In this document: one piece after another, positions 1 to 64,000 of the stretch | Layout: each line of letters begins with the position of its first letter | Numbering within the stretch: the first letter of the stretch is position 1 | Notes under the pieces: generated by a model | Databases searched by the model: none | What the model was told of the DNA's origin: nothing | What the model saw: the letters and a program-made list of their open reading frames with translations, nothing else | Program-made: the position numbers and the translations under genes | Assembly (NCBI GenBank): GCA_020444425.1 | Contig: JAHLLB010000017.1 | Span: 2,099 to 66,098 of the forward strand | DNA from: a bacterium | GTDB taxonomy: Bacteria > Electryoneota > Electryoneia > Electryoneales > Electryoneaceae | Length of the DNA: 64,000 nt | Reading direction: 5' to 3'

Positions 1-1865
1 TGGCTTGGCTGTTTCGCGTCGCCGATGAGTCGAACGTGCAGGCCGCGCGCGGTCAGGTCGGCGCTGAGCTCGTCCCGTTTTGTCGCGCCGACCGCCACCA
101 CGACGTTGTCGAATGGGCCAAGCTGGGAGGTTTCGCCGTCCGTTTCGATTGTGGCCATGCCGTTTTCGTACGCGAGGATCCTGGTGCTGGTGTAAACCGG
201 GACAGCCTTGGCGTTCAACTGTTTCAGCGCCAGCTTGCGGCTGACGGGCTCCATGTCGCGTGCGATGTCTTCGAGCATTTCCACGATCACCGGCTCGCCG
301 CCGTGCGTGAGCAGGTATTCGGCGGTTTCGACACCGACCAGCCCGCCGCCGACAATCAACACCCGTTTCCCGACATTGGCCGCGCCGTACAGGATGTCGG
401 ACCCGCTGAGCGCGTTCTCAAGGCCGGGCAGGGGGATGCGTGTAGGCACCGACCCGGTGGCGATCAGGACGTCGTCCGGGTCTTCCGCCACGATCATCTC
501 GACCGTGGCGCGAGTGTTGAGCCGGATGTCGACGTTCGAGTGCAGAATTTCGCGCAGGCGTGATTCGTACGGCGCTCGCATGCTGTGTTTGCCGGGTACC
601 AGGAACGCCAGCTCGAACTGACCGCCGAGGTGATCGCGTTCTTCGAACAGGACGACGTCGTGGCCCTGCTGTTCCGCGGTCAGGGCAGCCTGGATGCCGG
701 CGGGTCCGCCGCCGATGACGACGACTTTCTTGCGCGTGCCGGGTGTGGGAATGTCGCGTCCCTCGGCACCAACTTCGGCGTTGATGATGCAGCCGATGCC
801 GACGCCGGTCTTGACCTTGAGCAGGCAGCCCTGCAGGCAATGGCCGCAGAGGTTGACATCGTCCGGTTGCCCGGCCAGCATTTTCGCCGGGAGGTCGGGA
901 TCGGCAACCAGCGGACGTCCCATCGCGACCGCATCTGCCATGCCTTCATTGAGCACCTCGGCGATACGTTCCGGATCACCCAGCCGTCCGGCGACAATCA
1001 CCGGTACCTTCACCGCTCCGCGAATCTGCGCCGCCCAGGCTTCGTTCCTGCCCGGCGGCAGCGCCATGTGCTGGTAGTACCACGGAGGCGTGTCGCAGGC
1101 CGACCCGCTGACTACATGCACCGCCTGCACGCCTCGCGTTTCAAGGAACTGCGCGAGTTCGAGGGCGTCGTCAATGGTCAACCCGCCGTCCACCATTTCG
1201 GATGCTGACAGCCGTCCGATGATCGGAAACTCCGGTCCAACCGCATCGCGAACGGAGGTTAGCACTTCGCGCGCGAACCGTTGCCTGTTGGCGGCGGAGC
1301 CGCCGAACTCATCCGAACGTTTGTTGGTGCGTTTCGACCAGAACTGGCTGACGAGATAGCCGAGGCCGAACTGGACCTCGACGGCGTCATACCCAGCCTG
1401 CTTGACCCGTCGGGCGGTGGACCCGAACGCGGTGACGATCTCGGCGATCCGGGCGGCGGTTAACTCCTCCGGTGTCTGGCCGGTTGACGGGCAGGGAACA
1501 GGCGACGGCGCTTCCGGCGGCGATCCGCTGGCTTTAGGGTTGGCTGCCCGGCCACCGTGGTTGATGTGCGCGATCGCGATGGCACCTTCGGCGTGGATCA
1601 CGTCCGCCAATTGCCGCAGACCGTCCAGGTGCTCATCCGAGTGTGCGCCGAGCTGCTTCGGGTGTTCACGCCCACGTTTGTCCACGGTCATCGGCTCGGT
1701 GATGATCGCGCCCGCGCCGCCACGTGCCCGGCGTTTGAAGAACGCGAGGTTTCGGGCGGTGACGTGACCGTCCGGTGTGCCGTAACCTGTCTTGACCGGC
1801 GCCATCCACAGCCGGTTGGCGACGGTGAGTGAGCCGAGTTGAAGCGGATCGTTTGCGCGCATCAT
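1..1865 (-). CDS. NADH:flavin oxidoreductase (Old Yellow Enzyme TIM-barrel) fused to FAD/NAD(P)-binding domain, 2,4-dienoyl-CoA reductase-like; C-terminus runs off window start
   Basis: Manual minus-strand translation from ATG at 1865: MMRANDPLQLGSLTVANRLWMAPV...; internal PWYYQHMALPPGRNEAW region; two Rossmann motifs VVVIGGGPAGIQAA and LIVGGGLVGVETAEYL; no stop before position 1, so absent from the ORF track; the plus-strand ORFs 36..563 and 585..1208 are antisense artefacts. Confidence 0.8.
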   Translation of the reverse strand, partial: MMRANDPLQLGSLTVANRLWMAPVKTGYGTPDGHVTARNLAFFKRRARGGAGAIITEPMTVDKRGREHPKQLGAHSDEHLDGLRQLADVIHAEGAIAIAHINHGGRAANPKASGSPPEAPSPVPCPSTGQTPEELTAARIAEIVTAFGSTARRVKQAGYDAVEVQFGLGYLVSQFWSKRTNKRSDEFGGSAANRQRFAREVLTSVRDAVGPEFPIIGRLSASEMVDGGLTIDDALELAQFLETRGVQAVHVVSGSACDTPPWYYQHMALPPGRNEAWAAQIRGAVKVPVIVAGRLGDPERIAEVLNEGMADAVAMGRPLVADPDLPAKMLAGQPDDVNLCGHCLQGCLLKVKTGVGIGCIINAEVGAEGRDIPTPGTRKKVVVIGGGPAGIQAALTAEQQGHDVVLFEERDHLGGQFELAFLVPGKHSMRAPYESRLREILHSNVDIRLNTRATVEMIVAEDPDDVLIATGSVPTRIPLPGLENALSGSDILYGAANVGKRVLIVGGGLVGVETAEYLLTHGGEPVIVEMLEDIARDMEPVSRKLALKQLNAKAVPVYTSTRILAYENGMATIETDGETSQLGPFDNVVVAVGATKRDELSADLTARGLHVRLIGDAKQPS

Positions 1866-1974
1866 TTCCCCCCAAGGTGTGTGCGTGTTGGCGTGGTCCC
1901 TGTTGGATGCGTGGGCGGGGGGAAAGTTTTCACAAGCGGGAGGATGCGCCGAGTGAAGATCTAAGGGCTTCACA

Positions 1975-2008
1975 TCAAAATGGGACAGCCAGACTTTCCG
2001 GCTGTCCC
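1975..2008 (-). terminator. intrinsic terminator downstream of the M24 peptidase gene
   Basis: Perfect 9-bp inverted repeat GGGACAGCC(1982-1990)/GGCTGTCCC(2000-2008); on the minus strand the hairpin is followed by TTTTGATGTG. Confidence 0.6.
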
Positions 2009-2061
2009 ATGTACAAGTACAAATGGGTATCAATGGATACAAGAATGGAGTCCGCCGCGAC

Positions 2062-3264
2062 TCAGCCGGTTGGTTGGATCTCATACTCCATCGGCGTGAC
2101 GACCTCGGCGGGCTGATCGTTGTGGACGATGACGGTGTCCTCGACGCCGACGCCGCCTTCTGGGAAAATGATCTTCGGTTCGATGGCCAGGACCGTCCCC
2201 GCCTCCAGCGGCTGGTCGAAGCCTTTCGCGATGACCGGCCACTCATCCAGTTCCATCCCGACGCCGTGTCCGATGAAGCGCACCCGGTTGCGTCCCATGT
2301 TCATGAAATTGTCGGCGTACCCGGCGTCGTTGGCTTGCTCAAGTGACCACGCGTACAGCTCGGACGGCACAGCGCCGGCGCGGGTTTTGTCGAGCAGGCG
2401 TTTGTGCAGGTCGACGCAAAAGTTGTGGGCGTCGACGAACTTCGGGTCCAGCTCGCTGACCGGTCCGACGCAGTAGGTGCGGGTCATGTCGGTCATGTAG
2501 CCATCGACACCGGCGGTGTGGTCGCAGATGACCGGCTCGCCGCGTTCGATGACCTTGCCGCCCGCGCCTTTCGGAACCAGCGGGTTGCGTCCCGGCTGGC
2601 CGATGGGGCCGTCGAAGGCGTTATCGACCGCCGCCGACACACCGGCCGCGACGACTCCGCCCGCTTCGGCGTTGAACCCACGGGTGCGTCCGGAGATCTG
2701 GTCGCCATGTTGACGCATGACGAGGTCCATGCGCGCCTGGGCGTCGTATTCGTGCACGCCTTCGCGGATGAACTCGCGTAACGATTCGAATCCGGCGGCC
2801 AATACCTTGCCGGAACGGCGGATGATGTCGAGCTCGGCGGGGGATTTGACGATCCGTTGGGTGCGCACGGTGGCGGAGATGTCGACCAGGTCGGAATCTG
2901 GCCAGACCTTGCGTTCGAGGGCTTTGTACGTTGCGACGGGGAGGACGTCTTCTTCGAGGCCGACGTGTTTCCAGCCAGCGATGCCGGTGTCGCCGCCGAG
3001 CACGGCAAACAGGTGGCCCATGCCCTTGACGATTTCCGGTTGCGCGACGCTGGTGTCGTCGAAAAGATGCAGCCGTCGCCACGCGAAGATGCGTGGGTCG
3101 CCGGTTGCGGGAATGGCGACCGCGCCGGGGAAGACGACGCCGGTGTAGTAGATCATATCGACACGTTGCAGGATCAGCGCACCATCGATGCTCTGTTTGC
3201 GCATCTGGTCTTGCAGACGGCGGATGCGTCCGAGGAGTTCGTCACAGGTGAAGATGGAAGGCAT
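2062..3264 (-). CDS. M24 family metallopeptidase (Xaa-Pro aminopeptidase / creatinase-like)
   Basis: 400 aa ORF; creatinase_N-like N-terminus; C-terminal pita-bread domain with HGVGMELDEWP and metal-ligand context. Confidence 0.85.
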   Translation of the reverse strand: MPSIFTCDELLGRIRRLQDQMRKQSIDGALILQRVDMIYYTGVVFPGAVAIPATGDPRIFAWRRLHLFDDTSVAQPEIVKGMGHLFAVLGGDTGIAGWKHVGLEEDVLPVATYKALERKVWPDSDLVDISATVRTQRIVKSPAELDIIRRSGKVLAAGFESLREFIREGVHEYDAQARMDLVMRQHGDQISGRTRGFNAEAGGVVAAGVSAAVDNAFDGPIGQPGRNPLVPKGAGGKVIERGEPVICDHTAGVDGYMTDMTRTYCVGPVSELDPKFVDAHNFCVDLHKRLLDKTRAGAVPSELYAWSLEQANDAGYADNFMNMGRNRVRFIGHGVGMELDEWPVIAKGFDQPLEAGTVLAIEPKIIFPEGGVGVEDTVIVHNDQPAEVVTPMEYEIQPTG

Positions 3265-3418
3265 GGATGGGTCCGGTCTGGTTTACGAAAAGCAATGCGC
3301 GGGAGTGTAGCGGATGGAAGAAGAGTGGAGCAAGCGGAAAGGGAGCTGGCCGCGAGCGTGATGAGCTAAGCCGGAAGGTGATCCGGCCTTGCTCATCACG
3401 ATTGATCGCAGGCACCGG

Positions 3419-4069
3419 TCAATGATTGCCGGTATGTTGCTCAGCGTTTCCATGCGTGTGCTGCCCGTGCACGACGTCCGCGACGGCTTTGGCAAAGTGA
3501 ATGTAATCGACATATGCTGCTACCCAGGCCCGCCCATCTTCCACGGAGTTTTCCCTTGCTGCGGACAATTCCATCAGGTGGTCGAAACGTTGCTGGACGG
3601 CTTCCCGTGTGTGCGCCGCGATTTTGTCGGCAAATCCTTCGGCGGACCCGTCAACGATCGTCTGGTCCGCCATCAGGATCACCTGGTCGCGAACTGAACC
3701 CGCAGGTTTTAACCCGGTAAACGGTTCGCCCTCACTCGCTCGATGAATTCGCACCAGGGTTTCAAAGAACCAGCGGTCGGCCATTTCGAGCACGTCCTTG
3801 TTCAACTGGCGTATCTCGATTGTTTTGTTGAACGCGTCACGGATAGCTGGCTCATCTGCCGCGTTCACCCACTTCAGAACAGGCGAAACGTCACCATTGG
3901 CCAGCGCGGTTTGTGCGTCGAGAACGACTGGTCCATCCAGCGAATCGCAATGAGCATGTGCCGTGGGGACAATGGATAGCAGCAAAATCCCGGTCAGAAC
4001 GGAACTCAGAGCAGCGATTGTTGATACCCGTGAAGTCATGAGGTTTTTCCTTTCGGTTGGTTGACTCAA
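3419..4069 (-). CDS. hypothetical secreted protein with His-rich C-terminus
   Basis: 216 aa ORF; N-terminal hydrophobic signal (TIAALSSVLTGILLLSIVPTAHA; true start possibly at internal Met ~4039); C-terminal HGQHTHGNAEQHTGNH repeat; no recognisable family. Confidence 0.6.
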   Translation of the reverse strand: MSQPTERKNLMTSRVSTIAALSSVLTGILLLSIVPTAHAHCDSLDGPVVLDAQTALANGDVSPVLKWVNAADEPAIRDAFNKTIEIRQLNKDVLEMADRWFFETLVRIHRASEGEPFTGLKPAGSVRDQVILMADQTIVDGSAEGFADKIAAHTREAVQQRFDHLMELSAARENSVEDGRAWVAAYVDYIHFAKAVADVVHGQHTHGNAEQHTGNH

Positions 4070-4248
4070 TTCAACCTAGGGAGAAAAGAGTTCGGCATAT
4101 TTGACATAAGGCAAAGAGATCTCGGAATGCTGGAACCGGGGAGCTTCAGCAGGTGGCCTCCGTTGGCGTAAAGTGGGCTTTTGTCATGGGAGGGTGAGTC
4201 GTCATTTTGTCGCCAGCAAACAAAATTGTGAACGATCTGGGGTTGAGG

Positions 4249-4815
4249 ATGATGCAGCTTCGTGGACGAGTTGGCTTGGCGGCGTTGTTGCTGATGGCGG
4301 TAATGCTGGCGGGTTGCCTGCCGTTCGGGCAAATGGGGAAGGGCAGAACGCCGGAACAGATTCTGCGGGATGCGTTGCTGAACAGCGTCGAGTTCGACTT
4401 GCAGTCGTTCAGTCCGGACATCGACATCACGCCACAGGGACTGTTCGAACTGCCGAAGATCGATCTCGTGTTCAATGTGGAGATCGGCGTGACGAACAAC
4501 AGCGCGATCCCGTTGTTGGCGAAAGCAGCGGATGTGCGGCTGTTCACCCGCCAGACCGAGTTTACCGAGGCCGAATTAAACGCGGACGACGCCCTCGCGA
4601 CGGCGTCCGTGACGAAGGATTTGGCGATTCCGAAAGGCGAGATGGTGACGGTCCCGCTGCGCATCAAGGCGCCGGTGGAAAAGGTCGGGATGGAACTGGT
4701 CAACCTGATCAACAGCGGCGATTTGTTCTATCGGATTGATGCGCTGATCGACTTCACGTATGAAGGATTCACGTTGCCGTACCAAGTGGTGCTGGACGAG
4801 GGCGGAAATTCGTGA
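4249..4815 (+). CDS. lipoprotein, LEA-2/WHy (water-stress/hypersensitive response) domain family
   Basis: Signal peptide with lipobox LAGC (MMQLRGRVGLAALLLMAVMLAGC); ORF track begins at 4207 but the internal Met at 4249 precedes the signal peptide. Confidence 0.6.
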   Translation: MMQLRGRVGLAALLLMAVMLAGCLPFGQMGKGRTPEQILRDALLNSVEFDLQSFSPDIDITPQGLFELPKIDLVFNVEIGVTNNSAIPLLAKAADVRLFTRQTEFTEAELNADDALATASVTKDLAIPKGEMVTVPLRIKAPVEKVGMELVNLINSGDLFYRIDALIDFTYEGFTLPYQVVLDEGGNS

Positions 4816-4861
4816 GTAGCCGCATTTACCAAGCGAACAAATTCAAGTGCAGGAGGGAACG

Positions 4862-5311
4862 ATGAGTTGGTGGGTAAAATGTACTGACCAGAATTGTCGC
4901 GAACGCAATGTAGCTGCGAATATCGTGGACTTATTGGATAATTGCAGGGACGAATCAGGCATTTTCAGGTGCGCATGCGGTAAGCAAGGCTATGTTGAAA
5001 AGCATTTCAAACTACAGGAAAAAGGCCAAACATGGGATCCGTACCTGGTTGGTGCTATTCGCCTCGGAGAAACAAAGACTGCTACGTATCAACCATTTGT
5101 TTTTCTAACCAGGAACGAAGAAATGAATGATCCTAATGGGCTTTGGTTTTCCTACTACAAGGACACAAGGCCGGAGGGTGGAAGGTTGAAGCTGGGATAC
5201 GGTCCCGGTGGTCCGCCGGTATTAGACAAAGATCAAGTGAAGCGGCTGATTAAAGAACTACTGAAGGTAAATTATCTGAGCAAGCAGGAATTCCTTGACC
5301 TGGTCAAGTAG
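4862..5311 (+). CDS. hypothetical Cys-rich protein encoded in a low-GC islet (orphan)
   Basis: ORF with AGGAGGG Shine-Dalgarno 5 nt upstream of ATG 4862 (MSWWVKCTDQNCRERN...CRDESGIFRCACGK); AT-rich codon usage (aaa, att, tta) contrasting with neighbours; no family recognised. Confidence 0.55.
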   Translation: MSWWVKCTDQNCRERNVAANIVDLLDNCRDESGIFRCACGKQGYVEKHFKLQEKGQTWDPYLVGAIRLGETKTATYQPFVFLTRNEEMNDPNGLWFSYYKDTRPEGGRLKLGYGPGGPPVLDKDQVKRLIKELLKVNYLSKQEFLDLVK

Positions 5312-5363
5312 TCGTCTTGAAATAGACTCCGACTTGCAGTGTGCCTGACTACGGATGCAACAC

Positions 5364-5395
5364 GGCCGCGTCAGTAAAATTTTCTGACGCGGCCA
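5364..5395. terminator. perfect 11-bp stem hairpin (GGCCGCGTCAG...CTGACGCGGCC) between convergent genes
   Basis: Inverted repeat read directly; loop TAAAATTTTC; lies between the 3' ends of the orphan ORF (+) and tlpA (-); only weakly T-rich flanks, so terminator function is uncertain. Confidence 0.45.
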
Positions 5396-5403
5396 CGAAG
5401 TTT

Positions 5404-5462
5404 CTCAAGTCTCAAGTCTCAAGTCTCAGGTCTGATCACTGAGTACTGATCACTGAGTACTG
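5404..5462. repeat. short tandem repeats: heptamer CTCAAGT x3 (+CTCAGGT) followed by 14-mer TGATCACTGAGTAC x2
   Basis: Read directly from sequence 5404-5460. Confidence 0.8.
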
Positions 5463-5469
5463 TCTTTTC

Positions 5470-6027
5470 TCACAGCTTCACGTCTTTCAGCAGCGGACCA
5501 ATCATTTCCATCCACTGGGCCTTATCGCGATAGCCGACGATGGTGTGGGCCACGTCGCCGTTCGCATCGATGATGATCGAGTACGGGATGCCGCCGCGCT
5601 GGCTGGGATCGATCATTTCCTGGTACTGGCTGAACAATGCGCCGTCCTCGCCCATGGCGATCGGGTAGTTCACCGGGTTCTGCGCGAGCCAGTCGTGGAC
5701 CACGCCGACGCCCTTGCGGTCGAGCGAGATACCGACAATGCGGAAGCCTTCAGCCTTGTGCTCGTCATACATCTCGACGAAGTGTGGGATTTCGAGACGG
5801 CACGGCGGGCACCAGGTCGCCCAGAAGTTGACCAGGACGACTTTGCCTTTGTTCTCGTCCAGGCTGAATGTGCCGCCGTCAATGGTGGACACGGTGAAAC
5901 CCGGTTGTTCCTGGGCTGCCTGGGCTTCCGGAACCATGGTGTTCTCGGTCGCATTCGGGCCAAACAGGAAATATGCAGCTACGGCAAACAGTGCAATTGC
6001 ACCGATCAACATCGAAATACGCTTCAT
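5470..6027 (-). CDS. tlpA: TlpA/ResA-like periplasmic thiol:disulfide oxidoreductase (thioredoxin fold, WCPPC)
   Basis: 185 aa; N-terminal membrane anchor; FWATWCPPCRLEIP active-site motif. Confidence 0.85.
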   Translation of the reverse strand: MKRISMLIGAIALFAVAAYFLFGPNATENTMVPEAQAAQEQPGFTVSTIDGGTFSLDENKGKVVLVNFWATWCPPCRLEIPHFVEMYDEHKAEGFRIVGISLDRKGVGVVHDWLAQNPVNYPIAMGEDGALFSQYQEMIDPSQRGGIPYSIIIDANGDVAHTIVGYRDKAQWMEMIGPLLKDVKL

Positions 6028-6031
6028 GACG

Positions 6032-6352
6032 CTATCCGTTCAGTAAGTTGTCGATCTTCTCGGCAAGCTTGTCTTTGGGCAGCAGGCCGTTCACCTGTTC
6101 CCGCACCTCGCCGCCCTTGAAAAACAGGACTCGCGGCACCGACAGAACCTTGTACCGTTGCGCCACTCCCGGCGCTTCGCCAACATCCACCTTGCGAACC
6201 TTGACCTTGCCTTCGTACTCGACGGCAAGCTGTTCCATGATCGGGTCGAGTTTCTTGCACGGCCCGCACCATGTGGCGCCAAAGTCAACTACTACGGGTT
6301 CACCAGACTGCAGAACGTCAGATTCCCAGTTGGCGTCGGTCACTTTTTCCAT
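6032..6352 (-). CDS. trxA: thioredoxin
   Basis: 106 aa; canonical WCGPCK active site and overall thioredoxin length/organisation. Confidence 0.9.
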   Translation of the reverse strand: MEKVTDANWESDVLQSGEPVVVDFGATWCGPCKKLDPIMEQLAVEYEGKVKVRKVDVGEAPGVAQRYKVLSVPRVLFFKGGEVREQVNGLLPKDKLAEKIDNLLNG

Positions 6353-6417
6353 CGGTCCCTCGTCGCTTAATGAGATGCACTCGTATCGAGATGGTTTTTG
6401 GTTCTCTGGAGTCGCGG

Positions 6418-8301
6418 CTATGCACCCTTATGCGTGTTCAGCCAGTCGACCACTTCTTCCGGTTCCATGAACGTGTTGAACCGGGCACGTTCGGTGCCGT
6501 CCGGGCCGACAATCATCACCGTCGGCAACCCGCCAATGTTGTGCTTCTTGCGCAACGCTTCCAGCTCGTCAGTGGACTTGGTGTAGTCCAGTTTCAGCGG
6601 GATGTAGCCCTGTGTCGCGTCGATGACAATGTCCTGATTCCAGACGTTGTGATCAAGTTCGACACACACGCCGCACCAGTCGGCGTAAAAGTCGATCAGT
6701 ACCGGCTTGCCTTCGTCGGCCGCCATCATGAATACGTCGTCGTAGGCGTTCACGTTCCACGGCACGTGGTTTTCGTCCACCTGCTCGGCACCCGCTGCGG
6801 CACCGGAAGTTGCCACCCCGCCGCTGAGGTTGATGTCGTTCATCTCCGCGAGCCCGAGGATTACGTAGAAGATCCCGGCGACAACGGCGACATAACCCAG
6901 CCCCTTGCCAAGCTTGCCGACACCGACCAGCTCAGACCACTTGTTCGCCGCGCCGATGTACAGACCGAGCAGCACGAATGAGGCACCCATCACCAGGTGG
7001 AACAGGGTCGGGCTCAGCAACAGGTTGAGGTAGTAGAGGGCGACGCCGAAGATGATGATGCCGAGGCCCTTCTTGATCTTGTCCATCCAGCCGCCGGCCT
7101 GCGGCAGGGCGGTCATCGCGGCAGTCGAGGTGCCGAGTACGATGAAGAGTACGCCCAATCCGAGCGCCAGGGTCGCCATGTAGAGGAAGCCGAGGACGAC
7201 GTTTCCGGTGTTACCGATCCAGCTCAAGAGGACTAGCAGCGGCGGACCCGCGCAGGGTGCGGCGACGATACCGGTGACACCACCGATGAACATCGCGCCG
7301 ATCAGACCGGACCGTTCCCCGCCCATCATCTTATCCTGGATCGCTGAGGGGACGGTGATGTCGAACGCGCCGAGCATCGACGCGCCCAACGCGACGAAGA
7401 CGGCGACGATGAACCAGAGCACGATCGGGTTCTGCATGAACGCGCCGAACAGCGCGCCGGTCAACCCGGCGATCACGCCCAGAGTTGCGTAGACAATCGC
7501 CAGCCCGATCACGAAGAACAAGCTGAGGATGAAGCCCTTCATCCGGCTGCCGCCCGCAGAACCGCCGACGAAGCCGATAATGATCGGGATCATCGGGTAG
7601 ACACACGGCGTCAGGCTGATCAGGAAGCCAGCGGCGAAGACCAGCAGGAATGCGATCAGGTTGCCGTTCTCGAGAGCGTCGGTGAGCCGGTTCTCGAGCG
7701 ACCCGCCAGAATCTCCAGACACCGCAACCGCAGCTGTTCCGGTAGTTTCCGTTTCCATGTCCGCGAAGGCCGGATGGCTGCTCGGAATGCCGGACGCGCC
7801 TTCCTCGAGCACGGTCAGGTTGATCGTGCCCTCACCACCGTTCGGCAGGAAGCACTTCTCTGGCGGCAGTTCACGGCAGATCTGGTAGCCGTACCAGTAG
7901 GGGATCTCGTAGTCACCTGGCGCGACGGAGGGTGCGACCTCGATGGTGAACATCACCGTCACCGTACCCCGGTACACTTCTTCGCCGGCTTCCAGTTCGC
8001 CGTGCGGCCAGGTGGTGTCGGCGAGGGTGAAGCCGTCCGGCAGGGTCGGCTCCCAGTACAGCAGGCCATAACTCTTGTCGGTGATATGATGATCATTCGG
8101 AACGTCGAGAACGTAGGCGGCCTTGACCGCGTCACCGGCTGCGACGCCGGAAGTTGAGAAGACGACCTCGTAGGGGACCGGCGGTTCGACGACGTCGTCT
8201 TGTGCGTGGACGGTAAATGCGGAAGCGAGCAACAGAGTGGCCATCAACAACAGGGCCGCTGAAGACCGGATCATCGTATCAAATCCCCCAAATCGAATCA
8301 T
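6418..8301 (-). CDS. dsbD: thiol:disulfide interchange protein DsbD (alpha periplasmic domain + TM beta domain + C-terminal thioredoxin gamma domain)
   Basis: ORF 6418..8379. Likely start at Met 8301 (MIRFGG...; GAGGGA SD) or 8271 (MIRSSAALLL signal). Alpha-domain Cys pair CRELPPEKC; TM-domain TPCVYPMIP; C-terminal YADWCGVCVELD thioredoxin motif. Confidence 0.85.
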   Translation of the reverse strand: MIRFGGFDTMIRSSAALLLMATLLLASAFTVHAQDDVVEPPVPYEVVFSTSGVAAGDAVKAAYVLDVPNDHHITDKSYGLLYWEPTLPDGFTLADTTWPHGELEAGEEVYRGTVTVMFTIEVAPSVAPGDYEIPYWYGYQICRELPPEKCFLPNGGEGTINLTVLEEGASGIPSSHPAFADMETETTGTAAVAVSGDSGGSLENRLTDALENGNLIAFLLVFAAGFLISLTPCVYPMIPIIIGFVGGSAGGSRMKGFILSLFFVIGLAIVYATLGVIAGLTGALFGAFMQNPIVLWFIVAVFVALGASMLGAFDITVPSAIQDKMMGGERSGLIGAMFIGGVTGIVAAPCAGPPLLVLLSWIGNTGNVVLGFLYMATLALGLGVLFIVLGTSTAAMTALPQAGGWMDKIKKGLGIIIFGVALYYLNLLLSPTLFHLVMGASFVLLGLYIGAANKWSELVGVGKLGKGLGYVAVVAGIFYVILGLAEMNDINLSGGVATSGAAAGAEQVDENHVPWNVNAYDDVFMMAADEGKPVLIDFYADWCGVCVELDHNVWNQDIVIDATQGYIPLKLDYTKSTDELEALRKKHNIGGLPTVMIVGPDGTERARFNTFMEPEEVVDWLNTHKGA

Positions 8302-8457
8302 GGCTGACTCCCTCGCTGCTGCCGGTGGTGCTGTTTGTTGTCTGTCGGGCAGACAATGTAATCTGTCGTATCCGTGCATGAGAATGCCGTCTCCGGTTCT
8401 CTGGTCATGGTTCGAATGATAGAATTAGGATGCACCCGGCTGAGAGATGATACTGGC

Positions 8458-9045
8458 TCATTGCTCAAGGGGCACGAGGAAGCAGTCGGTGAATCCCCGG
8501 CCCTGGATGACCTGTTTCGCGAACTCGGCGGCGTCGCGTGATTCGAACGGTCCCAGCTGCACCCGGTACAAGCCATCGCCCGGCACGATGGTGACATCGT
8601 AACCCGTTTTATCCCGCGCTCGTTCGGCAGCGCGATCGGCATCCTCGGGATTGCTGAGGCTGAAGACCTGGATAGCGTACGGTTGCGGCGTGACGACGGG
8701 TGGCTCCGGAACGCCACTGATCCGATCCGGACCCAATTCGACGATAAAGGCATCGGGGAATCCGCTCCCCTGCAGTTCATTCATATACGGCTGAACCTCG
8801 TCCCGGGTTTCCCCGTCCCCGGCCCAGACACGGTAGAGACCGTCCCGCCAGTGGATCCCGACCGGTTCGAAGCCGGATCGTTCCAGCTGCGTTTCGGTTT
8901 GCAGAGCGAGGGATTCGTCGCTGACAGCGGCAACCTGAACGTGGAACAGGCCGGCAACCGCGGGTGCCGAGAGTACGCACAGCGCTGCGAGGCCGGCGGA
9001 TACGGCGGGTATGAGCTTACTTTTCCGGATAGAGCTGGATCGCAT
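8458..9045 (-). CDS. SPOR domain-containing protein (two SPOR repeats) with signal peptide
   Basis: Start MRSSSIRKSKLIPAVSAGLAALCVLSAPAVAG at 9045; two repeats resembling SPOR (YRVWAGDGETRDEV..., YRVQLGPFESRDAAEFAKQ); the upstream part of ORF 8458..9327 overlaps the repeat array and is judged non-coding. Confidence 0.7.
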   Translation of the reverse strand: MRSSSIRKSKLIPAVSAGLAALCVLSAPAVAGLFHVQVAAVSDESLALQTETQLERSGFEPVGIHWRDGLYRVWAGDGETRDEVQPYMNELQGSGFPDAFIVELGPDRISGVPEPPVVTPQPYAIQVFSLSNPEDADRAAERARDKTGYDVTIVPGDGLYRVQLGPFESRDAAEFAKQVIQGRGFTDCFLVPLEQ

Positions 9046-9227
9046 CAGCGGGAATCCTGTCTCAGGATCGTGAAGCCTGAAATATGGAGGACAGGAGTCG
9101 ATCAGGCAAACGTGTGGTGTGAATAATGTGGCAATCTCGCGCTCGTGGGCATGGTTTCGCTCTCCCGGCTCACCGTATATTCCGCATCCCGACATCGTAT
9201 ATGGAATTTGACCTGGAATTGTTATCA

Positions 9228-9580
9228 TGCCCTCGGGCTTTAGCCCGGGATTATCGGTAGCTGAAGTACAATCGAAATCACGTCCTCGGGCTTCAGCCCG
9301 GGTATTTAACACGGTCCAATAACACAAGGTGTAACCCCGGACTGAAGTCCGAGGGCATGCATGCGGTGGTCGGTTAGGAGTTTGCGAATCCCGGACTAAA
9401 GTCCGAGGGCATGCATGCGGTGGTCGGTTAGGAGTTTGCGAATCCCGGACTGAAGTCCGAGGGCATGCGTGCGGTGGTCGGTTAGGAGTTTGCGAATCCC
9501 GGACTGAAGTCCGAGGGCATGTGTACGGTGAAAGGTTGTGAGTTGGAGAATCCTGGACTGAAGTCCGAGGGCAAGTTTCG
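9228..9580. repeat. REP/BIME-like array: 2 inverted + 5 direct copies of a CCCGGRCTGAAGYCCGAGGGCAT hairpin; the direct copies form a ~53-bp tandem repeat (~4.3 units)
   Basis: Copies at ~9228-9250 and 9282-9304 (reverse orientation, G-C stem variant) and ~9336, 9389, 9442, 9495, 9552 (A-T stem variant); identical inter-hairpin units ATGCATGCGGTGGTCGGTTAGGAGTTTGCGAAT; hairpin stem CGGAC/GTCCG with loop TGAA. Confidence 0.75.
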
Positions 9581-9628
9581 AATGGCTCAATTCTTATCCA
9601 TGTTCCTCAAGAGGCAGGGGAGGCGGAG

Positions 9629-10747
9629 ATGATCATCGGCATTCCGCGTGAGCGGTTTATCGACGAAACACGTGTCGCGGTATCACCGGCGGCAGCTCGT
9701 TCGCTGGTCGAGGCCGGGTCAACGGTGTACATCGAAACGAACGCCGGGGAAGCGGCGGGTTGGCGTGATTCTGAGTATGAAAACGCCGGCGCGACGATTG
9801 TCTACAGCGAGGAGGAAGCGCTCGGCCGTGCGGATCTGGTGATCAAGGTGTTGCGTCCCAACCCGCAGGAAGCGGAGATGATCCGTGAAGGCGCGGCGCT
9901 GGTCAGCTACCTGCAGCTTTCGCAAGCCCCGCGCGAGGTGTTCATCTCGTTGTATGAACGTGAGATCACCGCGATCGCGCTGGAGAATATCTGGTATGAG
10001 GGCGGCGGCCATCCGGTACGTCGTGCGATGAGTGAAATCGCCGGCCAGCTGGCGGTGCATGCGGGGTCGGAACACCTGCGCGCCGACCGTGGTGGACGTG
10101 GCATTCTGCTCGGCGGGTTGCCGGGTGTGCCTAGCGCCAGTGTCGGGATTCTGGGCGCCGGAGTGGTTGGGCAGGCGGCAGCTGCTGCGGCGTTGAACCG
10201 TGGCGCACACGTCATCCTCGTTGACCAGAAGATCGCGCCGTTGCGTGAAGCGATGAAGATTTACGGTAACCGGCTGCAAACCGGGATCGTCAACGAGCAC
10301 AACATAGAGAAACTGTGCAGTTTCGTCGATGTGCTGATCGGTGCGATCCTGATTGAGGATCATCCGACGCCGCACATTCTGATGCGTGACCAGGTCCGCG
10401 CGATGAAACGTGGCAGCGTGCTGGTGGATGTGGCGATTGATCAGGGCGGAACGGCGGAGACCAGCCGTCCGACGTCTATCTCGGACCCCACGTATATAGA
10501 GGAAGAGGTGGTGCATTATTGCGTGCCGAACATGCCGGCGCTGGTGCCACGCACCGCGACGCGTGCGTTCCAGAACCAGGTGTTGCCGTTCGTTCGAGAG
10601 ATCATGAAGTCCGGAGTGAAGGAAACGTTGCGTTCGCATCCGTATTTGCGGACCGGATTGACGTTGTATGAAGGGAAAGTTGTCCGTGACTTGATCGCGA
10701 AGACTTTCGGTGTTGAGTCTCATGCGATCGATGAGGTGTTGGGATGA
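9629..10747 (+). CDS. ald: alanine dehydrogenase family protein (AlaDH/PNT)
   Basis: 372 aa; N-terminus MIIGIPRERFIDETRVAVSPAAA matches the Ald family N-terminus (MIIGVPKE...NRVA...); NAD-binding GILGAGVVGQAAAAAA. Confidence 0.7.
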   Translation: MIIGIPRERFIDETRVAVSPAAARSLVEAGSTVYIETNAGEAAGWRDSEYENAGATIVYSEEEALGRADLVIKVLRPNPQEAEMIREGAALVSYLQLSQAPREVFISLYEREITAIALENIWYEGGGHPVRRAMSEIAGQLAVHAGSEHLRADRGGRGILLGGLPGVPSASVGILGAGVVGQAAAAAALNRGAHVILVDQKIAPLREAMKIYGNRLQTGIVNEHNIEKLCSFVDVLIGAILIEDHPTPHILMRDQVRAMKRGSVLVDVAIDQGGTAETSRPTSISDPTYIEEEVVHYCVPNMPALVPRTATRAFQNQVLPFVREIMKSGVKETLRSHPYLRTGLTLYEGKVVRDLIAKTFGVESHAIDEVLG

Positions 10748-12057
10748 GATGGAATGAAAAGTACCAGTCGCGGCGGATGTCCGCGGATGAAGCGGTCAAG
10801 GTGATCAAGAGCGGCGACCGGGTGTTTGTGCAGCCCGGGTGCGCGGTGCCGACGGCGTTGACCAACGCCATGGTCGGCCGGGCGGATCAGCTTGAGAACG
10901 TCGAGGTGATGCACATTCTGACGATGGGCGACGCTCCGTACCTCGATCGGAAGTACGAGGGAACGTTCCGGCACCGTGCGTTGTTCATCGGCCACAACGC
11001 CCGCAAAGCGGTGGCGGAAGGCCGTGCTGACGCGATGGGCATCTTCCTCGGTGAAGTGCCGGGACTGTTCATCGACGGAACGCTTCCCATCGACGTCTGC
11101 CTGATTCATGTCTCCCCGCCAGACGATCACGGGTTCTGCTCGTTCGGTGTAGATGTCGGCGTGACCAAATCCGGGGCGGACTCGGCGAAGTATGTGATCG
11201 CACAGGTGAACCGGTTGATGCCGCGCGCGCTGGGCGACAGCTTCATACACGTGAACAAGATCGACGCGTTTGTGCCGTACGATTACGCGCTGTTCGAGAT
11301 GGCGCAGTTCGTGCCAGACTTCAACGAACCAAAGAACCTTGTGCCGTTGAAGATCGGCGAGAACATTGTCGAACTCATCAATGACGGCGATACGCTGCAG
11401 ATGGGCATCGGCACGATTCCGGACGCGGTTCTGTATCACTTGCGCGAGAAGCGTGACCTCGGTGTACACACCGAGATGTTCAGCGATGGCGTGGTGGACC
11501 TGGTCGAAGAAGGGATCATCACCAACGATAAGAAGACGATCAACCGTGGCAAAATGGTCGCGGGCTTTGTCCTCGGCACGCGCAAGACATTCGACTTCAT
11601 CGACAACAACCCGATCGTCGAATTCCGTCCGACGGAGTATGTCAACGACATCAGCGTGATCGCTCAGCACGACAATATGGTTGCGATTAACAGCGCGATC
11701 GAGGTGGACATCACCGGGCAGGTGTGTGCGGACAGCATCGGGCCGAACCTGTACTCCGGGTTTGGTGGGCAGGTGGATTTCATTCGCGGTGCGGCTCGCT
11801 CCAAGGGCGGCAAGCCGATTATCGCGTTGCCGAGCACGGCGAAGGACGATACGATCAGCCGGATTGTGCCGCAGTTGAAACCTGGCGCGGGAGTCGTGAC
11901 GACACGCGCGGATGTGCACTGGGTGGTGACGGAGCACGGCGCGGTGAACCTGCACGGAAAGTCGTATCGTGAACGGGCGAAAGCGCTGATCGGGATTTCC
12001 CATCCGAACTTCCGGGATGAGCTTGAGGCGTACGCGAAGGAGCAGAAGCTGATCTAG
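10744..12057 (+). CDS. acetyl-CoA hydrolase/transferase family protein (4-hydroxybutyrate / succinyl-CoA:acetate CoA-transferase-like)
   Basis: 437 aa; overlaps the ald stop by 4 nt (ATGA); AcetylCoA_hydro N- and C-terminal domain architecture with conserved GIGTIPDAV and EVDITGQV regions. Confidence 0.8.
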   Translation: MRWNEKYQSRRMSADEAVKVIKSGDRVFVQPGCAVPTALTNAMVGRADQLENVEVMHILTMGDAPYLDRKYEGTFRHRALFIGHNARKAVAEGRADAMGIFLGEVPGLFIDGTLPIDVCLIHVSPPDDHGFCSFGVDVGVTKSGADSAKYVIAQVNRLMPRALGDSFIHVNKIDAFVPYDYALFEMAQFVPDFNEPKNLVPLKIGENIVELINDGDTLQMGIGTIPDAVLYHLREKRDLGVHTEMFSDGVVDLVEEGIITNDKKTINRGKMVAGFVLGTRKTFDFIDNNPIVEFRPTEYVNDISVIAQHDNMVAINSAIEVDITGQVCADSIGPNLYSGFGGQVDFIRGAARSKGGKPIIALPSTAKDDTISRIVPQLKPGAGVVTTRADVHWVVTEHGAVNLHGKSYRERAKALIGISHPNFRDELEAYAKEQKLI

Positions 12058-12099
12058 AGCGTGGGGGAGGAGGGCTTGGAGACGGGACCCGATCACCCC

Positions 12100-12127
12100 T
12101 TGACTCCGAAAAGCAGGGAGCTATATT
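12100..12127 (+). promoter_or_regulatory. sigma70-like promoter of the tRNA-tuf operon (TTGACT -16 nt- TATATT)
   Basis: -35 TTGACT 12100-12105 and -10 TATATT 12122-12127 with a 16-nt spacer; ~145 nt upstream of the first tRNA. Confidence 0.5.
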
Positions 12128-12273
12128 TAGGGCTGCGGCGCACGGCGGAATTTTTCGTGCCAGACGCCGCATTTTTGTGCGGGTTAAACGTGAAGCGTCG
12201 ACTCGGTTTCCGGCTCGGGTGAGTGAGTACCCGGGAATGGATTCAGGCTCGGAGGTGTAAGGCCAGCTGGAAT

Positions 12274-12346
12274 GCCGGTGTAGCTCAGTTGGTAGAGCAC
12301 TGGATTTGTAATCCAGCGGTCATCGGTTCGAGTCCGATCGCCGGCT
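12274..12346 (+). tRNA. tRNA-Thr (anticodon TGT)
   Basis: Cloverleaf: acceptor GCCGGTG/CGCCGGC, D-arm TAGCTCAGTTGGTAGAGCA, anticodon loop TTTGTAA, T-arm GGTTCGAGTCC. Confidence 0.92.
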
Positions 12347-12553
12347 CAATGCTTTGCGCAACAAGCCAGGTATTCAAGGTGGCATGCGACACGGAGCAGG
12401 GAGGCTCCCGCCCCAGCACAGGCGGAGGGCCAAAACACCTGGATCGTGAGCGGAGGTCACCGTTTCTGTGTTGTGAAGGCAGGCTGGATACGATCTCTTT
12501 ACAAGCTGAGCGTTTTTTAACCCGACGGAAGTTGTTGGGTTGAAGTGATAGTC

Positions 12554-12636
12554 GGGGGGATGCCCGAGCGGCCAAAGGGAGCAGACTGTAAATCTGCCGG
12601 CGTACGCCTTCGAAGGTTCGAATCCTTCTCCCCCCA
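12554..12636 (+). tRNA. tRNA-Tyr (anticodon GTA), long variable arm
   Basis: Acceptor GGGGGGA/TCCCCCC, anticodon loop ACTGTAAAT, long variable arm, T-arm GAAGGTTCGAATCCTTC. Confidence 0.9.
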
Positions 12637-12720
12637 CATAGTGATTGCAGGCCCGCCCGGTTTTCCGGGATGCAGTGATGCCCGCAGAGCATGGGCCCGA
12701 GCAGGGTGGTCCGAACACAA

Positions 12721-12793
12721 GCGGGAGTAGCTCATCTGGTAGAGCACCAGCCTTCCAAGCTGGATGTGGCGGGTTCGAGTCCCGTCTCCCGCT
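12721..12793 (+). tRNA. tRNA-Gly (anticodon TCC)
   Basis: Acceptor GCGGGAG/CTCCCGC, anticodon loop CTTCCAA, T-arm GGGTTCGAGTCCC. Confidence 0.9.
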
Positions 12794-12900
12794 CAACTGG
12801 GATGTGGGATGTGAGATTCGAGCGAAACGAGCTGGTGGGTAGCTGGTCGTGTGTTGAAGCTGGTCAATGTTCGTAACTCGTAGCTCACAACTGGTTTTCA

Positions 12901-12973
<73 letters not shown>

Positions 12974-13037
12974 CAGTTAGCGATCCAGATGAGAGAGCAG
13001 AAATAGTCAGAGCACCAAGACCGCCGGAGGACGCAGG

Positions 13038-14228
13038 ATGGCGAAGGAAGTATTTGAGCGGACGAAGCCCCACGTAAATGTGGGAACGATTGGTCACGTG
13101 GACCATGGCAAGACGACGTTGACGGCCGCGATGACGTTGGTGTTGTCGAAGGCGGGCGGAGCGGAATTCCGTTCGTTCGATTCGATTGACAACGCGCCGG
13201 AAGAGCGTGAGCGTGGTATCACGATCGCGACGGCCCACGTCGAATATGAGTCGGAGAACCGTCACTACGCGCACGTTGACTGTCCAGGTCACGCGGACTA
13301 CGTGAAGAACATGATCACGGGTGCTGCGCAGATGGACGGTGCGATTGTGGTTGTGAGTGCGGCTGACGGTCCGATGCCGCAGACTCGTGAGCACATTCTT
13401 TTGGCTCGTCAGGTGAACGTGCCGGCGTTGGTGGTTTACATGAACAAGGTCGACCTGGTCGATGACGAAGAGTTGTTGGACCTGGTAGAGCTTGAGATGC
13501 GCGAGTTGCTTTCGGAATACGAATTTCCGGGCGACGACATTCCGATCATCCGTGGTTCAGCGCTTGAGGCGTTGAACAATCCGGATGATGAGAAGGCGAC
13601 GACGTCGATCTTTGAATTGATCAAGGCTGTCGACGATTTCATTCCGGAGCCTGAGCGTGCGACGGACCTTCCGTTCCTGATGCCTGTCGAGGATGTGTTC
13701 TCGATTACGGGTCGTGGTACGGTGGCGACGGGTCGTATTGAGCGTGGCATCGTGAAGACCGGTGAAGAGCTTGAGTTGGTCGGTCTTGGTGCAGCCCGCA
13801 AGACGGTTGTGACGGGTGTCGAGATGTTCCGCAAGATCCTGAATGAGGGTCAGGCGGGTGACAACGCGGGTCTGTTGCTTCGTGGTGTTGACAAGGATGA
13901 GATCGAGCGCGGGATGGTTTTGGCGAAGCCGGGTTCGATTACGCCTCACACGAAGTTCGAGGCCGAGGTTTACATCCTGAGCAAGAACGAAGGTGGCCGT
14001 CACACTCCGTTCTTCGATGGGTATCGTCCTCAGTTCTACTTCCGGACGACGGATGTGACTGGCGCGATCAAGTTGCCTGAGGGCGTCGAGATGGTGATGC
14101 CTGGTGACAACATCAAGATGGATGTGGAGCTGATCGCACCGATCGCGATGGAAGAGACGCTTCGTTTCGCGATTCGTGAGGGTGGCCGTACCGTCGGTGC
14201 CGGTGTTGTCGCGAAGATTATTGAGTAG
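13038..14228 (+). CDS. tuf: elongation factor Tu (copy 1, tufB-like position after the tRNA cluster)
   Basis: 396 aa; [18 protein letters not shown] GTPase motifs; protein identical to the second copy at 29951..31141. Confidence 0.97.
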
Positions 14229-14403
14229 TCTGGCGTAACCGGCAGCAGGTTTTGCCGGAACGTTACACATCGATGTATTCGCGGGCGGCCGTGAATTCGC
14301 AGGGTCGCCCGCGAAGCTTGAATTGAGCGGGTTGGCAGAAGAACGCAACCCGCAGCTTTGCCTAGGCGGGGCAACGGTTCAGGCGTGATGGGGAACAGGT
14401 TCG

Positions 14404-14553
14404 ATGCGTGTTAAGGCGGTAGTGGAATGTGAGGAGTGCCATTCCCGGAATTACACGCTTTCGAAGAACAAGCAGGAACACCCGGATCGTCTGGTCGTGA
14501 AGAAGTTCTGCCCGCGGTGCAACAAGCACACGCTGCACCGGGAGAGCCGCTGA
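14404..14553 (+). CDS. rpmG: 50S ribosomal protein L33 (Zn-ribbon type)
   Basis: Manual translation [49 protein letters not shown] (49 aa, CxxC...CxxC); below the ORF-track size cutoff. Confidence 0.85.
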
Positions 14554-14627
14554 CAAGCGCAAAGTGTTTTGAGGTTTGAGGTTGGGTTGCTCAGGACTCA
14601 CAACTCACAGCTCATACCTGCAGTTAG

Positions 14628-14700
14628 AGGACACTAGCTCAATTGGTAGAGCACCGGTCTCCAAAACCGGGGGTTGGGGGTTCGAGTCCCTCGTGTCCTG
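14628..14700 (+). tRNA. tRNA-Trp (anticodon CCA)
   Basis: Acceptor AGGACAC/GTGTCCT, anticodon loop CTCCAAA, T-arm GGGGGTTCGAGTCCCTC; encoded CCA follows. Confidence 0.9.
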
Positions 14701-14804
14701 CCAAGGGATGATGATTCCCGGCACGGTTGAGGCTGTGTCAACAATGGACCGCCGGACGTTTTGCAGGATGGCAGAATGGCCCGGTCTTCTCCCCGAGGTT
14801 GGAG

Positions 14805-14987
14805 ATGTTTAAGAAGGTTGCGGAATACATCCAGAATGTTCGTGCTGAGATGAGCAAGGTGACCTGGCCGACTCGCGGCGTGTTGCTTGAGTCAACTGGG
14901 ATTACACTGATGCTGTCGATCATGTTGGCCATTTTCGTTTTTACGGCTGACTTCATCATCTCGCGTGTTATTCAACTGATTATCTGA
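14805..14987 (+). CDS. secE: preprotein translocase subunit SecE
   Basis: [52 protein letters not shown]; single TM helix; conserved position between tRNA-Trp and nusG. Confidence 0.85.
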
Positions 14988-14994
14988 CGTCAGT

Positions 14995-15543
14995 TTGTCC
15001 ATGGAATGGTACGTCCTACAAGTTTTCACCGGCCAGGAAAATCGCGTCAAGGAGTATCTTGAGGCTGAGTTGGAACGGCTGGAGGAATATCGGGAGCTGG
15101 TTGGCAATGTGCTGATCCCATCCGAAGATGTTGTCGAGATGCGGGATGGCAAGAAGCGAACCAAGCGGCGCAACTTCTTCCCCGGCTATTTGCTGGTGGA
15201 GATGGAGTTGACGAAGCACAGCAAGCACCTGGTACTGAGTACCCCTGGCGTGATGGGGTTCATCGGCGGATCCGGGAGCGATCCCGAGCCGCTGCAGAAG
15301 GAAGAAGTCGACCGCATTCTCGGCCGTGTGGAAGAGAGAGCGGGTCAAACAACCGTTGAAATTCCGTTCCTCGTGGATGACGTGGTGAAAATCGCGGACG
15401 GTCCGTTCAAGGACTTCCAGGGGACGATTAAGGAAATCAACGCTGAAAAACGGAAGTTGAAGGTTCTCGTGTCGATTTTCGGTCGCGAGACACCGGTGGA
15501 GGTCGATTTCCTCCAGGTAACGACGGATTTCAGCGAGTCCTGA
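14995..15543 (+). CDS. nusG: transcription termination/antitermination factor NusG
   Basis: 182 aa; NGN domain ([18 protein letters not shown]) and C-terminal KOW ([18 protein letters not shown]). Confidence 0.95.
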
Positions 15544-15553
15544 GGCACAAGTC

Positions 15554-15979
15554 ATGGCGAAGAAAGTCATCGGCATTGCGAAACTCGTGATTCCCGGCGG
15601 TCAGGCGTCTCCGGCGCCCCCTGTCGGTACAGCGCTCGGTCCGAAGGGCGTGAACATCATGGAGTTCGTCAAGGCGTTCAATGCGAAGACGGCGCAGGTT
15701 CCGGGTGAGTTGACACCGGTGGAGGTGACGGTCTATCAGGATCGTTCGTTCACCTTCATCATGAAGACCCCTCCGGCCAGCTATTTGATCAAGAAGGCGA
15801 TCAAGTTGGACAAGGGTTCGGGAGAACCGAACCGCGCCAAGGTCGGCACGATCAAGCTGGACCAGGTACGCGAGATCGCGGAGAAGAAGATGCCGGATCT
15901 GAACGCGCACACCGTTGAACAGGCGATGCATATCATCGCCGGCACGGCCCGTTCGATGGGCGTTATTGTGGAGCAATAG
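15554..15979 (+). CDS. rplK: 50S ribosomal protein L11
   Basis: 141 aa; [38 protein letters not shown]. Confidence 0.97.
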
Positions 15980-15980
15980 G

Positions 15981-16709
15981 ATGAAGCGCAGCCGACGCTG
16001 GAAGGAAGCGATGGCAGATGTCGATCGCTTCCGCGAATACCAGCTCGACAAGGGTATTGAGCTCATCAAGAAGTTCGCGACGAAGACGAAGTTCGACGAA
16101 ACTGTCGAAGTGACCGTCAATCTCAACGTCGACCCGCGAAAAGCGGATCAGATGATCCGTGGAACGCTGACCTTGCCGCATGGTACGGGTAAGACGGTGC
16201 GGGTACTGGTTCTGACCAAGGGTGAGAAGCAGGTTGAGGCGCGTGAGGCCGGTGCGGATCACGTCGGATTCGATGAGTTCATTGAGAAGATTACCAACGA
16301 GAACTGGTTTGAGTTTGACGTGCTGATTGCCACGCCGGATGTGATGCGTGACGTCGGTAAGCTCGGGCGTGTTCTCGGTCCCCGTGGCCTGATGCCAAAC
16401 CCCAAAACCGGAACGGTCACCTTTGATGTTGGCCAGGCGGTGCAAGAGGTGAAGGCGGGTCGAATCGACTTCCGTGTTGACAAGTATGGTATCGTCCACA
16501 TCGGAGTCGGCAAGGCGAGTTTTGAGCCGGAGCAGCTGTCGGACAATATCCGCGAGGTGATTGGCACGTTGACCCGTATGCGTCCGGCTGCAGTCAAGGG
16601 CGTGTACATCAAGCGTGTGACGCTTTCCTCGACGATGAGTCCGGGGGTACGGTTGGATCGTTCCGATGCGGCTGGCTCGGCTGCCCGTCTGGTGGTGACT
16701 GCCGACTAG
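15981..16709 (+). CDS. rplA: 50S ribosomal protein L1
   Basis: Start [15 protein letters not shown] at 15981, internal to ORF 15915..16709; alignment to the L1 N-terminus; TLPHGTGK motif. Confidence 0.92.
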
Positions 16710-16794
16710 CTTCGGAATCGCGAGACCGATTCCTCAAACTGAGTATCCCATCCTCCTGAAGTTGGGGAGAGGCGAACCATAGCAGGGAATATCG

Positions 16795-17352
16795 ATGGGT
16801 GAGATCACGGCGAAAGCCAGCCCGTTAAAGAAGAAGGCTCTCCAGACCCTGGAAGAGCGGCTGGCAGACAAGAGCGCAATCATCTTCGCGGACTACCGCG
16901 GGTTGAGCGTAGCACAAACGAACCAGCTGCGTAGCAATTTCCACAAGGCTGAAGGCGGGGAGTTCCTCGTCGTGAAGAACAGCATTCTCAAGATGGCACT
17001 TGAGAAGCAGGGACTCACGATAACGGACGAATCCCTGTTGAAGGGGCCGACGGCGATTGGTATCTCGGACGAGCCGGTAACTCCGGCGAAGACGTTGGCC
17101 GATTTTGCCAAGGGTCACGACAAGCTGGTCTTCAAGGGCGTGCTGGTTGATGGCGAGTTTTTCGATGCGGACCGTGTCAAGGATTTCGCGTCGTTACCGT
17201 CAACGGAAGAGATGTACGCGAGCATCGTGGGCAGTATCGCGAGCCCGTTGAGCGGATTTGTTTCTCTGCTGAACGAGATCGTACGCCAGTTCCTGGCGGT
17301 GCTGGAAGCGGTGATTCAAGAGAAGCAGAAGGAAGAGGGCGCGGCTGCGTAG
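16795..17352 (+). CDS. rplJ: 50S ribosomal protein L10
   Basis: 185 aa; conserved position and L10 N-terminal domain. Confidence 0.92.
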   Translation: MGEITAKASPLKKKALQTLEERLADKSAIIFADYRGLSVAQTNQLRSNFHKAEGGEFLVVKNSILKMALEKQGLTITDESLLKGPTAIGISDEPVTPAKTLADFAKGHDKLVFKGVLVDGEFFDADRVKDFASLPSTEEMYASIVGSIASPLSGFVSLLNEIVRQFLAVLEAVIQEKQKEEGAAA

Positions 17353-17448
17353 CCAGACCATGGTGGGTTACCGTTAGGCGGTACCTGCTACTTTTCCACA
17401 CGATACAGCAACAAAAGAACGCATTCATAGCAGGTTTGGAGGTTCGAG

Positions 17449-17829
17449 GTGGAACAGATTATCGATGCCATCAAGAACATGAAGGTGCTTGAGCTCGTCG
17501 AGCTGAAGAAAGCACTGGAAGAAGAGTTCGGTGTCTCTGCGGCTGCAGCTCCTGTCATGATGGCTGGTGCGGCTCCTGCGGGGGGTGGTGGCGAAGCGGC
17601 AGCGGCCGAGGAAGAACAGACGGAATTCGATGTCGTCCTGAAGGATGCCGGCGCGAAGAAGATTCAGGTCATCAAGGTCGTGCGTCAGCTGACCGGCTTG
17701 GGTCTGAAGGAAGCGAAGGATCTGGTCGACGGCGCTCCGAATACCGTCAAGGAAGCCGTGCCGAAAGAAGAAGCGGAAGACATCATCAAGCAGATTGAAG
17801 AGGTTGGCGGCGCCGCGGAGATGAAGTAA
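17449..17829 (+). CDS. rplL: 50S ribosomal protein L7/L12
   Basis: GTG start with GGAGGT SD; [34 protein letters not shown]...; Ala/Gly/Glu hinge; conserved C-terminal domain. Confidence 0.97.
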
Positions 17830-17866
17830 TTGTTCGCGGTACCGGCAGTGCCGGTGAGTGTCTGTA

Positions 17867-17905
17867 ACGGCGGAACGCGCCTTCGAAGGAGCGCTCCGCC
17901 GTTTC
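17867..17905 (+). terminator. rplL-rpoB intergenic attenuator hairpin
   Basis: ~13-bp imperfect inverted repeat AACGGCGGAACGCGCC..GGAGCGCTCCGCCGTT followed by TCGTGCCGTTT; position analogous to the known rplL-rpoB attenuator. Confidence 0.55.
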
Positions 17906-18092
17906 GTGCCGTTTCGGCATGCGGTACCCCGGTTCTCAGCGATGCTCGGGTTACGGCAATTGAAGTTGGATTTTTCTGCTTTTGCCGTTCAGTCTTTGCA
18001 GTTTAGAAGACTCGCTGAAACTCCGGGGCTCCGGTGTTTCTGGTGCAGCAGTTTTGTGCCATTAGACAGTACTCTTACCAGGAGGGTCGAAC

Positions 18093-21881
<3,789 letters not shown>

Positions 21882-22008
21882 GGGAACTTTGCTCTTACCA
21901 CGGGCTCATGTCCGTGGTAAGACAGTCCTTTCTGTGCATGGCAGAGAGGCTGACCGAAGCAAATCGAAGGTTCCTGTCAGTACCCTCCCCTTATCCAAGG
22001 AGGCAAAG

Positions 22009-26445
<4,437 letters not shown>

Positions 26446-26457
26446 GATCTCGGGATC

Positions 26458-26486
26458 TTGACTCGAGGGGTTGATTCCTCTATACT
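26458..26486 (+). promoter_or_regulatory. sigma70-like promoter (TTGACT -17 nt- TATACT) just downstream of rpoC
   Basis: -35 TTGACT 26458-26463 and -10 TATACT 26481-26486 with a 17-nt spacer. Confidence 0.55.
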
Positions 26487-26614
26487 CAGCGGACGTTTGC
26501 GAAATCGTTGCCAGCCACGTTCCGGCGTGCGGAGGCGTTGGGTTGATCCCCAACCAGCGGCCTTGAGTTCATGCGAAGTCGGAGCCGGCAACAAACGATA
26601 TTGGGGACACCGTA

Positions 26615-26656
26615 GCGGGCGGCGCTGTGGTGCGTCGCTCGCCCCTTTTTTCCTTT
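26615..26656 (+). terminator. intrinsic terminator (GC-rich stem + T6) between rpoC and rpsL
   Basis: GGGCGGCGCTGTGGTGCGTCGCTCGCCCCTTTTTTCCTTTT; stem ~8 bp with one bulge, followed by T-run. Confidence 0.55.
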
Positions 26657-26788
26657 TGGGAAAGGGCGTAGAGCCCGTGCATTTTGGAAGACTGGGGTTT
26701 TGAGCACGACACCTGCGCTGCGCGTCTTTTTGTTGTTTGGATTTAAGGTGGCGGATAACCGCCGGCAGGAGAAGCAACCGGAGTTGCG

Positions 26789-27160
26789 ATGCCCACGGTA
26801 AATCAGTTGGTCCGTAAAGGTCGTAAGCGGATCGTGAAGAAGGGAACGGCGCCCGCGTTGAATAATTGCCCTCAGCGTCGCGGCGTGTGTACGCGAGTGT
26901 ACACGACGACGCCGAAGAAGCCGAATTCGGCTCTTCGTAAGGTTGCGCGTGTGCGTTTGACCAATCAGATCGAGGTTACGGCGTACATCCCGGGTGAGGG
27001 TCACAACCTGCAGGAGCACTCGATTGTGCTCGTGCGCGGCGGTCGTGTAAAGGACTTGCCGGGTGTTCGATACCACATCATTCGTGGTACGCTTGACACG
27101 TCCGGTGTCGAGGACCGCAACCAGGGTCGAAGCAAGTACGGTGCAAAGAAGAAGAAGTAG
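26789..27160 (+). CDS. rpsL: 30S ribosomal protein S12
   Basis: 123 aa; [13 protein letters not shown]...[18 protein letters not shown]. Confidence 0.98.
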
Positions 27161-27213
27161 CCGTCTGGTCGTCCCGGGGTTTCGGGGCGCGCGGCATTAC
27201 CAGGGAATGGCGT

Positions 27214-27684
27214 ATGGCCAGGCGTAGACGCGCTGATAAACGAGAGATCCTTCCGGATCCGAAATTCCAGTCGCTGAAGGTCGCGAAGTTCATCAACAAC
27301 TTGATGAGTCGCGGCAAGAAGTCGACGTCGGAAGGTATTTTTTACGACGCGATTGATATCATTGACCAGCGCACGAAGGGTCGTGGGTTGGAGATCTTCG
27401 AGAAGGCGGTTCGCAATGTGCAGCCGATGCTCGAGGTGAAGAGTCGTCGTGTTGGTGGTAGTACCTATCAGGTGCCGGTAGAGGTTCGTCAGGACCGCGG
27501 CCAGGCACTTGCAACCCGCTGGATCATTTCGTATGCCAAGGCCCGTGCGGGCAAGAACATGGCGGATAAGCTCGCCGGTGAGTTCATGGCGGCAGCGAAC
27601 GGCGAAGGATCGTCGATCAAGAAGCGGGAAGACACGCACAAGATGGCGGAGGCGAACAAGGCGTTCGCGCACTTCCGCTGGTAG
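27214..27684 (+). CDS. rpsG: 30S ribosomal protein S7
   Basis: 156 aa; [18 protein letters not shown]... Confidence 0.97.
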
Positions 27685-27796
27685 TCCGGTAGCCTTGCGA
27701 GGCATGCCGGCACAGGACTTCACGCCGGTATGTTTCGATTTGATTTGGCTTTGATGAGCTGGTCATGGGGAACCTCCGGCTCACACGAGAGAAGTA

Positions 27797-29920
27797 ATGG
27801 CGAACCAGAAGAAAAAAGGAAATGGCGAGGCTCGTCGCTGGCCGCTTGGCAAGGTGCGCAACTTTGGTATCATGGCGCACATTGACGCCGGCAAGACCAC
27901 GACGACGGAACGCATCCTCTACTACACCGGCCGTACGCATCGTATGGGTGAGGTGCATGAGGGCGCCGCGGTAACCGACTGGATGGAACAGGAGCGGGAA
28001 CGCGGCATCACCATCACTTCGGCATCGATCACGACCGAGTGGAAGGGGCATCGCCTGAGCCTCATCGACACCCCCGGGCATGTCGACTTCACGGCTGAAG
28101 TCGAACGTGCGCTGCGTGTGCTCGATGGTGCTGTCGCCCTCTTCTGTGCCGTCGGTGGCGTTGAGCCGCAATCGGAAACGGTTTGGCGTCAGGCCGACAA
28201 GTACAAAGTTCCCCGACTCTGCTATATCAACAAGATGGACCGGACGGGCGCGGATTTCTTCCGCACCTATGAGATGATTCAGGATCGTTTCGGTCATCAT
28301 CCGATTCCCGTGCAGATTCCCATGGGTGCCGGCGAGATGTTTAACGGCCTCATCGACCTGATCAAGATGAAGGCCGTCTGGTACATTGAGGAAACGCAGG
28401 GGCTGAAGTTCGAGGAAGGCGACATCCCCGCTGACTTGCTTGATGAAGCGAAGAAGTGGCGTGAGAAGATGCTCGAGTCCATCAGCGATTATGATGACGA
28501 GCTGATGGAGATGTTCCTCGATGAGCAGGAAATTCCGGAGAATCGGATCAAGTCGGCGTTGCGCAAGGCGACGATTGACCTGAGCGTGACCCCGGTTCTG
28601 TGCGGGTCCAGCTACAAGAACAAGGGCGTGCAGCGCCTGCTCGACTCCATCGTGGATTACCTTCCGAGTCCGGAAGATCGTGCGATTGTTACGGGCATGC
28701 ATCCGCACACTGAGCAGCCGATTGAACGGAAGCAGGTTGACGACGAGCAGTTCAGCGGCCTCGCGTTCAAGATCATGACCGACCCGTTCGTCGGGCGGTT
28801 GACCTATGTCCGTGTGTATTCGGGCACAATGGATTCCGGCCAGACTGTGTTTAATCCGCGCACCGGCAAGAAGGAGCGCATCGGTCGAATCCTCGAGATG
28901 TTTGCGAACAAGCGCGAAGAGCGCAAGTCGGTTCACGCCGGCGGTATTGTCGCGCTGGTTGGGATGAAGGATGTGCGCACGGGCGACACCCTTTGCGATC
29001 CCAGCCACCCGATTCTGCTGGAATCACTGTCCTTCCCGACCCCGGTGATCACCCGGGCGATTGAACCCAGAACCAAGGCAGACCAGGATCACCTGCTCGA
29101 CAGCTTGCTGAAGCTGGCGGAAGAGGATCCGACGTTCATCGTCAAGTATGACGAAGAATCCGGCCAGACGCATATCAGCGGCATGGGCGAGCTTCACCTT
29201 GACATTCTGATTGATCGTCTGCTGCGTGAATTCCAGGTTCAGGCGAATGTTGGTAACCCGCAGGTTGCCTATAAGGAAGGCGTTTCCGAGACGGCGCAGG
29301 CGGAAGGCCGTTTTGTCCGTCAGTCCGGTGGCCGTGGCCAGTTTGGCCATGCTGTCATCGAGCTGTCGCCGCTTAAGGAAGGCGAAGTTGCGGACAACGG
29401 TTTGGTCTTCGAGGACGGGATTGTCGGCGGAACGATTCCGCGTGAATACATTCCGGCCGTGAAGAAGGGTATTGAGCAGGCGATGGGGAACGGCGTTCTC
29501 GCCGGGTATCCCCTTGAGAATATCCGGGTACGGTTGTTTGACGGTTCATTCCACTCGGTCGACTCCAACGAAATGGCGTTCCAGATTGCCGGTTCGATGG
29601 CGTTGAAAGAGGCGGTGAAGAAAGCGAAACCGTTCCTGGCTGAGCCGATCATGAAGCTGGAAGTCGTGACACCGGAAGAGTATGTCGGTGATGTGATGGG
29701 CGATCTGAACGGTCGTCGAGCCAGAGTTACCGGTATCAACCCGCGCTCGGATGCGCAGGTGGTGGATGCTGAGGTGCCGCTGGCGAACATGTTCGGATAT
29801 GCCACCAGCCTGCGTTCAATGACGCAGGGCCGCGCGCTGTTCACGATGGAATTTGATCATTACCAGCGCGCGCCGAAGGAAGTTGAAGAGGAAGTCATTA
29901 AGAAGGTTCGTGGCTACTAG
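27797..29920 (+). CDS. fusA: elongation factor G
   Basis: 707 aa; [30 protein letters not shown] GTPase motifs. Confidence 0.98.
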
Positions 29921-29950
29921 TCCACCAACGCAACCTCTGGAGACAGATCG

Positions 29951-31141
29951 ATGGCGAAGGAAGTATTTGAGCGGACGAAGCCCCACGTAAATGTGGGAAC
30001 GATTGGTCACGTGGACCATGGCAAGACGACGTTGACGGCCGCGATGACGTTGGTGTTGTCGAAGGCGGGCGGAGCGGAATTCCGTTCGTTCGATTCGATT
30101 GACAACGCGCCGGAAGAGCGTGAGCGTGGTATCACGATCGCGACGGCCCACGTCGAATATGAGTCGGAGAACCGTCACTACGCGCACGTTGACTGTCCAG
30201 GTCACGCGGACTACGTGAAGAACATGATCACGGGTGCTGCGCAGATGGACGGTGCGATTGTGGTTGTGAGTGCGGCTGACGGTCCGATGCCGCAGACTCG
30301 TGAGCACATTCTTTTGGCTCGTCAGGTGAACGTGCCGGCGTTGGTGGTTTACATGAACAAGGTCGACCTGGTCGATGACGAAGAGTTGTTGGACCTGGTA
30401 GAGCTTGAGATGCGCGAGTTGCTTTCGGAATACGAATTTCCGGGCGACGACATTCCGATCATCCGTGGTTCAGCGCTTGAGGCGTTGAACAATCCGGATG
30501 ATGAGAAGGCGACGACGTCGATCTTTGAATTGATCAAGGCTGTCGACGATTTCATTCCGGAGCCTGAGCGTGCGACGGACCTTCCGTTCCTGATGCCTGT
30601 CGAGGATGTGTTCTCGATTACGGGTCGTGGTACGGTGGCGACGGGTCGTATTGAGCGTGGCATCGTGAAGACCGGTGAAGAGCTTGAGTTGGTCGGTCTT
30701 GGTGCAGCCCGCAAGACGGTTGTGACGGGTGTCGAGATGTTCCGCAAGATCCTGAATGAGGGTCAGGCGGGTGACAACGCGGGTCTGTTGCTTCGTGGTG
30801 TTGACAAGGATGAGATCGAGCGCGGGATGGTTTTGGCGAAGCCGGGTTCGATTACGCCTCACACGAAGTTCGAGGCCGAGGTTTACATCCTGAGCAAGAA
30901 CGAAGGTGGCCGTCACACTCCGTTCTTCGATGGGTATCGTCCTCAGTTCTACTTCCGGACGACGGATGTGACTGGCGCGATCAAGTTGCCTGAGGGCGTC
31001 GAGATGGTGATGCCTGGTGACAACATCAAGATGGATGTGGAGCTGATCGCACCGATCGCGATGGAAGAGACGCTTCGTTTCGCGATTCGTGAGGGTGGCC
31101 GTACCGTCGGCGCCGGTGTTGTTGCGAAGATTATTGAGTAG
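29951..31141 (+). CDS. tuf: elongation factor Tu (copy 2, str-operon position)
   Basis: 396 aa, protein identical to copy 1; nucleotide differences seen only in the last ~30 nt (GGT/GGC, GTC/GTT synonymous); flanking sequence diverges immediately outside the CDS. Confidence 0.97.
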
Positions 31142-31231
31142 TGACGTTTCCCGGTAAGGTTGCAGGCCGGGTGGATGGATAGAACTGCAGTTTAGTGGGA
31201 TTACGATTTTCCCATGTGAGTGGAGGCCAGC

Positions 31232-31540
31232 GTGGCCGGACAGAATATCCGGATTCGCCTGAAGGCGTACGATCACATCCTCTTGGACAAGTCGGCGCAG
31301 AAGATCATCCAGACGGTCCGTTCTACAGGAGCGGCGATATCTGGTCCGATTCCTCTGCCAACGAAGCGTTCGTTGTACACGGTGCTTCGTGGTCCGCACG
31401 TGGACAAGAAGTCGCGCGAGCAGTTTGAGACGCGTGTGCACAAGCGGCTGATTGACATTCTCAATTCGACGTCCAAGACGATTGATGCGCTAATGAAGCT
31501 TGAGCTTCCGGCGGGCGTCGACATTGAGATCAAGACCTGA
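31232..31540 (+). CDS. rpsJ: 30S ribosomal protein S10
   Basis: Likely GTG start ([15 protein letters not shown]) with GGAGG SD; alternative ATG at 31220 as in the ORF track. Confidence 0.93.
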
Positions 31541-31553
31541 GGAGGGCGTGACG

Positions 31554-32177
31554 ATGCCAAAAGGAATGCTGGGCCGGAAGATCGGCATGACCAGCGTATA
31601 CCGTCAAGGTATCCAGATTCCCGTCACCGCCATTGAAGTGCTGCCGAACCCGGTAGTCCAGGCGAAGACGGCAGACGGACCTGACGGGTACAATGCGCTG
31701 CAGCTCGGGTACGGCAAGAAGAGCGTACGCCGGGTGAACCAGCCGATGCAGGGCCATTACAAGCGTGCCGGCGTGGATCCGAAGCGTGTGTTGCGTGAAT
31801 TCCGCGATATGACTGGTTTCGAAGCTGGTCAGGAAGTGAAGGCGGAAGACGTTTTTGAACAAGGTGATTTCGTGATGGTACGTGGCAAGAGCCGCGGCCG
31901 TGGGTTCGCCGGCGTGATCAAGCGCCACGGATTCGGCGGTCACAAGGCCAGCCACGGTACTCACGAGAGTTTTCGCGGACCCGGTTCCATCGGTTCGTCG
32001 GCCACTCCATCCCGCGTGTTCAAGGGGATGAAGATGGCTGGTCAGATGGGGAACAAGACTGTAGCCGTGAAGAACCTTGAAGTGATCGAGTTGATCGGCG
32101 ATAAGCATGTGATGCTGCTATCGGGCGCAGTGCCCGGCAGCTCAAACAGCATCGTCGAAATTCTGAAAGCCGAGTGA
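31554..32177 (+). CDS. rplC: 50S ribosomal protein L3
   Basis: GGAGGG SD then ATG 31554: [19 protein letters not shown]... Confidence 0.95.
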
Positions 32178-32181
32178 TGCC

Positions 32182-32838
32182 ATGAAGTTGCCGGTATACA
32201 ACCGAGACGGACAGTCGACGGGCAAGGAAGTCGAGCTTGACCCGACAGTGTTCGAGATCGAACCGAATGAGCATGTGATGTACCTGGCAGTGAAGGTGCA
32301 GCGTGCCCGGATGCGTCAGGGGACGCATTCGTCGAAGAACCGCTCGATGGTGAGGGGTGGTGGCCGCAAGCCCTGGCGTCAGAAGGGTCGTGGTGCAGCC
32401 CGTGCCGGTACGACGCGCAGTCCGCTGTGGCGTCATGGTGGGACCATTTTCGGGCCGAGTCCGCATCCGTACCGGATGGATATCCCGAAGAAGGTGAACC
32501 GCCTGGCCCGCCGCAGTGCACTTGCGGATCGTGCTCAGAGCGACGCGATCATGTTGGTTGAAGATTTCAGCTTTGATGCTCCGCGGACGAAGGACCTTGC
32601 GTCCATCATCAGTGCGCTGAACCTACAGGATGAGAAGGTTCTGCTGCTGACGAAGGATTACGAAGGCGATCTGGCCCGTAGTGCTCGCAACATGGAACAT
32701 GTGGCGGTGCGTGTGGGGATCGAAGCTTCGACGTATGACCTGTTAAACTACCGGACGCTCCTGATTCAGGTGGGAGCGCTGGATTCCATCTCTGAGGTGT
32801 TGGGTGGACGAGAGCGCACGACTGAGAAAGCTGCTTAA
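32182..32838 (+). CDS. rplD: 50S ribosomal protein L4
   Basis: 218 aa; MKLPVYNRDGQSTGKEVELDPTVF. Confidence 0.95.
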   Translation: MKLPVYNRDGQSTGKEVELDPTVFEIEPNEHVMYLAVKVQRARMRQGTHSSKNRSMVRGGGRKPWRQKGRGAARAGTTRSPLWRHGGTIFGPSPHPYRMDIPKKVNRLARRSALADRAQSDAIMLVEDFSFDAPRTKDLASIISALNLQDEKVLLLTKDYEGDLARSARNMEHVAVRVGIEASTYDLLNYRTLLIQVGALDSISEVLGGRERTTEKAA

Positions 32839-33103
32839 GCGGCCACTACAGACAGAGAAGGCTGTGTTGATGACGGAAGTCGGCAACACGTACGTCTTCG
32901 AAGTCCCGAAGGATGCGAACAAGATTGAGATTCGCCGTGCGATCGAACAATTGTTCGATGTCACGGTGAAGGAAGTTCGCACGGTCCGGCTTCCGGGCAA
33001 GAAGAAGCGCCTGGGCCGATACGAGGGCTACCGCCCCGGACTGAAGAAGGCCTACGTGACCCTTGCTGAGGGTCAGAGCCTCGAGCTGTTTGAGAACGTG
33101 TAA
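32804..33103 (+). CDS. rplW: 50S ribosomal protein L23
   Basis: 99 aa; aligns to L23; 35-nt overlap with rplD, so start uncertain. Confidence 0.85.
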   Translation: MDESARLRKLLKRPLQTEKAVLMTEVGNTYVFEVPKDANKIEIRRAIEQLFDVTVKEVRTVRLPGKKKRLGRYEGYRPGLKKAYVTLAEGQSLELFENV

Positions 33104-33176
33104 CCGCCGCCGCAGCGGTCGTCTTCCAAGTGAATGACGGTTGGCGATGGCCTTTGGACACCGCCGTGAGGGAACG

Positions 33177-34007
33177 ATGCTTAAGAAGTATAACCCGACA
33201 ACACCCGGCACGCGATTTCGCGTGAATCTCGACTATCAGGAACTGTCGAAAGTCGAGCCGGAAAAGAGTCTGCTTGAAGCGCTGCCGAAAAAGGGCGGTC
33301 GCAACAACAATGGACGTATTACCGCGTGGCAGCGAGGTGGCGGCCACAAGCGCAAGTATCGTCGCGTTGATTTCAAGCGAGACAAGTTCAACATCCCCGG
33401 CAAGGTGGCGACGATCGAGTACGATCCGAACCGTAACGCCTTTATCGCGCTGGTCGTGTATGCGGACGGCGAGAAGCGTTACATCCTCGCCCCGAAGGGT
33501 TTGACCATCGGTGATATGGTCAAGTCCGGCCGTGAGGACGTGGAGATTCGCACCGGCAACACGATGCCGCTGGCGATGATCCCGATGGGCACGGAAGTGC
33601 ACAACGTTGAGATGACCCCTGGCCGTGGAGGTCAGATGGCGCGTGCCGCAGGCGCGAGTGTCCGTCTGATGGCGCGTGACTCGGGCATGGCGGCGTTGAA
33701 GCTACCGTCCGGCGAGATGCGCCAGGTTCCTGAAACCTGCCTTGCGACCATTGGTGTGGTTGGCAATGAGCAGCATGAGAACCAGCAGTACGGCAAGGCT
33801 GGTAAGACCCGTTGGTTGGGTCGCCGTCCGAACGTGCGTGGCGTGGTCATGAACCCGGTCGATCACCCGATGGGTGGTGGTGAAGGCCGTAGTTCCGGTG
33901 GACGTCACCCGTGCACGCCTTGGGGCAAGCCGACGAAGGGCTACAAGACACGTAAGCCGAACAAGCAGTCGGACAAGTACATCATCAAATCGCGCAAGAA
34001 GAAGTAA
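33177..34007 (+). CDS. rplB: 50S ribosomal protein L2
   Basis: Start [16 protein letters not shown] at 33177 (GAGGG SD), internal to ORF 33141..34007; GGGHKRKYR and [19 protein letters not shown] motifs. Confidence 0.96.
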
Positions 34008-34028
34008 GCGATACGGAGTGGAGAGCAG

Positions 34029-34316
34029 ATGGCCCGCTCGATCAAAAAAGGTCCGTTCATTGACGATCACCTTCAGGAGAAGGTTGACGCAGCGCGCGGA
34101 TCGAGCAGCAAGAAGGTGATCAAGACCTGGTCCCGTCGCAGTACGATCAGCCCGGACTTCGTCGGAATGACGATTGCCGTGCACAACGGCAAGAAGCATG
34201 TGCCGGTATTTGTGACGGAGAACATGGTTGGCCACAAGCTCGGCGAGTTTGCGCCGACGCGGACGTTCCGCGGCCACATCAAGGGCAAGTCGGAGAAGGC
34301 GGGCAAGGTCAAGTAA
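34029..34316 (+). CDS. rpsS: 30S ribosomal protein S19
   Basis: 95 aa; [15 protein letters not shown]... Confidence 0.97.
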
Positions 34317-34351
34317 GCACTTGACTTCACCCTGCACGAGAAGGTGGACGA

Positions 34352-34696
34352 ATGAAGGCAACGGCAACGTCGCGGTTTGTTCGCATAGCACCGCGAAAGG
34401 CTCGCCTGGTGGCGGACATGATTCGCGGCCAGAAGGCGGGCGTCGCCCAGGGCATGTTGACCCTCAGCCCGCGCAAGGCGGCTGCTGAGGTTGAGAAGCT
34501 GATGCGTTCAGCGCTATCGAATCTGATGACGAAGGACGAGTCTGGTTCGCTCGACGTCAACGAAGCCCGCGTGGTGGAAATTCGTGTCGATGAGGGTCCG
34601 ACGCTGAAGCGCTGGCGTCCCCGTGCCCAGGGCCGGGCGACCCGCATCAACAAGCGCACGAGTCACATGACCATTACGGTGGAAGCGGCCGAATAG
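34352..34696 (+). CDS. rplV: 50S ribosomal protein L22
   Basis: 114 aa; conserved order. Confidence 0.93.
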   Translation: MKATATSRFVRIAPRKARLVADMIRGQKAGVAQGMLTLSPRKAAAEVEKLMRSALSNLMTKDESGSLDVNEARVVEIRVDEGPTLKRWRPRAQGRATRINKRTSHMTITVEAAE

Positions 34697-34720
34697 GGCT
34701 GCCGCACGACGAGGTACAGG

Positions 34721-35389
34721 ATGGGTCAGAAGGTACATCCGATCGGGTTTCGCCTGAAGGTGAACAAGGGCTGGAGCTCGAACTGGTTCGATGAGAAGAA
34801 CTTCGCGAATACGCTGAAGCAGGATTTGGACCTGCGGGCGTATCTCGACAAGCGTCTGCAGAACGCCGGCGTGACCCGTGTCGAGATCGAGCGTACGCCG
34901 AAGCTGATCACGATTTCGATTCACACCGCGCGTCCGGGCATTGTCATCGGCCGCAAGGGATCGGAAGTGGACAAGCTGAAGGCTGAGTTGGCGCTGTATA
35001 CGGGCAAGGACGTACAGCTGAACATCTTCGAGGTGAAGCGTCCGGAAACCGAAGCGGCGTTGGTCGCGGAGTCGATCGCTCACCAGTTGCGCGGGCGCGT
35101 CAGTTTCCGCCGTGCGATGAAGAAGTCGATTCAGTCGGCGATGCGTATGGGCGCCGAAGGGATCAAGGTGATGTGCAGTGGCCGGTTGGGCGGCGCGGAA
35201 ATGAGCCGCACCGAGATGTACAAGGAAGGCCGGATTCCGTTGCACACGCTGCGTGCTGACATCGACTATTCGCAGCAGACCGCGTTTACGACGTATGGCA
35301 CGATCGGCGTCAAGGTCTGGATCTGCAAGGGCGAGGTGTTTGGCCGTGGTGGAACGGGCCAGCAACAGCAGCAGCGCCAGGGCAAGTAA
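34721..35389 (+). CDS. rpsC: 30S ribosomal protein S3
   Basis: 222 aa; [23 protein letters not shown]; KH domain. Confidence 0.97.
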
Positions 35390-35463
35390 ATGAGTGAGGC
35401 CGTTACGGCGGCCTGTGTGGATAGAGTTCCGGGGAAATGCCCCGGTGACCGAGGAATGCAGTC

Positions 35464-35877
35464 ATGCTTTCTCCCAAGAGAGTAAAACACCGCAAGACCC
35501 ACCGCGGCCGGATGCGTGGTCTGGCGCAGCGCGGCAACAAGGTCAATTTCGGCGACTTTGGTATCATGACGCTTGATCCTGCGTGGATCACGTCACGCCA
35601 GATTGAGGCTGCTCGTGTCGCGATGACTCGTCACGTGAAGCGTGGCGGCAAGGTCTGGATCCGGATCTTCCCGGACAAGCCGGTGACGAAGAAGCCGGCC
35701 GAGGTCCGCATGGGTAAGGGTAAGGGTTCGCCGGAATTGTGGGTGGCAGTTGTGCGCCCGGGCCGTATCATGTTCGAGCTCGGTGGTGTAGAAGAGGGTT
35801 TGGCGCGTGAGGCGTTGACCCGTGCGATGCACAAGCTTCCGGTACGGACGAAGATCGTATCGCGGTTGGAGGTATAA
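35464..35877 (+). CDS. rplP: 50S ribosomal protein L16
   Basis: 137 aa; [19 protein letters not shown]. Confidence 0.97.
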
Positions 35878-35880
35878 GGC

Positions 35881-36108
35881 ATGCCGAGTCGGAAGATGGA
35901 AGACCTGCACGCCATGGAGCTGGAAGAGCTTCGCGCTCGGTTGAACGACGCGGAGGAAGAGCTTGCGAACCAGCAGTTTCAGCTCGGCTCCGGGCAGCTT
36001 GAGAACACGGCGTCCGTGAAGGAAAGCCGGAAGAATGTGGCACGGATCAAGACCTTGATTCGTGACCGGGAATTGAAAGCAGACGCCGCCGCAGGCGGTG
36101 AGGCGTAA
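35881..36108 (+). CDS. rpmC: 50S ribosomal protein L29
   Basis: 75 aa; coiled-coil L29 pattern ([31 protein letters not shown]...VARIKTLI). Confidence 0.85.
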
Positions 36109-36166
36109 GACAGAGGCAGCTGCCGGGTGAGGTGCGCTTCACCGGGCGGATACCCAGGAGCAGGCT

Positions 36167-36460
36167 GTGGCAGACGAGAAAACCCAGGCGGTGGATGCTG
36201 GTGAGGTGGTGCTTGGTCACCGCCGCACGTTGACCGGAACCGTGGTTTCGGACAAGAACGACAAGACGGTGACCGTACAGGTCATCCGTCAGCTGCAGCA
36301 TCCGCGCTACAAGAAGTTCATTAAGAAGTCGAAGAAATACCATGCGCATGACGAGCTGAATGACGCTCATGAGGGCGATGTTGTGAAGATCGTCGAATCT
36401 CGTCCGATGTCGCGTCTCAAGCGCTGGCGTGTGGTTGAAGTGTTGAAGCGGGCGGTGTAA
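36167..36460 (+). CDS. rpsQ: 30S ribosomal protein S17
   Basis: 97 aa; [20 protein letters not shown]; conserved position. Confidence 0.93.
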
Positions 36461-36516
36461 AAAGCGCCTCGTGTGTCAGGTTTCACTCGCCCTGCGAAGG
36501 GCAAGAGGACTGAAAA

Positions 36517-36885
36517 ATGATTCAGGAAGAAACTGTGCTCAGCGTCGCGGACAACACGGGTGCCCGAAAGGTCAAGTGTTTCCGTGTTCTTGGCGGCACC
36601 AAGCGCCGTTACGCATCGATTGGCGACATCATTATCGTTTCGGTACGCCAGGCGATTCCGAATTCTCCGATCAAGAAGGGTTCGGTGCAGAAGGCGGTTG
36701 TCGTGCGGACGAAGAAGTCGGTGCGGCGCGTGGATGGCACGTACATCCGATTTGACGACAACGCGGCTGTGATTCTGGATGAGCGTTTTGAGCCGAAGGG
36801 CACTCGTATTTTCGGCCCGGTGGCGCGCGAGCTGCGTGAAGAAGGATACATGAAGATTGTCAGCCTTGCGCCGGAGGTTCTCTGA
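36517..36885 (+). CDS. rplN: 50S ribosomal protein L14
   Basis: 122 aa; [27 protein letters not shown]. Confidence 0.98.
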
Positions 36886-37253
36886 TGTACGGTAGCAGGA
36901 AGCAGACGAAGAAGGTCCGCCGTCACAGCCTGAAGGTCCGCAAGGGCGACGAGGTTCTCGTTGTCGCGGGCAATGATCGTGGCAAGCGCGGCAAAGTGTT
37001 GAAGGTTTTCCCGAGTGAAGAACGGATCATCGTTGAAGGCGTGCGTTTTGTGAAGCGTCATCAGCGGCCGAACCAGAAGATGCCGCAGGGCGGTATCCTG
37101 GAGCGCGAGGGGAAAATTCACGTTTCCAATGTGAAGGTGATCGACCCGAAGTCGGGTAAGCCGACACGGATCGGCCACAAGGTGGTCGAGGAGCAGGACG
37201 GCAAGACGCGTCGTGTGCGTGTGGCGAAGGTTTCGGGCGAAACGCTTGGTTAA
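36885..37253 (+). CDS. rplX: 50S ribosomal protein L24
   Basis: 122 aa; KOW motif (VRKGDEVLVVAGNDRGKRGKVLKV). Confidence 0.93.
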   Translation: MYGSRKQTKKVRRHSLKVRKGDEVLVVAGNDRGKRGKVLKVFPSEERIIVEGVRFVKRHQRPNQKMPQGGILEREGKIHVSNVKVIDPKSGKPTRIGHKVVEEQDGKTRRVRVAKVSGETLG

Positions 37254-37263
37254 GAGGTAGATC

Positions 37264-37929
37264 GTGGCGAAGAAGGACAAGGCAGCAGCTGAGCAGCCCG
37301 CGAAGGGTAAGAAGGACAAGAAGGATGCCGCTCCGGAAGTGACTGGACCGCCGGAAGGCTACGTCCCGCGGATGAAGATGCTGTACGCCGAGAAGGCGAT
37401 ACCCGCGCTGAAGGAGAAGTTCGGCTTCGATAATCCGATGCGTGTACCGCATCTGGAGAAGGTGATCCTCAACGTTGGCATCGGCGATGCGAACAACGAT
37501 CAGAAGCTGCTGGACAGCGTGGTCGATGAGTTGACGATCATTTCGGGCCAGAAGCCGGTGGTCACCCGCGCGCGCAAGTCGATTTCGAACTTCAAGCTGC
37601 GTGAAGGGATGCAGGTTGGTGTTCGCGTGACGCTGCGCAAGTACCACATGTGGGAATTCCTCGATAAGCTGTTCAATCTGACGATGCCGCGTGTACGCGA
37701 CTTCCGTGGTGTCAGTGACCGCAGCTTTGACGGACGTGGCAACTACTCGATGGGCATCAAGGAACAGATCGTGTTTCCGGAAATCGTCTACGACAAGGTC
37801 GAGAAGATTCACGGGATGGACATCACGATTGTGACTTCGGCCCCGAACGACGAAGAAGCTCGTGAGCTGTTGCGTCTGTTGGGTTGCCCGTTCCGTAAGC
37901 GTGGCACCGACCAGATGCAGGCGGCGTGA
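37264..37929 (+). CDS. rplE: 50S ribosomal protein L5 (with ~35-aa Lys/Ala-rich N-terminal extension)
   Basis: GTG start; core aligns from [21 protein letters not shown]...[16 protein letters not shown]. Confidence 0.93.
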
Positions 37930-37984
37930 TGTAGCCCGGATTTATTGAATCCGGGGGACATGTAGAAACCGAAGAGAGAGCACC

Positions 37985-38170
37985 ATGGCGAAGAAGTCAA
38001 AGATCGCTCACTGGAAAAAGCCGAAGAAGTTCAAGGTTCGCGAGTACAATCGCTGCAACCTGACCGGCCGTTCGCGTGGCTATCTGCGCAAGTTCGGTAT
38101 CTCGCGCATCAAGTTCCGCGAGCTGGCGCTTGAGGGGAAGATCCCTGGCGTGACGAAGGCGAGCTGGTAG
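37985..38170 (+). CDS. rpsZ: 30S ribosomal protein S14 (short, type Z-like)
   Basis: 61 aa; [48 protein letters not shown]. Confidence 0.92.
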
Positions 38171-38294
38171 GCAACACGACGCAACAAACTCGGGCTCGCT
38201 TGCAAAAGGCGCAACGGCCTGTTACCATCAGCCCTTTTGGTGGGGCGAACGCTGGAGACGGCGTGGTTACGTCCGAACAGGAAGGATACGGACC

Positions 38295-38696
38295 GTGTCG
38301 AAAGTGACTGATCCAATCGCGGATTACCTGACTCGGATTCGCAATGCACTGCATGCGAAGCATCCGACGGTGGATATTCCGGCCAGCACGCTGAAGCGTG
38401 AGATCACCAAGATCCTGGTCGATGAAGGGTATGTCCGCAACTATTTGAACATCGATGATGGCACCCAGGGAATCCTGCGTGTCTTCCTGAAGTACGATCA
38501 GGAAGGCAAGTCCATCATAACCGGGCTGAAGCGTTTGAGCAAGCCTGGTTTGCGCAGGTATGTCGGTTTCCGTGAGATTCCGCGAGTGCGCAACAATCTG
38601 GGAATCACGGTGCTCAGCACTCCGCAGGGAGTGATGACGGGAAAGCGTGCCCGTTTTGAGCAGGTGGGTGGCGAGCTGCTGCTCTCCGTTTGGTAA
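38295..38696 (+). CDS. rpsH: 30S ribosomal protein S8
   Basis: 133 aa; MSKVTDPIADYLTRIRNA. Confidence 0.97.
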   Translation: MSKVTDPIADYLTRIRNALHAKHPTVDIPASTLKREITKILVDEGYVRNYLNIDDGTQGILRVFLKYDQEGKSIITGLKRLSKPGLRRYVGFREIPRVRNNLGITVLSTPQGVMTGKRARFEQVGGELLLSVW

Positions 38697-38735
38697 GCAA
38701 AACTCCCGCCGTAGTTGGCGGTAGCTGAGGTTAGC

Positions 38736-39320
38736 ATGTCACGAATCGGCAAACTGCCCATTGCAATCCCGGACAAGGTGCAGGTTACGGTGGACGGCCA
38801 GGATGTCAGGGTCAAAGGTCCGCTGGGCGAACTGCATCGTGAGATCCGCGAGGAGATGGAAGTCAAGGTGGAAGACAATCAGGTGATTGTCACTCCGCGT
38901 GGCGAAACCCAACTCCATCGTGCTCTGCATGGCCTGTCCCGCACGTTGATCAACAACATGGTCGTCGGCGTGAATGAAGGCTATGAGAAGATTCTGGTCG
39001 TGATCGGCGTCGGATATTCGGCGGAGATCAAGGGGCCGGGGCTGATGCTTCGCGTCGGGTATTCGCACCCGATCTGGATGATGCCTCCTCCGGGAATCAC
39101 GTTTGAGCTGCTTCAGCCGAGCCAGTGGTCGGAAGCTGGTGTCGAGAAGCAGGGTGAGAACCAGACGGTTGCGATCCGCGTGCGCGGCATCGACAAGGCT
39201 TTGCTCGGCCAGGTGGCGGCCCGCGTTCGGAAGATCCGTCCGCCGGAGCCGTACAAGGGCAAGGGCATCCGGTACAACAAGGAATATGTCCGTCGTAAGG
39301 CTGGAAAGGCGGCGAAGTAA
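38736..39320 (+). CDS. rplF: 50S ribosomal protein L6
   Basis: Start [15 protein letters not shown] at 38736, internal to ORF 38715..39320; contains a ~25-aa insertion ([22 protein letters not shown]) relative to typical L6. Confidence 0.93.
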
Positions 39321-39321
39321 G

Positions 39322-39735
39322 ATGGCGACTCGATACGAAAAGCGAAAGATTGCGCATCGCCGTCGCAAGATGCGTGTGCGCAAGAAGGTCAACGGCACGT
39401 CCGCACGTCCGCGCCTGGTGGTGAACCGGTCGCTGCGTTACATGCGTGTGGCGCTGGTTGATGACGACCGCGGGATGACGTTGTTCGGCGCGACGACCCG
39501 GAAGTTGCCGGAAGGTCTTGACCTGCCGGAGAAGCCGGAGGAGTACAAGGCCGGCAAGAAGAAGCTTCCGCTGAAGTCGAAGGTTGCGGATGCATTCAAG
39601 TTGGGTCTGCACATTGCGAAGCTGGCGAAGGATAACGGTATCGAATCTGTGGTGTTTGACCGGAACGGATTGCGGTACCACGGCCGGGTGCGTGCTGTTG
39701 CAGAAGGAGCGAGAAAAGGGGGACTGGCACTGTGA
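39322..39735 (+). CDS. rplR: 50S ribosomal protein L18
   Basis: Start [16 protein letters not shown] at 39322, immediately after the rplF stop; C-terminal [24 protein letters not shown]. Confidence 0.93.
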
Positions 39736-40256
39736 ATCGTAGAGAACGCAAGCAGGATCGTGGTGGCTCCCCTGCCGACTCCGGGATGATTGAAAAGGTA
39801 GTCCACATCAACCGAGTCGCGAAGGTCGTTAAGGGTGGCCGTAATTTCAGCTTCAACGCGATCGTGGTTGTCGGTGACGGCAACGGCAAGGTCGGACACG
39901 GTCTTGGCAAGGCGCGTGAAGTAGCGGAAGCGATCAACAAGGGCACCGAGATCGCGAAGCGCAACCTGAAATCTTACCCGATGGTGGGCACGACGTTATC
40001 TCACCAGTTGGTTGGACGTTTCGGCGCGGCGCGTGTGGTGTTGAAGCCGGCCAGCCCCGGTACCGGTGTGATCGCCGGTGGCGGCGTGCGTGCCGTCCTT
40101 GAGTGTCTTGGTATTCGTGACGTGTTGACCAAGTCGTTGGGCAGCCGGAACCCGCACAACCTGGTGAAGGCGACCTTGGCGGGCCTGGAAGAGATGGAAA
40201 GTCTTGAGCATGTCGCTGCGAAGCGCGGCAAGACGTTCCGGGAGGTGTACCAGTAA
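39732..40256 (+). CDS. rpsE: 30S ribosomal protein S5
   Basis: GTG start overlapping the rplR stop; [34 protein letters not shown]. Confidence 0.97.
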
Positions 40257-40462
40257 TGGCTGGCAAGCGTATTCGCATTACGTGGACCCGCAGCGCGATC
40301 GGCCGTTCGATCAAGCAGAAGCGCATCATTGAGGCGCTTGGTCTGCACCGGTTGAACGGATCGGTTGAACATGATGCGTCTCCGACGATCATGGGCATGG
40401 TGCGCAAGGTTCCGCATCTGGTTGAAGTGACGGACGTCCATGCGGACGCTGAACAGGGATAA
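40256..40462 (+). CDS. rpmD: 50S ribosomal protein L30
   Basis: 68 aa; IRITWTRSAIGRSIKQKRIIEALGL. Confidence 0.9.
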   Translation: MAGKRIRITWTRSAIGRSIKQKRIIEALGLHRLNGSVEHDASPTIMGMVRKVPHLVEVTDVHADAEQG

Positions 40463-40469
40463 TCGAGCG

Positions 40470-40970
40470 ATGAAAAACCTTGGCAATTTGATCCCTGCGA
40501 AGGGCTCGACGTCGACGCGCAAGCGTCGCGGCCGTGGGTACGGCAGTGGGAATGGCCGAACCGCAGGTCGTGGCCACAAGGGCGCGCAGAGCCGCAGTGG
40601 TTACAAGCGCAGAAGCTGGTTTGAAGGCGGTCAGATGCCGATCCAGCGTCGTCTGCCGAAGCACGGCTTCTGGAACCCGTTCCGTGAAGAGTTCCAGGAA
40701 GTGAACATCCGTGATCTGGCGAAGCTTCCGGGCGATGGTGAGATTGACGTGACGCCGGAAGTGTTGCAGGCTGCGCGCATTATCAAGAAGGCTGACCAGC
40801 CGGTGAAATTGCTGTCGATGGGGGATGCGGATCGCAAGTATGTTGTCCGTTTGTCCGCGGCGAGCAAACCGGCGGTAGCGAAAATCGAGCAGGCCGGTGG
40901 GCAGGTTCATCTGCCAGAGCCGGCTCCCAAGCGCGGCAAGTACAAGAAGCGTGCGGAACGGGCAGAATAA
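40470..40970 (+). CDS. rplO: 50S ribosomal protein L15
   Basis: Start MKNLGNLIPAKGS at 40470, internal to ORF 40440..40970; GRGHKGAQSRSG...FEGGQMPIQRRLPKHGF. Confidence 0.93.
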   Translation: MKNLGNLIPAKGSTSTRKRRGRGYGSGNGRTAGRGHKGAQSRSGYKRRSWFEGGQMPIQRRLPKHGFWNPFREEFQEVNIRDLAKLPGDGEIDVTPEVLQAARIIKKADQPVKLLSMGDADRKYVVRLSAASKPAVAKIEQAGGQVHLPEPAPKRGKYKKRAERAE

Positions 40971-40998
40971 CACCCAACAAGGGTGACTGAGGAAACCG

Positions 40999-42324
40999 AT
41001 GCTTGAGAAGATCCGCAATATCTTCAAGATTCCCGAGTTGCGCAGGCGCATTCTGTTTACGCTCGGTATCTTTCTGATCTATCGCCTCGGCGGCCACATT
41101 CCTGTGCCCGGCATCAATGCCGGTGTACTCGGCCAGTTTTTCGAGGAACGGGCGAACACCCTGTTTGGGTTGTACGACCTGTTCGCCGGCGGCAACTTCT
41201 CCCGTGCGACGATTTTCGCGCTCGGCATCATGCCTTACATTTCGGCGTCCATTATCATCCAGCTGCTCGGTTCGGTGATCCCCGCGATCCACCGGTTGCA
41301 GCAGTCGGGCGATGAAGGGCGGAAGAAGATCACTCAGTGGACACGATACGGCACGGTCGGCATTTCGGCCCTGCAGTCGTTGGGTGTCGCGGCATTCCTC
41401 ACCGGTATTCAGATTGGCAACGCTTCGGTGGTGCCGAATCCGGGGATCCCGTTCTACCTGCTCACCATGATCACGTTGACCGCCGGTACGGTGTTCATCA
41501 TGTGGCTGGGTGAAAAGATCGATGAACGGGGGATTGGTAACGGGATTTCGCTAATCATCTTCATTGGTATCATCGACCGCTTCCCATATGCGTTCATGGA
41601 CGAGTTCCAGTTGATGCAGCAGGGTGTGCGTACGGTGATCATGGAGTTGTTCCTGGTTGCCATCCTGGTGTTGACGACGGCGGCGGTTGTCGCGTTGACG
41701 CAGGGCAGCCGTAAGATTCCGGTGCAGTATACGAAGCGTGTTGTCGGGCGCCGGATGTACGGTGGCCAGGCGACCCATATTCCGCTGCGTGTGAACACGG
41801 CGGGCGTCATGCCGATCATTTTCGCGCAGACGATCATGTTCCTGCCGCAGACGGTGGCAACGTTCCTGCCGGCGGGTGGGTTCCAGGATTGGCTGAACAG
41901 CGCGTTCCGGTTTGACAGCTACATCTACATGGGCTTCTACGGCCTGTTGATCATCTTCTTCACGTACTTCTACACGGCGATTGCGTTCAACCCGGTCGAC
42001 GTGGCGAGCAATCTGAAAAAGAATGGCGGGATGGTTCCGGGGGTGAAGCCGGGCAAGAAGACGGCGGAATTCCTCGACAACATCCTGACTCGGATCACGT
42101 TGCCTGGCTCAATCTTCCTCGCGTTCATCGCGATCTTCCCGACGCTGATGAGCAAGTGGACGAATGCCGGCTTCAACCTGACGCAGTTCTACGGCGGTAC
42201 TGGTCTGCTGATTGTGGTGGGTGTGGCGTTGGATACGCTGCAGCAGATTGACAGCCACCTGCTGATGCGTCACTACGATGGTCTGATGAAGTCTGGACGG
42301 CTGAAGGGCCGTCGCCGGATGTAA
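40999..42324 (+). CDS. secY: preprotein translocase subunit SecY
   Basis: 441 aa; 10 TM segments; conserved position. Confidence 0.97.
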   Translation: MLEKIRNIFKIPELRRRILFTLGIFLIYRLGGHIPVPGINAGVLGQFFEERANTLFGLYDLFAGGNFSRATIFALGIMPYISASIIIQLLGSVIPAIHRLQQSGDEGRKKITQWTRYGTVGISALQSLGVAAFLTGIQIGNASVVPNPGIPFYLLTMITLTAGTVFIMWLGEKIDERGIGNGISLIIFIGIIDRFPYAFMDEFQLMQQGVRTVIMELFLVAILVLTTAAVVALTQGSRKIPVQYTKRVVGRRMYGGQATHIPLRVNTAGVMPIIFAQTIMFLPQTVATFLPAGGFQDWLNSAFRFDSYIYMGFYGLLIIFFTYFYTAIAFNPVDVASNLKKNGGMVPGVKPGKKTAEFLDNILTRITLPGSIFLAFIAIFPTLMSKWTNAGFNLTQFYGGTGLLIVVGVALDTLQQIDSHLLMRHYDGLMKSGRLKGRRRM

Positions 42325-42428
42325 CATCGTAACTGCCCGTGCGGACAGGTTCCGCGCGGATGATGATACAAACGTTGAGCAGTAGCGCCACACAGGGAGT
42401 GTGGCGAGGGGGAAGAGGGAACAAGCGA

Positions 42429-43076
42429 ATGTACCTGATCCTGCTAGGACCTCCAGGGGTTGGGAAAGGCACACAGGCCCAGTTTTTGATTGATGACCTG
42501 GGCGCAGTGCAACTTTCCACGGGTGATGTGTTGCGTGCGGCGATTGCGAATGGCACGGAACTTGGCAAGCAGGCGAAGCAGTACATGGACGCGGGGGATC
42601 TGGTCCCGGATGAGGTGATCCTCGGGATGATCCACAACAAGCTGGTGGAGCTGGAAGGCAAAGCGGTTATCTTTGACGGCTTCCCGCGCACTGAAGCCCA
42701 GGCCCAGGGGCTGGATGTCGAGTTGGAAAAGCTGGGTAAGAGCGTGGACAAGGCGCTCGAATTGACAATCGATGATCAGGTTGTGGTGGACCGCCTGAGT
42801 GCACGTCGTGTGCACGCTGGCAGCGGCCGCGTTTACAACCTGTTGTTCAACCCTCCGAAGAAGGAGGGGGTGGACGATGTCACCGGCGAGCCGTTGATGC
42901 ACCGTGACGATGACAAGGAAGATGTGATCCGTCACCGTCTCGAGGTGTATCACAAGGCCACGGAACCGGTTGCCGGCTTCTACGAGAAGCAGGGCAAGCT
43001 GGTGAAGGTGGACGGCGACGGTACGGTTGACGGCGTCCGCCAGCGCGTGAAGGATGCGTTGAAAGGTCTCGGATGA
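42429..43076 (+). CDS. adk: adenylate kinase
   Basis: Start MYLILLGPPGVGKGTQAQ (P-loop) at 42429, internal to ORF 42339..43076; lid domain present. Confidence 0.95.
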   Translation: MYLILLGPPGVGKGTQAQFLIDDLGAVQLSTGDVLRAAIANGTELGKQAKQYMDAGDLVPDEVILGMIHNKLVELEGKAVIFDGFPRTEAQAQGLDVELEKLGKSVDKALELTIDDQVVVDRLSARRVHAGSGRVYNLLFNPPKKEGVDDVTGEPLMHRDDDKEDVIRHRLEVYHKATEPVAGFYEKQGKLVKVDGDGTVDGVRQRVKDALKGLG

Positions 43077-43855
43077 TACGGGTCAAGAGCCCGGAGCAGA
43101 TTGAAGAACTTCGCCGCGCGGGTGGGTTGGTTGCAGAATGCCACCAGATCGCCCGGGAGATGATCAAGCCGGGCGTAAGCACGGCAGAGATCAACGCAGC
43201 GGTGGAAGAGCACATCCTGAAGGCTGGCGCGGAGCCTGCGTTCAAAGGTTATCCGGGCCCGGCGGGGGTGAAACCGTTTCCTGCCGCTTGCTGCATGTCG
43301 GTTGACGAGCAGGTGGTACACGGGTTCCCGAACGAGACCCCGCTGAAAGACGGCCAGATCCTCAGCGTCGATATCGGCGTGAAGATGCCGAGCGGCTGGT
43401 ATGGTGATGCCGCACGGACACTGGGTGTCGGGACGATCAGCGAAGACGCGGAGAAGTTGCTGGACGCGACGATGGAGTCGCTGCTTGCGGCGATTGACAC
43501 AGTTCGGCCGGGCGCATTTTTGAGCGACATCGGCCACGCGGTCCAGACATACGTCGAACGACGTGGATTTTCAGTAGTGCGCGACCTGGTCGGGCACGGT
43601 ATTGGCAAGCAGATGCACGAACCGCCCGAGGTGCCTAATTTTGGACGCTGTGGTCGTGGGTTACGATTGCGGGAAGGTATGACGCTCTGCATCGAACCGA
43701 TGATCAACATGGGCACTTGGAAGGTGGACGTGTTGCAGGATGGGTGGACGGTGGTTACGGCAGATCGCAAACCGTCAGCTCACTTTGAGCACATGATTGC
43801 GGTCACGAAGGATGGAGCACGCATCCTGTCGCCAGACACCGATACGGAGAGTTGA
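43073..43855 (+). CDS. map: type I methionine aminopeptidase
   Basis: 260 aa; overlaps the adk stop; metal ligands in the [24 protein letters not shown] and EPMIN regions. Confidence 0.95.
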
Positions 43856-43857
43856 TT

Positions 43858-44094
43858 TTGGCGAAAGAAGAAGCGATCAAGATGGACGGCACCATCATCG
43901 AGACGCTGCCGAACGCCAGCTTTCTCGTCGAATTGGATTCGGCGAAAGAGGGCGAGAAGGGGCATCGGGTGTTGGCGCACATTTCCGGCAAGATGCGGAT
44001 GCACTACATTCGAATTCTGCCGGGTGACAAGGTGACCGTTGAGTTGTCGCCGTACGATCTTTCTCGCGGACGCATCATCTATCGCTACAAGTAG
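43858..44094 (+). CDS. infA: translation initiation factor IF-1
   Basis: TTG start ([22 protein letters not shown]...[36 protein letters not shown]); ORF track uses TTG 43852. Confidence 0.93.
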
Positions 44095-44102
44095 TGAGCT
44101 GG

Positions 44103-44250
44103 TCCTGAGTCTTGAGTCCTGAGTCTTGAGAAAAAGACGAAAGACGCAGGACGAGCGACATAAGACGGCATAAACAAGCTTGACATACGGTCTTGGGATT
44201 GGTCTGGAGTGGTTTACTCAGGACTGAAGACTCGAGACGCAAGACTGAGG
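44103..44250. repeat. short repeats: 14-mer TCCTGAGTCTTGAG x2, AAGACG-rich run and inverted ACTCAGGACTGAAGACTCGAG segment in the infA-rpmJ spacer
   Basis: Read directly; shares CTGAGT/CTTGAG core words with the repeats at 5404..5462. Confidence 0.7.
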
Positions 44251-44256
44251 TTAGAG

Positions 44257-44373
44257 ATGAAAGTTCGCAGCTCGGTTAAAAAAATTTGCGAACACTGCAA
44301 GATCATCAAGCGCCGCGGTGTGGTGCGGGTGATTTGCAGCCGGGATCCAAAGCACAAGCAGCGGCAGGGATAA
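44257..44373 (+). CDS. rpmJ: 50S ribosomal protein L36
   Basis: Manual translation [38 protein letters not shown] (38 aa); below the ORF-track cutoff. Confidence 0.95.
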
Positions 44374-44376
44374 GCA

Positions 44377-44748
44377 ATGGCTCGAATTGCAGGCGTTGAT
44401 CTACCCCGCGACAAGCGCACGGACATCGCGCTTACGTACATCTACGGTATTGGTCGCTCGAAGGCACAGGAAATTTGCAAGGCGACGAGTGTCGACGGTG
44501 GAATCAAAGTGCGTGACTTGACGGACCAGCAGGTTCGCGAGATCCGTGAGGAGATCAACCAACATCACAAGGTGGAAGGCCCGCTGCGTACGGAAGTCCA
44601 GATGAACATCAAGCGATTGATGGACATCGGCTGCTATCGTGGGCTTCGTCACCGTCGCGGTCTGCCGGTTCACGGTCAGAACACGAAGAACAACGCTCGC
44701 ACGCGCAAAGGCAAGAAGAAGGGCGCGGTGGGCGGTAAGAAGAAGTAA
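44377..44748 (+). CDS. rpsM: 30S ribosomal protein S13
   Basis: 123 aa; [14 protein letters not shown]. Confidence 0.97.
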
Positions 44749-44763
44749 GGAAGGGACACGAGT

Positions 44764-45150
44764 ATGGCCGCACCGAAAAGGCGTGCGAAAAAGAAAGAAC
44801 GTGTCGATGCCAATGGCGTCGCGCACGTCAAGTCGAGTTTCAACAACACGATCATTACGTTGACCGACACGTACGGCAACGTGATTTCGTGGTCCTCCGC
44901 CGGTCGTGTCGGGTTCAAGGGTTCGCGTAAGAACACTCCGTACGCGTCCACCCAGGCTGCGACGAATGCGGCGAAGGCGGCGATGGATCTCGGCCTGCGT
45001 CGCGTGCAGGTGCACGTGAAGGGTCCGGGCGCTGGACGTGAGTCCGCAGTGCGCGCTTTGGCCGCCGCCGGATTGCAGATTACGACGATTCGTGACGTCA
45101 CCCCGATTCCGCACAACGGGTGCCGTCCGAAAAAGCGTCGCCGCGTGTAA
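44764..45150 (+). CDS. rpsK: 30S ribosomal protein S11
   Basis: 128 aa; [16 protein letters not shown]. Confidence 0.97.
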
Positions 45151-45184
45151 GCAGGAACGTACAACTCCACCTGGAGATTTGGGA

Positions 45185-45814
45185 ATGGCTCGATATACAG
45201 GCGCGAAGTGCAAGCGCTGCCGGGCTGTCGGCTACAAACTGCACCTCAAGGGCGAACGTTGCCAGGGGCCGAAATGCCCGTTGGAACGCAAGCCTTATCC
45301 GCCGGGACAGCATGGACAATCCCGCCGCCGGAAGAAGTCTGAGTACGGTTTGCAGTTGATGGAAAAGCAGAAGGTCCGTTGGACCTACGACATGCTCGAG
45401 AAGCAGTTCCGGAATTCGTATGAAAAGGCGAACCGGATGACCGGTGTAACCGGTGAAAATCTGCTTGCGATGCTGGAACGTCGTCTGGACATGGTTGTTT
45501 ACCGGACCGGGTTCATGCCGAGCCTGCCGTCCGCACGGCAGCTCGTCCGCCATCGTCACATCCTGGTGAACGGTAAGGTGACGGATATTCCGTCCTACAT
45601 CGCGAAGCCGGGCGACATCATCGAGGTGCGTGAACGCGCACGCAAGATGGAAGCGATTCACTCCAGCCTGCGTCGTGTCAAGACCACGAATGTGATGCCG
45701 CATTTGGAACTTGACAAGGCGAAGCTGCGTGTGACGCTGACCGCAATGCCGACTCGTGAGGACGTCCCGGAGACGTTCAACGAGCAGGCAGTCGTCGAGT
45801 TGTACTCGAAGTAA
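45185..45814 (+). CDS. rpsD: 30S ribosomal protein S4
   Basis: Start MARYTGAKCKRCRAVGYKLHLKGERC at 45185, internal to ORF 45038..45814. Confidence 0.96.
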   Translation: MARYTGAKCKRCRAVGYKLHLKGERCQGPKCPLERKPYPPGQHGQSRRRKKSEYGLQLMEKQKVRWTYDMLEKQFRNSYEKANRMTGVTGENLLAMLERRLDMVVYRTGFMPSLPSARQLVRHRHILVNGKVTDIPSYIAKPGDIIEVRERARKMEAIHSSLRRVKTTNVMPHLELDKAKLRVTLTAMPTREDVPETFNEQAVVELYSK

Positions 45815-45833
45815 TTGCTGGGAGCGGAACCCC

Positions 45834-46871
45834 ATGAGCACCCTCAATTTCCAGATGCCGGAAATCATCGAGCTGGACGAAGGAACGTATTGCGCAACGT
45901 ATGGCAAGTTCTTCGTCCACCCGCTGGAACGCGGTTTCGGTGTGACCATCGGCAACAGTTTGCGCCGTGTGCTGCTCGCGTCGCTTCAGGGCGCGGCGAT
46001 CAGCTCGGTGCGCATAGAGGCCGACCCGCCGGTACTGCATGAGTTTACGACCATCCCCGGTGTGATCGAGGATGTGGCGGAACTGGTGCTGAATTTGAAG
46101 GAAGTCCGGATCAAGCTGCTGAACAAGCGGCCGAACAAGGTCTTTCTCAGCTTCAAGGGCGACGGTACGTTTACCGCCGGCGACCTGCAGAAGAACAATA
46201 CCGATTTTGAAGTGCTCAACCCTGAGCACCATATCGCCACGCTGACCGAGAACGCGAACTTCAGCATCGAATTGACGATCAAGCGCGGTCGCGGATACTT
46301 CAGCGCGGAAGAAAATCGTGAAGCGAACATGGCGATCGGCACAATTCCGATCGACAGCATTTTCAGCCCGGTGCGCAATGTGACGTTCGCGGTGGAAAAC
46401 ACCCGCGTCGGCCAACGCACGGACTACGAAAAGCTGATCCTCGAGATCTGGACGGACGGGTCCATTACTCCGGACGACGCTCTGTCGCAGGCGGCGAAGA
46501 TCATGCGCGATCACATCCAGCTGTTCATCAACCTTGACCAGTCGGCCGAGGAAGAGGAACCGCAGGAAATCGACGAGGAAGTGCTTCGCATCCGCAAGAT
46601 CCTGAAGCAGCCGGTGGACGCGCTCGAGTTAAGCGTGCGCAGCGCCAACTGTCTGAAGGAAGCGTCGATCAAGACGGTGGCGGATCTGGTCAAGCACACC
46701 GAAGATGAGCTGCTCAACTTCAAGAACTTCGGCCGCAAGTCGTTTATCGAGTTGCAGGAGCGTCTTGAGGGCAAGGGCCTCGAATTCGGCATGGACGTCG
46801 AGAAGTTCCTCTCCGAAGGGGATGGCATGACCAGTTCGGCTGGTGTGCCGGTTTCGGAAGAGGCTGAGTAG
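45834..46871 (+). CDS. rpoA: DNA-directed RNA polymerase subunit alpha
   Basis: Start MSTLNFQMPEIIELDEG at 45834; N-terminal dimerisation domain and C-terminal alpha-CTD. Confidence 0.97.
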   Translation: MSTLNFQMPEIIELDEGTYCATYGKFFVHPLERGFGVTIGNSLRRVLLASLQGAAISSVRIEADPPVLHEFTTIPGVIEDVAELVLNLKEVRIKLLNKRPNKVFLSFKGDGTFTAGDLQKNNTDFEVLNPEHHIATLTENANFSIELTIKRGRGYFSAEENREANMAIGTIPIDSIFSPVRNVTFAVENTRVGQRTDYEKLILEIWTDGSITPDDALSQAAKIMRDHIQLFINLDQSAEEEEPQEIDEEVLRIRKILKQPVDALELSVRSANCLKEASIKTVADLVKHTEDELLNFKNFGRKSFIELQERLEGKGLEFGMDVEKFLSEGDGMTSSAGVPVSEEAE

Positions 46872-47082
46872 TAGTTTCTATTACCATGGACTTAAGTCCG
46901 TGGTAAGCGAAGTGGCCGTGTCAGAGGATTTGCAGACGCGGTTGAGCCCAGATATGAATGTCTGGGGCATGAACGAGCCCGGACAGTGAATCGGGGCATG
47001 TAAACAGGTTGGACAAGGCGGAGCCGCGCCATGAGTCGCGCGATCCGCGGACAGTGCCTGTTGGCACCATCGGGAGTTGACC

Positions 47083-47865
47083 GTGCGTCACCAGAAGACC
47101 AATATCAAGCTGAACCGGACAGCGTCCCATCGCAAGGCGCTGCTGATGAACCAGACGCGTGCGTTGATCGAGCACAAGAAGATCACGACCACGCTGGCGA
47201 AGGCGAAAGCGACCCGCAGCTATGCGGAACGTCTGATCACGTTCGCGAAGAAGGACGATGTCGCCGCGCGCCGTCAGGTGCTGAAGAAGCTGCACAGCCG
47301 TGACGCCGTGAAGACGTTGTTCCATGATATCGGCCCGCGTTTCCGTGACCGGAACGGTGGCTACACCCGCATCATCAAGCTGGAAAACCGGAACGGCGAC
47401 AACGCCCCGATGGCGATTCTTGAGCTGGTCGGTTTTGCGGTCGATGAGCCGGTGAAGACGGGCCGTAAGCGCCGTCGTCCGGCTGCCCAGCGCAAGCCTG
47501 CCGCGAAGAAGGATACCACCGCTGCAGCCACACCGGTGAAGGAAGAGGCTGCCGCCGCAACCGCTGAGGAAGCGGTTGAGGAAAAGGCTGCTGAAGCAGA
47601 AGCCACGGTTGACGAAGCGGAAGAGGTCGTCGAAGAAGCTGCCGCCGAAGAAACGGAAGCGACGGAAGAAGTCGTCGAAGAGGCGCAGGAAGCCAAGGCT
47701 GAGGAAGAAGCTCCGGTGGAAGAGGAAGAGAAGAAGCCGGAAGCCGAAGCCGCTGAAGAAGCGCCAGCCGAAGCCGAAGCTGCGGAAGAAACCGCGGAAG
47801 AGGCCAGGGAAGACGACAAGTCTGACGACGCCGACGAAGGCGAAGAGGAAAAGAAGAAGGACTGA
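47083..47865 (+). CDS. rplQ: 50S ribosomal protein L17 with ~130-aa Ala/Glu/Lys-rich acidic C-terminal extension
   Basis: GGGAG SD then GTG 47083 ([21 protein letters not shown] aligns to the L17 N-terminus); conserved core ends near ILELVGF; low-complexity A/E tail follows; ORF track start is TTG 47077. Confidence 0.9.
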
Positions 47866-47895
47866 TTTTTCCTCATCCAGCAAGCTGTCTATTCA

Positions 47896-47923
47896 AGCCG
47901 AACCTTTGGGTTCGGCTTTTTTG
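47896..47923 (+). terminator. intrinsic terminator at the end of the alpha operon
   Basis: AGCCGAACC-TTTG-GGTTCGGCT followed by TTTTTT. Confidence 0.75.
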
Positions 47924-48049
47924 CTCTCGCAAGGTTCAAATAGTCATCGTCGTGTGTTGCATGGGAGCGATAAAAGTCGTAAGAAACAAGCTTCACCAGT
48001 CTCGCAAAAATTCCGATCTAAGAACGACTCAGGTTTGGCGAACGCCTAC

Positions 48050-49018
48050 ATGCCCACATCCAGTTCACAGCGTACCCTCTTTAACCTGCCGATCAGCGGG
48101 CTGGTTCATCTGCTGATTGTATACGTTGTCTGGGGCAGCACGTTCCTCGCGATCCGCATTGCGGTCCGTGAGGGTGCGGGCTGGGACCCGTACTCGATGG
48201 CGGGTTCGCGGTTGTTGATCGCTGGGGTATTGCTGCTGCTGTTCGCGAAACTGCGCGGCCAACGCATTCTGCCGGAGCGTAACGAGTGGTGGCGGTTGAC
48301 GTTGTACGGCTTGTTCATCTGGGTGATCGGGCATGGGATCGTGGTCTGGGCGGAAGAGGTTGTCCCGTCGGGGCAGGCGGCGCTGATTGTTGGCTCGGTG
48401 CCGATCTGGGGCGCGATATTTGAAGCGTTCGCCGACAAACGGCGGCCCAGTGCGGGGATGATTCTCGGGCTGGCGCTGGGGTTTGTTGGCCTGATCCTGT
48501 TGCTGGACCCGATCACGTTGTTCCGTGAACAGAGTGTTTCGCCACGCCTGGCGGTAGTTGTGATCGGCACGTTGAGCTGGTCGGGCGGGGTGGTGTACCA
48601 GGCGCGCAAACGGGTCGGCTTAAGTTCGATGGCGAGTTCCGGCTGGCAGCAGTTGCTGGCGTCGGTTGGGTTTGCGGTGTTGTTCGTGACGCTGGAAAAC
48701 AAGATGCCCACGCCAACCGTGGACGCCTGGCTGGCATGGGCTTATCTGCTCGTGTTCGGCTCGCTGATCGCGTTCACCAGCTACGTGATCATGGTCAAGG
48801 TGCTGCCGACCTCGATCGTGCTGACTCACACATACGTCAATCCCGCTGTTGCGGTGTTCCTCGGCTGGTTCTTCCTCAGCGAAGAAATCAACCCGCGAGT
48901 ACTTTTTGGCGCGGTGCTGATCCTGACCGGTGTCGGCATCGTCTTCGCGGCGAAACGGCGCTGGAAGGCGCGTCCGATCACGCGGGTTCCGCTCGGTCGT
49001 GATCAACTACCAGGGTAG
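48050..49018 (+). CDS. EamA/DMT family transporter
   Basis: Start MPTSSSQRTLFNLP at 48050; 10 predicted TM helices in two EamA-like halves; the upstream part of ORF 47576..49018 is a frame artefact over the rplQ tail. Confidence 0.8.
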   Translation: MPTSSSQRTLFNLPISGLVHLLIVYVVWGSTFLAIRIAVREGAGWDPYSMAGSRLLIAGVLLLLFAKLRGQRILPERNEWWRLTLYGLFIWVIGHGIVVWAEEVVPSGQAALIVGSVPIWGAIFEAFADKRRPSAGMILGLALGFVGLILLLDPITLFREQSVSPRLAVVVIGTLSWSGGVVYQARKRVGLSSMASSGWQQLLASVGFAVLFVTLENKMPTPTVDAWLAWAYLLVFGSLIAFTSYVIMVKVLPTSIVLTHTYVNPAVAVFLGWFFLSEEINPRVLFGAVLILTGVGIVFAAKRRWKARPITRVPLGRDQLPG

Positions 49019-52000
49019 AACTCACCGCTCCGTCGTTGTACCTCACTCCAGTACATCCGCATCGCCTCTTCCTGCCGCTCGAGATAGTCTTGCATCCGTG
49101 CCTGGAATTCCGCCATCACCTGTTGCGGATCGGCGTCCGGCGGAAACTCGGGCACCGTCGGCGGCACGTTCGGACCTGGCACCGGTGCGGCTTGCTCCGC
49201 CATCGGTTGCGGTTCAGGTTTGTTCCCGTTGGTGTACAACGGCTGCGCCGATTTTTCCTTCTGCTTCGTCTCCTGGGTCAGCAACGGCTGCGTGCCGAAG
49301 TGGCCGATATCCTTGTTCATCGGGCGGGCGTTTCCGCCATTGACGAACCAGGTTGTCGGACGTAGCGGCGGGGGCTTGGTCGTTTCGACGAGATTGTCGA
49401 GGTCGACAAGTTTGACGTCGCGACGGTCGTAGATGAACGGCAGATTGAAGTCGATTCCCCACCCGAACAGGCGCCCGAGCCCGAGCAGGAAGCCGGCGAG
49501 CCCGCCGCCTTCACCGTCCAGAGAGACTGCCCAGTATGGCTTGCGGGCGATCAGGATGTTGTCGCAGAGGTTGGTCAGCAGCGACCGCGGTCCGAGTTCG
49601 ACGAACACGCGCACACCGTCATCGTACATCTTCCGCACGGTGTTGACCCAGTCCACGGGGACGGTCAGGTGGCACGCGAAGCGATCCATCAACTCCTCGT
49701 CATCCGAGGTGTCGATGACGGTTCCGCGCTGGGCGTTGTAGGTGCGCACGTCAGTATCAAGATGAATCTTGAGATCTTTGCAGATCTCGCGCAATTCGGG
49801 TCGCAGCACATGGTACTGCGTGCAGTGATACGCACCAGTGAGCTGAATCTTGTAGGTCTGCAGATCGCGATGTTCCGGATTTTTTCGGAAGGCGATCACG
49901 TCTTCCATCGCGCCGCCAACAACGGTCTGGTTGGTCGCGTTGTAGTTGGCGAGGTTCAGGGACGGGTACTGGTATGCCAGCGCGAGCGCGTGAACCTGGT
50001 CGAGCCCGATCGCCAGCAGCTGGGTATCGTGCTCGAGCGTGAACTCGTGCATTCGCTCCATGCGGCGGTCAAAGAAATCGACCCAGTCTTCCAGCGAATA
50101 GTGGCCTGCGTAGTAATACGATGCCGGTTCGCCGAGAGAATGGCCAGTCGCGAACTTGACATTCAGGTTCATCCCACGCATCAGGTCGATCATGCCCGAC
50201 TGGAAACACGCCAGCGCCAAACCGGACAGCCGTGGATTCAGGAATGGCTTGTTCAGGACTTCATCGTCGTTGCCTGTAAACAGGGACGGTGGGTAGATGA
50301 GATCGCTGAACTTGTTGCCGTGACGGCCATCGAGGACCTGGTTGACCTGGTTAATGCGGTTTTCCAGCTCCGGCATCACCGATACCATTTCCGCGTGCTG
50401 GCCGACGTATTGCGAACCCTGGCCGGGGAAGAGGAAGCCGACGGTTTTGCCCCTGGCTTCGAGTTCGTCCGTGATGCGGATATTGTTGTCCAGCGGCCAG
50501 GTCGCTTCGCCACGTAAATGTGGCAGGGAGTGGTCGAGGGACTTTCGCAGGTGCTTCAGGTCGCGTGCCACGATCGTCAGCGTGGCGGGCATTTCCTTGT
50601 GGTTCCACGCCCGTTTCAGCATGCTGTAGGCGAGATCGCAGAGGCGCGGTTCGGCACCGTCGTCAATGTCGGAAATCAGCTTCTCCGCCTGCCGGATCAG
50701 CTCGTCACGGTTGTCCCCCTTGATCAGGAACAGTTCCGCACTCCACTCGGTATCGGCGGCTACCCGTTTGCGCTGCTCGTCGGGAGTTTCCTCGAGGACA
50801 ACGTGGAAATTGGTCCCGCCAAATCCGAAGGCACTCACCCCAGCGCGGCGTGGCACATCGGTACGGCGTACCCACGGCTGCGGATTCTCAATCAGGTAGA
50901 CTGGCGAATCCTTGTCCGTGATGATGTCGAGCGGTTGGTCGACGCCCATCTGCGGCGGCAGCATCTTGTGGTGCAGGGCCATGCTGGATTCAATCAGACT
51001 GGCGATCCCGGCCGAACCCTTCAGGTGGCCGACTTGCGCCTTGACCGAGCACACCGCGACCGACTTCGGCGCAGCGTTGTTTTCCTTCAAGGTCTCAACG
51101 ATGGCAGCGACTTCGGCGTTATCTCCGGCGACGGTTCCGGTCCCATGCGCCGCGATCAGCCCGACGGTTGAGATGGAGAAACCGGCACGCTTGTACGCGC
51201 GTCGCAGCGCTCGTTTCTGTCCCGGCGGGTAGGGCGTGAACAGGCTTTTCGCCTTGCCGTCACTGGAGCTTCCCCAACCTTTTATCACGGAGTAGATGCG
51301 GTCGTCGTCGCGGACGGCGTCTTCGTACCGTTTCAACGCGACCATGCCGACACCTTCGCCGATGACGATCCCGTCCGCCTTCTTGTCGAACGGAATCGAC
51401 CGTCCGGTGGGCGACAGGGCCTGGGTGCGGGCGAGGCTGAAGTAGGCGTACGGTCCCTGGTGAGTGTCCGTGCCACCGGCGAGGACGAAATTGGCGTCCC
51501 CGTTAAGGAGCTCCTGGCAGCCCTGGGCAACGGAGGCCAGCGATGACGCGCAAGCGGCGTCGATAACCTGGTTCGTTCCGCCAAAATCGAACCGGTTGGT
51601 TATCCGGCCGGCGACGACATTCTGCAACGCGCCGACAAAGCTGGTTTCGGTCCAATCGGGCAGACGTTCGAGCACGTCGGGCGGGACATCGTGCAGCAGC
51701 TGCGCCAGTTCACTGCGCGCCGCGAGCCGTTGTCCCATCTCGGCCATACCCATGGTGTAGCCGATGAAGACGGACGTGTTTTCCTTGTCGATACCACGTT
51801 CGAACGCGCCGGAATCTTCCAGCGTCTGGCGGGCGACGTCAAGGGTGATAAGCTGGGCCGGTTCGACGGAGTTCACCGTCGAGGGCGGGATGCCGTATGT
51901 CAATGGATCAAAAGGGACATCAGGGATGAAGCCGCCCCATTTGGCGTAGAGTTCGTCCTTGGATGTGCGATCATCATTGAAATACACACGCCAGTCCCAG

Positions 52001-52135
52001 CGATCACGCGGGATTTCGCTGATCGCGGGAACCTTGCGCAAAACATTCAGCCAGTACTCGCGGGTTGTGGTGGCACCGGGAAAGACGGACGCCATGCCCA
52101 CAATTGCGATGTCTGCACTGCGACGCTCTGACATT
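49003..52135 (-). CDS. type I polyketide synthase-like protein, ketosynthase-acyltransferase (KS-AT) didomain with Pro-rich C-terminal tail; no ACP/KR/DH
   Basis: KS motifs DAACASSL (Cys), HGTGT, VGHLKGSAG; AT motifs GFLFPGQGSQ and GHSLGE; GGAGG SD then ATG 52135/52126 (MGLMSERRSADIAIVGMASVFPG); ORF track start is 52215. Confidence 0.8.
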
Positions 52136-52704
52136 AACCCCATTCCTCCGAAAACGAACGGACTGCATAGCTGGTCGTATGGCCAGACGAATAAGGTAGC
52201 TTTCCCAGTCCGCAAACGCGAGTGACGTGCCTCACGGTTGCCGAGTCAGATCGGAGTTCTCATTCCGGAAAATACCGAATAATTTCGGGGTTACGTCGTT
52301 AGTATTGCGGATATCCGTTTTATTCATGGTGGTCGTTACGAACGAATACAAACTCCCTGCAGTATGGGATTCGTGGTCCTTGATTCTTTTTTCGCTTGCA
52401 CGGATGTTCTGCTATTTTTCCATGCAGTAGGGGAGTGAGATGCTCGGGTGTGCTACAGGGAGAATTCGCGTTTGATCAGATGTCGAATTCGCTCGTGGTT
52501 GAGTTGCCTGTTCGCGGTGCATCACCTACTTTAAAGGCTCTGTTCCGGCGCGGAAAAACAGCCGTTTTACGGGGTCGTGCCGTGGGTGCGAACTCACGCA
52601 ATGCAAGGCGGCATGCGGGCCGGATGTCCAATCGCGGATGGACGATTCCTTTCTACGATTTCAAGGTTACGATAGCAGTGGACAAAGGCGAAGGAGGCTT
52701 TCTG

Positions 52705-54789
52705 GTGAAGTCCATGTACAGGCCACCGTTCGGTCTGGCTCTGCTCGGGTTGCTGGTAGTGCTGTTGATCAGCCTGCCGGTGAGCGCGCAAATGGAGCCG
52801 GACCGTCCCACCCCACCCGGCGAACCTGATCCGGTGACCGTGTATACACGTGTTGCTGATGCGGGTACGGCGGACGATTACGACCACGACTACATCATCG
52901 TCGTCGATCATTCGATCAGCCGTGTGATGGACACCGGCGTGACTTACGTCGACCTCTACACCGTCTACAAGGTGTTGACCGAGAACGGCGTGCAGGCGAT
53001 GAGCGCGTTGGATTGGCATTACGATCCGCGCAGCAGTTTCGTCAAGGTCAACGAAGTGAACATTATTCGTAACGGCGAACGCATCCCGGTAAGCGTGGAC
53101 CTGGTGCAGGATCTGCCCGCTCCGCAGAGTGCAATTTACTGGAGTGACCGGATCAAGAACCTGCAGCTGCCGCGGTTGAAGGTTGGTGACGGCATCGAGG
53201 TTGTCGCGCAGCGCAAGGGCTACAACTACGCGTTGCTCGACGATGCGGCCGGGGAAGCGTCCCGCATGGGTAATGCCGCAGAAGACATCCGCAGCGTGGA
53301 CGATAACAAGTACATCCCGCCGATGGCCGGGCACTACTTCGACATCGTTGTGATGCAGGCCGATGTCCCGATGGTCGAGAAGAAGTATGAGCTGATTCTG
53401 CCGAAGGACAAGTTCCTGCAGAGCCAGATCTACAACGCTCCGGCGTACATGAAGACACACTACGACGCCGAACACATTACCTATACCTGGTGGGCGTATG
53501 ACATCCCCGCGAATCCGCATGAGCCCCGTCAGCCGGGCGAGTGGGATGTGTCGCCGAAGGTGGTGATGACCACGGCGGAGAGCTGGGAGCAGAAGTCGCA
53601 GTGGTTCTTCGATGTGAACAAGAACCAGTTCGAGGTTACCGAGGATATCAAGGCGCAGGTCAACCAGATCCTGAAGGATGCGGGTCTCAACGACAAGTCC
53701 GATCCGATGGACAAGGCGAAGGCGTTGAACCACTGGGTCGCGCAGAACATCCGTTATTCGGGCCAGACGATGGGCGAGGGTGAGGGCTTCACGTTGCACC
53801 CGTCCGACGTGCTGTACGAATACCGTTCCGGTGTCTGCAAGGACATCGCGTCAATGTCGATTACCTTCCTGCGCGCGGCCGGGCTGGATACGTATCCGGC
53901 GATGACGATGGCCGGTGCGACGATTGAAGACATTCCGGCCGACCAGTTCAACCACTGCGTGGTCGCGTGGGAGAAGGAACCGGGCCAGTTTGTCATGCTC
54001 GACCCGACCTGGGTACCGTACAACAACGACGTGTGGTCGAAGCTGGAAACCGAGCAGCAGTACGTGATCGGTCATCCGGACGGTGTCGATCACCTTGGCG
54101 AGATTCGTTACAGCCCGCCGGCGGAATCGCCGCTGTACGCGACCAACGAAGCGACGTTGAGCGAGGATGGTACGCTTTCGGGCACGCTGTACCTGAAGGG
54201 CAGCGGCGCGTTGGACAGCCGTCTCCGCCGCATCTGCTACAACAGCCAGAAGCGCGCGTTGGACGATGTCTTCGCCGGTGTGTTCGCGCACGCGAGCGAA
54301 GCGGTGGTGGTCAAGGACGTCGAGCACCGTGGCCTGATGGACTTCAGCGGTGACATGTGGATCAACATCGAATACGAAATTCCGGGCTACGCGATGATGG
54401 TGGATGGTGGCCTCGAATTCACCCCGATGATCGCGAACGCGGTCAAGGATCATGCTTACCTGTTCCGCGCTGGGGCGGTCAACTGGCCGGAGGATCGTCA
54501 GAACGACGTCTTCCTGTATTATACGCAGCGTCTCGACCTGACCGAGACCATCAAGTTGCCGGGCGGTTACGAGCTGGCAAATGATGTGAACGTGGAAGCG
54601 GTGGACGAAACGTTTGCCAGCTTCGAACAGGATGCGAAGATGGACGGCCGCAAGCTGGTGCTGCATTCACGGACCGAAGTGAAGCGCCGCCAGTTCCCGC
54701 CGTCCGGGTATGCCGGGTTCACCAAAGCGATCGACCAGTTGGATGATTATGCCGGCAGCGTTGTTCGTGTGACGAAGGGAGGTGCGTGA
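52705..54789 (+). CDS. transglutaminase-like cysteine protease superfamily protein with N-terminal DUF3857-like domain; secreted
   Basis: AAGGAGG SD then GTG 52705 (VKSMYRPPFGLALLGLLVVLLISLPVSAQ signal). Transglutaminase core triad: GVCKD (Cys), NHCVVAW (His), MLDPTW (Asp). Confidence 0.8.
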   Translation: MKSMYRPPFGLALLGLLVVLLISLPVSAQMEPDRPTPPGEPDPVTVYTRVADAGTADDYDHDYIIVVDHSISRVMDTGVTYVDLYTVYKVLTENGVQAMSALDWHYDPRSSFVKVNEVNIIRNGERIPVSVDLVQDLPAPQSAIYWSDRIKNLQLPRLKVGDGIEVVAQRKGYNYALLDDAAGEASRMGNAAEDIRSVDDNKYIPPMAGHYFDIVVMQADVPMVEKKYELILPKDKFLQSQIYNAPAYMKTHYDAEHITYTWWAYDIPANPHEPRQPGEWDVSPKVVMTTAESWEQKSQWFFDVNKNQFEVTEDIKAQVNQILKDAGLNDKSDPMDKAKALNHWVAQNIRYSGQTMGEGEGFTLHPSDVLYEYRSGVCKDIASMSITFLRAAGLDTYPAMTMAGATIEDIPADQFNHCVVAWEKEPGQFVMLDPTWVPYNNDVWSKLETEQQYVIGHPDGVDHLGEIRYSPPAESPLYATNEATLSEDGTLSGTLYLKGSGALDSRLRRICYNSQKRALDDVFAGVFAHASEAVVVKDVEHRGLMDFSGDMWINIEYEIPGYAMMVDGGLEFTPMIANAVKDHAYLFRAGAVNWPEDRQNDVFLYYTQRLDLTETIKLPGGYELANDVNVEAVDETFASFEQDAKMDGRKLVLHSRTEVKRRQFPPSGYAGFTKAIDQLDDYAGSVVRVTKGGA

Positions 54790-56714
54790 TGAATCGCAAA
54801 TCTCTGCTGCTGACGGTATTCTCGCTGCTCTTGATTGTTGCGGCGGCCATCCCGGGATACGCCGAGCCGATGACCTATTCGGGCAATCTCGATATTGGCC
54901 AGATGATGGATGAGGCCCAGCGTGTCTGGGACTTTGACGATCACGACTCGATCGTGCTGCTCGAAGGTGTGCGCTACACGTGGATGGAAGACGGCCGTCT
55001 CGCCGAACAGCATCACCGTGTTGTCTGGATCAGCACCGAGCATGGCATTGACCATTACGCCGACCTGCGTGTGCCGTTCGACAGCGACCGGCAGGAGCTG
55101 AAGGTGCGGGCGTTGCGGACCTGGCGTGACGACCGTTGGATCGAATACCGCAAGACGGCGATCGTGGAAACGACTCCGTATGCGTTCCGCGACACGCCAG
55201 ACTACAACGGCATCCGTGAGACGATGCTGCTGCATGACGGTGTCGAGCTGCCATGTATCCTCGAGTGCAGCTACACCATCGAGGACAAGGAAGCGTACCG
55301 CGGCGGGTTCGAAGGCCAGTGGACGTTCCAGCACAACGATCCGACGCTGAACAGCTGGCTGATCATCGAAGCGCCGAACGAAGTTCCGGTAAAGGTGATG
55401 AGCTTGAACGGGGCGATCGAACCGAGCAACGAGCTGCCGGGAACCGACGCTTCGGAGCAGGTGTTCTCGTACCGGATGAAGAAGATGGAACCGGCACCGT
55501 TGCCGGCGACCAATGATCCGGCGGCGTATCTGCCGACCGTGCAGTGGTCGACGTTCAACAGCTGGGTCGAGCTGGGTAATCAGCTCAAGGGCCAGTTCCT
55601 GACCAAGTCGATGATCACTGACGCGCTGCGTGACAGCCTGAACCTGTTGTTGGAAGACGCTGAGACGATGGTCGAGAAGGCACATCGGATCGCGGACTTC
55701 GTTGACAGCCACCAGCGCTACGTCAGCTACGATGGCAAGTGGTTCCTGCCTCGCGTACGTCGTGCGGGCCGGACGTACGAAACGGCGTACGGTGTCGCCA
55801 TCGACCAGAGCGTGCTCACCGCGACGTTGATGCGGGAAGCAGGCTTCGAGGTGTGGCCGGTGCTGCTGAGCGAAGGCTTTGGCAACGTGGACGAAGGCAT
55901 CGCGACATTTGCGCGGTTCCAGGTGCCGGGTGTCTGGGTCAGCGGCCCGGGCGTGGAGGCGTACTGGGATCCGGCGAGTGGTACGTTGCACAACGGTCTC
56001 GCGCCGATCTACAACCGTTCGGTGTGGTTGCCGGGGTATGACGATCAGCCGATGCTGCGTTGGTCGGGTGATGGCCAGGGTAGCCGTGTGCTGGCGAGCT
56101 TCGAGCTGAGTTGGTGCCCGAAGAATGAAGTCTGGCACGGCACAGGGTACTACGAAGCTGGCGGCGGTTTCTCGCCGTTCGACAAGATGGAAGGCGGTGG
56201 CAACAGCGCGAACGATCAGCTGACCAGCGTCTGCAAGGGCGTGTTCAGCGGCGCGAAGGTGACGCAGTTCAGCCCGATGAGCTTTGACCGCTTCACGGTT
56301 GCCTCCGACTTGTCGTTGACCGTGCCGAAGGCCGATTGCGACAACCTTGGCCGAATGCCGGTGGTTGTCGGTGCTCCGGGCGGTGGCTTGATGGATCTGC
56401 TGCCGGGCTATGTGCCGTTGCACATCGCTGACCGTGGCACGCCGGTCCCGTTGCCGGGTTCGGGCGAGCAGATGGTCAAGTTGCAGCTCGATGTGTCGGG
56501 GTTTGACGTGGTTCGTGTGCCGGAATCGATGGCGATCAACAACGAAGCTGGCAGCTTTGAGTTGACCGTCGAACAGGACGGCGACATGATCACGTTGAAC
56601 CGTTACCTCAAGGTGAACAAGTCGCTGTACGGCGTCGAAGAATGGCCGCAGCTGCGTGAGCTGTTGCTGGCGGAAGAGAGTGCGTCGAACCAGACGATTC
56701 TGCTGACAAAGTAA
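54786..56714 (+). CDS. DUF3857 domain-containing secreted protein (paralogous partner of the upstream transglutaminase-like gene)
   Basis: AAGGGAGG SD; start overlaps the upstream stop (GTGATGA); signal peptide MMNRKSLLLTVFSLLLIVAAAIPGYA; no catalytic Cys/His core recognised. Confidence 0.7.
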   Translation: MMNRKSLLLTVFSLLLIVAAAIPGYAEPMTYSGNLDIGQMMDEAQRVWDFDDHDSIVLLEGVRYTWMEDGRLAEQHHRVVWISTEHGIDHYADLRVPFDSDRQELKVRALRTWRDDRWIEYRKTAIVETTPYAFRDTPDYNGIRETMLLHDGVELPCILECSYTIEDKEAYRGGFEGQWTFQHNDPTLNSWLIIEAPNEVPVKVMSLNGAIEPSNELPGTDASEQVFSYRMKKMEPAPLPATNDPAAYLPTVQWSTFNSWVELGNQLKGQFLTKSMITDALRDSLNLLLEDAETMVEKAHRIADFVDSHQRYVSYDGKWFLPRVRRAGRTYETAYGVAIDQSVLTATLMREAGFEVWPVLLSEGFGNVDEGIATFARFQVPGVWVSGPGVEAYWDPASGTLHNGLAPIYNRSVWLPGYDDQPMLRWSGDGQGSRVLASFELSWCPKNEVWHGTGYYEAGGGFSPFDKMEGGGNSANDQLTSVCKGVFSGAKVTQFSPMSFDRFTVASDLSLTVPKADCDNLGRMPVVVGAPGGGLMDLLPGYVPLHIADRGTPVPLPGSGEQMVKLQLDVSGFDVVRVPESMAINNEAGSFELTVEQDGDMITLNRYLKVNKSLYGVEEWPQLRELLLAEESASNQTILLTK

Positions 56715-56746
56715 ACGACGTTCAAAGCGTGCAGTTGTTGATTTCA

Positions 56747-56780
56747 GGGCGTCCCGTTCATGGGGCGCCCTTTCTGTTTG
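56747..56780 (+). terminator. intrinsic terminator after the DUF3857 gene
   Basis: AGGGCGTCCC-GTTCAT-GGGGCGCCCT followed by TTCTGTTT. Confidence 0.7.
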
Positions 56781-56899
56781 CGAGACAGCATGAAAATTTG
56801 TGGAATTGCCGTGATCACTTTGGATATCAGGGATTCTGGTGTATGTTAGAGAATAGAATCTGAGCAGTCATAATTTTCGCTTCAGCCACAGGGGGAACA

Positions 56900-58681
56900 A
56901 TGAAGCGCTACATCGTTTTTCTCGCAACTCTTCTCCTGCTACTTGCATCCGCCATCCACGCACAGCCTGACTTCACCGAACATGTCCTCTCCGACGAATA
57001 CTGGAACTCGAATACGATCGACGTGATTGACGTGGACGGCGACGGTGACCTCGATGTCATTTCATCCCGAGACGGTAGCAGTGGCGAGCTCGGCTGGTGG
57101 GAAAACCTGGGCGAGCTTCAGTTTGACTATCACTTGATTCAAAGTCTGTCCAATCCAGCCCGCTTGATGGGCGGTGATCTTACGGGCGATGGTCTGGTTG
57201 ATATTGTCGTCGCGTTCGATCACAGTAGCCGGATTCTGTGGTGGGAGAACCAGGGAGCAAACAGTTGGGCCGTCCACACGATTACCGACTATTTCCCCGA
57301 TGCTCGCAGTATCGACCTCGTCGACATGGACGGTGATGGTGATCTGGACGTACTTAGCTGCGGGCAGTACCGCGTAACGTGGTTTGAAAACCTGAATAGC
57401 TATTTCTTCCCGAGTCACGATCTGGATGCGGACTTCCCCGGTGCGGCGATGGCTGTCGGGCAGGATTTCGACCTCGATGGCGACGTGGATGTCTTCGGCG
57501 CGGCCTATATCGAGGGAGAGACTGCCTGGTGGGAAAACGATGGCGACCAGAATTTTAGCCGCCAAAACCTGCCGGGTTCACCGGACGATCCACATTGGCT
57601 GGAAGCTGCCGATTTGGATGGTGATCAGGATCTTGATGTCCTTGTCAGCTCCCGTGACGATAACCTTGTGATGTGGTATGAAAACACCGGGTCCGCGTTT
57701 ACGCCGCATCCGATCGCGCTGAATATCTACGGAGCGCAGGGAATGGCAGCCGCGGACTATGATAACGATGGTGACAACGATTTTATCGTCGCAGCACGGG
57801 CCGCAGGTGTACTACTCTACTTCGACAATGACGGCGGCCTGTTCAGTGGCAGTATCGTCGGGAGCGGGTTGACTGAGGTTGGTTATGTCAGCGCCGGGAA
57901 TTTCGATGGTGACGGGGATATTGATTTCGTTGCCAGCTGCCGCCTTGGTCACAGGATTTCAGTCTGGGAATCGCATGCGAACGACTTGACGGAGTCTCTC
58001 ACGATCAACCTGGAACCGTTCAACCCACCGGTGATACTCCCGCCTGTCGGGGGGACGGTGTATTTTACGGCTACCATCTCAAATGGTACGGATGCCGATT
58101 TCGCCGGTGTTGGCTGGGCCAACGCGTTGACGCCCAACGGCAATCCCATCTACTTCCAGGAGGTGTTTCCGATCTCGGTGGCAGCCGGGTCGGAAGTCAC
58201 GTACCCGTACCTGCAGTTAAATTGCCCGTATTGGGCTCCGGCGGGAGACTACGTGTTTCAGGGCGTTGTCGGCGAACAGTTCCACGACATGCTTGATGAG
58301 GACCATTTCAGCTTCAGCAAGGTGAGCGGCTCAGCTGTGGATATCGCCGTACAAGACTGGAGCTTGTCCGGGATTGAAACGGGTGATGAGGGAATTCTGA
58401 ACGAAATGCCCGTATCAGCTGAGTTCGTCATGACCGCCTACCCGAATCCGTTCAATCCAACTACGACGGTCTATCTTGAACTTCCGGAAGCAGGATCGAT
58501 AGCTGTAGCCGTTTACGATGTACAGGGCCGATTGGTACAAACACTTGCGCACGGCCGGCATCCCGCGGGACGTCACACCTTCCAGTTTGATGCGGTCGAC
58601 ATGGCTGCCGGAGTGTATTTCCTGCGCGGCCGTGCTGTGGGCTACGAGGCAGTATCCCGAAAACTGGTGCTGCTGAAATAG
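56900..58681 (+). CDS. FG-GAP repeat protein with T9SS (Por) C-terminal sorting domain
   Basis: Signal peptide MKRYIVFLATLLLLLASAIHA; repeated DxDGDGDLD integrin-like calcium loops with W-rich spacers; C-terminal YPNPFNPTTTVYLELP...GVYFLRG matching the T9SS type A CTD. Confidence 0.85.
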   Translation: MKRYIVFLATLLLLLASAIHAQPDFTEHVLSDEYWNSNTIDVIDVDGDGDLDVISSRDGSSGELGWWENLGELQFDYHLIQSLSNPARLMGGDLTGDGLVDIVVAFDHSSRILWWENQGANSWAVHTITDYFPDARSIDLVDMDGDGDLDVLSCGQYRVTWFENLNSYFFPSHDLDADFPGAAMAVGQDFDLDGDVDVFGAAYIEGETAWWENDGDQNFSRQNLPGSPDDPHWLEAADLDGDQDLDVLVSSRDDNLVMWYENTGSAFTPHPIALNIYGAQGMAAADYDNDGDNDFIVAARAAGVLLYFDNDGGLFSGSIVGSGLTEVGYVSAGNFDGDGDIDFVASCRLGHRISVWESHANDLTESLTINLEPFNPPVILPPVGGTVYFTATISNGTDADFAGVGWANALTPNGNPIYFQEVFPISVAAGSEVTYPYLQLNCPYWAPAGDYVFQGVVGEQFHDMLDEDHFSFSKVSGSAVDIAVQDWSLSGIETGDEGILNEMPVSAEFVMTAYPNPFNPTTTVYLELPEAGSIAVAVYDVQGRLVQTLAHGRHPAGRHTFQFDAVDMAAGVYFLRGRAVGYEAVSRKLVLLK

Positions 58682-58734
58682 GGATGCAGCCATCGGATGC
58701 GCATTGTGTCAGATTGCACGGACAGCGATCCAGG

Positions 58735-58775
58735 AGATACAAAACACCCCCGGTCGAAATTCTGGCCGGGGGTGT
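58735..58775 (-). terminator. terminator hairpin between convergent genes
   Basis: Perfect 10-bp stem ACACCCCCGG/CCGGGGGTGT; on the minus strand followed by TTTTGTATC. Confidence 0.65.
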
Positions 58776-58804
58776 TCAGTTGCTTCCGAGTATGTCTATG
58801 GTCA

Positions 58805-59512
58805 CTAGTCTTTCGTCACCACTGCGAGCAGGCTCACCGCTGCGAACGGGAGCGGCGTGGTGTCGAAACCGAAGACGGTACGCTGCAGGAATTCACGCAC
58901 GGCCCGGGGTTTCGCGCGATCCATCGGTGCGGTGATGTGGTGTATGCTGATCCGCTCGAATCCACCATTCCGCAACGTTCGTTCGAGCTTGGTCCGGGAG
59001 TAGATCCGCGCTTTCGCCCACCGGGAATGGATCGACTCCGGCAACCAGGAGAAAAACGGGACCCGGTTCCATGGGAGCAGTGGGAGGTGCGCGCCGTGGG
59101 TTTCGAAGATCCACCACTTGTGTGGCACGGAGATGACGGCTTGTCCGCCCGGTTTCAGCACACGATGAATCTCGAGTATGGTTCTCACCGGACTGACAAC
59201 GTGTTCGATAACTTCGTAGGACACGACGGCGTCGAAATAGTTGTCCGGAAAGGGGAGTTCTTCACCGGCGGCGGTGACCCATCGCGCGTCGATGCGCGTT
59301 TGCTTCAGCAGTGACGGCTGAATGTCCACCCCGACGACTTCGTCAAACGCGGGCGCGAACAATTCGGTCAATGCTCCGTTACCGCATCCCAGATCGAGCA
59401 GCCGTCCACCGTTCTGCACGATGTTGGAGAAGCGTTTCGTGAGCCGAAACCGTCTGCCGAGAATCTTTTCGCCCGCTTCGGCGGGTTTTCCGAGTGCGAC
59501 GCGCTGGTTCAT
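58805..59512 (-). CDS. class I SAM-dependent methyltransferase
   Basis: Likely start MNQRVALGK at 59512, internal to ORF 58805..59617; motif I LLDLGCGNGALTELF; acidic residue after beta-2 (VVGVDI). Confidence 0.8.
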   Translation of the reverse strand: MNQRVALGKPAEAGEKILGRRFRLTKRFSNIVQNGGRLLDLGCGNGALTELFAPAFDEVVGVDIQPSLLKQTRIDARWVTAAGEELPFPDNYFDAVVSYEVIEHVVSPVRTILEIHRVLKPGGQAVISVPHKWWIFETHGAHLPLLPWNRVPFFSWLPESIHSRWAKARIYSRTKLERTLRNGGFERISIHHITAPMDRAKPRAVREFLQRTVFGFDTTPLPFAAVSLLAVVTKD

Positions 59513-59537
59513 GACCGTTCGAGATAGTGAATGTGCA

Positions 59538-59573
59538 GGAAAAAGCCTCGTCCCCGAAATTGGGGACGAGGCT
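59538..59573 (-). terminator. intrinsic terminator after the beta-helix T9SS gene
   Basis: Perfect 12-bp stem AGCCTCGTCCCC/GGGGACGAGGCT; on the minus strand followed by TTTTTCCTG. Confidence 0.75.
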
Positions 59574-59620
59574 GAATGTACCGCATTGGCAACGGCGCTC
59601 CAAGTCGGATCGGGCACCGT

Positions 59621-61339
59621 TTACTTGATCAGCATCACCTTCTGAATGCTGGAACCCAGGTGTGCGGTGTTCGTGCGAACAAAGTACGCACCGCTGGGCA
59701 TGTTCTGCGCGTTGAACGACAGCGAATGACGGCCCGAAGCCATCGTGCCATTCATCAGTTCGGCGACCTGACGTCCGCGGATGTCATAGACCGTCACCTC
59801 GACGCGGTCGTTCTGCGGCAGCTCGAGTGTCAGCACGGTCGACGCGTTGAACGGGTTCGGCGTGGCTGGAATCACGTTGAATTTGGCCGGCAAAGCGTCA
59901 TTGCTGCGTGCGCTCGTGGACGGATCGCTGAATTGGTCCCAGCCCCATTCATCCGGGTTAACCCAGGTTTCGACTGATCCCGCTTGCTTGAAGAAGTCAA
60001 ATTCAGTCATGGCGTGGACGGATCCACCGGTATGCAGGTTTGCGCTCAGAGTGTAGAATCCGCTTTGCGCGCCAGCTGGAACTGGCAGGTACAGGCGCTG
60101 AGCAGTGCGGTCTTCACCCGCGAGCAGGTCGAACATGTTCACGTGGTATGGCCCGTAGGCAATCTGGTCCGGAGTGATCACCATGACCATGAACTCGAGG
60201 TCGAAGTAATCATCGCTCGTGTTGTTGAACGCATGGACACCGAAGGAAATATTCCCGCCGTCCCCGGGCACCAGTACACGATGCGGGTCCAGTTCCAGAA
60301 TCAACTCATTCGGATAAGGCGCTGTTTCGCCAAAGAAATAGCGTCCGACATCAGCGATGCTCTGGTCTGGATCTGGTGTCGAATTCGGATCGCCGGCATC
60401 GATGCACGGAGAGTCCGCGGTCAGGTGGAAATCGCCGTTGGCTGCGTTCACGAACAGCGGATCGTCGTAGAACACACCCTCGCCAGAATAGTCGGTGTCG
60501 ATGATGCAGGAATAGGTCAGCGTTCCCGGTGTGCCGTAGAACAGATCGCGTCCCAGGTAGGGCTCATGCCAGATGATGGAGTTGGTGAAGCCTGAGTTGC
60601 CGGACCCGTAGAACCGGGCGTCAATGGCGTTTTCCTCGGCCGTGTTGTTGTACAACGTGGCGTGGTCAACAACGTTGTCGCCGGATGTGTAGAAATAAAT
60701 CGCTCCGCCCTGGGCGTAGGCATGGTTGTGGTCGAAGACAACGTGATGAACCGTACCGTCATCGCCACCGGCGAAGTCGAGGCCGCCGCCGGCCCGACCG
60801 CACTTGTTATGGCTGAAGCGGGTGTAACTGATGTCGAACGTGGTGTTGTAGAGGTAAATTCCACCGCCATCGAGACTGGTTTCGTTGTGGCGAATCGTGC
60901 AGTTCAACAAGGTCAGGTCGCCATCTTGGCAGTTAATGCCGCCGCCATGGCTGCGATCAAATGAATAAGCGTATTCAACTGTTGTGTAGGTCAGGTCCAC
61001 GGTCGCACCCGCGCCGGACATCAGTAGGATGCCGCCCCACGGTTCCACCGGATCCACGGCGGAGAAGAGGATCTCGCCGTCGCCTTTCGTACCCATGCCA
61101 AGCAGGGTACCGTAAACCTGCAGCTTGGCTTCTGGTGTGCCGTAGACGACCACGCCGGGACCAATTTCCAGCATGTGGTTGAAATCGACGTAGGCGTCGC
61201 CCATCAGGATGTAGGGGCTGTCGACATAAGTCCAGTTGGAATCAGTGATTTCCCCGGAGACCAGAGTTTGGCTGAAGGCTGTGGAGACCGTGAGGATGGA
61301 AACCAGAGCGACGAGAACAAATACGAGTACACGCTTCAT
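59621..61339 (-). CDS. right-handed parallel beta-helix repeat protein with T9SS (Por) C-terminal sorting domain
   Basis: Start MKRVLVFVLVALVSILTVSTAFSQ at 61339 (AGGGGGAAG SD), internal to ORF 59621..61459; repetitive GGG(I/L)Y/N-rich coil motifs (NCTIRHNETSLDGGGIYLYNTTFD...); C-terminal PNPFNASTVLTLELP...GAYFVRT sorting domain. Confidence 0.85.
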   Translation of the reverse strand: MKRVLVFVLVALVSILTVSTAFSQTLVSGEITDSNWTYVDSPYILMGDAYVDFNHMLEIGPGVVVYGTPEAKLQVYGTLLGMGTKGDGEILFSAVDPVEPWGGILLMSGAGATVDLTYTTVEYAYSFDRSHGGGINCQDGDLTLLNCTIRHNETSLDGGGIYLYNTTFDISYTRFSHNKCGRAGGGLDFAGGDDGTVHHVVFDHNHAYAQGGAIYFYTSGDNVVDHATLYNNTAEENAIDARFYGSGNSGFTNSIIWHEPYLGRDLFYGTPGTLTYSCIIDTDYSGEGVFYDDPLFVNAANGDFHLTADSPCIDAGDPNSTPDPDQSIADVGRYFFGETAPYPNELILELDPHRVLVPGDGGNISFGVHAFNNTSDDYFDLEFMVMVITPDQIAYGPYHVNMFDLLAGEDRTAQRLYLPVPAGAQSGFYTLSANLHTGGSVHAMTEFDFFKQAGSVETWVNPDEWGWDQFSDPSTSARSNDALPAKFNVIPATPNPFNASTVLTLELPQNDRVEVTVYDIRGRQVAELMNGTMASGRHSLSFNAQNMPSGAYFVRTNTAHLGSSIQKVMLIK

Positions 61340-61543
61340 ACTTCCCCCTGTGTTGGGCTGGATGTTTTCTGTACCAGGTAGACCAGTCAGTTCCGATGTT
61401 GCAATCAACAATATAGAATGTAGATTTGGAAATTGCATTTGGATTTGTGAAAGAGTCAAAAAAAGCGAACTACGCTCCGTTCAGGCTCTCATCATCCCTT
61501 GAGTCTTCGGAGCCACAGCAAACGCCGGAAAGACCGATAACCC

Positions 61544-61975
61544 GTGTCCAGATTGGCATCGAACATAGCCCTGGCATCGATTCATGCCTACCGCGCGGTG
61601 TGGCACCGGATCCACCGTTGTCTCGACTGGGCGGGGATCCGGTTTCGCGTCTGCCACTACGATCCGAGTTGCTCTCAGTACGCCCTCGATGCTTTCGAAC
61701 GCTATCCGGCACGCAAGGCGTTCATCCTCACGTGGTTCCGTGTCTGGCGCTGCCACCGTGCGGGCCATTTCCATGTTGTGATGCCGGACCGGCTGGTGGA
61801 AGGGTCCGCTGAGCCGCCACGGTACGAACACTGCTGCGGTGGGGCGATGCAGGTGGGAAACGGTCACGTGAATGGGAGAAACGGTTCGCACCACTCTGCC
61901 AACGGTCACAAGTCCGACCACCATATTGAGGTATCTCCGGAGGCTCGCTTTAAGAAAAGCTCAAGTAAACGGTGA
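61544..61975 (+). CDS. yidD: membrane protein insertion efficiency factor YidD with His-rich C-terminal tail
   Basis: RVCHYDPSCSQYALDAFERYPARKAFILTWFRVWRCHRAGHF matches the YidD CRFxPSCSxY...RCHPxxxGG pattern; ~60-aa His/Gly/Asn-rich tail; the minus-strand ORF 61481..61924 is rejected. Confidence 0.7.
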   Translation: MSRLASNIALASIHAYRAVWHRIHRCLDWAGIRFRVCHYDPSCSQYALDAFERYPARKAFILTWFRVWRCHRAGHFHVVMPDRLVEGSAEPPRYEHCCGGAMQVGNGHVNGRNGSHHSANGHKSDHHIEVSPEARFKKSSSKR

Positions 61976-62388
61976 GAGCTGCCGAAGAGTAGGGAGAAGC
62001 GAATGCAGTAATTGTTGCCCCTGCCCACCAACAGATGGAGGACATCGAGCGCTTCACTTCCCTCCGGTTGCGGAGGAACCCTTGCTGTCAGGTGCCCGAG
62101 TCGTGACGACGACTGCGGGCATTTGACGTTTTTGGAGCTTCCGTTGTCACAAAGTGAAACTATTAGGCCGCAAGATGCGTCTAGCTAACACTGGCCCCGG
62201 GATTGCTCGCTGACAAGTACGGGTTCTGAGTGTATCAAATGTAAATAATGCAAAAAACATCGATACAGTTTTTGGGCTCTCGTGCCGATGTATTGGATAT
62301 AGCCCGGATTTATCTTACTATTGTGAGTGTTCTGATAGCTTGTTCCGAAACCATCATGTTCCTACGCATCGATTCCTTTCGGAACTTC

Positions 62389-62423
62389 GAAGCCGCCCCC
62401 CTACAGGCGGCTTCTTTGTCTCT
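62389..62423 (+). terminator. intrinsic terminator on plus strand
   Basis: GAAGCCGCC-CCCTACA-GGCGGCTTC followed by TTTGTCTCT. Confidence 0.65.
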
Positions 62424-62455
62424 GGGCGTATTCCTGGTGGGTGAGAGGGTCGGAA

Positions 62456-64000
62456 TCAGGCCGTCTCTTCGTCGTCATACAAGGCCTGAACCTCACTCAG
62501 TTCGGGGCGTCCCGGCAGCACGGCGGCGGTTTCGACGGCGAGTTCGACCTTCCCGAACGGCGGCATGATGTAGGCCCCTTGCACCCGTCGCGCCAGTTGT
62601 TCAAGCATCGAGCGGGCGATGGCAACACCTTCCTGCATACCGTGTTCACGGCTTTTCTCCGATGCGACACGCATCTGCTCACGAATCGGCTTCGGGATTT
62701 CCATGCCGGGGACTTCGTTGTGGAAGAACTCGGCGTTGCGGTAGGACGCCAGCGGCAGGATGCCGATGAAGACGGGGATGTGTTTCAGGCCTTCCGCCCG
62801 GTCAAGGGCGTCCATCACGCGGTCGAGGTCGAAGACTGGCTGGGTGAGGATGTACTCGGCACCGTTATCGATTTTACGCGCGAGCCGGTCCAGTTCCAGC
62901 TTGAGATCGATGGCGGCGGGGTTGAAGCCGGCGCCGAGGAACAGGGACGTGCCCTTTGACAAGGGTTTCCCGGCGAGGTCGAGGGAGCGGTTCAGGTTCG
63001 ATGCAATATTCAACAGTCCGATGGAATCGACGTCATAGACGGCGGTTGCCATCGGATAGTCGCCCAGTTTCGGCGGGTCGCCGGTGACAGCGAGCAGGTT
63101 CTGGATGCCGAGTGCCTGCGCGCCGAGCAGGTCGGACTGGATGCCGAGGATGTTCCGGTCGCGGCAGGTGTAGTGGAGGATGACATCCATCTCGGTTTCG
63201 CGTTGCACGATGTGCGCGAGTGCCATCGGTGCCATGCGGGCGGAGGCGCGGGGGCCGTCCGGGATGTTGACGGCGTCGATGGCGGCGGCCTTGAGGAATT
63301 TCACCTGCCGCAGGATCAGCCCTTTCAATGAACTGCGCGGCGGGTGCAACTCGCAGCAGACGGGGAACGCGTTGATGTCGAGCAACTTGGCCAGGGTGGA
63401 CCGTTTTCCACGCGGCGGCACCGGCTGGCCTTCGTCATCTTCTTCCGGGGAAGCGACCTCCAGCTTGCCTGCTGCGGTGGAGGAGTCTGGGCCGGTCTTA
63501 ATCGGTCCGGCAACCGGGCCGAGGGCACGGATTGCGGCGGCCATGGCGGTGATGTGGCGTGGTCCGGTCCCGCAGCAGCCGCCGATGACGCGGACGCCGT
63601 GCTGGACCAGACGTTTCGTGTACTCGGCGAAATATTCCGGCGTTGACATGTAGAGGATGCGCCCTTCGACGACGCGCGGTTCGCCGGCGTTGGGGAACGC
63701 GGCGAGCGGCTTGCTGGTATGCTCGCGCATCGGGATGATGTTTTCGAGCAGGTCGTGCGGGCCGGTGGAACAGTTGAGGCCGATGACATCGACCGGCTGC
63801 TTGTCGAGGGTGCGTGCGATATGTGCCGGTGTGTGACCGAAACCGGCGGTGATCTCCGGGTTCAGCGTCATCAGCGCGACGATGGGCAGGTCGGAGAGCG
63901 AGCGCACGGCTTCAATCGCGAGCAGCAGCGCGTTGAGGTCGAGGAACGTTTCAAGGATGAACAGGTCGACGCCGCCCTCACGCAGGCCAGTGACCTGCCG
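62456..64000 (-). CDS. bifunctional homocysteine S-methyltransferase / 5,10-methylenetetrahydrofolate reductase (YitJ-like fusion); 5' end beyond window
   Basis: Frame stays open to position 64000 (..FILETFLDLNALLLAIEAVRS upstream of the ORF-track Met 63907). HMT domain GGCCGTGPRHI Zn/Hcy motif; C-terminal MTHFR TIM-barrel domain. Confidence 0.8.
   Translation of the reverse strand, partial: RQVTGLREGGVDLFILETFLDLNALLLAIEAVRSLSDLPIVALMTLNPEITAGFGHTPAHIARTLDKQPVDVIGLNCSTGPHDLLENIIPMREHTSKPLAAFPNAGEPRVVEGRILYMSTPEYFAEYTKRLVQHGVRVIGGCCGTGPRHITAMAAAIRALGPVAGPIKTGPDSSTAAGKLEVASPEEDDEGQPVPPRGKRSTLAKLLDINAFPVCCELHPPRSSLKGLILRQVKFLKAAAIDAVNIPDGPRASARMAPMALAHIVQRETEMDVILHYTCRDRNILGIQSDLLGAQALGIQNLLAVTGDPPKLGDYPMATAVYDVDSIGLLNIASNLNRSLDLAGKPLSKGTSLFLGAGFNPAAIDLKLELDRLARKIDNGAEYILTQPVFDLDRVMDALDRAEGLKHIPVFIGILPLASYRNAEFFHNEVPGMEIPKPIREQMRVASEKSREHGMQEGVAIARSMLEQLARRVQGAYIMPPFGKVELAVETAAVLPGRPELSEVQALYDDEETA

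Follow-up and report, generated by a model that had tools for sequence, protein, structure and literature searches.

The locus studied here raises the question of whether a short low-GC islet with a single open reading frame (ORF), lying in a 64-kb stretch of bacterial DNA (64,000 nucleotides, hereafter the window), is a horizontally acquired gene, and, if it is, what kind of gene arrived and by what route.

The low-GC islet and its open reading frame

The initial annotation had described about 500 bp at 40-45% GC within a genome of about 62% GC. The contrast is real and was slightly overstated: we measured 45.8% for the ORF, 46.0% for positions 4820-5330 and 58.4% for the whole window. The stretch holding the ORF has the minimum GC of all 450-bp windows (0.06% of them are equally low), and the GC content at third codon positions (GC3) is 0.49 in the ORF vs 0.71-0.81 in five neighbouring genes, that is, 0.22-0.32 below every one of them. 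Both measures bear out the islet. The other low-GC patches in the window are intergenic, with no further gene islets.

The coordinates of the 149-aa ORF and its own Shine-Dalgarno sequence were confirmed; the NCBI annotation has the same start and names the product a hypothetical protein (Table 1). The cysteines are also arranged as had been claimed, C7-x4-C12 followed by C28-x8-C37-x-C39.

Two further features of the window were recorded. About 1 kb at GC ≤50% without a convincing ORF (61460-62455) lies between a gene for a T9SS-tailed protein and a MetH-like gene and matched no Rfam family at the gathering score. A tRNA cluster, Thr-Tyr-Gly-Thr … Trp (12274-14703), has the classic arrangement flanking tuf.

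Table 1. Features at the locus (positions of the window; L048 is a contig of a close relative).
Feature	Position	Strand	Basis
Native lipoprotein gene (lipobox LAGC)	4249..4815	+	L048 homologue >90% identical up to the breakpoint
Foreign segment, 550 bp, 46.2% GC	4807..5356		blastn and alignment vs L048
Shine-Dalgarno sequence AGGAGGG	4851..4857	+	4 nt before ATG 4862, read from the sequence
ORF, 149-aa protein of an unannotated conserved family (MCB2212112.1)	4862..5311	+	ATG start
N-terminal Cys4 zinc-ribbon-like module, residues 1-46	4862..4999	+	C7, C12, C37, C39
Most conserved block, WFSYYKDTRPEGGRLKLGYGPGGPPVL, residues 95-121	5144..5224	+	invariant or near-invariant columns in A1 and A3
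Native hairpin between convergent genes	5364..5394		-24.9 kcal/mol, z -4.9; conserved in L048
Native tandem repeats, TCTCAAG x3-4 and GATCACTGAGTACT x2	5403..5461		conserved in L048

Comparison with a close relative

An exact-sequence look-up of the adjacent thioredoxin, which is identical in both organisms, led to L048, a 4.5-Mb contig of a close relative with about 90% nucleotide identity. This contig aligns with the window on both flanks of the islet, over 4308-4806 (lipoprotein gene) and 5357-9191 (hairpin onwards), and in place of 4807-5356 it carries an unrelated 240 bp at 57.1% GC, in which no remnant of the 149-aa gene was found. The synteny comparison thus identifies the locus as an indel relative to L048. 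The left breakpoint falls within the last three codons of the lipoprotein gene, which ends in GGNS* in the window and in GGHQ* in L048, and these codons together with the stop (4807-4815) come from the foreign segment. The right breakpoint lies directly before the conserved hairpin. The foreign DNA begins 55 nt upstream of the ATG, and 45 nt separate the stop codon from native DNA. Target-site duplications, for which the initial annotation had proposed a search, were not found at the flanks, nor were convincing terminal inverted repeats at the window junctions.

The gene next to the islet, first described as a stress lipoprotein, does encode a lipoprotein with a lipobox, but no family match stands behind the word stress. 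The neighbours proposed for the other flank, dsbD-trxA-tlpA, were confirmed as the TlpA, Trx and DsbD genes. The hairpin and the tandem repeats that had been noted after the ORF are both real (the TCTCAAG copies lie at 5403-5430, and the repeats are unique within the window). As both are also present in L048, which has no such ORF, they belong to the native spacer and lie outside the insert. Just downstream of tlpA, the copy number of the 7-bp TCTCAAG and 14-bp GATCACTGAGTACT repeats differs between the window and L048, and two independent assemblies of the same organism (L049 and L050) both break inside 5403-5461.

Two more indels distinguish the two sequences nearby. Window 3316-4307 (992 bp), 0.5 kb from the insert, corresponds to 273 bp in L048 and contains a DUF6448 gene (3419-4069, minus strand; Pfam E 3e-55), while 1933-2077 (145 bp) corresponds to 543 bp in L048. 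Between the M24 peptidase gene and tlpA lies a local hot spot for the gain and loss of genes.

A conserved protein family without annotation

The 149-aa protein had been called an orphan, a label that does not survive wider searches. At least 483 homologous protein clusters were found (E ≤ 0.01), all of about 145-160 aa and with a best identity of 57%; an exhaustive profile search of 1.84 billion representatives gave 205 clusters at 50% identity. The family is present in 36 of 185,579 species genomes from more than 10 phyla. The bacterial carriers belong to Binatia, Gamma- and Alphaproteobacteria, Bacteroidota, Desulfobacterota, Planctomycetota, Myxococcota, Nitrospirota, Calditrichota, Actinomycetota, Chlorobiota, Acidobacteriota and Rhodothermota, and the archaeal carrier among the species genomes is one Bathyarchaeia metagenome-assembled genome (MAG). 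Identity within the family is about 50% across phyla, and the gene has a lower GC content than its flanks in 28 of 31 family loci.

Searches of Pfam, NCBIfam, PHROG, PADLOC and PDB sequences gave no match to the protein, and the defence-system models of PADLOC-DB gave none at E up to 10. The family motifs did not occur in the papers searched; every source calls these proteins hypothetical. No domain fusions occur in the family. Longer members were considered as possible fusions and ruled out: they are frameshifts or mis-called starts without additional domains.

Four cysteines, C7, C12, C37 and C39, are conserved family-wide, while position 28 is mostly His. The other conserved blocks are NIVDL, LQE, YxPFVFL and a near-invariant loop, YYKD-R..GG-LK-G-GPGGPPVL. 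The most conserved block (Table 1), which comprises strand 3, a Gly/Pro-rich loop and a short strand ahead of the C-terminal helices, is presumed from its conservation to be a functional site. The dN/dS ratio is 0.06-0.4 (median 0.27) for pairs with unsaturated dS; the gene is therefore real and under purifying selection.

Predicted structure

AlphaFold modelled the protein with a pLDDT of 87.8 and a pTM of 0.81, and a 39%-identical member, for which the values were 95.5 and 0.89, has the same topology. In the modelled fold, a beta-hairpin/helix/beta-hairpin unit with four Cys is followed by four long antiparallel strands and two C-terminal helices. The Cys pairs sit on two beta-hairpin knuckles (strands 3-7/16-18 and 34-36/42-46). 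The zinc ribbon suggested by the initial annotation thus remains a prediction, now supported by the four conserved Cys, two confident models and weak Pfam matches. The latter involve zinc-ribbon models only: Zn_ribbon_RRN7 stays below the threshold (best E 5.7e-4, 5 of 59 members), and Lar_restr_allev and Ogr_Delta score marginally (E 0.05-0.2 in 2-3 of 59 members).

Weak structural matches repeatedly brought up the PC4, YdbC and Pur-alpha folds. The strand-loop-strand-helix motif of PC4, whose sequence itself was checked, looks like the family motif. Membership in PC4 (PF02229) was rejected: the hhalign profile-profile probability was 0.1%, which is not significant, and the family has a median pI of 6.6, which is not basic, so PC4 is an analogy and not a matter of membership. 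It may be that the modelled C-terminal fold matches nothing solved.

The family as integron gene cassettes

Close copies of the gene in unrelated genomes share only the ORF and 15-70 bp of DNA. Two loci from different phyla, Thermodesulfobacteriota (L014) and Thermodesulfovibrio (L015), share 459 bp at 93.9% identity, and another pair (L098 and L084) shares 533 bp. In the flanks of family genes, a GTTRRRY-like core lies about 20 nt ahead of the ATG; at the stop codon stands a RYYYAAC-like core, after which an imperfect palindrome follows. A regex-and-folding scan found canonical attC sites (RYYYAAC...GTTRRRY) and arrays of them at a density of 0.084 per kb in family loci vs 0.034 in shuffled loci. 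Block-shuffled loci and the 64-kb window served as controls, together with the strand bias of the covariance model described below. Across 17 trimmed sites, 74% of cells are paired vs ≤45% with the partners slid, and the L''/L' helix covaries, 8 of 9 pairs changing on both sides.

A home-made covariance model of attC (R1), refined in one round (R2), was scanned over 118 family loci. R2 gave 92 matches, of which 88 lie on the strand of the gene. An attC abuts the gene (≤35 nt from the ORF) in about 25 of the 118 loci, and sites occur on both sides of it in L002, L013, L071, L082, L084 and L106. No attC was detected with this model in about 75% of the loci; as many loci lie on short contigs and the model is home-made, the attC fraction of about 25% is a lower bound. 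The upstream attC consistently ends 17-23 nt short of the ATG, and the one that belongs to the cassette itself begins at the stop codon of the gene. Co-oriented arrays are present in L067 (more than 10 sites), L042, L069, L008, L023 and L032. The array of L032 (2866-5716), a Bathyarchaeia MAG contig, has four attC-like sites (24-40 bits); they precede a partial copy of the family gene located at the end of the contig and suggest an archaeal cassette array.

An integrase was also found. In L002, a divergent recombinase (3237-4193, minus strand) is 62.6% identical to annotated integron integrases and matches IntI4 (2A3V) at E 1.5e-88 and Xer at 1e-28; here the third cassette carries the family gene. 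A homologue of this integrase is the immediate neighbour of the family gene in L006.

These results make it very likely that the protein family is an integron gene-cassette family, a point absent from the initial annotation. Cassette mobility explains why only the gene itself is common to otherwise unrelated loci. On this view, the genes travel as promoterless integron gene cassettes through many bacterial phyla, with at least one archaeal MAG among the carriers.

In L042 (7485-8483) and L043/L008 (533-1531), an IS110-family transposase (DEDD_Tnp_IS110 and Transposase_20) is located 38 nt past the stop codon of the family gene, in the position expected for its attC; attC sites are the targets of the IS1111-attC group.

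The copy in the window

The copy in the window lies outside any integron, its attC being lost or never present. Positions 4600-5600 contain no attC according to the covariance model with filters off (best 4 bits, E 2), and in the whole window there is one match at chance level (16.9 bits, E 0.55), inside an ORF at 54018, 49 kb away. No GTTRRRY cassette boundary was found in 4807-4861, and no integron or CALIN in the 64-kb window. With no attC, no cassette boundary and no nearby integron, the window copy is a stray cassette-type gene.

How the gene reached this site admits another account, to which we give a clear minority of the weight: the copy may not have come as an integron cassette but by illegitimate or homologous recombination after transformation, or as part of a larger island, ICE or prophage that has since decayed, the family being merely sometimes recruited into integrons from defence islands. 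Such an arrival would suit the lack of attC and cassette boundary, the 55 nt of foreign DNA before the ATG, which are longer than the 17-23 nt cassette leader, and the roughly three quarters of family loci without a detected attC. It would also suit the copies in a phage contig (L047) and within an ICE-like element (L044), and traffic from defence islands into integrons has been proposed by Kieffer et al. (10.1101/2024.07.02.601719). However, the insert has the size of one gene, as do the stretches that cassette-borne copies have in common, and no integrase, IS element or other island remnant adjoins it. An integrase may have placed the copy here, with later loss of its attC, or another kind of recombination may have done so.

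Between the stop codon of the lipoprotein gene and the ATG, neither a sigma-70-like promoter on the plus strand nor a terminator was found, which makes read-through expression from the lipoprotein gene the simplest inference. The ORF would be transcribed in this way and translated from its own Shine-Dalgarno sequence, and the transcript would end at the native hairpin.

Genomic neighbourhoods

Neighbour clustering over 105 family loci revealed no obligate partner gene, antitoxin or operon. A toxin-antitoxin module was considered and rejected, there being no conserved adjacent partner across the 105 loci. The commonest neighbours were DUF2779 nucleases (5 loci) and DUF6946 proteins (4), followed by Mrr-like, EcoRV and TIR-like proteins and integrases (3 loci each). 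Genes for defence and for mobile elements abound in the neighbourhoods. The defence neighbours include ThsB-TIR with SLATT or SIR2, OLD/AAA_15-21 ATPases, MmeI, Eco57I, AbiEi, HEPN and PD-(D/E)XK proteins, and the mobile-element neighbours include IS110, IS66 and IS91 transposases, a relaxase and recombinases.

Several single loci deserve description. In a Porticoccaceae MAG (L037, 3065-5741), co-directional genes for Ogg-HhH, QueC, ThsB-TIR and SLATT immediately precede the family gene at a locus where no attC was detected. In L013 (5018-7366), and also in L071 and L072, the family gene stands between two cassettes with attC sites at their borders, one encoding an Mrr-like nuclease and the other an EcoRV-family endonuclease; these look like restriction enzymes carried as integron cassettes, without a methylase in the same cassette. 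In Litoribrevibacter euphylliae (L039, 6452-6601 and 7435-7581), an intergenic element of about 100-150 nt with a terminator is repeated after successive small genes and is not attC-like.

Possible function

Published screens provide the background for a functional reading. Of the cassettes tested from V. cholerae, 18% had anti-phage activity (10.1101/2024.07.02.601686, Darracq et al.), as had "at least one third" of the tested unknown-function cassettes of mobile integrons (10.1101/2024.07.02.601719, Kieffer et al.), and cassettes are enriched in biotic-interaction functions (PMC10661359). The protein would act as an accessory conflict protein, most likely as a stand-alone anti-phage factor, and its zinc ribbon and conserved aromatic/Gly-Pro surface would grip a macromolecular target, either nucleic acid or a phage or host protein. 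A putative anti-phage function is our best guess among the roles considered and a tentative one. Equally tentative is the wider proposal that the family is a new autonomous single-protein system against phages or mobile elements, spread by integrons over more than 10 phyla and Archaea and working even after stranding without attC.

Somewhat less probable, in our judgement, is a counter-defence or regulatory factor in place of a defence effector, either as a binder of a host or rival enzyme (as in Lar restriction alleviation, or Ogr/Delta on RNA polymerase) or as a PC4-like single-strand nucleic-acid binder. The Lar_restr_allev and Ogr_Delta models among the weak zinc-ribbon matches and the recurrent PC4, YdbC and Pur-alpha folds point in this direction, as do the restriction enzymes often found adjacent (Mrr, PD-(D/E)XK, EcoRV) and the accessory position of the gene in one phage. 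However, counter-defence genes concentrate in phages and plasmids, where the family is nearly absent: it occurs in 0 of 50,697 phage genomes and in none of 72,556 plasmids, and 2.9 million viral contigs contained one genuine phage contig with the gene (L047). The PC4 comparison and the pI reported above also argue against this role.

Direction of the event

L048 is the only comparator genome, and it shows a replacement instead of a clean empty site. Among further relatives of the lineage, a TlpA scan of metagenomes found none and the lipoprotein search returned its own cluster only. With a single comparator of this kind, the direction of the change has to be judged from composition and from how the gene family behaves. 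On these grounds, window 4807-5356 was very probably acquired horizontally. The single-gene insertion proposed by the initial annotation is upheld by the absence of the gene at the same locus in L048, by the foreign composition and by the patchy spread of the family over many phyla.

The reverse scenario, in which the gene is ancestral in the lineage, was deleted in L048 and has kept its low GC by selection, appears quite improbable to us. It can appeal to the one comparator, whose site is occupied by other DNA and not empty, and to the other indels of the interval; against it stand a GC3 below that of all neighbours, a nearest homologue that is just 57% identical and comes from other phyla, a family that demonstrably moves as a gene-sized unit, and the lack of any gene remnant in L048. 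A spurious ORF within an AT-rich spacer, to which a 62-aa truncated call by one gene caller in an identical contig might have pointed, is already refuted by hundreds of conserved full-length homologues, a dN/dS of about 0.27 and confident structure models.

As a whole, the locus is probably best explained as a gene-sized acquired insert that carries a stray copy from a cassette-type family and would encode a conflict protein.

Comparison with known systems

Genes of unknown function are stored in very large numbers in integron cassettes, and recent screens showed a sizeable fraction of them to be compact anti-phage systems. The present family is unusually well conserved, gene-sized, stand-alone and unannotated and has a confident structural model, which recommends it for testing in a phage-resistance screen. 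In the window, a cassette-type gene is naturally fixed outside an integron and without a recombination site, and such a stranded copy is informative about the passage of cassette genes into and out of the integron pool.

In its domains, the family resembles the small stand-alone zinc-ribbon proteins Lar and Ogr/Delta, which also have a Cys4 ribbon, about 45 residues long, and are likewise found in the context of mobile elements; unlike them, it adds a 100-residue C-terminal domain. As in the ssDNA-binding fold of PC4, YdbC and Pur-alpha, four antiparallel strands are followed by a helix, and the hhalign register places GGrLK-G-GPGGpPVL+helix of the family against EGEMKPGRK-GISL+helix of PC4.

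Integrases are able to place cassettes in non-canonical positions of a genome, and there they are expressed from host promoters (10.1101/2022.09.11.507474, Loot et al.). Unlike the attC-defined SALINs, the window copy has no attC and no recognizable GTT-type junction; like SALINs and attG-inserted cassettes (10.1101/2022.09.11.507474), it is a lone chromosomal cassette-type gene beside a host gene whose promoter could drive it.

The published integron and BRiC papers, searched for zinc, ribbon and the family motifs, contain no zinc-ribbon protein of this family's kind. The window copy also differs from gcu cassettes and BRiCs (10.1101/2024.07.02.601719; 10.1101/2024.07.02.601686) in its lack of attC. 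In other respects the likeness is close: the gene consists of one small ORF that lacks a promoter and has a Shine-Dalgarno sequence of its own, and many family loci are bounded by attC and stand in co-oriented arrays, some led by IntI, with defence genes as neighbours. Homologues also occur outside integrons without attC, just as homologues of phage-resistance cassettes lie isolated in chromosomes "without recognizable attC sites" (10.1101/2024.07.02.601686; 10.1101/2024.07.02.601719). Integron gene cassettes are thus known as a class, and what is new is a widespread, conserved and previously undescribed family among them.

Follow-up and report, generated by a model that had tools for sequence, protein, structure and literature searches.

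A probable cluster of REP-type hairpins upstream of an alanine dehydrogenase gene, from a family that lies beside Y1 transposase genes in other genomes

Between a gene for a SPOR-domain protein and the alanine dehydrogenase gene ald, the window (the whole 64-kb stretch of DNA that we analyzed) carries a run of seven short hairpins, and the question is what kind of element this run represents. The two flanking genes are divergent. The SPOR gene (PF05036) lies on the minus strand with its real start at ~9045 (MRSSSIRK...), the minus-strand ORF at 8458-9327 being a mechanical extension of the same reading frame, and ald, which encodes AlaDh_PNT domains, lies on the plus strand and begins with an ATG at 9629. 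Because the flanking genes diverge, a role of the array as a terminator makes little sense. All copies of the hairpin in the window are extragenic, as the array falls between these two starts and a second locus follows a stop codon at 46871. A minus-strand ORF that covers part of the array (9396-9590, 64 aa, TTG start) was rejected as a gene; it is repeat-derived and is interrupted by the TAAA loop variant of the second tandem unit.

A pattern scan of the window finds seven exact matches to CCYGGRCTNAAGYCCGAGG within 9231-9570, where dinucleotide shuffles lead one to expect 0.01; with up to two mismatches allowed, a related hairpin at 46885 is added as an eighth. Two matches start on the minus strand (9231 and 9284) and five on the plus strand (9336, 9390, 9444, 9498 and 9552), which gives the orientation series - - + + + + + and start-to-start distances of 53, 52, 54, 54, 54 and 54 nt. 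The preliminary description had counted two inverted and five direct copies between the two genes, which the scan bears out; it had also placed the direct copies in a tandem repeat of 53 bp, and here the repeat stands, at 4.4 units, with its period corrected to 54. The first inverted copy, AATCCCGGGCTAAAGCCCGAGGGCATG (9227..9253, minus strand; pattern match at 9231-9249), has a stem of the G-C type, a TAAA loop and a DNA folding energy of -6.1 kcal/mol. The second, CCCGGGCTGAAGCCCGAGG (9284..9302, minus strand), identified by pattern match and DNA fold, has the same stem type with a TGAA loop and a degenerate tail, ACGTG. Together with the first direct copy, across a spacer of 33 nt, it makes up a REPIN-like inverted pair (9284..9354) that could fold as DNA into one long hairpin of 71 nt. 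The head-to-tail array proper occupies 9336..9573 on the plus strand (TRF period 54, 4.4 copies, 92% matches; also delimited by repeat search, unit listing and linker fold), and it consists of five hairpins of the A-T type, each followed by GGGCATG, or GGGCAAG in the last, and by an unstructured linker of 35 nt. Units 1-3 are 96-100% alike and differ by single bases, each having at least one private SNP; unit 4 has a linker that shares ~71% identity with the linkers of units 1-3, and unit 5 is cut short. The conserved module is longer than the 19-mer and can be written AAT-CCCGGRC-T(G/A)AA-GYCCG(A)GGG-CATG.

Folded as single-stranded DNA, each copy has an energy of -6 to -7 kcal/mol and forms a stem of 5+2 bp, which contains a bulged A and is capped by a tetraloop of sequence T(G/A)AA, and this 7-bp stem with its bulge and 4-nt loop agrees with the description of REPs as imperfect palindromes of 20-40 nt with a stem-loop. 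The inverted pair at 9284-9354 reaches -18.5 kcal/mol (z -5.0), which none of 200 shuffles equals, the array region as a whole folds far better than its shuffles (z -5.8), and the 35-nt linker folds no better than chance (z -0.18). The two orientations had been described as differing by one compensated base pair, G-C in the inverted and A-T in the direct copies, and this difference had been taken as a sign of selection on secondary structure. Both points hold: the two minus-strand copies read GGGC...GCCC, all five plus-strand copies read GGAC...GTCC, and compensated pairs recur in a set of 21 family copies and in 117 matches. The 21 copies come from the window and from the CAXXKJ01 and L036 loci described below, and their stem pairs were read by hand from the MAFFT alignment A2, in which the CCCAGACA variant is shifted out of register over its 3' half. 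In this set stem pair 6 alternates between A-T and G-C, stem pair 4 alternates between G-C and A-T, and the only two other stem changes both lead to a G.T wobble; pairing is disrupted in none. Among the 117 matches listed from 107 loci, the R/Y pair is of the Watson-Crick kind in 99 (A-T in 55, G-C in 44; A.C in 12 and G.T in 6), and from the same counts we calculate that independent variation of the two sides would give ~59. The compensated changes thus show that the stem of this hairpin is structurally constrained.

The second locus in the window lies 3' of the stop of the ORF at 45756-46871. It begins with the related palindrome found with two mismatches, TTACCATGGACTTAAGTCCGTGGTAA (46881..46906, plus strand; DNA fold -8.4 kcal/mol, z -6.2), continues with the family member CCCAGATATGAATGTCTGGGGCATG (46947..46971, plus strand), which shares the frame CCC...TGAA...GGGGCATG and in which stem pair 4 has changed from G-C to A-T in a compensated manner, and ends with an adjoining degenerate module, CCCGGACAGTGAATCGGGGCATG (46978..47000, plus strand). 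The CCCAGATATGAATGTCTGGGGCATG variant also occurs in two of the CAXXKJ01 loci (L006 and L058). Six of the eight clear family copies in the window read CCC...GGGCATG on the plus strand, and the GC skew is positive across the window, which suggests that the plus strand is the lagging-strand template. This orientation bias fits the biology of Y1 transposases and a sense-strand bias of an RNA equally well.

The hairpin is not confined to this genome. A scan of 185,579 species genomes for the 19-mer gave at least 107 loci with 117 pattern matches listed, of which a number of single matches on the order of 100 could, by our own estimate, be expected from chance. At least 12 genomes, spread over several phyla, have the 19-mer at two to four separate loci each, and 72 of the 117 matches listed have a C immediately before the motif. 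Because of the genomes with several loci, the bias toward a preceding C and the excess of Watson-Crick R/Y pairs, we consider most of the matches to be real. Hairpins of this general kind are seen in Bacteroidota, Verrucomicrobiota, Planctomycetota, Bacillota, Actinomycetota and a Calditrichota-like lineage. The subfamily found in the window (AAT...GGGC[AG]T) recurs at no fewer than four loci in CAXXKJ010000002.1, a 4.5-Mb contig of a related MAG (at 0.54, 1.10, 2.00 and 4.30 Mb), and at one place in CAZKGR01 (L036). Direct doublets 53-54 nt apart are found in L036 and at 1.10, 2.00 and 4.30 Mb, and at 0.54 Mb a single copy of the strict pattern is paired with a hairpin of the CCCAGACA type at ~55 nt. 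The linkers of these doublets measure 34-35 nt and are poorly conserved in sequence. The same spacing with divergent linkers argues that the period of ~54 nt is a property of the family and not only the result of local duplication; simple selfish spread does not explain a fixed spacing of 53-54 nt, and some other constraint could act on it. The copies in CAXXKJ01 and in L036 are 3' intergenic and, in our own reading, sense to the upstream gene, which in the related MAG applies to five cases out of five, an orientation that fits a role at the RNA level as well as it fits the lagging-strand-template bias of Y1 elements.

Searches in other collections returned little. JGI metagenome scans for the window subfamily gave 0 and 4 isolated matches, about the chance level by our own estimate, the array had no BLAST match in plasmid and phage collections, and the motif strings retrieved only unrelated primers from the searchable literature. 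The family seems to be rare and of low copy number, with two loci in 64 kb and at least four in 4.5 Mb. Classical REPs number more than 100 per genome.

The history of the array can be approached through genomes that have kept the same gene neighborhood. Homologues of Ald at 80-81% identity (P0002 and P0003) are found in the same SPOR/ald synteny (L110-L114), and the closest named relative, judged by Ald, is a 'Calditrichaeota bacterium' MAG (P0004, 78%). In the relatives' loci the spacer between the two genes measures 221-231 bp versus 583 bp in the window, and the surplus of ~353 bp corresponds to the array. We found no copy of the hairpin family in L110-L112 (21, 16 and 16 kb) with strict and looser patterns, and none in L113-L114 with the strict pattern; L115-L118 have different repeats upstream of ald. 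The insertion point is enclosed by conserved blocks, promoter-like on one side and the RBS on the other. The absence of the array from the four relatives' loci examined suggests a recent, lineage-specific insertion and speaks against a conserved regulator. The earlier suggestion of a recent expansion gains from the same absence and from the near-identity of three of the units.

Two Logan short-read contigs whose Ald and SPOR proteins are identical to those of the window (L108 and L109) both end inside the array, the former beginning at window position 9489 and the latter stopping at ~9253, and their overlaps match the window sequence. Both edges of the array are therefore independently confirmed by short-read assemblies, which break inside it as expected of a repeat. 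The private SNPs of units 1-3 argue against an artefact of collapse or expansion, with the edges, not the internal copy number, being what these contigs verify.

When the spacers are aligned with the array removed, four conserved blocks are apparent, and the array lies between the TATATT block and the RBS. Upstream of it, on the plus strand, is the promoter-like block GGTTTC-N17-TATATTCCGC (9153-9185, TTTC from 9155), which is kept in L110 and L111 and in weaker form in L116. The FCB-type promoter consensus is of the -33/-7 kind. The stretch 9155..9185 would be the ald promoter on this analogy, which would put the array in the ald 5' UTR, presumably transcribed within a leader of ~430 nt. On the opposite strand the block TTTG-N21-ATATTT (9080..9110), with the conserved elements caatatgg and caggcaaa kept in L110 and L111, is a candidate promoter of the SPOR gene; the array would then lie upstream of it and outside the SPOR transcript. 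The rest of the ald leader (9574..9631, plus strand) contains the RBS GGAGG and the ATG at 9629, and the last hairpin leaves this RBS unsequestered. A promoter and terminator scan predicted no sigma-70-type promoter-like site, and its three terminator-like matches are unconvincing and within shuffle expectation.

The search for a RAYT or an IS200-like transposase, which the preliminary description had proposed, was negative close to the array and positive elsewhere. A tblastn search with three Y1 proteins detected no Y1 transposase gene in either the 64 kb of the window or the loci of 8 kb taken from the related MAG; in other genomes, Y1 genes lie between inverted copies of the identical 19-mer. 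Clustering of the ORFs within 2.5 kb of the 107 loci yielded one family that recurs across phyla, a cluster of nine loci, six of which were confirmed by tblastn with Y1 queries (L015, L018, L055, L076, L092 and L098). The three Y1 loci that were scanned against Pfam (L015, L055 and L076) match PF01797, Y1_Tnp, with E values of 2.5e-18 to 5e-27, and the cluster ORFs of L013 and L046 have no Pfam match. By NCBIfam score these proteins come close to the IS200 cut-off and fall far short of the model for proteobacterial RAYTs, with the exception of L092, from Mycobacterium contigs, where a true IS200-type tnpA (NF033573, 134.6 bits) sits beside the 19-mer. Inverted hairpins surround the Y1 gene at 1047(-) and 1627(+) in L015, at 2415(-) and 2941(+) in L076, and at 2832(+) and 3384(-) in L055, the last with terminal inverted repeats of 29 nt; in L018 an inverted hairpin doublet is found on each side of the gene. 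Flanking by inverted REPs is the REPtron layout of RAYTs as given in PMC2817692 and PMC6006769.

The Y1 proteins beside the hairpin have trimmed ORFs of ~123-143 aa, come mostly from Bacteroidota, and contain the HuH, W and Y---Q--HH (YIxxQxxHH) motifs; H52, H54, W92, Y112, Q116, H119 and H120 are invariant in their alignment (A1). By the motif definitions of PMC6006769 they belong to TnpA_Y1 subclass 1.2, which is characterized there by Y---Q--HH, a HuH motif of the form D/N-H-u-H, a W motif, a length of ~148 aa, low copy number and occurrence in Cyanobacteria and Bacteroidetes. The same source lists subclass 1.2 as 'REP: no' and as generally without terminal hairpins. In a reciprocal test, a profile search for the Y1 proteins returned 4,156 homologues, and three loci were picked by protein and long contigs alone (L123, from Ferruginibacter, L124 and L125). 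These 3 x 20 kb contain five perfect GC-rich hairpins with a loop of T(G/A)AA; every one of them is at most ~600 nt away from the Y1 gene, and those of L123 flank it in inverted orientation. Taken over eight loci, GC-rich TRAA-loop hairpins flank the Y1 gene in seven under a strict descriptor, and the eighth, L055, has near-exact 19-mers on both sides. One of these Y1 genes (P0215) is found in the same context at all six places among the matches listed, each from another sample, which fits a domesticated single-copy gene.

These observations lead us to propose, tentatively and with somewhat less than even confidence, that the hairpin is the cognate REP of TnpA_Y1 proteins of subclass 1.2. It would then represent a cross-phylum superfamily of untagged REPs, and the array in the window would be the product of an unrecognised RAYT-like system. 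Such a superfamily may be defined by a GC-rich stem of 7-8 bp that contains a C.A mismatch or a bulged A and is capped by a conserved T(G/A)AA tetraloop, and its members may propagate not as inverted REPINs but as direct doublets or tandem units, at a constant spacing of ~53-54 nt.

An alternative explanation is that the array works in place, as a cis-acting RNA leader of ald that tunes mRNA stability or translation or binds a regulator. Its position downstream of the conserved ald promoter-like block with five copies in the sense direction would suit such a leader, as would the compensated stem changes and G.U-compatible wobbles, the fold of the full region (z -5.8 versus shuffles) and our reading that all CAXXKJ01 copies are sense to the upstream gene. 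We nevertheless regard this explanation as improbable, as the ald leaders in the four relatives' loci, at 80-81% Ald identity, do without the array, and the same module is also found at unrelated 3' intergenic sites and beside transposase genes. Within the transcript itself two of the copies would be antisense, the linker is unstructured and the RBS remains free. Rfam contributed only chance miRNA and snoRNA matches far below threshold (the whole window at gathering thresholds, positions 9000-9800 at E <=10), and this lack of a match together with the lineage specificity excludes a conserved regulatory RNA or riboswitch of ald. In 20 of the cross-phylum loci no Rfam match overlapped the hairpins. 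One HEARO RNA was predicted ~320 nt from the match in L025, with housekeeping genes as neighboring ORFs, and was judged coincidental. Several other identities, namely a group II intron domain, a hammerhead core, ANTAR- or CsrA-type loops and attC, were dropped, since the cores known for them do not fit and the Y1 association explained the conservation across phyla.

Still less probable, in our judgment, is that the array is a series of double-stranded sites for a dimeric protein, one every 54 bp or ~5 helical turns, be it a regulator of ald and SPOR, a nucleoid protein or gyrase. Gyrase binding has been reported for the BIMEs of E. coli. The palindromic 6+6 core CGGACT-GA-AGTCCG, the spacing of 52-54 bp that is kept despite differing linkers in the window, CAXXKJ01 and L036, and the location in a divergent promoter region are what one might expect of such sites. 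However, the compensated changes preserve the pairing and not the sequence, which is unexpected for an operator, relatives that retain both promoters lack the array, and in many phyla the motif is found outside promoters and on the flanks of Y1 genes.

The array is most unlikely to be an independent sRNA gene, either a protein sponge of the CsrB/RsmZ kind or a ToxI-like antitoxin of type III. Five to seven near-identical tandem hairpins with a conserved tetraloop recall such RNAs, and a period of 54 nt is within the range of ToxI-like repeats. In a type III toxin-antitoxin system the tandem array has a promoter and a terminator and stands directly upstream of an endoribonuclease gene of the toxN/abiE kind. 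However, the scan gave neither a sigma-70-type promoter-like site nor a convincing terminator, the downstream gene is ald with no toxin-like ORF present, the GGA of the hairpin is in the stem and not in the loop, and the array is neither conserved at this locus nor matched by Rfam. Just as hard to credit are a CRISPR-like array that has degenerated and an artefact of the assembly, which the evenly spaced short palindromic repeats and the broken short-read contigs might bring to mind. CRISPR arrays consist of direct repeats of 23-48 nt with unique spacers between them, usually accompanied by cas genes and a leader. Here the preliminary description had already pointed to identical spacers, of which there are three, and we add that two repeats are inverted, that the repeat core spans only 19-26 nt and that no cas-like genes were noticed by inspection of the window ORFs and the Pfam-annotated genes of L109-L114. 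Against an artefact, independent assemblies reproduce both edges and each unit has its private SNPs.

The explanation that we consider probable is that the array is a cluster of REP-type elements with local tandem amplification, whose modules are of the kind recognized by HuH/Y1 enzymes (IS200-family, RAYT-like). As in REPs (Di Nocera et al. 2013, PMC3733652; Nunvar et al. 2010, PMC2817692), the unit lies outside genes and forms a short stem-loop, rich in GC, in which one base is mispaired or bulged, and in other genomes it is likewise tied to Y1 transposase genes that lie between inverted copies. REPs have a conserved GT[AG]G or CGTC tag at the foot of the hairpin, whereas the hairpins of the array have no tag and are flanked by AAT on the 5' side and GGGCATG on the 3' side; the apparent copy number is low here, the T(G/A)AA tetraloop is conserved, and the host is a Calditrichota-like FCB bacterium and not a proteobacterium. 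Untagged REP-like families have been acknowledged, and the tandem reiteration of REPs with flanking DNA and their occurrence as head-to-tail dimers are on record (PMC3733652). The missing tag, the direct instead of alternating copies, the pitch of ~54 nt, the TRAA loop and the atypical Y1 subclass depart from the textbook picture.

Regular spacing, short linkers, local amplification and a copy number that varies among lineages are shared with BIME-2 of E. coli. BIMEs, however, have linkers of conserved types, and in them successive REPs alternate in orientation, according to PMC2817692, whereas five successive copies in the array are direct and the only inversion is at the 9284/9336 junction. 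Of the earlier assignment to BIME/REP-type elements we accordingly keep the REP part, on the strength of the extragenic position, the constrained stem, the second locus, the dispersal in the related MAG and the flanking of Y1 genes, and give up the BIME part. The pair at 9284(-) and 9336(+) and the inverted doublets on the flanks of the L018 Y1 gene resemble REPINs, the doublets mobilized by RAYTs (Bertels and Rainey 2011, PMC3116915), in being inverted doublets, the pair in the window having the potential to form a long hairpin. In REPINs two inverted REPs with a short spacer form one long hairpin, and this doublet is the unit that replicates. However, most copies in the window and all CAXXKJ01 doublets are direct, the window pair joins an arm of the G-C type to one of the A-T type, and the associated Y1 proteins are of another subclass than the known RAYT groups linked to REPINs. 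With IS200/IS605 elements and PATE-type MITEs the comparison is with imperfect hairpins on one strand at both ends that a Y1 transposase recognizes as ssDNA. The direct doublets of CAXXKJ01, in which the first hairpin differs from the second, are reminiscent of a minimal LE...RE element of this kind, but the hairpins in the window have no transposase gene between or near them, and the doublet measures only ~75 nt. The Y1 proteins share the signature, low copy number and fixed context of TnpA_Y1 subclass 1.2 (Quentin et al. 2018, PMC6006769), and differ from it in being flanked by hairpins, the subclass being REP-less in that work.

If the array is indeed such a cluster of REP-type elements, a small group of modules, probably direct doublets 53-54 nt apart as in the related MAG, would have been inserted into the ald leader of this lineage only, between the ald promoter-like block and the RBS. 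The modules would have been mobilized by a Y1 enzyme encoded elsewhere in the genome. One hairpin with its linker, a unit of 54 bp, would then have been triplicated, likely by slipped-strand mispairing or unequal recombination between the repeats of 19-26 nt and less likely by transposase-mediated reinsertion. The array would have no dedicated function for the host and would be selfish or neutral, although the ald mRNA might be affected in its stability or translation as a by-product.

For this locus the importance of the array is small: it is probably a selfish or neutral cluster that makes the ald leader about four-fold longer and breaks short-read assemblies. The wider value lies in the observation that the same 19-nt hairpin, with compensated stems, is dispersed in at least 12 genomes of several phyla and that it flanks small Y1 (IS200-like) proteins that have been classed as REP-less. 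If the association is true, the REP/RAYT paradigm would reach beyond GTAG-tagged proteobacterial and cyanobacterial families, and the hairpin would offer a simple, testable substrate for an uncharacterised subclass of HuH enzymes.

The hairpin doublets of CAXXKJ01, a related MAG in which two direct copies of the array's stem-loop lie 53-54 nt apart, are enclosed by a conserved composite element of approximately 300 nt (locus L058, 1497-1815, versus locus L017, 1720-1990, minus strand). The element contains several further hairpins (gcccgcg...cgcggac, ctgat...atcag and ccgcgg...cgcggg), and in L058 direct copies of GACCCCAGACATGAATGTCTGGGGCATGTTGG flank it on both sides. The whole may be mobile, as a larger mosaic unit, or it may be a structured RNA. 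The doublets of CAXXKJ01 are also adjoined by heptamer arrays (GGACCCA/GGACTCA, about 17 times, and GAGTTGT/GAGTGAT), located at 1835-1960 in L058 and at about 1990-2040 in L017. Comparable short arrays of heptanucleotides repeated in tandem are found in the window at 5403-5462, 12798-12817, 14568-14614, 44102-44154 and 44216-44246, and those of both genomes are reminiscent of the cyanobacterial STRR repeats. The units observed are TCTCAAG, CTGATCA/CTGAGTA, TTTGAGG, ACTCACA, GTCCTGA/GTCTTGA and ACTCAAG.

In six loci from Bacillota MAGs (L004, L007, L016, L020, L033 and L084) the hairpin stands at the start of a longer repeat (gtgacgactcCCCGGACTRAAGTCCGAGGcttctcggttcatctagcctgctactgccggactatcccc) that is conserved over at least 70 nt and is located at contig ends and beside housekeeping genes. 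This repeat looks like a dispersed MITE-like element; no mobilising enzyme for it was found in the retrieved DNA of its loci. A HEARO (IscB omega-RNA) match (111.5 bits; 6317-6545) lies about 320 nt from the hairpin copy in L025, a locus from a Cupriavidus MAG, and this proximity is probably coincidental.

The window also harbors a two-copy hairpin family, (C)TTACCAYGGRC-NNNN-GTCCGTGGTAAG, whose copies differ by a compensated pair. One copy (21894-21921) lies a short distance past the stop codon of a 1262-aa ORF (18093-21881) that is rpoB-like, judging from its size and synteny, and the other (46881-46906) is placed 3' of ORF 45756-46871. A similar hairpin, CCATGGACACATGTCCGTGGCATTTTT, was found after a stop codon in L103. 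These hairpins may be terminators or another class of REP.

Two 396-aa ORFs (13038-14228 and 29951-31141) share a 300-nt direct repeat with 97% identity (13020-13319 and 29933-30232) that spans their 5' ends. Because the syntenic 396-aa gene in L112, an ald locus of a relative, has EF-Tu domains, the pair is probably a tuf duplication whose copies are kept alike by gene conversion.

With a unit length divisible by 3 (54 bp), the array itself carries a repeat-derived ORF of 64 aa on the minus strand (9396-9590), built from 18-aa repeats (HALGLQSGIRKLLTDHRT). In unit 2 the TAAA loop variant interrupts this ORF, and we therefore do not regard it as coding.

Upstream of the orthologous ald in L115 (1-520; GCA_018263585.1, a Calditrichaeota MAG) we find two copies of a MITE-like repeat, gtcattctgaac...gaagggaaggtcc, which differs from the hairpin array of the window. 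Among the relatives' loci L115-L118, three Logan assemblies all end 276 nt upstream of ald. In this clade, small repeats seem to have landed repeatedly in the spacer upstream of ald.

Follow-up and report, generated by a model that had tools for sequence, protein, structure and literature searches.

Introduction

Ribosomal protein operon leaders are the main bacterial means of balancing the synthesis of ribosomal proteins with that of rRNA. To our knowledge, most such leaders have yet to be described outside Proteobacteria and Firmicutes, and in the case of the str operon we know of only one site that has been studied experimentally, the S7 site of E. coli. Attenuators in rpsL leaders were reportedly predicted earlier by Merino and Yanofsky, and the Firmicute-type leaders of L10, L13, L19, L20 and L21 are said to act by attenuation, reportedly according to Yao et al. 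in 2007.

Upstream of rpsL, premature terminators occur widely and in many structural forms, and S7 has been proposed as their partner (Naville & Gautheret 2010, PMC2965389), and whether control of rpsL leaders by S7 is universal is a question asked by the same authors (PMC2965389). In Pelagibacter, the rpsL motif is a structured RNA located 3′ of rpoC and 5′ of rpsL (Meyer et al. 2009, PMC2704228). In the case of E. coli, S7 represses the str operon (PMC10931766), and every characterised ribosomal protein operon leader binds protein (PMC7247131, PMC10931766).

Here, we describe an RNA located between rpoC and rpsL in a 64-kb stretch of DNA (‘the window’) from an uncultured bacterium of Candidatus Electryoneota. 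A first-pass annotation of this DNA had proposed a promoter-driven structured RNA that ends in an intrinsic terminator, and had left two readings side by side, an independent small RNA or a leader/attenuator. Conservation and covariation support the proposed element; the leader/attenuator is the better supported of the two readings, because of its invariable position upstream of rpsL, the lack of a recognisable second sigma-70-like promoter and a candidate hairpin that competes with the terminator. On balance, we therefore read the RNA with moderate confidence as a cis-acting attenuating 5′ leader of the str operon (rpsL-rpsG-fusA-tuf), its ligand being most probably a ribosomal protein, for which S7 is the precedent. 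The operon probably runs on into the S10 genes.

Results

The promoter and its conservation

The coordinates of all features are collected in Table 1. The promoter starts 13 nt past the rpoC stop codon, and its hexamers match the consensus in the window at 10 of 12 positions. Taken alone, such a match is at chance level (4 such sites in 14 kb versus 4.6 expected in the promoter scan). Sites with at least 10 of 12 matches occur only 3 times in the whole window, counting both strands, and the promoter between rpoC and rpsL is one of them. In the related loci, the promoter is found in the same place in 13 of 13 cases with 9-12 of 12 hexamer matches, the consensus being TTGAC[TA]-17/18-TA[TAC][AT]A[CAT]T, while the sequence of the 17-18 nt spacer diverges. 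As expected of sigma-70 promoters, hexamers at 16-18 nt spacing are kept across species independently of the spacer sequence. The near-consensus TTGACT-17-TATACT that had been annotated just after the rpoC stop was thus correctly placed. A consensus scan for sigma-70-type sites detected no second promoter of this kind between the RNA start and the rpsL ATG in any member.

Table 1. Features of the rpoC-rpsL intergenic region, with positions counted from the first letter of the window
Feature	Positions	Strand	Details
rpoC stop codon	26443-26445		TAA
Sigma-70-type promoter	26458-26486	+	-35 TTGACT 26458-26463, 17-nt spacer, -10 TATACT 26481-26486
Structured RNA	26493-26651	+	~158 nt, from A26493 (base 7 past the -10 hexamer) through the U tract; putative start, from promoter geometry
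Closing stems P2/P3, 5′ strand	26504-26512	+	AUCG, UUGCC; partner 26587-26599
P4 and P5, 5′ strands	26521-26531	+	P4 UCCGGC, unpaired G26527, P5 UGCG; most conserved core
Apical stem P6	26536-26559	+	CGUUGG 26536-26541 with CCAGCG 26554-26559; 12-nt loop GUUGAUCCCCAA 26542-26553
Pseudoknot, 5′ strand	26547-26553	+	UCCCCAA, inside the apical loop
P5 and P4, 3′ strands	26572-26583	+	P5 UGCG, unpaired AA 26576-26577, P4 GUCGGA; from helix comparison
Closing stems P3/P2, 3′ strand	26587-26599	+	GGCAA, bulge CAAA, CGAU
Pseudoknot, 3′ strand	26601-26607	+	UUGGGGA, between closing stem and terminator hairpin
Candidate antiterminator hairpin	26609-26631	+	ACCGUAGCG 26609-26617, loop GGCGG, CGCUGUGGU 26623-26631; predicted pairing
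Intrinsic terminator (putative attenuator)	26615-26651	+	11-bp stem GCGGGCGGCGC / GCGUCGCUCGC, loop UGUGGU, then CCC UUUUUU
Terminator hairpin arms as DNA	26615-26642		GCGGGCGGCGC / GCGTCGCTCGC, then CCCTTTTTT
Conserved block with second U-rich run	26700-26746	+	UUGAGCACG, short hairpin, U-rich run CGUCUUUUUGUUGUUUGG; close group only
Hairpin in the spacer	26750-26763	+	GGCGG-AUAA-CCGCC; covaries: GCGGG/CCCGC in L085, CAGGUG/CACCUG in L101
Hairpin before rpsL	26774-26787	+	GCAAC-CGGA-GUUGC; contains the Shine-Dalgarno GGAG, just before the rpsL ATG
Shine-Dalgarno sequence of rpsL	26780-26783		GGAG
rpsL start codon	26789		ATG

Distribution among relatives

The covariance model R1 matches the window at 26487-26650 with 164.5 bits. 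The same element was found in 13 loci (12 distinct sequences, R1 scores of 53-166 bits), all of them from uncultured bacteria of the FCB group and including Candidatus Electryonea clarkiae. The RNA lies between rpoC and rpsL on the coding strand in 13 of the 13 loci, a synteny count that is biased in so far as 11 of these loci were found via their flanking genes. Close relatives were reached through S7 homologues and exact-protein look-ups. A search for RpoC homologues returned only partial proteins of at most 71% identity, among them P0035 of locus L083, a distant member. The members include genomes in which S7 is only 71-72% identical.

A context-free scan of metagenomes with a DNA pattern yielded as true matches L104, L106 and L107 (the last on a contig already among the loci), all located between rpoC and rpsL; its matches L103 and L105 lie in coding DNA and were rejected as chance. 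Searches with R1 detected no second copy of the RNA in the ~640 kb of the loci and nothing in 80 more distant FCB genomes. Among the matches listed in a genome scan with the RpoC C-terminus, relatives of at most 57% identity (Bacteroidota, Ignavibacteria, Zixibacteria, Latescibacteria) did not carry the RNA.

The identity of the RNA to that of the window is 0.75-0.99, compared to 0.47-0.85 at the four-fold sites of rpsG in the same genomes. As the RNA exceeds the four-fold sites, this indicates purifying selection.

Fold and nested helices

The segment 26490-26665 folds with a minimum free energy of −78.1 kcal/mol (z = −2.57 compared to dinucleotide shuffles), and the frequent G-U pairs identify the + strand as the RNA strand. 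From its likely start to the U tract the RNA measures ~158 nt, more than the ~130 nt given at first. In the nested helices, 85.7% of cells are paired versus 36-46% in slid controls, with double changes in 21 of 41 pairs, and none of 500 shuffles was as good. The comparison of rpoC-rpsL spacers for conservation and covariation that the first-pass annotation had suggested thus came out strongly in favour of the RNA.

In the case of helix 4, 91.6% of cells are paired; its pair 41-101 is GC in 8 sequences and CG in 5, and its pair 36-106 is UA in 10, GC in 2 and AU in 1. P4 and the terminator stem are conserved in sequence and not only in pairing, which fits a putative protein-binding site. Helix 5 (P6) is 79.5% paired with double changes in 3 pairs; its apical loop, 12-16 nt long across members, carries an almost invariant UCCCC motif. 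For helix 2, pairing reaches 64% and double changes are seen in 4 of 4 pairs; for helix 3 it is 84%, with such changes in 2 of 5. The register of these closing stems is uncertain. The equivalents of P2/P3 differ in sequence in L104 (UAUCAA/UUGAUA, CCUAA/UUGGG), L106 and L101. A long-range pairing GTTGCC/GGCAAC noted earlier corresponds to closing stem P3, with moderate support only. A stem-loop GTTGGG..CCCAAC, also noted earlier, could form in the window, but the comparison places CCCC in the loop, where it pairs with a distant GGGG, and gives CGTTGG/CCAGCG as the conserved stem.

Two candidates for an outermost helix P1 were dropped. For the pairing of the 5′-end GCGG with CCGU, which folding predicts, a transcription start 7 nt past the -10 hexamer would put the helix at -4 to -1, in the promoter discriminator. 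The other candidate, GUUU/GGAC (helix 1, 68% paired), hardly covaries at all and competes with the pseudoknot. Coding potential was likewise rejected: stop-free frames are common from GC content, they are not conserved, and they are broken by indels, which between relatives are not multiples of three. On the + strand, stop-free stretches reach at most 37 codons in the L083 spacer and 55 in L109.

A pseudoknot next to the terminator

The alignment predicts that the apical loop pairs with the segment just 5′ of the terminator, forming a pseudoknot that is new here and was missed by the first-pass annotation. For this pairing, 83.3% of cells are paired versus 31-53% when slid, double changes occur in 6 of 9 pairs, and the covariation score is 0.271 compared to 0.130 in shuffles (0 of 500). 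The CCCC:GGGG core, otherwise invariant, shows two independent compensatory changes, UCUCC/GGAGA in L109 and UUCCC/GGGAA in L112. The terminator hairpin begins four to six nt past the G-rich strand of the pseudoknot.

Terminator, candidate antiterminator and spacer

The terminator stem consists of 11 pairs, 9 of them G-C, and is followed by T6 (−22.7 kcal/mol). In the alignment it forms helix 6, which is 97.2% paired with double changes in 6 pairs. A GC-rich hairpin directly followed by a U tract has the sequence of an intrinsic terminator, and polymerase is predicted to stop there. On the + strand, no other terminator-like site lies from 20.0 to 34.0 kb, and none with a comparably strong stem from 11.5 to 20.0 kb. 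The hairpin and a U-rich tract are present in all members, the tract being interrupted in L104, L106 and L112. From the T run to the rpsL ATG the distance is 138 nt in the window, which agrees with the stem and T6 placed earlier ~130 nt upstream of rpsL; across members, the terminator lies 90-174 nt from rpsL.

A candidate antiterminator hairpin would use the 5′ arm and the loop of the terminator, and it forms in the predicted fold of a transcript truncated before the 3′ arm. Its stability is −10.8 kcal/mol in the window (z = −1.7) and −9 to −11 kcal/mol in the close group and in L083, where the counterpart ACCUGAGAC/GUCUAGGU has compensating changes. In L101, L104 and L108 it is weak or in another register. 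Across members, stabilities are −14 to −27 kcal/mol for the terminator versus −4 to −11 kcal/mol for the antiterminator. The invariance of the terminator loop and of the upstream ACCGUA in the close group could be explained by this candidate pairing.

The stretch from the terminator to rpsL gave a weak consensus fold and no promoter-like site. In the close group, the block at 26700-26746 is conserved in sequence without convincing covariation and is possibly a second weak terminator or a pause site; members outside the close group lack this second terminator-like site. In the 26750-26787 region, six close relatives share the block AACCGGAGUUG without any change.

Known RNA families and rRNA mimicry

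At the gathering score, Rfam models found only five tRNAs in the whole window. With E values up to 10, the search of 26380-26860 returned nothing relevant, namely three meaningless sub-threshold matches. The earlier impression that the RNA is not SRP RNA, 6S RNA, tmRNA or RNase P is borne out by the Rfam covariance models, none of which match. The Rfam search likewise gave no match to a known riboswitch class in the window and no resemblance to put, EAR or boxA elements.

Mimicry of 16S rRNA was also considered. The suspected counterparts were helix 42 for the P4/P5 core ‘UCCGG...GAAGUCGGA’ and the base of helix 41 for the terminator ‘GGCGC...GUGCGUCG’; we take both helices to lie near the S7 site. 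GAAGUCGGA and GUGCGUCG do occur in E. coli 16S near h41/h42. The longest k-mers shared with E. coli 16S (8-10 nt) are no better than in shuffles, of which 46-293 of 300 do as well, and the matches are scattered; the resemblance was thus set aside as chance-level and kept only as a lead. R1 did not match E. coli 16S, and in E. coli rpsL-rpsG-fusA its best score was 8.8 bits on the wrong strand.

Discussion

A model of attenuation

The RNA shares with ribosomal protein leaders a 5′ UTR position on the same strand across species and a covarying secondary structure. In the attenuator model, the strong sigma-70-type promoter right after rpoC would start the ~158-nt transcript, which would fold into a long irregular hairpin (P2 to P6) with the apical loop pairing back on the G-rich stretch. 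The GC-rich hairpin with its U tract would be a premature terminator that decides on the entry of polymerase into rpsL. As long as the sensor domain is not locked, ACCGUAGCG would pair with the 5′ arm and loop of the terminator, the terminator would be delayed, and the operon would be transcribed. Once a ligand stabilises the pseudoknotted fold, the ACCGUAGCG segment would be held, the terminator would form and transcription would stop. This ligand would most probably be one of the operon's own ribosomal proteins when in excess over rRNA, and S7 is suspected because it feedback-controls the same operon in E. coli. The same terminator may also end the rpoBC transcripts. In this scheme, start site, termination efficiency and read-through are all deduced from the sequence.

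Alternative explanations

We consider it unlikely that the RNA is a stand-alone small RNA, acting in trans or binding protein, with the str operon transcribed by terminator leakage or from an unrecognised promoter. The combination of promoter and terminator fits a free small RNA as well as an attenuator, as the ~158 nt between a near-consensus promoter and a strong terminator form a discrete unit, and the fold is compact and pseudoknotted as in many protein-binding small RNAs. Speaking against an attenuator and in favour of a small RNA, the terminator is very stable, far more so than the weak antiterminator proposed here, and the poorly conserved sequence before rpsL (~140 nt, and 90-174 nt across members) is long for an expression platform. 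However, the element always has one position and orientation directly upstream of rpsL, even where S7 has diverged to 71-72% identity, and the very highly expressed str genes would be left promoterless, there being no sigma-70-like promoter downstream in any member. Furthermore, the degenerate U tract of L104, L106 and L112 would be tolerable for an attenuator but would define the 3′ end of a small RNA poorly. A long conserved single-stranded seed is also missing, the conserved unpaired bases being engaged in the pseudoknot.

A bolder version of the leader, to which we give only a small probability, is that the RNA is a sensor of a new class, responding to a small molecule or to a protein other than S7, that gates the junction of rpoBC with the ribosomal supercluster. 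Its single terminator would end the rpoBC transcripts and meter the entry into rpsL-rpsG-fusA-tuf and S10. If this were true, one pseudoknot switch would determine how much RNA polymerase there is relative to ribosome components across a candidate phylum (Ca. Electryoneota and relatives).

Decidedly improbable is a riboswitch, in which the pseudoknotted domain would bind a small molecule, e.g. a nucleotide alarmone or a growth-state signal, and control the same terminator. The order of an aptamer-like domain, a pseudoknot 3′ strand abutting the switching sequence and a terminator would suit this explanation, and ribosomal proteins, EF-G and EF-Tu are classic targets of growth-rate control. However, no known class matches, conservation is strongest in the helical sequence of P4 and the terminator stem and not in junction nucleotides, and the element is found ahead of a single gene, while a riboswitch class usually governs several related ones. 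The characterised leaders of ribosomal protein operons, moreover, all bind protein (PMC7247131, PMC10931766).

Processive antitermination, as by phage put RNAs or rrn boxA, where a modified polymerase would read through terminators and the long ribosomal cluster, appears very unlikely. The structured RNA does follow the promoter directly, in the close group one strong and one weak terminator-like site come after it, and it heads a cluster of more than 15 kb in which the 7 kb scanned downstream, up to 34.0 kb, contain no + strand terminator-like site. Against this, the Rfam search found nothing like put, EAR or boxA, only the close group has the second terminator-like site, and the alternative pairing that involves the terminator arm suggests classical attenuation.

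Finally, that there is no dedicated RNA, the hairpin being the rpoBC terminator, the promoter that of rpsL or a chance match, and the rest GC-rich noise or an open reading frame (26458-26703, 81 codons), is hardly credible, because promoter-like sites at chance rate in the region, a z of only −2.57 and the presence of open frames stand against covarying pairs (21 of 41 in the nested helices, 6 of 9 in the pseudoknot) and conservation above the synonymous-site level, which contradict it, as well as against indels that are not multiples of three, short stop-free stretches in L083 and L109, and a promoter located upstream of the terminator, not downstream.

Significance and comparison with known leaders

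The attenuating leader favoured here overturns no concept, as both the kind of element and its genomic position have precedents. The RNA is a new family within a known, multiform kind, the lineage-specific rpsL leaders. It adds to them a well-supported and structurally distinct family (long hairpin, loop-to-tail pseudoknot, terminator) in an uncultured lineage of the FCB group, and provides a concrete RNA for asking whether rpsL leaders are regulated universally by S7 or by some other protein. In the annotation of these genomes, it separates the rpoBC transcription unit from that of str.

Like the L10, L13, L19, L20 and L21 leaders, the element combines a promoter, a putative protein-binding domain and an intrinsic terminator ahead of a ribosomal protein operon. 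Those leaders are other RNA families on other operons, and rRNA mimicry is evident in several of them, whereas it is at chance level here. With the S7 operator of E. coli it shares the proposed feedback control of the same operon; that operator is located in the rpsL-rpsG intercistronic region and controls coupled translation (Saito & Nomura 1994; Robert & Brakier-Gingras 2001; PMC10931766), whereas the present element lies upstream of rpsL and would act on transcription.

The Pelagibacter rpsL motif occupies the same position, likewise heads a long run of ribosomal protein genes and is restricted to one lineage (PMC2704228). It has a bulged P1 and a three-stem junction and does not qualify as a terminator (PMC2704228), in contrast to the single long hairpin, pseudoknot and clear terminator found here. 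The element also resembles the rpsL-leader attenuators (Rfam rpsL_psuedo and rpsL_ricks; PMC2965389), which share the structured leader, the premature terminator, the possible antiterminator, S7 as the proposed partner and a sequence and structure specific to a lineage. [quoted passage not shown] Electryoneota. Unlike rpsL_psuedo and rpsL_ricks, it matches no Rfam model and consists of a long hairpin whose apical loop takes part in a covarying pseudoknot next to the terminator, and, unlike in the described rpsL leaders, this terminator lies 90-174 nt from the start codon.

Position and sequence features of the rpoC-rpsL spacer

In the window, the genes rpoB, rpoC, rpsL, rpsG, fusA and tuf form the classical cluster, all on the forward strand, and the spacer between rpoC and rpsL is 343 nt long. 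The mechanical rpoC reading frame (GTG at 21790, 1551 aa) shares 21790-21881 with the end of rpoB. Because the RpoC proteins called in relatives have only 1471-1514 aa, the true rpoC start probably lies further downstream.

Coordinates of genes and RNA helices around the element
Feature	Position	Strand	Remarks
rpoB	18093-21881	+	
rpoC	end 26445	+	
Closing stems P2/P3	26504-12 / 26587-99	+	in every member, sequences differing; register uncertain
P4, UCCGGC / GUCGGA	26521-26 / 26578-83	+	helix 4 (P4 with P5) 91.6% paired
P5, UGCG / UGCG	26528-31 / 26572-75	+	set off from P4 by G opposite AA
P6, CGUUGG / CCAGCG	26536-41 / 26554-59	+	79.5% paired
3' hairpin	26615-25 / 26632-42	+	97.2% paired; double changes in 6 pairs
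rpsL	26789-27160	+	
rpsG	27214-27684	+	
fusA	27797-29920	+	
tuf	29951-31141	+	

Both signals described by the first-pass annotation are present: the promoter TTGACT-17-TATACT at 26458-26486 agrees in 10/12 positions, and the terminator consists of an 11-bp stem (26615-26642, 9 G-C pairs) followed by CCCTTTTTT. The distance from the T run to the rpsL ATG is 138 nt. The region 26490-26665 folds with -78.1 kcal/mol (z = -2.57).

By itself, the promoter match is not significant, as a promoter scan gave 4 sites of this type in 14 kb versus 4.6 expected. Across both strands of the entire window, however, a score of 10/12 or better is reached just three times. The decisive case comes instead from its being kept in relatives. 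All members carry TTGAC[TA], 17 or 18 nt and a TAnAnT-type hexamer (9-12/12), starting ~10-65 nt from the rpoC stop codon, and the bases between the hexamers vary freely. Judged from sequence, kept hexamers around a diverging spacer are the signature of a working promoter. The usual promoter geometry would put the transcription start at A26493.

Only one further intergenic site in the window scores 10/12 or more as a promoter, TTGACT-16-TATATT (12100-12127), ~150 nt upstream of a four-tRNA cluster (12274-12973). This cluster is followed by a second tuf gene (13038-14228), whose EF-Tu protein is 100% identical over 396 aa to that of the tuf closing the str operon. This layout is the classical tufA/tufB arrangement, and the copies are presumably kept identical by gene conversion.

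Relatives and lineage range

Rfam 15 over the whole window returned five tRNAs and no other match, and at E up to 10 nothing meaningful was found over 26380-26860. Thus the element is not SRP, 6S, tmRNA, RNase P, a known riboswitch or a catalogued rpsL leader, in line with the earlier impression that it resembled none of the first four. Rfam ribosomal leaders (e.g. the L10 leader) were likewise not detected across the whole window. The fifth tRNA gene (14628-14700) lies between tuf and a putative secE-nusG.

Relatives were sought by several routes. With the RpoC C-terminus as query, a genome scan gave, among the matches listed, only distant FCB-group genomes (at most 57% identity). The exact S12 sequence turned up two loci nearly identical to the window's, 98% identical across the spacer. 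S7 homologues and one RpoC homologue were traced to the contigs L083, L085-88, L090, L091, L098-102, L108, L109 and L111-114. Finally, a metagenome collection was scanned, regardless of gene context, with a degenerate DNA pattern from the conserved core, which gave five matches. Three of these (the new L104 and L106, and L107, a known contig) all lie between rpoC and rpsL; the two others are inside coding DNA and were rejected as chance.

Altogether, the element was found at 13 loci with 12 distinct RNA sequences, and their S7 proteins are 71-97% identical to that of the window. In NCBI these organisms appear as 'bacterium', 'Calditrichota bacterium' or 'bacterium BMS3Bbin04', and L112 is labelled Candidatus Electryonea clarkiae (of the phylum Candidatus Electryoneota in the FCB group). 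A covariance model of the element (R1), built from ten sequences, scores members at 53-166 bits. In 80 loci from Bacteroidota, Ignavibacteria, Zixibacteria, Latescibacteria and others it found no match; in many of these, too, rpoC adjoins rpsL. L084, a locus whose rpoC-rpsL spacer has about a dozen bases, gave no match either, and the family is therefore limited to a fairly narrow lineage.

Conserved fold and pseudoknot

Fold statistics were calculated on a model-guided alignment of the 13 sequences with 500 shuffles. The nested helices are 85.7% paired, versus 36-46% with the 3' partners slid, and 21/41 nested pairs show double-sided changes; 0/500 shuffles matched these values. The comparative alignment proposed at first pass thus reveals clear covariation, and a MAFFT alignment gave the same picture. 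For instance, the closing pair of P4 is GC in 8 and CG in 5 sequences, and its outer pair UA in 10, GC in 2 and AU in 1. Many pairs are G-U in the forward sense (e.g. pair 40-102, GU in 12/13) and would become A-C mismatches on the other strand, so the RNA is read from the forward strand.

A pseudoknot, absent from the earlier description, is new in this analysis. UCCCC is always found in the apical loop and GGGGA always between the closing stem and the 3' hairpin. Anchored on these motifs, the flanks covary among members: UCCCCAA/UUGGGGA in the window (26547-53 / 26601-07), GUCCCCAC/GUGGGGAC in L101, CAUCCCCG/CGGGGAUG in L106, GUCCCCAA/UUGGGGAC in L104 and ACGUCCCCA/UGGGGGCGU in L108. Even the otherwise invariant core changed twice on both sides, to UCUCC/GGAGA (L109) and UUCCC/GGGAA (Electryonea). 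Over the 12 distinct sequences, 83.3% of cells are paired versus 31-53% when slid, 6/9 pairs show double changes, and the covariation score is 0.271 versus 0.130 in shuffles (0/500 as high). It follows that the long hairpin has to bend back, presumably at its internal loops, with its tip docked beside its base. The GTTGGG...CCCAAC hairpin noted at first pass is a possible pairing that uses the same C run; we regard it as a local alternative to the pseudoknot.

In five closer relatives the RNA is 0.75-0.99 identical to the window, and four-fold degenerate rpsG sites of the same genomes are 0.47-0.85 identical; the spacer 3' of the terminator is much less conserved than the RNA. Open reading frames are not conserved across the relatives' elements. 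In the lower-GC members, stop-free stretches on the forward strand reach only 22-55 codons, and the lengths of indels between relatives are not divisible by three.

Attenuating leader or small RNA

The first-pass annotation left two readings, a small RNA and a str leader or attenuator. We lean, by a modest degree, towards an attenuating leader of the str operon. The element is always immediately 5' of rpsL, the context-free search included, and in none of the members does a sigma-70-like promoter lie anywhere from the RNA start to the rpsL ATG, so that the near-consensus promoter ahead of the RNA is the only visible one for a very highly expressed operon. In L084, without the element, rpoC and rpsL are joined almost directly, hence rpsL can depend on upstream transcription.

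A candidate antiterminator was also found. In the transcript fold ending before the 3' arm of the terminator, an alternative hairpin ACCGUAGCG-GGCGG-CGCUGUGGU (26609-31, -10.8 kcal/mol) uses up the terminator 5' arm and loop. Its L083 counterpart (ACCUGAGAC/GUCUAGGU) shows compensating changes and is housed in an enlarged terminator loop. Service to both hairpins would explain why GGGGA(C)ACCGUAGCGGGCGRCGCUGUGGUGCGUCG (given as 40 nt) is almost invariant among relatives with differing flanks. The alternative hairpin's 5' strand lies next to, or overlaps, the pseudoknot's 3' strand; if the pseudoknot were stabilised, it could therefore withhold this 5' strand, and the terminator would form.

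Against a leader, the terminator greatly exceeds the candidate antiterminator in stability, the latter is weak in three members, and the distance from terminator to rpsL is long. These points would suit a free small RNA with its own promoter and terminator, which we nevertheless regard as unlikely given the constant position 5' of rpsL.

As for the ligand of the leader, analogy with all characterised ribosomal leaders and the repression of the E. coli str operon by S7 (PMC10931766) make a protein of the operon most likely, S7 first, then S12. Mimicry of 16S rRNA (P4/P5 as helix 42, the 3' hairpin as helix 41) was suspected, but shared k-mers with the E. coli 16S reference are no longer than for shuffled sequences; R1 had no match on E. 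coli 16S or the E. coli str region. In this comparison with E. coli 16S, rRNA mimicry is thus unproven.

Neighbouring features

Over about 11.5-34 kb of the window, no forward-strand terminator-like site other than the 26615 hairpin has a long GC-rich stem. Very probably this hairpin also ends transcripts from the upstream secE-nusG-rplKAJL-rpoBC region. The element thus lies at the joint of the RNA polymerase and ribosome gene blocks. Upstream of rpoB (14995-18093 region), the reading frames have the sizes and order expected for a putative rplK-rplA-rplJ-rplL, and the spacer of about 264 nt (17830-18092) between putative rplL (end 17829) and rpoB may contain a further element specific to the lineage.

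Past the main terminator, at 26700-26746, a conserved block UUGAGCACG is accompanied by a short hairpin and another U-rich run (CGUCUUUUUGUUGUUUGG); this stretch may be a second weak terminator or pause site. The block is common to L081, L085, L090, L098 and loosely L091, and is not in distant members. Right before rpsL (26750-26787) are two small hairpins, the second of which (GCAAC-CGGA-GUUGC) holds the Shine-Dalgarno GGAG. Here AACCGGAGUUG does not vary among six relatives, a hint of an extra translational control point. The 53-nt rpsL-rpsG spacer (27161-27213), the site of the S7 operator in E. coli, has a GC-rich hairpin CCCGGGGUUUCGGGG. In L091 (2162-2500; GCA_018263585.1, a 'Calditrichota bacterium' MAG) this spacer is ~340 nt long, and R1 found no match in it.

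Comparison with known leaders

According to Naville and Gautheret, the attenuator upstream of rpsL that they call the 'rpsL-leader' is multiform: it occurs in very different bacteria without common sequence or structure, and they raised the question whether S7 could serve as its partner in all of them (PMC2965389). Meyer et al. described a Pelagibacter three-stem-junction motif 'consistently 3' of rpoC and 5' of rpsL' (PMC2704228). The element is of the same kind and in the same place as these, but it belongs to a different RNA family and a different, uncultured lineage, and has a pseudoknot not reported for the others. It is therefore a new family of an already known kind.
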